The translations under genes were made by a program, and so were the position numbers. Below the pieces are notes generated by a model. It was not told where the DNA came from. It saw only the letters and a list, made by a program, of their open reading frames with translations, and did no database searches. Shown piece by piece: positions 1-64,000 of a DNA stretch of 64,000 nucleotides (the stretch's first letter is position 1; every line of letters begins with the position of its first letter). Origin of the DNA: Bispira polyomma (Eukaryota); the NCBI GenBank assembly GCA_965649765.1, contig OZ287750.1, forward strand, positions 27,714,001 to 27,778,000, written 5' to 3'.

Positions 1-335
1 TTAATTAACTCGAGTTTCAATGGTGTAAAAGGTGATGTTTTTTTTAACTAAAGATGATTTTTTTTTTTTTAAAAGAGAGGAGTTATAATTACATATTTTG
101 TGGCGTGTTTAGGATGTTACAACATATGTATAATATAAGATGGAGACCTTAAAACGTTAAAAGAGACAGTTACTTAAACTAGGAAACAAGGGTTATTAAT
201 GAATATGTATATAATCTTGGTTGATTGGGTTTTTACCTTAGCATTAAGTCAATGTGTACAACATTAATGAGCATTCCTATTTAGTGTACAGATATGTACA
301 TAATCAAAACAGTGTGGAAATAACATTTTATTCTG

Positions 336-467
336 NNNNNNNNNNNNNNNNNNNNNNNNNNNNNNNNNNNNNNNNNNNNNNNNNNNNNNNNNNNNNNNNN
401 NNNNNNNNNNNNNNNNNNNNNNNNNNNNNNNNNNNNNNNNNNNNNNNNNNNNNNNNNNNNNNNNNNN
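336..467. other. Assembly gap (N run)
   Basis: 132 consecutive N. Confidence 0.99.
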
Positions 468-3400
468 AGAAAATGAGTGTGTATTCATATCAGCATATCA
501 TACATCTTGCATCTTTGGATTTCCTCCCACTAAAATTGATGATCCTTTGAAGCTCTAGCTATCATTCTAATAATGTGTAGAGAGAAAGGACAGACATAAA
601 TAAAGGTGCAGGGGTGTTCACTTGAAAGAAAGGATTAAATTAGTACCTGCAACCCAAAAAAAAGAAAGAAGTGTACATGATTAATAATGTGGGAAGGGGG
701 GATTTGACTGAAACAGAAAAAAAATGTGGTGACTTGTTAAAATCAAGGTATTGTATTTCTGTTAGATTTTAAATCATTTTCTTGAAAGACATTGTACACA
801 AAAGAGGAGATAGGGAAACCTGTCAGAGAAAGTAAAGAGAGTTTAGCCAAACTGTTCTAGAACAGGGATAAAGTAACAAGGGGAAAAAACTAGACCTCCA
901 TCACTTATGTAATGAATTATCCTTGACAGTGTTTGTTTTTTTTTATTTGTGGTGAAAGAAGAAAAATACACAGTGTGTCTGAACTTAAGTTAATTACTTT
1001 TAAGTATTTTTTTATAAACTTTAAATATAATCATATATATTATGCATTTGAATAATATATGTGTGTGGTGTATTATCATATAGAGATGAAAGTCATTTAG
1101 GGAGTGTTAAGTATAAAAAGGTAACACAATTTATCTGATAATTATCATCTAAAGAGGGTTTGTGTCATTTGTAAGATTAGATATTGACACAAGAGTTTTA
1201 TATTTCTGTCAAATATGTGACACAATGTGTACATTTTCTATATATACATATATATTTCGTACTAAACGATAGGATGCATATATTTACTACATTGATTTCT
1301 ATCTACAATGGTTTTTATTTTAGTTTTTATAAGTTTTTGCCAAAAGCGCAGATATATATGTATATAGGTATATGTTTGTATATGTTTTATTAAGGATTTT
1401 ATAATATTAAAAAAAGACAGGGTTTAACTCAATAAAATAGTCACCAACAACAATAGTGTGAAATGAACATATGCAAACATGATTGACAGGACGGGGGCCA
1501 GTGGTAATGGAGGGCAGAGGGTTTTAATCCTTATAACAAATTTTAAATTCACTCTAAAGTTTTGACACTGCATAAAGGTGTCCACAGAAAGAGAATGTGT
1601 CTACACATACACACACATACACCCCCAGGCAGGAGGGACCCTCACCATACTAAAATAGTCCCCCCCCCCCCCCTCCATTTATTCTGCCTAACTGGCTCCA
1701 TGCTATTTAACTGCAATTTACATTAGGTTATCTTAATAGAGATTTTGTTAAATGAACCCTCTAGCTCTTGTATGTGTATTTTGGGTTCAGGACTTTTTCA
1801 TATATATCTTTTGGGGGGTAAATAAGTGTGAATATATTACAAAAAAACACACTATCGAAGTTACAAAAAATACCACCACCCCGTAAAACAAAGTGTGCAA
1901 AACTTTTGCATTTAGTATGAACCTTAGCTATAGTAAAACAATATGGCGGCCGTTTGCCGCCTTTTTTGTTTAAAATGTCGTCTGCGCATGCTTTCGTTGG
2001 ATTTGTGAGCGAGATTTTTCTTTCTTTCTTTTTCTCTCCTTTTGTAAAATGATAATCGAGTGTTTTTGAGCTGATGTTTGACCAAAACATCTCAACTGTA
2101 ATCTAAAGCACAGTCAGGCGTGTGGGTTATGTCAAACATTGATTACTTGAGTCTTTTGTGTGCTACAAAGGAAAACTTCCCCCAATACTTGCTCAGTCTT
2201 CATTTAGTATTATTGCTTTTTATCCAAGTACACAAATATTTGATTTTGTTACTACTTTGACAAAGAAGTAAAAGAAAAGGTCTGGAAAATGCACATACAT
2301 GTTATTTTCGGTTGTTGGACTTCCAGATATAATGTAGGTTCCAAACTAAAGACTGTGGAGACAATGTTTGTTGTAATTTAATGCAACCTTTAATTAAATA
2401 TGTATTAAAATTTTTGTATTAAACCATCTTATTTCTTTTGCAAAGTTTTTACACAAACAAACCTTGTGATCAACTTAATTCACAAACTAAACCATGTTAT
2501 TCATATTAATTTGAATATTTCAGTTTGTAACCAATTTGAAATTTAAATATTCCAATTCCAGAAATATTCAGCAGATAATTATTATTGATTATATCAATAA
2601 ACTTTCCTATTTTTCGGATATATCACTGCAAGTTACTTTTATACTTTTAACTCAGGAGAACACATTCAGTGTTTAGATTGCAGTTCTTAACGAGGCCATT
2701 ATGACTTATAATAACACCCCCCCCCCCCTTATTATCCACACACGTGTATCTTATGAATCATGTATACATTATACCCTATAATCACATCTCCAGTGATCAG
2801 TGAGAGTTATTATGTGTTTGCACATTTCTGTTTTTATACACCTGACTAATCGTCTGGAGAGATAACTGATGGGGGAATTATGACAGGGAGTGTGTGTATA
2901 TGATGTGTTAATAATAAAGGAATGATTTGTTTTTGAGGAGAGGTAGGGGGGGGGGGCAGAGATAGCCTACACAAGTTCTCCACAAATTGGTCTCGGCCCT
3001 CTGATCATAGAATATCTATAACCGCCATAACACACAACTCAATTGCCAGAACGTGTTGGCTCGGCCAAGCAAGGAATATATGGACAACACACATAAGTTA
3101 TACAATATGTGGGATGGGTAGGGGGAGGAGGAATGAGGTCCCTGGATTGAGGGTTTTAGGGAGGTGGGTATTTTAGTTATACTTGGCAAGAGACAGTTGA
3201 TTCAATGTATAAATAGCATGGAGCCGTGTAGATAATCTATGGGGATATTTTAGGTGGGTTTTATATTTATATGTATATAACTGTATATGTACTCTTAGCT
3301 GTGCCCTGAGGGGTTAATACATTTAGATGTTACACTACACCTACGTGTTTTGTATGATATATTTGTAAATATAATGTAAAACTGTAGACACAGCAGATTT

Positions 3401-4129
3401 ATTAGTGCAGTTTTTATGTATATTGTGTTATATTTTAAAAGTAAAAAGACAGTATTCTGCCATAGAATAAATGAAGAATGGATAGGTCAAAACAAATTCT
3501 GCTAGACTACTAAATCTGGATTAGGTTTTTGACATTTGCATCATTTTAACAGGTCCCAGACCATCCTGTTTAAAAAGAAACTCATGTTGTTTAGCCTTTC
3601 AACTTTATACCTGACAAAGGTGACGTAAGCAAATTACTTTCCATGTACAGTACTGTAAAGCATTGTAGTGCACGTATTTATCACAGCCAACAATTTAAAT
3701 GGTCCCAATTTGAATTTTGTAAAAGAATGAAAATTGCCATGGAAAAGAAAAAGTTGGTTTAATAGGATCACTTACTGTCTGTGGTGTTGAATATTAATTG
3801 CCCATAAATAGAGCAATAAATCCACTGCTCATCTTCATATCAACAGACAAACACTTCCAAGTGTGTACTGTTACCTAATATACCTTTCTACATAAAGGGA
3901 AATCAGTGTACAAACCAGAAAAAGCCATAGCTTTTTTTTAAAGATAAAAAAAAACTTCATTTTGAAATTAAAGGGTGTAACATTATCAAATAAACACCGT
4001 CTTCTTGTTTGAACCTCTGGTTTGGAGAGCATGTGTTTTTATATAGAGAGTTAAAAGGGTTTCAACCAGTAGCATTCTGGTTTCTAATCTTAACCTGAAA
4101 CTGAAGTCAAATGTCATGAAATCCAAAGC

Positions 4130-4938
4130 TACCAATAAGATGTGCAGCTCTTTGTTGTTAAAGCAATTCTATCCCCTGATTCCTGTCAACTGATCAAAAA
4201 GTACAAACACACACATAAGCAAAGATTGAAACCAAAAACTTTTAGAAAACACTTCACTAAAGAAGATTATGTTTCTCTCCAATTTGCACACAAAGCTAAA
4301 AAAAATGGCAGCAATAAAGGGGCGGTGATTAAAAGTAGTCCTCTCTTCTTTACACTTGGCTATTTCATTTATGCACCAATCGTTGAAAAGTTTACAAAAG
4401 TAGGCCAAACCTTCATCCAATGGCCTGAGGCAATGCAACATATGGAAACTGATCCTTTGTATTGAAAGAGTTTACTGTTTTGGAAAAAGGAGAGACGAAG
4501 GGGGGGAAATTTGGCGGAGAAAAGGAAAAAAAAATATTCTGCCTTTTACGACACAGGAGTTTTAGCCTGGGGGGATTTGAAAACAAAAGTACTAGTTCAT
4601 ATGATTTATACTGGAGAAAAGGAGAAAATTGACTTAATCCCATGGAAATACTTCATTATGGAAGAGAGTATCATCATGATTGCTTCTGGGAGTTTAATCT
4701 GAGCAGCGATTGTTATTGTTTCAGTGTTTATTACAGGACTATACTTTCTTTTAGCCGAGACAAGATTTTTCGCGCCACTTGAGGGCAATTCTCGTCTGGC
4801 TTCTTGGTTGTGTTTTAGCCTTAGGGATTGTAGATGCTGAATTGTTGTGTTTCTTCCTCTACCCCCAAAAAGAGAGTTACAAGGGCTTGGCAGTAAGAAA
4901 AGGGGGAGGAGCAAAGTCAGAAGAGATGTTATAAAGGT
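4130..4938 (+). promoter_or_regulatory. AP-2 proximal promoter / 5' UTR region
   Basis: CCAAT boxes (~4132, ~4376, ~4417), GGGCGG near 4320, perfect AP-2 site GCCTGAGGC 4423-4431, E2F-like TTTCGCGC near 4768. Confidence 0.45.
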
Positions 4939-5277
4939 ATGGCTCATATGAGTCCAGCTACTGCTACAGAAAGTGAAAGAAACTCAACAAACCTAATAAT
5001 TGGGACCAACAACACTAGAATCATTAACAATGATATTAATACTACTGCTACCACTGAAAGAGTGACAGTATCTAACCACCGGAAGTCAGGGTTCTCCTCC
5101 TTAGACACGCGCAGGCGCAGACAGACTGACCATCAACACATTGGGAACTCGCCCTCAGGCAATACGACTAATATTAATAACGGCCCAGTTCCGACTCTCA
5201 ACGGATACCGACAGCTCGACCATAATAATAAGGAGTCAAGACTGATGCCTTCGGCGTTTGCCGGGGTTACCAATGAG
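4939..5277 (+). CDS. TFAP2: AP-2 coding exon 1 (113 aa; alternative in-frame ATG at 5245)
   Basis: ATG at 4939, open to GAG|GTTATT (phase 0). Gives an E|DRRD junction like the vertebrate E|DRHD exon1/2 boundary. The donor is weak and the peptide is not recognisably conserved. Confidence 0.7.
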
Positions 5278-8189
5278 GTTATTGTTTATATATATATATA
5301 GATATGTGTTTACTTCTGGCATTTGTTTACTACTGGTGTGTATGTGTGTGATGTGTATGTCAATTTAGCAGGAGCAAAACCATGTAAATGTGTTTTTAAA
5401 TGTTTATATCATAACTTTCATTAATCTGAGTAAAAAAATATTGTATATATTTCTGCCAAAATATTAGTAATAATTCATTGGTCAGAGAAGGTGAGAAAAC
5501 ATTCCTAAAATTGGTAGATTTTTGTTGTAATTAATATTGTTATTATGTAAACAAAACAAATATATAAGGAGGAGATTTGATTATATATACTGGTGTTAAC
5601 TATTTATGTCAAATTAGAACTACATATATTCTATATTTATCATTACATAACACACCCACACACATACATACGTTCAGTCTCCCCTCCCCACCTATCCTGT
5701 TCTATACAAAAACCTAAAAGAGCCTATTTCATTTTGATTTCATAGTCATTAAAATCTGGCCGGAGGGGATCCCTGTCTATATAAGTGTATAGAATGATAT
5801 GGGAAACGAAAAAAAATAGAATTATTTCTTTTTCCATTTTCTGACACAGTAAATAGAGGTCCCTGTTCGTGTCGAGTGGCACACACCAAGCAACGCTGGA
5901 CGAGTGTGGCTAGGGGCAAAACGTTTGTTAGAATATGGCTGTGCCACCAATCATTGGCAGCCTTTCTCTCTGAGCCCCCGGGGTAAGGTAGTACTGGGTT
6001 GGGTTTTGTTTAACTGTTTAAAGACTGGGTGGTGCTTCTATATCAAGGACTTCAGTACTAGATTCAATATCCCTATAATGTTGTGTCTCTCTTGTGTGAG
6101 AGCAGCACATTTGAGAATATATGTAATAATGTGTATATATTTGTAATTTATAAATGTTCATAAGATTTGGTGCCAAGACTATGTGAACTGCAAGGGTGTT
6201 TTTTTAAAACAAAGCTTCTATTTCCTGCTAGTGCTATGCTAGAACAAGGATTATTATGTTTGATATTACATATGCCTTTGTTATATATTTTTAGTAATCA
6301 AGTTATAAATATATTTATAACTATATATAAGATGATAGTTTCGAATTTTGCTGTAAGTGAGGTATGGATATCAAGAAAAGGTTTTAAACATGGATTTGTA
6401 TAATTTTTTATGAAATGATAGAAATGATACAAGGTAAGCTAGCTTGGTATATTGGGTTATTTCTTTTGTAAACTATGAATTCATAATTTGTAATATACTG
6501 ACACACAAATAGGATGCTTCCTAATTCCTATAGATATGTGACAAAAGTGGTGTGGTTTTCCTATAAGACTTTGATCATGACTTAAAAGTTAATAGGCACA
6601 TAAACTAAGTAAGTAATGATGTTTAAAATTCGATGTTCAACACTTTCACACTGTATTTAAAAACCAAAATATGTCATTAGGCATTCCGTCTATTTAAATG
6701 TACTTTTGTGCATTCCAAGCTTTTGTCATTACAAAATGTGAAATTTATGCAAATTTGAGAGTGAGGGGTTATAAATTATATTGCTTGAACAGGTAAATGA
6801 ATGGTGAAGCCTCTGTGGTCTTTTTAAAAATGTACCCTATTAGATATGGGTAGAGGTGAATGGTAAACAAGTTTTAAATGTATACTTAATTTAGTTTTTG
6901 AACAAAAAAAAATTGTACAATAGAAGGGTTTCCTTTTTATTTAAAGTAAAAGTTGCAAGACACATATGTGAAAAATATGAGTAAGTTTTTTGTGTTTTTG
7001 TTTGTTTACATAATACACTGTGCAGTAGGATGCTATTTATATAATACACAGTGGGGAGGGTAGCTATTATTTTAAACATAACACACACTTGGTGTATATA
7101 TATATATATATCTATATAACACAAAGTACAAGCTACACAAACTATTAAGTAAATAATCCTCTGTACAGGGGGACAGACACCCCATATCCCAAATCCTGAT
7201 CCACGTGCTGTAAGTATAACACATATACATACAATGACTTTTGACGGATTGGAGGTGGACTTCAAAGCATAACTGTGGGAACAGGGGGTTGTATTTGTTT
7301 GCCATCCCAAAACCAACAAGCCACCCCTGTAGGAGGAGGTGGGGGGTAGGGGGGTACTTCTCTGTGTTGTGGGAACTGTAGGGGAGAAAGGAGATAACCC
7401 ACTAGTAAGAAGGTCTTCAGGGTCAGCACACAACTGTACTGTAGTGTACAAGTAGAGATAACAGAGCCTGTTTTGATAGTAATCACTATAGTGGTACAGA
7501 AGGAACACAGGTTGATAACACTAAAAAAACACAAATTGAACAGTTCAAAGGAAGGTGTTATGAAATTTTACAACTGTTAAATTATATATAAGGGTCACTG
7601 ATTGACTTACTATGAGAGAGTAAAGATGACTAAACTACTAAATATTTGTAAACATATCTAACATAGTATGTATAGTTACTTTATTATGTGTAGATAATTG
7701 CTTATTAAAAATAGTAACTGAGATTTCCCTTTGTTATCATAGAAGCATTTATAGTTAAGAAATAGAGTACACCATGAAAGCTCCTTGAGCCACCTATATA
7801 AATAAATATAATTAATATAATAATTAATTTATATATATAAGAAACCATTATAATCAATTAAGAAATTTACAATAGTCTTTAAAGCTCATGAAAGGTTTTA
7901 ATAAAGTTTTAATAGAGATTTAAGAGAGGAAAAACTTCCTTTATTGACTAGTATATTTTGTTCACAGACAACACCTCTGCTATTTTCACAAGGTGAACTC
8001 CTTTATATAAAGTATATGTTGTAGGTGTAAAGGTAGAGTAAAAAAGAAGAACAAAAGCCCCTGTTTAGTAAGGTTGTCCCAAGGTTGAAGGCTTCTCTCT
8101 TTAGTTTTGGCTTCTCAATAGTTTAGTTTTAAAGACACATAAATGGATCTCTTGTTTTCATAATATACAAAAAGAGCACTCTTTGATAG

Positions 8190-8235
<46 letters not shown>

Positions 8236-11200
8236 TATATATATATATCTCCCCCTCTCTTGGTTAAAGTGAAATCCTTCTACATAAGATTATGTGGCTA
8301 TTGAAATATTTGCAGTGCATTTAAAGGCGGGTGATAATTATTTCACATGGTGGTTATGTATACATATAGTGGGTGAAGAACATTTAGAATGTATTTTGAA
8401 AGTCAGACTTTGTCAGATTCACACTAAGCTTTATAATATATATATCATATATATATAATCAACGCCATGATGACGTCATAGTGGGAACTATTTCCCCCTT
8501 GCTTATTAAATGTAACTATTGCTTTTCTTTATTAAGTAGATTAAATTATCTCTAGTGACAGTTGTATATAAAATGAATGTTTGAGATGACTTTCTATATA
8601 TGTGTGTATACAGGATGGAAATGGCATCCAATATGTAGTGGTTTACTATTTTAGTTTGAATCTGTGATAAGTGTGATCTGTTTCCCACAATCTCTATATA
8701 AGAAATAGTGTTAATAATAATAACTATCACTTGATATAGCGCAGTTATAAACATCATTGTTATCTAATGCACTTTAACATTATGAATCTTTTTTCTGTCA
8801 TAATGTTTTTGTGTAATTATTTGTTCCTACAATATTTATGAGAAATTGTGTTCATACCCTCTCAAATTCCACAGTTGTAAGAACAAAAAATATGTAAAAT
8901 AAATGTTTCTAATTTGTTTTTCCTTTTCTGTATGTGTTTGTAGGACCGGCGTGACTTGGTGGGTCACCCCGGAGGCCTGGACCAGCTGAGTACTAGTGGT
9001 GCCCCCACATCATTCAGCAACACCCACCGCCTCCGCCATACCCCAACCACCGACTTCCAGCCACCTTACTTTCCACCACCATACACGGTCCCCCAGCAAA
9101 CCGTGGACTTCACCCACCATCACGTCAACCCGGACCCTTACGCTCACCTCAACCACTACAACACCCCACACCACCAGCAGTATGTCAACCACACAGACAG
9201 ACATCACCTTCTGGGGAATGACCCACTCAACTCCATACAGAGGGGATTCCCCAACCCATACGACACTCGGGCACGGGACTACGAAACCGCGGTCAGCAGA
9301 CCCGATCTCTTGATGCCACCCCGTGGGCCACACGACTTACACAACCCCTCCTTATTGGGACTGAGTTCCACCACAGGACTACCAAATATGGAGGCAGAGG
9401 TAAGTGGCTATTTACAGCAGAAGTGTTCTAGTTTCTGCATATATGTCACCAACATCTATCAAGATTATACCGTGTCGATACAAAACAACAAAAAGTGTTA
9501 TTATTTTTTAGTTCATGTAACTCACACAGATAATAATAATAAGGATTTCGTCAATGTAGTGTAAAATAACAAGGGGTAAACTCTATCCAATTGACTATGC
9601 TGTATGTGTACTTTTATTACATGCTGTGCACCAACATAGTTATTGTATTTATGAAAAAAGACAATATCTATCCTGTATCTGGATTTTGATCCATACATAA
9701 AATAAGTGACCACATTCTTTCATCACAAGCTATTATGTGTCATATTCTTAATGGTGCTGATTCCAGTTCAGTGCCTTCTCCTCAATTAAAACTACTAGTT
9801 TCAAAGACACAGAATGGCTATTATTGTCCAACCTTATAACTACTTATTGATCTGCAGTGTGTACTTACAAACACAGGAAGTACTGGTTGTTCAAATATTA
9901 TCCATTATAGTTAGCCTTGCTCAGGTTCAGTTGTCTCATTTAGGCTTAATATAATAAAATGTAACAAATCTTGATGGTAATATGAAACAAAATCAGTTGG
10001 GCAACAAAGTCCAAAAAAATGTGGAACGTATATGATATTTTAAGCATCTAGTATCATCATATATATATATATATTAATACACAGTGACTCTTTTAGTATT
10101 TGCGAGGAGTATTTCCCTGTCCTTAAATCAAGTTACTTTGTGAACAACCAAAGACTGAACAAGGTCAATAATTTACACAGTATCAACCTCAGTCAATCTC
10201 CTACAACACCAACCAATATAACTACACAGCTAAAAGTAAGCCAGAGTGCTCCCCCCCCCTCTCACCCTACCCCCTCACCCTCTGTAATTCCCATAGCCAA
10301 GAACTGCACATAAAAATGAATTAGGATATAAAATCTAGTTTTTGATTTAACTAGAGACAAATAGTTCTGAAGATAAAAATCAAATCTTGTCCTCCTATTC
10401 ATTAGCTGGCTTAACAAAAAATCCATGACCCATCCCCCTCTCTCTTCTTCTCTCACAGATTTTTCTCTCTGTCTCTTTATCACCAACCAACACCCAACCA
10501 AACAGCTTATCAATAATTCAAAACCCCAACTTGTGGGACACCAATTCTCTGCTGCAATCTACTAGCCAATTATTCGATGACAGATAGGAAACGTAGTGTT
10601 CTTATCAATCATTTTTTAATATTTCGCCAGGACCTCCCACTAGTAATGGATCCATTGGATTCTTATCTATGAGGAGGTGATATAGGAGGGAGGGACAACC
10701 AGAGTATATAAGCATGTGGACAGAGGTGTGTAGGAGTTTTTAATACCATTGTTTACATACCATTTTCTTGAAAGAATCTTTACATATCAGATGGTACAGA
10801 CTTGGTGAACGTTTCCATGCAGGCAACTTTCTGAGGCGACCAGCCGACGTATAACAGGCAATTTTTAATTGTTATGTTTCTATACAATATTTGAGAAAAA
10901 TCGATACCTGTATTTAAACCTGAATATCTCAGCCATTTCTCAACCGATTTTGATGCAACAAAAAGCACAATATACCCGATAAAATAAGCTTTCTCACCAT
11001 ATTTTTTATTAAATTTATACCTTCAGTAATTTTTGAGTTATTTACCGAAAAAGTCGCCTAGCATTGCCTGTCGCCTATCGGCGTTGCTCACATGGAAACA
11101 CTTTGTTATAAATCAATGAAACTGATCGAATCGCCGTCGGCCGTCGCCTGATCGCCTCAAAAAGTTGCCTGCATGGAAACGCTCACACCAAGTGTTTCCA

Positions 11201-14200
11201 TGTGAGCAACGCCGACAGGCGACAGGCAATGCCAGGCGATTTTTTTCGCTACTACGAGCGAAAAAAATCGCCTGGCATTGCCGTCGCCTTGTAAACATTG
11301 CCGATTTTTTTATAATAGCTCAAAAATTACTGAAGGTATAAATTTAATGAAAATATGGTGAGGAAGCTTATTTTATTGGGTATATTGTGCTTTTTTTTGC
11401 ATCAAAATCGGTTTAGAAAGATATACAGGTTATAAAACATGTATCTATTTTCCCAAATAATTGTATAGAAACATAAAAATTAAAAATTGCCTGTTATACG
11501 TCGGCTGGTCGCCTCAGAAAGTTGCCTGCATGGAAACGCTCACTAACTTTGCAACTTTGCCAGTGAAATATCCTTGATTGAACTTATATAGTCTCATACT
11601 ATTTACAATAATACTGAATCTGTAGCATTTTAAATAACATAATATGACCCCAAAAAAAAATATTTTACAAAGTGAGCTAACCAAAGAATAGGACCAAAGT
11701 ACATATAGATTAGGTTTTTTGTCTTCAGTAATTCTGTGTTCCTACCAGAACTTGCAAAATTTGAGAACATTATTGTAATGCCCAAATGATTGAAGGACTT
11801 GATGATATTTAAAATAAAATATAAACAAAATAAAGGGATAGATTATCCAGGTTGTCATATAAAGTATGTAACTTCTATAATACATGAACTGTTTGCTTGC
11901 CTTGAAGAAGAGATGCCTGATACATTCTATTCATCTAGCAGCCCTTCAAACCACAAAGGGAGGGGAGGGGAGGGGAGGAGGGATCTAGTTGGACTAGATT
12001 GAAAACAAGAGCAGCTGCAACAATACAAACCTCACAGAAATTAACCTTAATTAACTGGTTAGAATTGAGAGAAAAAGCCATTGAATAGATTTTGAAAAAA
12101 AAACTCACTCCACCTTTCACAACAAGGCCAAAGAGACGCCAGGTTTAGTTAACTTTGAGGTCTCTATACTATACTGTACTACACCATACAAGAGAGGGCT
12201 ATATACTGCTTAACAAAGACTGGACTTGCTGTAAATAGTCCTCACTTTAAGGTTATATATCTTAAATTAAACACACACACAATAGAATAATTAGGTAAAC
12301 AATGTTTATGTCATATATTCCCATTTTTAGGTCTATGGACACTTATAGATAAATAACTCTTTTTATGCTGCTTGTTGGTGATTAAAAAAACAACAATAAG
12401 GTGTTCCATATATAAGCTCAATAATATATACCTATGCTCTACCTGTATGTGGATCTACCTCTTCTTGCTTGGGGTCTTCCAGTGTATATATAGTAGGTGA
12501 GACAGAGTTCAAACAACTATTTTCACTACATTTCTAAGTGAATTAGTAGTAGAAAGTTTCCCCTATGTCATCATTGTACACATCTCACTGTAGTTACCGA
12601 GGTGTGTATTGTGTAGTGTATTTGTCTTATACACATGTGTCCAATTTGTTGAAGAACAGCTGAACACAAATAGCTTTCAAAAGTTTCTCTTTTTTGGAAA
12701 GATATATAACTCTAAACCCTGAATTCATTGCTCAATCTTTTTTTGGATATAATAGCTAAATCAATAAAATGACTAGTAAAATAATTCATCAAATTATGTT
12801 TTTTTCAGTACTTTTTTCACAATAAATTTTGCTGTAATATTCTCAGTTGAAATGAAACACACAAAATGCTTCATAAGACATTAAACCATGGGAAAATGAA
12901 GCCTAGTAGTATTTACCCAGACGAGGCAACCAAGTACACAGGTTATAACAGAGAATGTACCTGGGTAAACCAGAGGGCTCTTTTTTACACATATCTATAT
13001 ACAGTGTATAGTCAAAATGATGAAAAAAAGGGTAGAGGGATTCACTAGACTGAGAGGAGAAATAATCTCATTGAGTGTGTGTTTGTCTGGAGTTTAGAGT
13101 TTTCTATTTCCCTTTTGATTTAAAAGCACAAGTGATAAAGATTACGTGTACAAACATTTATAACTGAGAACAGTTTTTTGGGGAACAGAAAATAGACCAA
13201 TGTCTGACAGATAAATTTTGAGAAAACAATTACATGTACTGGTTTTCAAACAAAGATAAAATTAACCATTAGATGCATTCTGGAAGCTAATTTCCTCATC
13301 AAATAAAGAGGCAGAACACACATAATTCTCAGCATTTCTGAACATTTGCTTTTTTGGCCTATGGTCTTAACTGCTCCATTAAAATGATCTAATCACACCA
13401 ACACTTGCTAACAAACTTTCAAAAATATTTATTAAATATTCTATAAAAAATCAGTTCATTCATATACATGTTACCAAGCTAATAATAATAATACTTAAAA
13501 ATATTTACCAGACCAATAGTAAACAAATAAGGTCAGCCAACGATAAGGTCACACATGCTGAGTACAGTTATTAACCATCAGTGTTGTTAGCAGAGTTATT
13601 AATGTGTGTGAGTAATGCACAAAGCTTGTCAGGGTGGCCATGTAACACAAAACTGCCTGGCTCTGGCCCTCCCCCAGCTGGGAGGGGAGAAGGGGAGGGG
13701 TGCAGCCATTATGTGTGGCCACCACCTTAAGCTAGCTAAGCCTTTAGTACCCCTAGAGACACACACCAAACCACAGCACCTCACACCATCACGTCATCAC
13801 CCCGCAGACTTGTCTGTAATGTAACAGAATGCTCATCACCTCTTCACCCCTATTCTCTTTGAACCTGTTGCTAACAAGGTCATTTTCTATGGATCTACAT
13901 GGAACATTTCTTGTCAGTGATAATCCTCTGGGGTAAGAAATAAAAATATGTCTAATGAGCCTATTATCTTTATGTTATTGCTCTACATTTACTTGTCCTA
14001 CAAATACATATATTCCAATAACATCCCATTCTATTTATGCTGCAATTCTTGTATAGACATTGTAATTCAATTCAATTTGTTGGGGTATAACTTTATTAGA
14101 AGTACACATCTGTATAGAAAATGTCAACATATACAACTGAAAAAACACTGATACCAAAAATACTTTTTTTTCTGAACAAAGGAAGATACAGGTAGGCAAC

Positions 14201-17200
14201 AACTCTCTGGTAGAAAGACCAACTTCAGAGCTTATGCACCAAAAATAGCAAACCTTAACTCAAGCTGGAACATTGGATTTTCCTTGCATCAAATCCACAT
14301 ACTTTAACCTAAAACTTTCTTGTAAATCTTTAAGAGTAAGATGAACAGCAATAAGTCAAAAATTATCAATATTTATAGACTGACCTACAGCCACACTTTT
14401 GATTTTGATTTTTCTTATGACCATATTATTCTCTTCTGTAAATGTTTCTCTTCTGCCAAGAGCATGCAGTACTGTTAATAATCACTCAGTGAACAGACTC
14501 TTATTTAGCACTCTATTTAGGGGTGAACAGCTCTACAACATCATTAGTTTCTCACACAGTTAAAGCTACTGCTGCTTTGCTCCTATATGGAAACTTTCAG
14601 GTCACTCAGTACTTAAACCATCTTGTGCATCCAAGTCACACTGTTGTATTTCCAAACATATTCACAAATTGCACCAGATGATGGCTAACAGGTATAGATG
14701 TTTCAATCTGGACTTCCTTGAGAATAAAAATACTTTGTCTGGCCCAAACATTAGTCAAACTATTGCAAAACGAAGTAAATATTTAATAAAAAAGCATTAA
14801 GCATAAAGATCACCTCACACTACTCAAATGTCGTCTGCTACATTCTGGTCTGAAGTAAATTTGTTTTAATGGGTGAACTATTCCAGCCCCATCACTGTGT
14901 ATGCTCTCTCTTTCTCTCTCTCCCCCACACACCTTACCTCTCCTTAATATGGCCAATTTTCCATGGTTCTGGTGTTAGACCTAGTTACCAAAGTGGCCCA
15001 ATCAGGGCCACATATGCAGGTTAATAACTCATTACAATGGTTAAGAGGCCTTAAAAGGCTTTCAGGAACACAACTACCTGGAACAATGCCTAAACCTAGC
15101 AAACTGCATGCATGCAAATGGCTTTTGAAACATTAGCTGTGGATTGCAACATATCTCTAGGTAGTAATATCTCACTCTAAATTCTGCAAAATCTGGAAAA
15201 CTATTTTACACTACAATTAAATGAAACTTCATTACAGAGAATCCATCATTGTGGAAATTAACCATTGCATTGTGTTTTCATTCTACAAAAAACAAACTAC
15301 TAGGCTTCAAAACTTAGATATATAGCACTTGTTTCTAGCCACAGAGTGGTAAGCCTCCTCTGTCTGCTCATTATCAGAGACTTTGTACTGTGTCAGTGGT
15401 TTTTATCCCTGTCTTGTTAATCAACCATGTCTATCTCATGAGGTTGGAGGTTTTTTTATGTACACAAACTGCACCACAGTCTACAGTAGTAGTAGATGTA
15501 AGAAATGTACTCGGGGAGGTGTACCTAAAATGCCAATTATATTTACAACTACGAACAAGTTGCTTCTGAAACAGAAAGGTTATGACACCTAGAAGCTTAT
15601 GTGTGTACTTTATTTTATAGATAGATCTACAGCCGTTAAAAACTGAACAAGTTTTAAGTGGTGGTGGGTTTTTTGGGGTTGTTGTCGGAATTTTGCAAAA
15701 TTGCATCCAGTGAAAAAGAAACACACCCTCCTTAATGGGAGGAAGTTTGTCAAATCCAATATTTCTCCCCTGTTACTATGTGAGTGTGTGTGTATGTGTG
15801 TGTGTGTTATTTTGTATATATATGAGATACATCATTCCTCACAAAGAGGTAGGAACTGACCCCACTTTTACATCTTATCACCTTATCTATGACTCCTCTC
15901 TTCTGGATCCAGTCCACCCCATAAATCACACAGCTAACCATATACTCCAGACAGGCTAGCTACACATCTCTACTCAAGTCTTCTATTATACTGTACAGAA
16001 ATACACTGTACTATATACATAAAACACAGCCACAACACCCACAAAGGTAATCTCTGAATATATACAGATATAAACTGAGACCATTCTACTTGCTTAACAG
16101 TTCAAATGTCACATGTTAGATGAATGCATCACATTTTGAAGTTACTATATAAACAATTACGGTATTTTTTTACATCGTGTGATAAATTTAGATAACTGTA
16201 ACTAAGGAACACTGATTACTGAAAAAAAACAATCGTGGTTTTGCAATTTTTCTTCTTTATCCCAAAGTATACTAGCACAGTAGAATCGTGTGTAGTACTG
16301 CTTTTTAAAATAATAATTAAGTATCATTTTTCCTTATTCTGGCTAAATTTTAGCAGTATTACATGCTACATCATATCAGCATTTTAACAATGGTTCTGTA
16401 TTTAAAAAAGCCAGAAATTAACCAGAGAGAAACGATTTACACTTTATAAATCTATGTTAAGCTGTTCATTTTTAGAAGGCAATGTCTTCATAACATGTTC
16501 ACAACTTATGGCCAATACAATAGGTATCTCTGTATAGGTTTCATCTGCCATCGTTTTCAGTCATGGTCAGTAGTATATACTTCTGTACAGTATCTTCACT
16601 GTCCACACATTTTACTTGTACTGTTATATCAATATATCACTGTACATATAAATATCTACCCACCACTAAGATATCATCAAAGCCATATCTCTAAGTGGAG
16701 CTCTTTTAGCTGACTGCTGTTGACGCTATTAATACACATACCAATCAGGTATAGTATACAGAGAAGAACACACACAGAAACACATCTTCCAAATCCAGAT
16801 TTTCCTTACCACTTTTCAGCATGGCTGAGCAAAGGGGCAGCTTAAAAGCTTCTTATGTCTTGCATTATCTAATCTCTGGATCGGATTTCCACATCAAAGG
16901 CTCAAGCTCAGGAGTTCACACGAAGTCTTCGTCTTGACCTACCCCCCCCCCCCCCCCCCCCCCCCCCGTCTCCTGATGATAAATCATTCCATAGTGTCTT
17001 AAATGTCACTATGTCAGCTGTATTCCCTACAAGCGAGTGTCATTTGGGATGTTTATTGGTATTAAGTCTAATCTCCATTTACAGTTTCTTCTATGTTCAA
17101 TGTTGATTATGGTATGGTGTGACATTTATGTGAATTGTCCCTCTATTATGAAGAACAAAAAACAACATACTAGCACAATTCCTAATTCATAAGGGACACA

Positions 17201-20200
17201 TTATAAGCTCAATCCTGTATTATGTTTTATCCAAAAAGTTCAAAAGAAATATATGATATTGGTTATCAAACTAGTAAACTATGCACTTTGTTTGGATATT
17301 TATTAAGTAAGAAATCACTACAGGTGGAATTAAGGGGAATGAGGAGGTCTAAAAGAACCCATCACACCGGTATGTTTTCATGCTGCACCCTGTTTATATC
17401 TATATGTATGATATCCAGGAAATGTTGCCCGTGTGTTTAGATGTGTAAAAGATCACAGACCCTTTTGCTAATTGAGCCACACACCAGCAGACGAGATATT
17501 TCTTCATAACAATAAACTAACACATTTCCCGCCAAAATCTCGCCCGCCGCCCGAATGTTTGTTGATTCTGATGGGATTAGTTTACCAAACCCACCCAGAG
17601 TTGTTGTGGTTATGGCATTATAAGCATTATCAAAATAACTGACAACATTACCATGGAAAGCAATGGTGCTTTGATGTTTTGAATTCATGATAGCAAGGGC
17701 TATTTAACACACAGCTCTTAAACTATACTCAACAAAAAAAATCCAAGAACAAATAGAGAGAGTAGGTTGAAAAAAGAGAGGTAGTAGATTGATCGATTGT
17801 ATAAGAACAGGTTTTCACCTTGCTTATATAAATACTGTGAATACTGTTGTTGTTTCTCATCTTTTCTGGTGTTGATGGAAGGAAATAAGGAATGTTTTAA
17901 TCAAGATACAATTTTAGATAAGACACTTTTGAGTTAATCACTCTTTCCCAAAGAGTCTAATTCCTTTTGTGTTAGTGTTTATGATTCATTATATACCATT
18001 GGACTCTATTTTCAATTTTGATATCCCCCTTTTTCCTTTTCATCTTCAAAAAAGGTAAATGAATTTTTACAGTAAAATTGGCCTGACATATGGCATGGGG
18101 TTCTTTATTAAAACAATTTCTCGGAGTAAATATAATCACAGTCAAGGCAAAAAAAGAGAAATACGTTTATTATTTAGGCTGGCCTCAGAAGTGTGGTGCA
18201 ATTAAGGAAAACATGATAACGATGTTAGGGTGATTACAGAAATAATAATGTAATTGGATTTGGGGTTTTTTGCCTCTTGTCATATTTTCAGTTGCTGGTC
18301 TGGTATTATTATTTTTGTTGATAACTAGGGGGTTGGTAGAAAGAGGACACACGTACCCACACCTAATAAGCACTTTGTCCTGATTGGAATAGAGAAATGA
18401 GCAATTGTGAGGCTGTTTCCTGTGAAAAATGGGGAGGTGGGGGTACAGCTAAATGGTTTTAATTGTGTAGGATGTCATCACTTTTTGTGTACCCCTCCCC
18501 CACTTCCTTATTAACGTGCCAATTGGTCCCTTCTACTGGCAGTGGGCAGACGACACTTTTAAAATCTCCAAACCCTAACCTCTCGCACTTAAACTCTTAT
18601 ACAGATGGGCGATAATTCAAGATATAATAGAATATTTTACACACAAACTTCTCAGTTTTCATAAAAATACCATTTTCCATTAACCACAGCAGATTAGATA
18701 ACCTATATACAATACACGGCGGAATTAACTGTAAACTTAGTTTATAGTTTTTGGCAAACACTAGATATGCAAACCAAATGAAATGGGACAAAGTTAATTC
18801 TATTCCCAGCTTCCGTTTGGGTCCAGATAATTGTAATTTAGTCAGCACCATACAAGTCACGTCTTTTACCACCCACCCATCCTCCCTTATTTATTTACCA
18901 TCCATTACTTTATATACATAACCTTCTTGACAATCATTCATTTGTATATAAAACTGCAAACAGTTTAAATAAAAAGCTAATTCCACAGATTAACCTTATC
19001 TGCTGTCTTTATGTTACTGGTTGACCTGATACCCATGCTATTCACATATACACTGTACAGCCACTATGCCGGGAAATTCTCAAGACGCTCTCTTATTAAT
19101 TCTCTGTTTTTAATCTCATATAGATTCTATTCTTACAAACCACTTGGCTTGTATTAACCCCTGACAATAAGTATTTAATAAAACAGTTTTATCAAGTCTG
19201 ATACTCCACTTCTGATTGGTCTTCTAGAGAGCATTAAAACATCTCTAGATCTGTGTATGAAAATCTATCCCCTTCTACTGAGAACAAATCTATGATGACA
19301 GCTTGTGTACACAAATCAATGTTTCTAGTAGAAAGACAAAAAAAAATCTCTTTTTTTGCCTGTTCTTTATATTTCACTGAAAAGGCTTATTATACTCGGT
19401 CACCCAATCTTTTGATTGTAATGAAAGTTATTCTAATATTCCACTTTTTGTGACTTATGATACTTTTGACTTTGATCAATTATATAAAACACTTATATAT
19501 TATTCAAATATATTTAACTGATATTGGTTTATTAACCTTAATATAAGTGTAAACAAAATTTTAGAAATCATACATCTATAATAAGTAACTGTACTGGATA
19601 TATGGCTTCAACCTATATTACTATATAAAGCCCATGTATGTATGTATATATAGGTTTTTGCCCCCTCTTAGCTAAGAACAAATACACACAGCTTTGTTGA
19701 TTTTATGAAAATGTGGGCAAACATACAGTTAGTATAAAGCTTTTTAGTTTGGGTTTCATATGACTTTCTACATATATATCTATTTATACTGTATGTATAT
19801 CATAAATGTATCTGTGTGTATTTTTCTGACGTGTGTCATACAGTTACACATATATCATATACTATTTGTAGATATATATTATATGTATCACTGGACACTA
19901 TACATAGATTCAGTTTCTCTCAATAATATACTTCACCTGTATCTTATACCCAAAATACAAATCAAACAACTATATGAAAATATGAGTATTTTTGCCCACT
20001 TTCTTTCTAGATCTTGTATATATTATGTCTCAATATACATGCCTATTTCAAGTTAGCAATGTTCAGACCAAATTCGTGACTGCTACAATTAGTACAGGCA
20101 AGCAACCTGCAAGGTATAGCTGCTAACACTTATTTGTTCTCCATATTCAAGAGTAACAACAAACACCCCCCAAAAAAACAGAATCTGTTACTTCGTTACA

Positions 20201-23200
20201 AATACAAACTGGCTTTTAACAAATTATTAATTGGCCTAGCAGTGACTATGAATTGGGGGTGGATGTGTAACATAATTGGATTGTGGAGTGTTTTAAGGTC
20301 GAGGTCTCTTCACACATTTTAAAGGACTTTAGTACAGATGGAGAGAGGTGGAGGCAGGAGGGGGGATGGATGGAATTGGGGGCACAGACTGTTGAAATCT
20401 GAGCTGTGAAGATTGAGAGCTTATATTAGTGGACCTTAATGGACCATCTATCTACTTTAACCTAATAATATCTCACAACTAGAGTATGCTCTCTGATTTC
20501 CTCTACACCTAATATCGCTCACCACCACTCACAAACGCTGGTTATAACGTTAAAACACCATCATAATGTGACTACATGATCAAGAAAAAGGGCACTATGA
20601 TTCCAGGCAACACGATTTAGGCCATTGACTGAAATTTTTATCAGCTGAAAATCTCTGAAATATAGCACAAGCACAAATAGACAACACTTTTATTTACATT
20701 CTGTAAACTAAATCTATAAATTCTTATTAAATTAATTCTACTGGTTGAAATTTGGACTTTATGGAAACACGAAGTTGCTATTTTTAATACATGGTATTTT
20801 GGGTTTATGTACAAGCCAATAATATATTGCTGCAATATTGCATAAAACTTCTAACCATCATCACACGCGACAGGACATTCTTGCTTCTTTACACTTTTTG
20901 CTTTGGAAGAAATGTATTAAGGGAACTAGAGACACAAGACATAGTTGACTACACACTTGAGGAATTCAGGAAATGTGTTGAAAATGTCTTATCTGAGCTC
21001 TTTGAGAGAGTGGCATGTCAATATTGAGAGTTGCCGACACACACTGCCAGAGCTTTGGACGTTGTTTGCCAAGATGTCCTCCAAATGGTCATCAATTTGA
21101 GTTAGGGTGTTGCAATTTGTTAGTTTCGTAGGCAAAATGGGCGGGGACGAGAAGAGATTGTTAAATGTTGATCTTCACACAAGGTCTGTAAAGATTTGGT
21201 GTCTCAAGACAGCCACAGAAGTGCTACATCCTATGTGTGTATATATTTAATATATACACAGTTATAAGATACAGGGTCCTAAACTCAGACTCAAACTTAG
21301 ATTCACAACTCAAGTTAAGGTCAGCATTGTATATATGGAAATAACCTATACTTGTGACCATTCATTTTAATAGAGCTTTTACTACTGAATTCAAATATGC
21401 AGTGAGATTTTACTTTACTTTAGCCTTGTCCAAAGTGTATGGAGACATCAAAATGTGTGCTTAAGCCAGAGTTAAAACTTCCTGACTTTAAAAACAAGCT
21501 AAAATAGATCCACTATACTTTAAGGAAATAGTGCATTATAAATACCTTTAAAAAATATACAGGCAACGTATCGTTAAACTTTATTGATGATACACCCCAA
21601 CATCTAAAATTTTCTCTCACTCTCCCCCAAAAACCATTTAGTTTTAGTATCTATAAAACGTTGATCGGGCTAACACTGTGGTTTTCACAAGGCTGTAGAC
21701 AAACCCATTGACAAAAAGAAGAAGATCTTTTAAAAGCCATTTGTTAACATCAAGTAGGTAATAGCCAAAGCTCTATAGACATATCTACATACATTATACC
21801 TAGCTCATCCTTGATTTTGTGTTATCGCTGTTACTTAAATGACAATATAAATTTCACAAAATGATGCCAAATACCGGCAAAAATAGTCTATGGACTTACT
21901 ACACATATGTACACATAAAGAATGGCATCTCTCTTTAATACTCTGTGGTATGAAAGGATCAGCCCATTGAGTTTGTGTGAGAAGGAGGGGGAGGGAGGAG
22001 GGGGAGGTATCTGGTTTTTGTGTGGTTCCTGGTTCACACACACTGTCTATTTTGTCTCTCAATCTTTACCAGCCGCTAATTACAGAGGCAAAACTATGCC
22101 CAAGTTAAAGGTGGTACAAAAGGTACCCTGTCACTGTGTAATGTGGGGACATTCACACTGTGGAATGTGTTCTTCTCTCTTCTCTGTAAAACAGATTCCT
22201 TCATCAACTCCCATTTCAATACTTTGTCTTCATCATCAACGTTTTTAATAATTTGTATTTATTAAATTAGTCTTTGAAACTTTTAAACGCAAAATACACA
22301 CACATCATCAGTACAAAGTGTGTAGACACACATATACATAATGTGATTATTAAATTAATATTTTTTTTTTTAACATTTGCTTTTGTATTAAAACAAATTT
22401 AGATTTTAAGAAGACAACAAAGGAAAGTAGAAAAGCAAACACTGTAAACAAACATACTGTTTAAAATTATTAAAATGGGAGGGGGGGGGGGGTAATAAAA
22501 GAGAGATTGAGTAGATATTTTCTTGTAGATTGTTAAGCAAGGGACACATGCCCTCATCATGGCTTGCCATAGAAGGTCTAAAAATGTCTCTGTGTGTGTG
22601 TTAGTACTCAAAACACCGACACAAGTGCACAATACACAGCCCCAGATTTGGTCAAGGGAGCTACAGTGATTGATGGGAATTAATAGACCTGTCAGAATGA
22701 CTGAAGGAAAAAAGAACAGTAGTCTCCTCTTTCAGAGAGAAGGCCTGCTTTGAAAAAAGAAAAACACTCTTTTTAAAACTTACTAACTGATACCATTTTC
22801 AATTTCACCCACGACAGACTAACAATAATGGAGTGTGAGGGATCTTCTCTGTCAACAGACATTATATAGAGTTAAAACTAGTGAAGATGGACTGGCAGAA
22901 CATGAGAAAGACTCATTGTGTGTATCTATATGTATTATTTTGTAAACATGTATATAGGTGAAAATATTAAGCAAGAAAGAAGAAAACAGTATTTATATAT
23001 AATGATTTTATGTACAAATTTATAAAAAAAAAAGTGTAAAAGATTCTGACATATATATCTTTACAGCTTAACAAGAGGCATTCAGTTTCACAACGTCCAT
23101 TTACCAATAGGGTTAATATGTAGAATAACAAATAGCTATACAAACACATAATATACAAATAGAGTTCATTATCTAGTTTTGGGGTGCACCAGTATATCAA

Positions 23201-26200
23201 GAGGCATATAATAGTAGATATAGGGAGCCGAGGATGAGTTCTGTAGCATAAAATCCACAATAAAGGCTATCACCTATACCCATCCTGACAGACAAATATG
23301 AACTATTGCATATACCTACAATGTACGGTGAATCACAATGTACATCATTAACTAAAAAAGACAGCTATATACTTCATCAAAAGACCATCCATCTACTATA
23401 CTAGACACACTGAGGGTTTGATATGTAGTACAGTGCCCAGGGGAGTGGGGGGCCAAGAGAATGAGGTGGGGGGGGGGGGGTGTTCCTTCATCAGAACTCT
23501 CAAATCCCAGGGGTTGATATTCATCATACAGAAAAAATAGAAGAACTGAAATGTACAGTAATGAATTTCTGAACACATATCTATACTTATCAAAACAAAA
23601 TGGCATACTTCACCTGGGGAGTTTATATAGAAAATAACAGATTGTATGAGATTTAAAGATAATACACACTCTTTAAATTGATTTAATAGTATGTGATTAT
23701 TATACAGCATTCACACTTGTTTTTGTCTCCAAGGCATACATAGTCCTAGGTTTTACAAAAAAAATCATAGGACTGGACAACTCTGATAGTTTTTGGGTCA
23801 CTGGGCTGGATTTGTCTTATTATATATATCATGCATGGTCATCCTCTCTTTTATAAATATTAGATCAAATGTACATATTACTGGTGTTTTATGATTATTA
23901 AAACTGTTTAAAAGATCAAATTTATTTAAATAATTGAACTAGTGTACATATAACACCATTCAAAACCAAGTAACTTGCAGTTGCAAAAGAAATTTCGTAA
24001 TTTCTATGTATTACTTATAAACCTATTTAAGTGTAAGCATTGTATATTAATATTGTGTTACATTATCTATATGCAATTATTTTTTGTATGTTTACAGACT
24101 TTAGAAGACACTACCTACTTGTCAGACCACAACTCAGTGATCAAGCGAGGTTAGTATAGTTGAATTATATGAAACCTGGTTACATTCTACAGTAAAACCT
24201 TCATTATACAAACATGTTCTGAGAGAAAAGGTTTTTTTTTTGGTTCGTTAAATAGAATGATAGGCTTTTTAGGATAAAACGACAGGAAACCCCTAAATTT
24301 GGGAAAGTGTAAATCGAAAACTGAATGTTCAGATAATAGAGGTTTTCCTGTGCCTAACTATGTTAGTGATATTCTTATCAAACTTTATAATTCTATATAT
24401 AACTATATCTCAGTAAGAAAATTATTTGTGTTTATGTAATATATAAAAAAGTAGGTGAGATATAGAAGTACTACTATACTAGTATACATCTACAATTTCA
24501 TCCACCTGTCTATTATTAGAGAGTCAGTAAATTGGCTTTTAGCAAGAAGAGACACAGATAGTTTTCCTGAAAACTACTAAACAAAAAATTACTTCTAATA
24601 TTATTGCAACAGGTTTTTTTTTCTGAGGAGTTTTTACTCTCATTATACACAGATGAATTAAAGGCCGTCTTTGATCTTGGGGATGATGGTAAAAGCCATC
24701 TCACTTTACCCCCATCTCTTTCTATATCTGCAGTGAGTGTGTGTTTTAGTTTGTGTAGTTTTATGTCACAGACACATCATCAGCAAAGGGCATGATTTTT
24801 TTGTGTGTTGAGGAAAGTAGGGGGTCGGATGGGGGGGGGGGGGGGTGAGAGGTGATGTAGGGGGCGGGGACCAGAATTTCTTTTTTGTCACTCAAGTGCA
24901 CAAGGGGTCGTGTTGGAACCAACCTTGTCATTAAGGGACTCCAGTATCCAGGTACTCCAAATTCATGCCCACTCTGATGCCCCTCCAATTAGCAACCAAT
25001 TTAATCCTTGCCATCTAAATCCTTGCTTTAACATTGTATATAGAAAAACCATAAACATGTTGTCCATTTTATAAGCACTTTAAGGGTAAAACACTAAAAA
25101 ATGAGTAAAACACTTGTTGTGTTAAAGGATGTAACCATAAGTTGCTGTACAGCATATCCAGAAACTGATAAAAGTATTTTCTCATGGGAATTAACTGGAA
25201 CACACTTAATTCACCAAAACAATGTCAACATGCACTCCAATATCCCCTTTGCCATATCTAGTAAATCAATTCTGAAACCTGAACTAAAGTTAAATATTTT
25301 CCTGTTCATTGACATTAGCTGTGTAGTGGTCTCAAAAGTACATGTTTTTCCTTTGGCATATTTGTACAATGAATACAAAAAGCAACCGAGTTCACACAAG
25401 TGTCCTGTTTTGTGTTAAAGTAATGGCCATTTTTTACAGTTCCAAACAGCATTTTTTGCCTGCCCAAATACATCCTCTGTAGTAGCAGTCGATTCCTCCT
25501 CGAATAGTGTGAAGAAAGAGGCTGAATTGAGGATGACGACCATTTATCAACATCCCCCAATGTTCTCTCTTTAGCCTGTCACTGGAGATTGGACCAACTA
25601 TGTATCTTATCTCTCTGTACCTGTACCGCCCAAGGACGCGAATCGAACTCATGTCATCTGCATTGCTAAGCGAGTTTGTTTGCCAACTCTTGCCCACAGT
25701 ATCAGATACAGCCCTTACATACAGTATCTATATTTGATCGCTAGGTCACCTTGTTTCAGGCATGCGGAAACCAGACAGCGGTAAAGACGTGGTCATGTCC
25801 GGGGTGGCCTCCCCATCAGATGTCTTCTGCTCAGTCCCCGGCCGTCTGTCTCTGCTCAGCTCAACCTCCAAATACAAGGTCACAGTGGCTGAGGTCCAGA
25901 GGAGGCTGTCTCCACCAGAGTGCCTCAACGCCTCACTACTAGGGGGTGTCCTAAGGAGGTAGGTAGTCTACTTAACTGATAAGTTTCCTTCATTTGGTTA
26001 TTACTAAAGAAAAAAATACCTCTGTAACTCTATTGTGGTCTTTTGTGGTGGCTTAGTGGTTGGGCAGTTGGTCTGGTGACTAGAAGGTCCACAGTTTAAT
26101 GTGCCAGAATGCCTCCCTAGTAGGGTTGTCCCAGCAGGTAGATAGTCCATATATACCTATGTAGCTATGGGTAGGGAGTTTTGAATTGAATTTAATAGTT

Positions 26201-29200
26201 TGCCATAGTTTTGTAACCTAAAACACATAAGGCTTTCCTTCACCTTAAAGAAACCATATTGGAATAAAACAAATAGAATGAAATTTCACCTCTAACACAA
26301 ACTAAAATCTTGGTATTATAATATTACATAACACTAGCCATCCAAACAGTTAGACTAAATTTGAGAAAAATCTTTATATCTTTCACCTTTTTTTTATAAG
26401 AAACTTTCAATGTACACAGTATTATATGTATGATGACTATATGGTTTAAAGCTTGACACTATCTATAGGCCACTGTACCCAATGCACCTTCAAGTAATAT
26501 TATATACATATACATAGGAGAAACAATTAGATGAATAATAATATGACAAAGGGATTTTTTTCTGATAAATATATTGAAAAGGCCTTATACTTCTGGTGAT
26601 GAAATTTAGAACATAATGAGGGGGTGGCAATGTTTTTACAGACTGAAAACAAAAACCTGCTGTAATATTAGAAGGGTGTATATTATCTTCTGTATTGAGG
26701 ATTGGTATTAAAAAAATGCCTTAAAGCCACAAAGGGTATACAGTATTATAGTTTCACATATATAAGATATGGGTAATATATTTTTTTCCTCTGGTTTGTT
26801 TAATCATTCATAAAATTTGCCAATTGTGTGCATGATCTTTGTCAAGCTATATATTAGTTACCACTAGTTATCTTGTCATATAGTCTATATACACAGGTAG
26901 ATTCTAGTACCACCAGTTAAAACTAACTGTTGTCATTACACAAAACATTGGGAAAGATAAAGCTATGGGGGAGATGTGGGGGTGGTATAGGGTTAAAATA
27001 AAAAAGGAAAACAGAGGAAGAAGCTGAGGATAATTGGTTGTCTCTTCTACAAAACTTTATTGCCTTATTGCATGTCTTATTATTAGTTGGTAAAAAAAAA
27101 AAAATTTTAAGTACAGATTGATGCTAACCTATATGCTTGTATACCCCAGTTGTATTATACAAAAAAAGGTCATCAACCATTTGGGGGTCTATGGAGGAGG
27201 GGTTTCGATTTCAGTCCGCCCCCATTTTGTTTTGCCTGGAGCAATGTTAGCACTTGTGTCTGTGTAGTTAAGGTGTTCTCCCTCTTCTACTACTGTAGAT
27301 GGGGTTTCTTCATCTGATTTTTTAAGGAGTCAGTGATAGCATTTTACAGGGTCAGTAAGCCTTTTGTTGAAGTTTTTTCACAACATATATATAACAGGGA
27401 AGACTATAAACCCCCAACGTCGTCACTATATAATATGCTGGTGCTAGTTCTTCCGTCCCTCCTTCGGCGGCCATCTTTTGTTCAAACTTGTTAAAAGTCG
27501 TCTGGCTTTTCGCGCGCTGCTGGCTTTTATGGCCCCTCATCTACACTTGTGTTGTGAAATAGGAAGGTGTAGGGCTATCATTTTCTCTAGGTGATGGTAT
27601 ATATTTGGACTTTGACTTGTGTGCCTTGTAAAAGTGAGATGAGTTTGACTTATGGACGATGGGGTCGTTTTCAAGTGTGGAAATTGCCTCTTCCACCCCC
27701 ACCCCCGACTTGTCACCCCCACCCTTGTTGGTGCATAAGTGCTGATTATGGTTAGAAAGTGACTCCCTCATTTTAGCAACTTTCTGGTTTGAAAACACAT
27801 AGTGGAAAGGCAATTCTTTCTTCATCCTCCAGTTCTCTTGCTTAATTACTTTTAAAAACACCTTGTAAAATTTCATCTGAAAAGAAACCAACCCTATACC
27901 TACTTATGAAACTCACATATACATGTGTATCAAAGTTCAAATTCTTTCTTTGTGTGCTTTTCTGACTAAAAAGCAGAAACCAAATCTCTTTTAAAATTTC
28001 TCCAGCATTAGTGATCAGCCAAGCAGAGCCAGTTTGTGCAGCATCTCAATCCTTTGATAACCCTGGATCAACTGAATACAAATTGGCCCCTTGGGCCCCA
28101 ACCTGTTTAGGTGGAACTAATCATATAGAGTATAGAGGTGGGGGCCAATCCTCCCAAGGTACACAACAACAGTTTTATATCCCATTAACATTGCCTACAA
28201 TTAAAAGAGTCTTGTAAAGCATGGAAGCCAAGCAAGTAGAACTGATTGATTCCAGGGGCTTGTGTTTTACAGGTTTAGGACCAGACCAGCTTCCCCCACC
28301 CCATTTTATAAATCCTCGAAACCCCATTCATACCACCACTCTGGTCAATCTCTATTGAACACCAAAAATACAGAACAAAAGTTCTTTTACCTATTTTAGG
28401 GTTAACAAACTAAAATAAATACCCACATACCAGTGACATTCATATTGAAGTTTACCTCTTTGCTTAAAATAAATTTAATTCTTTTATAAATTTGTCTTGG
28501 TAAAAGTTTGTGAAATCTGAGAAATATAATAATTACTAAATCAGAATTGGAGACAGAACATGTACCTCGTGTTTATTGTTTAGTAGGAACTTTTAGAAAA
28601 AAAAATATTTCTTGAATTGTGAAGGATTATTTTAGTAATAAGTGCAATCAGACAGACAGAAAATATTCATTTGGTCTAAATTACTAGAACCAAAAAAATC
28701 AACAATCTAACAAATTAGTATGCATTTGTATTTTTGAGTTAAAGTGTCCACCCTTTAAGCAGCTTTAGGTGATTTACTATGCCTCCTTTAAAATCCAGGG
28801 CTCTGAAGCATTTAGAAATGAATGATAACCACATAAAAGCCATGTATATATGATATGTAAAGTATGTGTGTGGAGGAGGACAAACAGGACTAAGTGGCCC
28901 TCCCCTTCTACTACTACCATTATAGTTTATACAGAGCCCTGGGGCGGGGTCAGGATACTACTATACAGCAAATTTATGAATTATAGCAAAACCATAAATC
29001 TGACACAGATAACTAGACACACGCCCCTTTACAAGGCATGTTGTATATATTGTCTATACAGCTACTGACAGCTTAAGGGAAGCTTATATATGATATGTGA
29101 TAAATGGGAAATTAATAATAACCCTGATTAATATAACTGTACATATCTCTATATAGAAACAAAATATACTGATAGAGCTGATAAAACCAAATCACCAAAT

Positions 29201-32200
29201 GAACCACAGTGCTGTGTAGTATAGTAGTGGTAGTTATTATAGTGCTGGTGGAATGGCACAGTGGGTGTAGCAGTAGTTGAGTTTAATTACCTAGTTGTTG
29301 GAAGGCTTAGCAGGTGTTCTCAAGGTACAGTAACACAGAGAGAATGTGCCACAAAGTTAACAATTCACCTGATTCTATAGACAAAGTTTTTGAGATTGTT
29401 GAAGTTTCAAGCAATATTATTAGTCATATTAAGGTTACAATAAAAGATCTATTTAGTAGCAAAAAATAGGACAATCCAAGAGAATTGCAGAGAAGATATA
29501 TATATCTTAAATTGAGGTCAGACAATTTTTTTGGTTTGGAGTGGATATTCTTATTGTTTTGTAGTATTGTATAAAAGTATACTGTATAGAGTAATCATAT
29601 ATGTAACAAGTGAGCCAAAGAATCTGTATGTAAACACACACCAATGTCAACCAGTGCATCACCTTTCAAATATCTCTAAACACAAACTCTCCTGTCTGAT
29701 AACAAAAAAAAGTTCAACAAAATTCACATGCCGACATATTGCTGTGTGTGTGTACCAGAAATCCATGTGCAGTGTTTATCTGGCTCTATGTACATAATCC
29801 ACGGGTTTTCTCGCTACTGCTGTGTACGAATCCTATGTTTACATTTGTGTATACATGCGGGGTTTTGGGTTTTAGTTTCCTCCCATTGAGCTGAAAGGAA
29901 AGCAAAAATATCTGTTGTTTCTTTTCACAGTTCATGGAAAGCGATAGTTTTTCCCGGGAGTGGGCTTGCTTGCCCAGATCACAGTGCGGGGGAAATATCT
30001 TCAGTGAATATTATTCTCAGGCAGAAAAACTCTATGGTTGTAGCATTGGGTCCTCGAACTAAATTAAATATATTATTCTGCCTTATCTTACAAGTAGAGC
30101 TGACTTCTATCATCACCATCTTTCACAATTAAAATCTTAATGGAACTTATACTCTTATTTCAAAAGTTCTATATGCTTTTACAACCCATGTCTCTTGGCA
30201 CTACCAACATCTTTTCCAAATGAATATGCACTCTAAAAGATTATAAGTTACAGACAAAGTTGTGTTTTTTTAATGGCTTGGAGAGAGGTTATGCTTTTTG
30301 TGATTCACATCTTCACAAGATACAGCTACACTTGCCAAGTTTCTGCACTCCATACACTCTTCACTTTATCTTTCTGCGCATGCCCACTCCAAGCTTATGC
30401 AACTCTGAAATGCCATCAGTTAGAAGAACAACATGTATTCTACATTTTTAGGGTTTTGTTTTCACTAATTATCGCCCAATCAAGCAACTGGAATTTTTTT
30501 TTAAATAATAGTTAAACTTATGGCAAGAAAATTTAGCAATTTAAACAAATATTTTTCTTAAAAAAACATATTTTGGTGTTTTAACCATTTCAAGGTTTAA
30601 ATTAGATATAAAAAACTAAAACATGAATACATATCTTCATAAAAGAACAAGTGTAAATTAAGTACTCATGTTGCCATGTTTGGAATTTGATATGTTAATA
30701 ACACAAAAGACATTCTGTACATGGGTTGGTGGCTGTCGCTTACAATAAAAAACACACGTTTTCATGGCTTTTAACAGATAAAACAATTGTAGATATGTAG
30801 GTGTATCATGTGCTTTTCAGTGAAACTGTCAAAAAGTATTGTATACATTGCTCAACAGTCAGCCACACATATCTTGTTACTCTTTTTCTACTTTTTGTTG
30901 TTGTGCAAAAAAATGGGTAGTTTTGATATTTTGCTTTCTTTGTGTTGAGTTTGTTGTGTTGTTATTCTATCAAAATCTGGGTGGTTTGTTTTATCTTTTT
31001 GGAACCACCCATGTTGTGTGTTTGAAATGCCAACAACAATATGTATATCCTATATAAAACAACATGTATACACAGGGAAATTCATATATATTTTTTGGGT
31101 GTGAGTTTTATTTTTACTTGCTATTATTAGAGGACAGATAATATTGTCTACACAAAACATCAAAAAGCTACCACAAAAAGTTGATACATACGTCTCACAG
31201 AGCTGCCAACTATATAGCCCTTTTGCCAACCAAAACCTACAACTGCTATAATCTCTTCTATTTATAAAAAATACAGATATATGTTTGCAGCCTTTGTTAT
31301 AAGTTCTATTTATATCTCCCTCTTTACTTCTTTATTTTAAAAATATGTTAAAAAATAAATACAATCATCATTGAATACTAATTAAACTCGACAGTTTAGT
31401 GTACACAAATATCCTGCCTGCCAAGCCAGTATTTACTCGTTCAGTCATAGTTGACCAATTTAACTGAAGGTGACTATACCACCACTCCCCACCCTATCTC
31501 ACAATGCTCCCCTCACCCCTATACCAACCCTCCTTCTCTATATGCCCCATACATCATGTCATCTCAGTCCAATCTTCTGGATTTAATAGTAACCTGTTCT
31601 CCCAAGCATGACCTTTGCACATTTCCTAAAACTGTCAGATTTGATATATACATATACCCCAGCCAGCCGTCCTCCAGTCAACTGTAGCAATGAACTTGTC
31701 CCTTCTATGTCTACCTAAATAGTCTGGCACACCCAACATGCCCTAAAACTGTAGTGTGAAGCAATCACACACGCAGATTTCTTGACTGACTTCATAATTT
31801 TAGCTAACAAGCGTGGAAATTGTGTTGAATACAGCCATGCATAAGGGACGGACTAGTTTTATAGTAGTAGTAATAAAAGTCAAGTTGATATTTTGCCAAG
31901 CATGTTACAACACCAACCAGCATTGGCCATATGATCTATAAGCCAGTTCTAATTTTATTTTTTGTTTTAAAAACAGATTCAAGAGTTAAATTGACACTGT
32001 GTGATAGCACAAAGCCCCCTTCCTAGGTACAAAATGGTCCAGCCCTGTTTAGTTCCACTGCAGTACTGCAAAACAGCCTATTTGCTCAAACAGTAGTAAA
32101 GCACCAATTGTACGGAGACAGTGAGTCTGGTGGGTCCAAATGGATCCACTTATAATCCATAGAGGGAGTAGGGAGGGAGCACCATGACAAGAGAGAGGTT

Positions 32201-35200
32201 TCTGTCTTGTTTTACTATTACATAAACCTTCTTCTTTCTTCTTTCCACTACTGCCTAATATTGGGACCCCCCTTGTTGGTTAAAATGGACCAGGCACGAG
32301 GCTTATACCATACCATAAACAAACTGGCCGGCCCAGGATGGCACAGGTCTGCTCTATCACTGGGCCATCATCGGAACCTTCTTCCCTCTTCTTCATGTTC
32401 TTCTGACAACAACAAAGTTCATAGAAAACACACAGACACAAAAAATATACAAATAATGGACAGGGATGGAGGTCTCTCTCCCTTTGATGTGGTGATGTAA
32501 ACTGTACTAATACACAGTAGGTGGGAGGGGGGGAGCCATAGCTACTCAATGTGATGTGTTATATGTACTGCTAATTGAGATATTTGGTAGAAGAGTGGCT
32601 CTTACTAGGCTCAATTATCATCATCTTCCTTTTATTAGCAGTTTCTTTCTAGGTACCCCCACCCCTCCCATCTCACTTCTCTTATTTGACTGACACATGG
32701 TTAGAAAGAGTTACAGCAGAGACCCTTTTTGGCTCTCTAATTACTAGTTGCAGCAGGTAACAGAAAGGAAAAGTCTCTTCTTCCCTTGCCCCCATTTTTT
32801 TATGTTGTTGCTTGTGGTCTTGTGTTCTGTGTGCTGCAATAGGAGATGGTTTCTTTACCACAACAAGACTATCAGAACACTCATAGAAATCTAGCAAATG
32901 AAAGAGAGAGTAGATACTAATGTAGAACTAATACATCTGTAGGTGTGTCTTTAAGGGCCCCCCCCCCCCCCAATTCTCTATCTTTCTGTTACTCCTCCCC
33001 TTAAAATGCTGCTGTTAAAATGTAGGGTGCCCCTCCCACAAATACACCCACATCTCTATGTAGGTACCCTCCTCACCCACCCCCCCACCCCCTTATTTCT
33101 TCCATATAACACACACGCAAGGCAGGAGGCTAAGTTGGGGGTAAAAAGTCGTGTTTGATGTGGCTTACACTTACCTCTGCTTGAATGGAGCTTCTGTTTG
33201 GAAACTGTTTCTGTTCTAGTGTCCCTGTCTCCTCCCTAACATTGGCTGCCCATCTGTTAAAGTCTTTAGTTGACATGATGCTCCCTCTAGGCTAACTGTG
33301 TGTCTGGGTGAGCCTTGGGCACTTATTTATACACATCTCACTTAAACTCCAATAGTTTTGGTCCAACCAGTAAGTCACCGTATCTCTACAATCCCTAATC
33401 CTAAGGATACAGTGGCACAATGTTCAAATATCCCATAGGCTGATTCTACTCGAAAACGTGTAATCTCAGATTAATAATTAGATGAGCATTTTATCTCAGG
33501 AAATACACTCAAGTTTGGTTTAAACTTAAGTTTAAGGGAAGAAATCACAAACAAATCTGATAGTCCTTTAACCCCTCCCTTCCCTCTACCCCATTCGGCG
33601 CGCGCCCCTGTCATCTTGGTCAGACCCTTTTACCAGCAGCCGAAACTTGACACCTGAAAGTTTGTCAGTCAAATTAAAAGTCTGAGTCAATCATTTGATT
33701 CTAACGACATTAAGTAATTCATCAGACTGGGGCTATTAGTCAGCCCACAATAGAGTTACAAGTTTAGTATTTACTGTTCGTGTACTGTGAATGGTTCTGT
33801 GAGGGTTTGACTTTAATGCATTATGACCGATCATTTCATAACACTGAAGACACCAGCTCACACATTCAAAATTTTCAGGTCATTATTATTATTTTTGTAA
33901 GCAGAAGTTCCAGAAGGTATTTCCAGATGGTTTTGCATTTTGTGTGTAGTAGTTTTTGTATCACCATCCTATGCTATATGTAGATATTCTATATATTTAC
34001 CCTGGTTTTAGAGCCAAATCTAAAAACGGGGGCAGGTTCCTAAGAGAGAAGTTAGACAAAATGGGCATGAACCTCCCGGCTGGCAGGCGCAAAGCCGCGG
34101 CCGTGACCTTGCTCACGTCACTAGTCGAAGGTAAATATACGTTACCCTTAAACAGTGTTGTTAATGGTGTTGTCTTTTTTGTTTGACTCCATTGTAGGGC
34201 TAAATCTAAGAATGGTGGACGGGCGCTCAGAGAAAAGTTGGACAAAATAGGGTTGAGTCTTCCTGCCGGGAGGCGGAAGGCCGCCACGGTGACCTTGCTG
34301 ACGTCACTGGCGGAAGGTGAGGGTCAAATATTAGCGGCCTGTGCCCGTTAAGTTTTATATTTCATTTTTTTACATCTGTATACCCCTGGACACGTCTAGA
34401 ATTGGAGCTAAAAATGCCTTGTTATTACAATTAGTCTTATATAATAAAAGCCTATGTATAATGTGATCAATCGATTCCTTCAATGGACTTAAAATTACAC
34501 ACGACACAATCAGAGATTGAAATAGGCTAAAGTACACTGTACTGACATAGTTATTGATCTATTTATGCATAAAAAAGTATGGAAACTTCATTGATTGCCC
34601 CTTCCCCTTGTTTCTTGTTATGCTATGTAGCATTTATCTGATGGATAATTTGGGATGTATTATATTTATACGGGACACGTTTTTGATGTAAAAAAAAAAC
34701 AAATCATCAACGACATTTGAAAAATTGTAAAAAAATAGACCAACACATATCTCAATAATTTTTTCTCTCAAAAGGGCACATACACAGGAAGTGATACTTT
34801 GTCTTTTGGGATAAGGGAAGGTTCAGAGAACCCCATGTTTAGTAATAAATCCTAATTTGATGAAATTAATCAAATAATCATAATAAGATACCAAAACTTT
34901 CATCTTTTTTGTGCTATTAAAAAGACAATTCATAACATTATCCTTGGATTTCCCTCTGATCACTTATTTCAAGTTATTTCTGCTTAAATGAGAAGAATAA
35001 CACTTCAGTAGGAGATTGTATTAGGATTACATGAACTTATTTAATAGCTAATTGGAGGCACAGATGGCATTAAGAAGCTCCTGTAAATCACGCCCCAAGC
35101 TGGAAATAACTGACCTATTAAACCTCCCGACTATCTGTCAATTAAGCAAGAAAAATTGTGGGATTTTGTTTTTTCCTTCTTATGGCAACCCCCTGGGGAA

Positions 35201-38200
35201 TCCCCACAGAGGGCTCAGTTCAAGAGTGGGTGTAGGGCCAATAAGGATAGAATTCAATGTGCCCCTGGAGTGGTTAGGGGAGGGTCAATCTCCACAGAGA
35301 AGGGGGGTCACCTTTTATCAGTGGGGTGGGGATAGAGGAGGCAAACCTTGGAGACATCTACATCCACTTTTATTACAGAGAGAACCCCACAAGAATGAAT
35401 TGCTTTTTTATGTGTCTNNNNNNNNNNNNNNNNNNNNNNNNNNNNNNNNNNNNNNNNNNNNNNNNNNNNNNNNNNNNNNNNNNNNNNNNNNNNNNNNNNN
35501 NNNNNNNNNNNNNNNNNNNNNNNNNNNNNNNNNNNNNNNNNNNNNNNNNNNNNNNNNNNNNNNNNNNNNNNNNNNNNNNAAAAACAGACTGTACACAAAA
35601 CTGGTCATTACCCTTGTTGTGTGAAAAAAAAATTGAAGAAAAAATCCTATTCGCCAAAGAAATGTAAGGAAGTAACTTGTGACCAATTATTTTAATAGAG
35701 CTTTCAGTGCTGAATTCAAATTTGCAATCAAATATTATATATCTTTACTACAGCCAGATAGACCTTATTTTTAAGCTTTAGTTTGAGCTCAATTTAAGAT
35801 TTCCTGAGAATTTTGGTCCACAGATAAAGTTTATTTTATTAACCTTTTTTTCTACCGAAAGTGACAGATCCCCACCACTCTTATTGACACCATTCTTTTT
35901 GACCAAACTTCCAGTTAGTTGTATATGTCACCGCGTTGTGTTGACAATTTTCTTGTCAAAAGGCCATTTGTACAAATGAGCTCAAGCAGAAACGTGATTA
36001 TTTGTAACAAACACCCTAATCACAGCCATTTTCAGATCACCTGAAAATTAGAGCAATTTCACCTTTTCTTCTCTTGGAAATGTTGGAATTCTCTTTTTAA
36101 AAAAGATTCTACAGTTCTAAATTAAGCCAAATTATACCCCTCTTTTGTATGGACGTTTTTTGTCCTGTCTACAAAGATAATTTGAAAAAAGGTAAATATT
36201 TATTTTAGAAAAAAAAGAGAGGGAAATATGACTGTGGCCAATCTTTAGTACTGTAATTATACAAAAATTGAATTACCACTTTCTTAGTTTATCTAAAGTT
36301 ATATTCTTTGATGTTTAAGCCTTCAATGTTTACATAATGGATCTGAATTATCTTTAGTAAATAATTAGCCAGATTACACTTCAAGTCCTCAAACTGGCTT
36401 CTTGGTGGTTTTATAAAACGTCAAGATTGTTTGATTTATCCTACTTATTTATAAAAAAATAAATCGTATTTGCCAGTAAACAATTGACGTTTATATTTGT
36501 TTTGTTTTTTTCGTATTTGAAATTCGTTCTTCAAAAAAGAACTACTTAGTTTATATTTTATTCACATTAGAAAAAACCCATAATAGTTTATAAAAGTTGG
36601 TACTCTATATTTGATCAAACTATAAATATGCAAAGTTAATATTTATCATTAACAAGAGTTTACCTGTATATTGCATGTTGTGTCTTCATGTTCTGGGCAT
36701 GCTTTATCATATGTGTATGTGGAAGACAAATAATATATATTTTGATACATCATTATTATTTAACTGTGTTTGGTCTAATCTAATCTAGTCGTACTTTTAT
36801 AGCGCTTAATCTTGTACAACAAATTCTAAGGCGCAACAAACCCAAAACGTTAATCGAAAATCAAAAATAGTGGCCGGATGGAAATCTTAACCAGGGAGAC
36901 TACCGTAAATGGTTGCGACGGCTAAAGTGGAAAAGCCTGTTCAAAAAGATAGGCCTTCAGCTTACTCCTGAAAGAGGAGAAAGTTTGAGCCAGGCGAACA
37001 TGATCAGGTAGGCTGTTCCAAATGAGGGGGCCATCATGAGCTAGGCAGTGATTGAACTGAACTTTGGATTTGTGGATGCGAGGGTCGAAAGTGGGAATGT
37101 TAAGGTACAATTTATCAGGGTTACTGCGCCTTGTCCTGACTGAGCATGTATATTTGGATAGATGGGGGCTAAAATAAGTGGGTAATCCAGAATTTAGAAA
37201 TTTATATATTATTGTTGCTGTTTTGAAAGCAACACAATATTTTATTGGGAGCCAGTGCAGTGACTTGAGTACAGGAGTAATATGGGAAAATTTAGAAGTT
37301 ATGGCCACAATACGTGCCAATGAGTGTTGGATATTCTGAAGGCATCTGAGATCATTACGAGATAAGGAACGGAACAGAGAGTTGCAGTAATCAAGCCTGC
37401 TGCCGACGAAAGCATTGGCAACAGTGATTGCCGTGGATTTGGAAAGATAGCGTCGAATCCGCCTGAAATCACGGAGGCCAACAAAACATGATCTACACAC
37501 CGATGCGACATGGTTAGAGAAGGAGAATTCAGAGTCGAACACCACACCCAGGTTTCGTACTTTGTCAGCTGGAAAAAACCTGCTGCCAAGAATGTCAAGT
37601 GGAAAACAGCTGGACAATTTTTCCCGTTGCGACTTGGAGCCAAACAAAATAAACTCAGTCTTCTCAGGGTTCAGCTTGAGTTTATTTGCTGCCATCCAGT
37701 GTTGTACATCAACAAGGCAGTTCTGTAAGGAAGTGAAAGCTGCCTGGGCAGAGTCAGGTGTAAGGTGGATGTACAGTTGGGTATCATCAGCATAGAAGTG
37801 AAAGTTTATGTTTTTGTTTTTGTCAAGCAGTTAGAAGGTTGTTAGAACATTCAGATAAAGACTAATTTTATTGTCACCATTTTGTGTTTGGTTTAGGACA
37901 GTTAGTCATAACAGCCAGATATATTTAATTATACTGTTCTATCTTGTGTTTGGCCTAAGACAGGTAGTTATCATGACTTCATATGTTTATCTATATATCA
38001 TTTCCTGTGTTTGGTCTAAATGACAGTTAAAGTGGCCAGCTATTTTTAAGTATACTGCTGTTGTATTTTGTGTTTGGTCTAGGTGAGGGAATCAGAATGG
38101 CAAGATATATTGAGGGAATCAGAATGGCAAGATATATTTAACAATACTGTTTTTTTTTTGTGTTTGGTCCAGGTGAAGCAGTCAGAATGGCCAGAGACTT

Positions 38201-39814
38201 CGGTTACCTCTGTGAGACAGAGTTTCCTTCCCGTCAATGTGCGGAGTACAACACCAGACAACACTGCGACCCTGCGGATGTCACCCACAGGAAACAAGCC
38301 ATCATAGCATCCAAGTAAGCAAAGGCTTCTAGCACTTTCTCATCTACCTTAATCCAAGGGTGGGGTATACTCTTTTGGTTACTGATTTCATTGCATCAAC
38401 ATTTCATAAAAGTTACCTGATTATGAAATAAAGGGATGCATTTTCTTGCTGTTCTTTGATTTATTAAAATGCTCACTGCTTTTGGTAAGCTACATTTGAA
38501 GCCATGATTTTACATGAAATAAGCACTGAAAGATGGTTGATGACGAAATCCATAGCTATAAATTTGGTATTCTTTTCCAATGATTATTATATAACATTTT
38601 AAAATAGCTCAGAAACTAAATTGACAAAATAAATAAAAATAATTTGTTATCTAATTATAAAATATACTCCAGTTCATATATAAAAAAAAAGAGATAATAG
38701 CACTGTTGTGGTCTATTGATAGATCATTCAAAGACCCAGTAGTGTTCACTGAGCAATTAAGTACCTTCAGTGGCTCCCCCATTCAAAATATAACCTCTCC
38801 ACCTTAGCTATTGACACAGTGAGATACAATATCCGCCAAACATTGGATTTCAAACAAGCCATACCAACCAGGGACTAGTACTGCCCCTTCTACTACTTAA
38901 AGCTAGAGCAGGTCCCTGAGTAAAGATCAAACAGGAGGAGCCATTAATTAAATAAAGCCATGAACTCAAACCAACCCTCACCAACATCCCCCTTCCTCCC
39001 TATGTAACCCTCTATATCCAGTATATGTATTCATATAAGTACATACATATATCTGACCCTCTTCTCTCTCACTGATCACACCTTCATATGGGTTTTTAAC
39101 ATATTGTATAGTTTTTTAAGTCTCCAGTCATTTTCTCTAAAGTATAAAATATCCCATGAAAATGTCAAAGCCGAAGAGTCCTATTCCCCCCCCTCCCCAC
39201 CCCACCCCCAACCCATCTATAAACTATTATCAGTATTGTTGTCCTGGTGGAGATTAAGAGTACCCTAATTGAGGAGAAAACCCCCTAGTAAAAAGGTTCT
39301 TGAATCTGTGCAAACTTGCACTACCATTTGGTACGAGGACCCTGTGTTTGCCCAAGCCCACTTAATCAATGTGCAGTAGCTCACTAAAATAGCCAATATA
39401 AGGAAGGGTACACACAAAAACCTTGAAATCCTAGCAGGAATTTGTCACATTTCCCTCATATTTTAGCAAGGGAATTAAAGGCGACCAGTGTCTTCTTCCT
39501 TTTTTTCAAGAGATTTTAGCCAGCATACATTTCTTTTTTTCTTGAAGCTGTTGTCAGTGTTTGATTGAAATGTCACTTACTTAGATAAACTTTAAAGAAG
39601 ACATACTAGTCACTAGCAGTAGTATATGAAGATCTTCATTGATTGCAAAATGATACAAATTTCCTGTCTCAGGAGTGTCACCCATATTTATAACACATGA
39701 GTATAGTATACACACATGCCAGGGATAATATTTCCTCTCTGTCTCTATAAATATATATATATTCTTATATAAATAAAATAATTATTTAAACCCCCTATTA
39801 TCTCAACCATGTTC

Positions 39815-39890
<76 letters not shown>

Positions 39891-40230
39891 CTTCTCTGTA
39901 TCTTCCAGAAATATCCTCAAAGAACTCATAGACTTGCTAAACCAGGATAGATCCCCTCTGGGGAACACCAGGCCCCAGCCCATTCTGGACACCAACATAC
40001 AGAGACATTTGACCCACTTTTCTCTCATTTCCCACGGATTCGGTTCCCCTGCCATCGTGGCCTCCATGACAGCAGTTCAGAACTATTTGACGGAGATGCT
40101 CAAACTACTGGATAAGAACTACCCCAACTCTCAGCCCTCACAAACTGGCAACTCTCTTACCAATAACAACTCCTCAGTAGACACTGGCACAAAGACTAGC
40201 AAAGATATCAAGGACGAGAACAGGAAGTGA
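4939..40230 (+). CDS. TFAP2: Transcription factor AP-2, whole gene model: join(4939..5277,8944..9399,24098..24149,25760..25958,[34012..34130 or 34198..34316],38173..38314,39909..40230), 542 aa
   Basis: All introns are GT-AG with compatible phases (0,0,1,2,1,2); the total is 1629 nt. AP-2 hallmarks: [89 protein letters not shown]. Confidence 0.95.
8199..8248. repeat. (TA)n microsatellite
   Basis: Direct reading. Confidence 0.9.
8944..9399 (+). CDS. TFAP2: AP-2 exon 2, Pro/His/Gln-rich activation region with PY motif
   Basis: tgtag|GAC CGG CGT GAC ... [16 protein letters not shown] ... GAG|GTAAGT. Confidence 0.95.
10805..11543. mobile_element. Foldback MITE with ~300-bp inverted arms (PIF/Harbinger-like termini), AP-2 intron 2
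   Basis: GTGAACGTTTCCATGCAGGCAACTTTCTGAGGCGACCAGCCGACGTATAACAGGCAATTTTTAATT at the left end is nearly the exact reverse complement of the right end. Superfamily tentative; TSD not clean. Confidence 0.85.
24098..24149 (+). CDS. TFAP2: AP-2 exon 3 (52 nt, [17 protein letters not shown])
   Basis: tttacag|ACT ... CGA G|GTTAGT. Resembles vertebrate DQ(T/S)VIKK and supplies the phase 0 to 1 change needed for exon 4. Not in the ORF track. Confidence 0.85.
25760..25958 (+). CDS. TFAP2: AP-2 exon 4, start of DNA-binding domain
   Basis: tttcag|GC ATG CGG ... [46 protein letters not shown] ... AG|GTAGGT. Confidence 0.96.
34012..34130 (+). CDS. TFAP2: AP-2 exon 5a (basic region, copy A): (R)[39 protein letters not shown](G)
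   Basis: ttttag|A GCC AAA ... GAA G|GTAAAT, 119 nt, phase 2 in and phase 1 out. Confidence 0.93.
34198..34316 (+). CDS. TFAP2: AP-2 exon 5b (basic region, copy B): (R)[39 protein letters not shown](G)
   Basis: ttgtag|G GCT AAA ... GAA G|GTGAGG, 119 nt, same phases as 5a, no stops. Confidence 0.92.
35418..35579. other. Assembly gap (N run) in AP-2 intron 5
   Basis: 162 consecutive N. Confidence 0.99.
36775..37820 (-). mobile_element. 5'-truncated L2/Crack-type (CR1 group) LINE, RT C-terminal half plus 3' tail
   Basis: [10 protein letters not shown] near 37775-37800; ORF 36922..37695 with [27 protein letters not shown]; tail ending in GATTA repeats. Confidence 0.93.
37883..38195 (+). repeat. 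Degenerate ~62-bp tandem repeat containing the exon-6 acceptor
   Basis: TGTGTTTGG anchor at 37883, 37945, 38006, 38069, 38159 (spacing 62, 61, 63, 63+27). Confidence 0.85.
38173..38314 (+). CDS. TFAP2: AP-2 exon 6, helix-span-helix: [48 protein letters not shown]
   Basis: gtccag|GT GAA GCA ... TCC AA|GTAAGC; matches vertebrate GEAVHLARDFGYVCETEFP. Confidence 0.95.
39819..39886. repeat. (TA)34 microsatellite
   Basis: Direct reading; ends 22 nt before the last AP-2 exon. Confidence 0.95.
39909..40230 (+). CDS. TFAP2: AP-2 last coding exon, dimerisation helix and C-terminus
   Basis: ttccag|A AAT ATC CTC ... [14 protein letters not shown]...[15 protein letters not shown]...QNYLTE...KDENRK TGA. 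Confidence 0.96.
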
Positions 40231-43070
40231 CGTCATCTCTCACACACCAAAGTGCTCTAGTTGTTTAATAATATTATTACCTTTTTTGTCTTTTCTTGTT
40301 TTTCTTCTTTTTTTTTTTACTTCTATCTAGTTGTAATTATTATTATTATTATTATAGAAAAACAAACAAGACTATGCTTAGTTGTTATTTATTACTTTTT
40401 CAAACACTATTGAAGTCACTATGAATATATATGCTAGCTAGTACAGTCAAACAATTAAATGATGTACATTGTTGTTGGTAGAACTTGCCAAAGAAGTGCA
40501 GATAGGCAATGTCTGGTTCTTGTTTGGACAATACAAGATTGAATATTTCCATATAGTACTTTTGTCCCTGTGTGTTGCCTTTCTGCAAACACAATTTCTG
40601 TTGTGTAATTATATTAAGTCAGAAACAAATATGTCTTACTGGCAGCAGACTGATTATGCATTGTCGAATGATCATCTTAGCAAACCAGGAAGTTGCAACT
40701 AATGTCAAATTCCACTGGTAAGAAAATCTGGGGATTTTTACCATGCCATTATGCAACAATGACAGTATCATTGTTTTTATCAAAGAAATATCTATCTAAG
40801 TGATAAATAACAAGAAATTTGTGTAAGAAATATGTATGCTCTGGCAGTATTTAATGCAAGTCCCTCTGTTTAGTAAATAGCGGCAGCGTAAATGCAATGC
40901 AAAAAGTTGTTCTGTTCTGAGATAGTACTGTTCCAATATATATTATACTCATTTATGTGCATGATTGTTCTTCCGTGCTTTACTTTCTGGCATTGTCATT
41001 TGTTGTCAATGTATGTTAACTACAGCCAATACATTTTGTAAGGTTTCTATCTATATGTATTTAATCCATTTCAGCATGGAACATTTTTCATTCACAATGT
41101 GTGTTGTATACATCATTACATATTACTATATATTGTAATGACATTTTAATGGCCTATCCTAGATACTGAAATATGTGCCAATAAATAGATGAGTAGCCAG
41201 GAAACACCTTTTATTGGCATGTTATCAATGACATTGTGGTAGAATATCTATAATTTACTGTAAAGGAATTAGCAATGCTATGCTAAGTATACATTGTCAG
41301 GAACGAGGAGATTGCTTACTATCGAAAGATTTGGAAATAGTAAGCAATATAGTAGTATCATGGTAGTCAGCAGCTGTTATTGATTCTAATTCTACAATTA
41401 CCACCTGTAAAAGTTCTGCATCTTAAACGTCTGAAATGAAGCATATTAGTAGGGGGTTTGCGTTTCCATTTAGGTCATTTCCCCTAAATTTTCTGTCAGT
41501 AAAAATAGTATGCTACTTGAACAAGGCCCATCTTGCAGATAAACTCAGGGTGTAAACAATTCTAATGTATGCTGTAGTCACTGTTTCCTCTGGACCTATA
41601 ATTACATATTTATAAGAGGCTGGAACTGGACTTGGGTTGACAATTAGGCTGTAATATTAAAAAAAGAAAATGATAAAAATAAATGTAGAAATTCCAGCAA
41701 TTGTCTATATTGTTCACAAAGTTTATGTGTAATTATAAAAGTTGTAAAGTAAGTCATACTGTAGACTACGTGTGCCAACCAAATGAGGAAGACATGTTGA
41801 GTCAACTGTATCAAATGTACTTTGCATCATTCCAGTTAATCAAAAGAGTCAAGTTTTGCTGTTGGTATATATATATGTATATCTATAGGTCTGATCATGG
41901 GACTGCAATCAATGTGTTCTCTTTATAATGTATGTGTAATCTTTGTTTTCTGTAGCAGAATATCAAAAGTTGTAAATACTTGTCTACAGTCTGTATATTT
42001 ACCTTTTTTTCTTATAACTTTTTATTATTGTGTGTGAAAAATACAAGTTGCAAATTATTTTTTAGCTTGCAAAGGCCATTTGTCATTGTCAATTGCAAAG
42101 GTGAATTCATGTTCGCTCATGGTGAATTATATGCATACTAAACACAGATCACAAATATCAATTTTGTTTTTACACCACAAAATCAATTGCAGGAAAACCT
42201 TCTGTTACTTGGTAACCTCTAAGTGTTGTAGTATTAAAAATACAAAGCAGGCAAAGCAGATTAAACATCTGCCTTGAGTTTCCGGATTTTCTTTCATAAG
42301 GCATATGATCTACAGTAACTACTGCATGTAAACTATTTAGTTAATTACTGAATGGTGTAATCATTCATAATTTGAAAAAAAAGTATTATCAGGTTCTGAG
42401 AGATGTGTGATCTGTGTTAAATACGTTTTGTAATAGACCATGTAAAGGTGTCACCTATTTCAATATTTAAAGTCTTATTGATATATGTACCTAAAACTTC
42501 TAAGTGATTATTTTCTTTTCATGCCTAATTTTTCATTTAACAAACCCCATATTCGTCAGAAAACTGTCAATAGATGAAACCAAGCCTTAAATTTGATTAT
42601 AGTGAGGCATCAATTTAATTGACTGTGTTATGTTTTACAATATTTATCCAAGTTTTTTATGAGTCTAAAAATATAGTCCTGATATGGTTTGTACAGACAG
42701 CAGAAATAGTATGTACATTATGCACTATTTATTCTTCCATCAGAGTCTACTTTGTTCATATTAACATTGTATTTGTTTGTGGTTGGCATAAACTTTTTAA
42801 AAGTTGCAGTATTAGAACAATAAGAAACATATAACAAAGAAGTATAGCAGCATTTTTAGGTTATGCAATATAATTACTATTTAATTAAGCAAAACAAGTC
42901 TAGAAATATAGCCCTTGAATGGAATATTCCCCATTCATTCTTTTCTCTAGTCGTCAATGATAATTTTATACACATGGGTATATATTAAATTGTATTATAT
43001 AAACTGTTCTAAATATTGTCTACATTTAAATGTATGTAAAAAAGTAATAAAACTTATGAAATACCAATTG
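40231..43070 (+). other. Probable long AP-2 3' UTR, candidate polyA signal AATAAA at 43046-43051
   Basis: AU-rich, apparently repeat-free stretch after the stop codon. Other AATAAA hexamers lie upstream, so the end point is uncertain. Confidence 0.4.
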
Positions 43071-43369
43071 CCTTTTTTGATTAATACATATTAAGAAACC
43101 ATATTAGTCTCACATAAAAGAGTTGTTGGAAAGATTAATTGGTCTGATTTGTGCAGATTACAGATTAAATATTTATTTTACATACACAGGAAAAAACATA
43201 TTTGGCAGTAACTAAAATACAACAGCATTAATTGATGGTGTTTTTATCCTAATCCACTGTCACAAATTGATGGTTTAACCTTAATCCGTTGTGATAACTG
43301 TGTTGCATTAGGAGTCCTAGTCGGAAGTATAACATGCCAGCGTGTTACATATTCACTTGTAAGACCTTC

Positions 43370-44330
43370 ACAAAACTCGTTCTGTTTTGGGCCCTCTGTT
43401 GTTCTCATTATACACTGCCCCTCTCAGATTGGTTATTGGCAAATACACAGGTATTAAGTTTCATTTTTATGCAGATGATACCCAAATTTATGTGCACCTA
43501 TCCCATAAGAACACATCTACTGCCTTTGAATAGTTGAACAGGGTCCTTGACGATGTGAAAGAGTGGATGTCAACTGGTAAACTCAAACTTAATCCCGACA
43601 AGACTGAGTTCATTATCTTTGGCTCAAAACAACAGAGGGATAAGTTGAAAGCATTGTTTCCAGTTGACATCCTGGGTAGCCCTTTCAGCCCAGCTGATTA
43701 TGTCAAAAACCTGGGTGTATGGTTTGACTCTGACTTTTCTTTCTCTAAACACGTTCAGAGTGTCTGCAAAAGCTGTTTTGTGCAACTCCGGGACTTTAGA
43801 CGTGTCAGGCGGTTTCTCACTTATGATGCTTCTATACTTGTGGCCAATGCTTTTGTCAGTAGTAGACTGGATTACTGCAATTCACTTTTCAGGAGTCCCT
43901 CGAAGTTTAATTTACGTAAATTACAATGTATTCAAAATAGTGCAGCTAGAATTGTGTCAAACACCAGTCGATACACCAGTATAACTCCTGTTCTTAAGAA
44001 ATTGCATTGGCTCCTTGTTGAACAGTGTTCAGTGTTTAAGACAGCTACACTTGTTTATAAGTTTCTTCACACTGGGTTTCCAAAGTATTTTGCCCCATAT
44101 CTTTCCACTTACAGTAGTTCCTGTAATACCAGACGTAATCAGAGTGGTAGTAATTTCCTTGTTGTTCCGAAGTTCCACCCATCTACTTAAAAGTCGGTTA
44201 AACAGTTTGGTCACAGCTTTGCATTTGATGCTTCTATTGTTTGGAATGCTCTTCCTGATGTGATTCGTGCTTCCCCCTCACTAGCCTGTTTTAGAAAGCC
44301 AATTAAAACCCACTTGTACACTAAAGCATA
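43370..44330 (+). mobile_element. 5'-truncated, degenerate L2/Crack-type LINE RT fragment
   Basis: [29 protein letters not shown] 43534..44190 LKLNPDKTE...RLDYCNSL...LHWL; in-frame stops. Confidence 0.92.
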
Positions 44331-45524
44331 CCTCAGTGCTTTATTTTGAGTCCTATACTTTCTAGAAGGCTCTTGAAACTGAATAATGATGAAAAGAATA
44401 TTCCCTAGTTTCTTTCTTCCGATTATCAGTAACTTTTGTCAAGTTGCTGAAATATATAGAATACCAATACAGTATAGATCAGTCCAGTGTAGATTGAATT
44501 AAATTTGGGTTTAATGTCTTTTTGAACACTGTTGTATCATATTGTGACGGGCAATTCATTGGTTGAGGAAATCAGAACAGGGTACTTGGTCATGGTTTTC
44601 TGCTCTGCAAACCACCAGCCTTTAGCAAGGATATTGCAAAGATACCAATAAAGAGTAGATTATTAAATGTTGATGCCATCCATGACAAAGGTAATACAAT
44701 ACCACATAAATTTTAATAGATATCTCAATTCTGCTCAGATCCTGGACACTTTATAGATCCACATTGGATTTATCTGACAACTGTGGTATTAAAGAAATTT
44801 GTCTGACATTTGTGTTTATAAAACATGCTTTCTTAGACAGGATATAACTACAAACTTTGAAACTCTATGAATCAATTTCAGTTTATCTGGCAACATCCTA
44901 AACCACTGTGTCTTACAGTTAACATATTTGCAAACTATAGCGAGGCAATTAGTAAACCTTTCCGAAATACATTATAAGTGTGTACAACCGTTCAAATTCT
45001 GTGTGAGGCAAATACGAGGTGGGAAAACTGTATTCAAGGCAATATATATCTACAAAATATGATTAAAATGTCAGTAAAATTGAACAAAATAACACTTAGT
45101 AGTGGTACAGGTAGTCTCTTGTCTGTGAAAGCTAAGAAACAGCTCTTCGCGCTAAGCACCACACTCACCGTTCTCCACGTTTAGCTTCACACTAGTCTGC
45201 AAACTACTTTAGTGATGTTGCTTTTAGGTGTTATTTCATTATAATGACATACCGGTCCTATTTGGTATGCATTATTATAAATATTTCGACATGCCTGTGG
45301 GATAGCTAATTTACTATAAATAAAAAAAATAAAAACAATATTATTGTTTCACAGGACTCCTGCAGTTATCCAGTAAACCTCAAGTCATGACTTTTACTAC
45401 AAGTATAAGTGTGCATTTTTTAGTAATTAACTGCACCAAGGTCATCAGTTATTCACAGTTCTTTCATTTTGCATAGTGGAACCACCATTTAATATACTAA
45501 AAACTCCTCATTCTTTATTACCCA

Positions 45525-45950
45525 ACTATTACTTGTCAGGTATAGGTGGGTCTCTTTAAATGAGAGAACTGTACATGGTGTATTGTTACTTGTCAGATAT
45601 GTGTGGGTTCCCTTAGACTGGGAGGACTGTACATGCTGTATTGTTACTTGTCAGGTAGAGGTGTGTTCTCTTTAACTGGGAGTACTGTACATGCTGTATT
45701 TTTACTTCTCAGGTATGGGTGGGTTATCTTAGACTTGGAGGACTGTACATGATGTATTGTTACCTGTCAGGTAAAGGTGGGTTCTCTTTAACCGGGAGGA
45801 CTGTACATGTTATATTGTTACTCGTCAGTTATATGTGGGTTTCCTTAGACTAGGAAGACTGTACATGATGTATTTTTACTTGTCAGGTATAAGTGGGTTC
45901 TCTTAAACTGGGAGGACTGTACATGTTGTATTGTTACTTGTCAGGTAGAG
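45525..45950. repeat. ~58-bp minisatellite, ~7.5 copies
   Basis: Unit approx GTATTGTTACTTGTCAGGTATAGGTGGGTTCTCTTTAACTGGGAGGACTGTACATGCT. Confidence 0.92.
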
Positions 45951-47139
45951 GTCAAAACTGTCATTTGTCTGATAATGATTACATTTTTAAGTCTGCAAAT
46001 AGCTAGAGGACCTGTGAAGGCAGATTTTTGGGTTTCACAAGTGATAATTATAAGTTGTCACTCTATTGTTTTATACACATTAAATTACAAATTGGGTGAT
46101 AGAAAACATAAGAGGTCTTGTGTTTGAATAGATAACTTAAGTCATATTGGAATGTCTCCACAGAAAACAAAAAAAGTATACACACAAGCCATAAATATTC
46201 AATAACAACCATCGTTTAAAAAAACATTTTACATATGTGATTAAAATCTTAAAGCCTACTTCTGGGTATTGTTAAGAAAAATGTTATTCTTACTGTGTAT
46301 TGAAAATCTGGGTGTATTGTAGGTGGCTGTGGTAAAACTGTAAGCAGTCACCACGGTTCAGTGATGTGCTCTGATAGGCTGAGATAACCCCTACTGCTAC
46401 AAGAACAGATTTACCCATTAACCCAGTATATACAACATGACTACACTACCACAGCTCTATTCATTGTCGATATACAAATCACATGAAAAGTCTGCAATGG
46501 CACAGGATATAATACAATAGTTACCCAGTATTAAATTACACCTGGGTTCTTCCCATTGGAAAAAAAAGTGTTAACTATTTTGGAAGAGTGTACACTTTTT
46601 CATGTCAATAAAAGAACTGTAAAATAAAAGTCTGTTTTGCCAAAGAAAAGGGAACATTTAATCTTAACCTATAATTAATTTGTGTATTCTTAACAACTCT
46701 TTCATTTGTATTTTCCCCAGTTTAGGCCATCTCAACTCATATCAGTGTTTCCCAAAACGTAAATACAATATACAAAAGTTACAAGTGTGATATATAATAA
46801 ATTGTTGTTAAAGTTACTCAGTCTGTACATATATATGTATATCTTGTATTGTATTGTAGCATATCAGGATCAATAAACCATTAATCAAGATTATAATACA
46901 TATATAGCCAATTGGTTGTCACCAGTAGTGTAGGCAATGGCGTGTTCATATCTTGCCCAATGATGTTAATATCCTCTAATAATCATAATGGTTATACCAG
47001 GAATCCAACCAGAGACCCTATGATCACCAAACTAACTCCCTGACCATTCTGGAGTGTTAGTTGTATAGGTATGCCTGGCGTATACATATACACTGTTACA
47101 CCCTGAGACAACTTTTAATATGTTGCAAATACTGTAATG

Positions 47140-47450
47140 GCACTTAATCTCCGTACTAGAGGATTCTAAGGTGCAAAAAATCAGAATTGTTATTCAGTAA
47201 TTATGTTATGGTGGACTGAAAAGAGGATGTTACCACCGATGGAGTCTGTGATGGTAAGACTGTGTCAGAAGGGATAACCTTTTTAATAGAGATGGATCTT
47301 GTAAGGTGAAAGTGAAGGTGAGCATCTAATATCTTGTGGTATATGTCACTCCATAACCAGGGTGAAGCTTTTGAAAAACTATGATTGAAATAGACTTTTA
47401 ATCTGTGTATGCTGCGATCAAAGGTATGTCTACTTCTTGCCACAAACTTC
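47140..47450 (-). mobile_element. L2-type LINE 3' remnant
   Basis: TFDRSIHRLKVYFNHSFSKASPWLWSD aligns with [27 protein letters not shown] of the 36.9-kb copy; shared tail motif TTAATCT...ATTCTAAGG. Confidence 0.75.
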
Positions 47451-48264
47451 TTGGTGAGATGTTTAGAGTACTAAAGACTTTCTGATCTTGTCTACACTGC
47501 TAAAAAGATCTTCCCTTCCAACTTGAGCAATATGTTGTTGGCAAGTTGAGTTATTTGGAGATTTTTTATGCACTCCATACACAGGTGAACATTGTATGGC
47601 AATCCCCTGTAGCTTCATTCACACATTAGCATATACAGTCAATATTCAAGGCCAAATCAGCTGGACTCTATCTTAATATACAATAGAAACTTTCATGTGT
47701 ACAAAGTTACAACTCAAATCCAGCAGTTTTTTGGTGTTGATGTATTAAGTATTATTTTCACAAGAGAGATAACAGTTATTTCTGCTATCTGTAGAGTGCA
47801 GTATGTAAAGGTGAAAGTTCAGTGCTCAACTTTTCTCCACTGGTTTCTGTTTATTATACATATATGTATGTGATGTGTACCCATGTACTGATTTTACACT
47901 CCATGTAAACTTTTCTGTTATTAGTGTGCATTCAGAAAACCTGTTTGTTTTAACTTAATGCTCTACTGATGCTTCGCATTACAGTGTATGTTTAGTACAC
48001 ACATGTCATGCACACATAACCAACCAGTACACAGGTGTCAGAAAGTAGAGGATTTTAACCCAACTGAGATTACTTACCATTTGAACATATACAGTCACAG
48101 TCAGATACAGTCAAATACAATCAAATTAAAGAGTGTCAGTATGGACATCTCCTTCAGCATGCTCTGCAATGGTGTGCTATTTATTATTCAATAAATTGGA
48201 TTTTTTGTGTGGAGGTTCATGTCAGCTGTTTATAACAAGAAATATAATTTTTTAATTCATAGTA

Positions 48265-48545
48265 TCACATAATTGCAATGAGTGCATGGGAACATGCACT
48301 GGTGTGCACAGAATGATAATTTACCACAAGTTAGTGGTAGAGTTGTGTAGTGTTAATAAAACCAGGTAAAGCTTTCTAATGATAAAAACCTCGCTTCTCG
48401 TTACTTTCTGATATACATAATTGCATGAGAACACACACTGTCTGTACACAATGGTTGGACCATGGTACAGTTATAATGTTAATAAAGCCATGTTTACGAG
48501 CTTTCTAAAGATGGAAACCTACACTTCCTTTAACTTTCTGATATC
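48265..48545. repeat. Diverged tandem duplication of a ~130-140-bp unit
   Basis: TGTTAATAAA..CCA..AGCTTTCTAA..AAACCT..CTTC..ACTTTCTGATAT occurs twice. Confidence 0.65.
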
Positions 48546-48734
48546 AAGGGTGCTTTTTAATTTGTAATAAATGTGAATAACCAACCACTCAGCCTTTTTA
48601 CCTCTCCCTCTTTTAAACATGTCTCAAATTATGGCACAGTTATTACTTGCTCAATATGCATAGTACCTCTTAACTGTGATGTCTCTCTGTAATACCAAAC
48701 TATCTCATCTCGAGCTCCACATAAATACACCTTA

Positions 48735-50155
48735 TAAACTTATGTTTACACTTAAAACAACTATGTCCTAACCTTTAGTAATGTTCGCACTTACAACAAC
48801 TATATCTCCTAACCTTACTTATTTTCAGACTTATAACAACTATGTCCTAACCTTACTTATTTTCAGACTTATAACAACTATGTCCTAACCTTACTTACAT
48901 TTCACTCTTATAACAACTATGTCCTAACCTTACTTACATTTCACTCTTATAACAACTATGTCCTAACCTTACTCGCCTTTCACTCTTATAAGAACTATGT
49001 CCTAACCTTACTTACATTTCACTCTTATAACAACTATGTCCTAACCTTACTTACATTTCACTCTTATAACAACTATATGTCCTAACCTTACTTATTTTCA
49101 GACTTATAACAACTATGTCCTAACCTTACTTACATTTCACTCTTACAACAACTATGTCCTAACCTTACTTACATTTCACTCTTATAACAACTATGTCCTA
49201 ACCTTACTTACATTTCACTCTTATAACAACTATGTCCTAACCTTACTTACATTTCACTGTTATAACAACTATGTCCTAACCTTATTTACATTTTACTCTT
49301 ATAATAACTATGTCCTAACCTTACTTACATTTCACTCTTATAACAACTATATGTCCTAACCTTACTTGCCTTTCACTCTTATAAGAACTATGTCCTAACC
49401 TTACTTACATTTCACTCTTATAACAACTATGTCCTAACCTTACTCGCCTTTCACTCTTATAAGAACTATGTCCTAACCTTACTTACATTTCACTCTTATA
49501 ACAACTATCTGTCCTAACCTTACTTACATTTCACTCTTATAACAACTATATGTCCTAACCTTACGTATTTTCAGACTTATAACAACTATGTCCTAATCTT
49601 ACTTACATTTCACTCTTACAACAACTATGTCCTAACCTTACTTACATTTCACTGTTATAACAACTATGTCCTAACCTTACTTACATTTCACTCTTATAAC
49701 AACTATGTCCTAACCTTACTCGCCTTTCACTCTTATAACAACTATGTCCTAACCTTACTTACATTTCACTCTTATAACAAGTATGTCCTAACCTTATTTA
49801 CATTTTACTCTTATAACAACTATGTCCTAACTTTACTTGCCTTTCACTCTTATAACAACTATGTCCTAACCTTACTTGCCTTTCACTCTTATAACAACTA
49901 TGTCCTAACCTTACTTACATTTCAATCTTATAACAACTATGTCCTAACCTTACTTACATTTCACTGTTATAACAACTATGTCCTAACCTTATTTACATTT
50001 TACTCTTATAACAACTATGTCCTAACCTTACTTGCCTTTCACTCTTATAATAACTATGTCCTAACCTTACTTACATTTCATTCTTATAACAACTATATGT
50101 CCTAACCTTACTTGCCTTTCACTCTTATAACAGCTATGTCTTAACCTTACTTAAT
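48735..50155. repeat. 39-bp minisatellite, ~36 copies
   Basis: Unit AACAACTATGTCCTAACCTTACTTACATTTCACTCTTAT with interspersed variants. Confidence 0.97.
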
Positions 50156-50739
50156 TTCTCTTTATGAAAAGCTAACCATACCTACCGTATCAATGAGTAT
50201 TGCTTAAAAATCACCAAAATACACTCACTAGATATACAACATAAAAGCCTATTGATTAGAATTTACTAATACATCAGATGGCTTCTCTTGGGATATTAAA
50301 ATGTCTTGAAACACACAAAGAGTAGATTTTTTTACCAATATTGTTTGTGCAAAGAGCATATTTGTTTTTACCAATATTGTTTGTGCCTGTTGTTGGTCAG
50401 ACATATTCAGGTGCTGCCATCTATGTGTACAAGAGGGTCATGGTAAAAAAAGCTATTCAGCCAATCAAAACCTCTGACACAGAGCCGAAAATCAAGTCGA
50501 AGGCAGTCCGCTGAAGGGAAAATGATTGATAGATCGTCTAGATGCTATGCCCTGTAGTGACACCTACCGACAGAAAAACTAAAAACCACAATGTCCTCGG
50601 ACAAACTAGCTTTAGGGTGTTTTGAAAGAGGATATTGTGGAGAAAAATCATACATGGGAACAAAATGAATGAACCAAAGCAAGTGAATTGCAATTTAACC
50701 CATCAGAAAATCTCCAAATTTTTAAAGTTATGTTTTGTT

Positions 50740-50751
50740 ATGGATTTCAAG
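50740..50751 (+). CDS. DPEP: DPEP first coding exon (MDFK; possible upstream in-frame ATG at 50665)
   Basis: ATG GAT TTC AAG|GTATGG, phase 0, completes a signal peptide with the next exon. Confidence 0.6.

Positions 50752-64000: not shown

What the first reader, a model, noticed from the sequence alone, without database searches (positions are those of the whole stretch)
34012..34316. Tandem duplicated, mutually exclusive exons swap the AP-2 DNA-binding basic region
Seen in sequence: two 119-nt exons (34012-34130, 34198-34316) with identical phases, intact AG/GT sites and no stops. Of 39 codons, 33 encode the same residue and 19 of those differ synonymously; only 6 amino acids differ (F/A, M/I, M/L, N/S, A/T, V/A). 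Because 119 is not a multiple of 3, including both exons or skipping both shifts the frame. The spacer intron is only 67 nt, so any branch point lies within ~55 nt of the 5a donor. Established: this segment ([13 protein letters not shown]) is part of the DNA-binding domain, is a single exon in vertebrate TFAP2 genes, and short donor-to-branch distance is a known mechanism of mutually exclusive splicing. Inference: an old duplication with both copies under purifying selection, letting one gene make two DNA-binding variants and AA/AB/BB dimers, a splicing-based analogue of the vertebrate paralogue expansion. I cannot say whether this has been described in this lineage.
Basis: partly seen in the sequence, partly recalled or inferred. 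Interest (0 to 1): 0.92.

Follow-up and report, generated by a model that had tools for sequence, protein, structure and literature searches.

The report
Either-or exon in worm AP-2 gene
A marine worm's only AP-2 gene-regulator gene carries two old, well-kept copies of one exon of its DNA-binding part and very probably uses one or the other in each message; other worms and a lamp shell do the same, but the amino acids that read the DNA are identical in both versions, so this looks like fine-tuning rather than a change of target genes.

Summary
Observation confirmed exactly: two 119-nt copies of AP-2 exon 5, same phase, 67-nt spacer, 19 synonymous and 6 replacement codons, in the genome's only AP-2 gene (an annelid by tree). 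Not an assembly artefact. A related species has orthologues of both copies (24 synonymous, 2 replacement changes). Tandem pairs occur in nine other animals: eight with 44-65-nt spacers, and the brachiopod Lingula, whose RefSeq isoforms X1/X2 differ only in this exon. Molluscs, Paralvinella, clitellate-like and arthropod-like loci have one copy. Exclusivity is best explained by a branch point only 33-34 nt from the 5A donor (other introns here are at least about 280 nt), backed by frameshift/NMD. An RNA-structure switch (an earlier scan note on this stretch) is not conserved. No RNA run exists for this species, so either-or use here is inferred. Every DNA-contacting residue of human TFAP2A in this exon is identical in both copies; the six changes hit positions variable across the family. 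So this is probably isoform tuning, not a FoxP-like specificity switch. I found no paper describing it; the scan had no AP-2 finding on other DNA. New member of a known kind.

The parts
8944..9561 (+). Open frame holding an N-terminal AP-2 exon (PPY activation motif); exact exon ends not fixed
   Evidence: 72% to annelid-like transcript protein P0446
25760..25958 (+). Constitutive exon 4: first part of the DNA-binding domain (Loop1 with S222, S247, R254 equivalents); ends in phase 2
33617..33723 (.). Conserved non-coding element upstream of 5A (80% to L019)
34012..34130 (+). Exon 5A, derived copy (F264, M272, M274, N275, A285, V293 in human TFAP2A numbering)
34131..34197 (+). 67-nt spacer intron, GT...AG; in-frame stop at 34184 if retained
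34155..34173 (+). 19-nt block identical in L019, holding the only usable branch adenosines (34163-34164, YTRAY match) in UG-rich sequence
34198..34316 (+). Exon 5B, annelid-typical copy (A264, I272, L274, S275, T285, A293)
34516..34537 (.). Short conserved non-coding element 200 nt after 5B (21/22 to L019); role unknown
35023..35145 (.). Conserved non-coding element downstream of 5B (86% to L019)
38173..38314 (+). Constitutive exon 6: start of the helix-span-helix dimerisation domain
39909..40230 (+). Last coding exon (rest of helix-span-helix, stop at 40228)

Best explanation
5A and 5B are homologous mutually exclusive exons of the single AP-2 (TFAP2) gene of an annelid. Shown: anatomy, frame logic, conservation of both copies. 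Inferred: the spliceosome cannot join 5A to 5B because the branch point of the 5B acceptor lies 33-34 nt from the 5A donor, so each mRNA takes one copy; rare double-inclusion, double-skip or retention products carry premature stops and should be removed by NMD. The two proteins (and, as AP-2 is an obligate dimer, AA/AB/BB dimers) should read the same GCC(N3)GGC motif and differ in helix-3 packing, the linker loop and the first dimerisation residue, i.e. in affinity, stability, modification or partners. T285 of 5B sits in a basic R-R-K-A-A-T context that resembles a basophilic kinase site and is Ala in 5A (speculative lead).
For: Same length, phase and intact sites; only single inclusion keeps the frame. 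Orthologous pair in a relative, L019/L020: 5A 11 synonymous/2 replacement, 5B 13/0; five of six A/B differences kept. Lingula RefSeq XP_013408010.1 and XP_013408011.1 (both 481 aa) differ only at 14 residues of this segment and map to two tandem exons in L122. A Logan transcript protein (P0446) carries an exon 36/39 like the second copy of L042, alone between exons 4 and 6. Spacers 44-67 nt in nine animals; the most distal usable adenosine is 23-43 nt from the donor in all, under the ~50-nt threshold cited in PMC7969005; 38 myosin introns in this genome are at least ~280 nt, median ~830. DNA-contact residues identical; the six sites vary among single-copy AP-2s.
Against: No RNA run holds this stretch, so neither copy is shown spliced in this species. 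The branch point is predicted, not mapped; introns of 40-60 nt are spliced in small-intron animals (PMC4165533 gives ~40 nt minimum in C. elegans). Lingula keeps exclusivity with a 690-nt spacer, so steric hindrance is not required everywhere. Three of the short-spacer loci were found as read-through ORFs, which favours short spacers. RefSeq isoforms are automated models.
Confidence: 0.82

Rival explanations
1. Mutually exclusive exons that switch DNA-binding specificity, as in FoxP/FOXP1, giving two target-gene sets.
For: Exon lies in the DNA-binding region; copy-specific residues conserved between species; position 264 neighbours backbone-binding R263/R266 and 285 neighbours K282 (PMC10450164).
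Against: K257 (base reader) and all other contact residues in the exon identical; S222 and S247 lie in the shared exon 4; changed sites take the same residues in single-copy AP-2s of other animals.
Confidence: 0.12
2. Only one copy is used productively; the other is a regulated 'poison' or near-silent exon kept for splicing control or NMD autoregulation.
For: Double inclusion gives a premature stop; no RNA evidence here.
Against: Both copies show amino-acid-level constraint across species (24 synonymous vs 2 replacement codons), which a non-translated exon would not; both versions are annotated as proteins in Lingula.
Confidence: 0.05
3. Exclusivity or choice is set by competing RNA secondary structures (Dscam-like), as an earlier scan note proposed.
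For: The window region folds at z about -3.4, with a helix between 34025-34043 and 34331-34349 and a 10-bp match between the 5A acceptor region and 5A donor.
Against: No such signal in the relative L019 (z 0.17) or in seven other tandem loci (z 0.1 to 1.8); no strong helix keeps pairing with compensatory changes.
Confidence: 0.08
4. Assembly artefact or recent neutral duplication.
For: None beyond the tandem layout.
Against: Short-read contigs span both copies; dS above 1.5 between copies; same pair in a relative.
Confidence: 0.01

Closest known systems
FoxP / FOXP1 alternative forkhead exons (PMC3002244)
   Same: Single-copy invertebrate transcription-factor gene; tandem-duplicated exon for the C-terminal part of the DNA-binding domain; two isoforms; paralogues or lineages that keep only one exon.
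   Different: FoxP isoforms differ in base-contacting residues; here they are identical. FoxP exons are bilaterian-wide; the AP-2 pair is patchy (some annelid-like lineages, Lingula).
Lingula anatina AP-2 RefSeq isoforms X1/X2 (XP_013408010.1, XP_013408011.1)
   Same: Same gene, same 119-nt exon duplicated and used one at a time; one copy has hydrophobic 264, M272, M274, A285 like 5A.
   Different: 690-nt spacer, 14 differences rather than 6, and the M-type copy is second, not first; automated annotation, no paper found.
Sterically enforced homologous MXEs (alpha-tropomyosin 2/3, OGDH 4a/4b; PMC7969005) and NMD-policed non-3n MXEs (PMC4165533)
   Same: Branch adenosine under ~50 nt from the upstream donor; spacer length held short; non-3n exons.
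   Different: There the branch point is distant from the acceptor in a longer intron and was mapped; here the whole intron is short and the branch point only predicted.
Vertebrate TFAP2A-E paralogues (PMC10450164)
   Same: Same fold and contact residues; 34/39 identity of 5A to TFAP2A.
   Different: Separate genes that differ over their whole length, including activation domains; the worm isoforms differ in six residues only.

Membership tests
AP-2/TFAP2 transcription factors | PF03299 basic DNA-binding domain followed by helix-span-helix | tested here: met
   exons cover profile positions 1-197 in order
AP-2/TFAP2 transcription factors | DNA-contact residues of TFAP2A conserved | tested here: met
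Homologous mutually exclusive exons | Adjacent homologous exons of equal length and phase with intact splice sites | tested here: met
Homologous mutually exclusive exons | Both copies under purifying selection | tested here: met
Homologous mutually exclusive exons | Each copy found alone in mRNA of this species | not testable with these tools
   no RNA run holds the stretch
Homologous mutually exclusive exons | Each copy found alone in products of a homologous pair elsewhere | tested here: met
   Lingula X1/X2 and L122; automated annotation
Sterically enforced MXEs | Branch point under ~50 nt from the upstream donor | tested here: inconclusive
   only usable adenosines at 33-34 nt (29 nt in L019); predicted, not mapped
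FoxP-type DNA-specificity switch | Alternative exons differ in base-contacting residues | tested here: not met
   all eight contact residues within the exon identical
Dscam-type RNA-structure MXEs | Conserved docking/selector pairings | tested here: not met

The most novel reading that the evidence does not exclude
The exon pair is an ancient lophotrochozoan AP-2 isoform switch (older than the annelid-brachiopod split, lost in molluscs and several annelid lines), or the same exon has been duplicated repeatedly and driven to the same alternative state (hydrophobic 264, M272/M274, A285), giving a regulated second AP-2 with distinct affinity, modification or partners in particular cell types.
Probability: 0.25. 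Interest if true: 0.7.

Novelty: new member of a known kind. Interest (0 to 1): 0.46.

Why it matters
AP-2 controls epidermis and neuron specification and is treated as a single-product gene in most invertebrates. A hidden either-or exon in its DNA-binding region, shared by several annelid-like lineages and a brachiopod, means expression and knock-down studies in these animals average over two proteins. It is a compact test of how six non-contact residues tune a transcription factor, and of whether the same exon duplicates once or repeatedly. The mechanism itself is textbook.

Tried and rejected
RNA evidence: one run search found only three DNA-type runs. RNA-structure switch: not conserved. 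Trees of the exon (119 nt or 39 aa) do not resolve one versus several origins; holding the M-type copies together is neither rejected nor shown (p-AU 0.73). AlphaFold model of the Lingula domain was low confidence (pLDDT 55) and not used. Owenia and Lingula X1 look-ups returned no locus; the P0272 locus came without DNA. The species of L010, L011, L013, L019, L021, L022, L024, L042 could not be named. Five paper searches found no description of AP-2 alternative exons. Two queries were under the length limit and resent as a 41-codon window reference or a natural alignment.

Full report
Observation. The two exons are as described: 34012-34130 (5A) and 34198-34316 (5B), 119 nt each, AG/GT flanks, 67-nt spacer, 14 identical, 19 synonymous and 6 replacement codons, dN about 0.09 and dS about 1.7. 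Both match PF03299 positions 46-84, between exon 4 (1-44) and exon 6 (86-130). This is the only AP-2 gene of the 1.04-Gb genome; four weak hits on another chromosome are 27-32% remote look-alikes. Short-read contigs cover both exons without a difference (one study, possibly the source sample). Either copy alone reads to the stop at 40228; both, neither or spacer retention stop 139-273 nt before the last junction.

Organism. A tree of exon 6 and 7 residues places the gene with Helobdella, Paralvinella and unnamed annelid-like sequences (90/89, not starred). An earlier scan note calls the animal a fan worm; I tested only the annelid placement.

Conservation. A marine-metagenome contig (L019, L020) holds orthologues of both copies: 5A 37/39 and 5B 39/39 residues, with 11+13 synonymous against 2+0 replacement codons; five of the six A/B differences are kept. 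Further tandem pairs: L010, L011/12, L013/14, L021, L022, L024, L042, with spacers of 61, 64, 58, 59, 59, 65 and 44 nt; L021's second copy has one extra base in a 2x-coverage contig. Three of these were found as read-through ORFs, which favours short spacers; L019 and L021 were not. Whole genes of Paralvinella and Mactra have one copy, as do 63 scan loci within the 0.1-1.5 kb held, and RefSeq isoforms of scallops, oysters, mussels, clams, abalones, snails, Lineus and barnacles show one version. The brachiopod Lingula anatina has RefSeq isoforms X1 and X2 that differ only at 14 residues of this segment, matching two tandem exons 690 nt apart. A transcript-derived annelid-like protein (P0446) carries an exon 36/39 like L042's second copy, alone. 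These are the best signs of either-or use; no RNA run of this species was found.

Mechanism of exclusivity. The spacer holds a 19-nt block identical in L019 (34155-34173; about 0.001 by the third-position yardstick, before allowing for search) with a YTRAY match. Its adenosines are the most distal usable ones: 33-34 nt from the 5A donor here, 28-29 nt in L019, 23-43 nt in all short-spacer loci. That is under the ~50-nt steric threshold cited in PMC7969005. Thirty-eight myosin introns in this genome are at least about 280 nt, median about 830 (hand-curated gaps), so 67 nt is exceptional. Steric blocking plus NMD of non-3n products (as in PMC4165533) is the inferred mechanism; the branch point is not mapped and Lingula shows that a short spacer is not required.

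What the swap changes. 5A aligns to TFAP2A residues 256-294 (8J0K; numbering from the construct range). In the TFAP2A-DNA structure (PMC10450164) bases are read by K257, S222 and S247, and the backbone by A256, S258, K259, N260, R263, R266, K282 and residues of exon 4. All those in this exon are identical in 5A and 5B. The changes fall at 264 and 272 (helix 3), 274, 275, 285 (linker) and 293 (first helix-span-helix residue). Positions 264, 274, 275 and 285 are among the most variable of the segment across 70 distinct peptides; 272 and 293 are more conserved but the same substitutions occur in single-copy genes. The likely effect is on affinity, stability, modification or partners, not motif (inference). 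That the differences are held between species says they matter. A285 recurs in one copy of four lineages with pairs (window/L019, L021, L042, Lingula) but in only one single-version protein (Schmidtea) among 50 distinct ones; the Thr it replaces sits in a basophilic-kinase-like context (my knowledge; untested).

Origin. Copy order differs (M-type first here, second in Lingula; both M-type in L021), and exon trees are unresolved. One ancient duplication with losses and turnover, and several independent ones, both remain open.

Comparison and verdict. It works like known homologous mutually exclusive exons in transcription factors, closest FoxP (PMC3002244), but fails the defining test of a specificity switch. 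No paper on AP-2 alternative exons of this kind was found; the Lingula case is in RefSeq as automated annotation. The genome has many such duplicated-exon pairs (myosin II; scan notes), which lowers surprise. New member of a known kind, interest 0.46.

Handling notes. Exons were placed side by side only inside local scripts for the frame check and the tree. The masked stretch 35418-35579 was left as it is; a third copy inside it cannot be excluded.

Noticed in passing
window 36774-37817 (- strand): 5'-truncated LINE-like insertion (reverse-transcriptase YADD motif at its cut end, short tandem tail), very high copy in reads, in intron 5B-6.
   Followed up: partly
window 37945-38172: Three degenerate copies of the exon-6 acceptor unit (37945, 38006, 38069) before the real one; the nearest ends in AG about 90 nt upstream and is followed by a 27-nt tandem repeat, a possible decoy acceptor.
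   Followed up: partly
window 33617-33723, 34516-34537, 35023-35145: Non-coding elements conserved in the relative L019; enhancers or splicing regulators.
   Followed up: partly
G000:C9 25.57 Mb and 61.51 Mb (L006-L009): Two inverted pairs of intron-less, very divergent AP-2-domain-like segments (27-32% to Owenia AP-2); identity unresolved.
   Followed up: partly
G000:C6 37887-37907 kb (L106-L107): Muscle-type myosin II gene with several clusters of duplicated exons (two P-loop exons, three switch-I exons, others), spacers 450-1430 nt.
   Followed up: no
G000:C11 4.17-4.19 Mb, C8 1.22-1.24 Mb, C13 27.29-27.31 Mb: Three apparently near-identical myosin gene copies on different chromosomes (same scores and exon spacing).
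   Followed up: no
L017:6021-6139: An annelid-like gene with a single exon of the 5B type (A293 and the same 8-nt donor), possibly a lineage that lost 5A.
   Followed up: no
P0490, P0255, P0227: Clams and oysters have a second, divergent AP-2 gene instead of a second exon.
   Followed up: no
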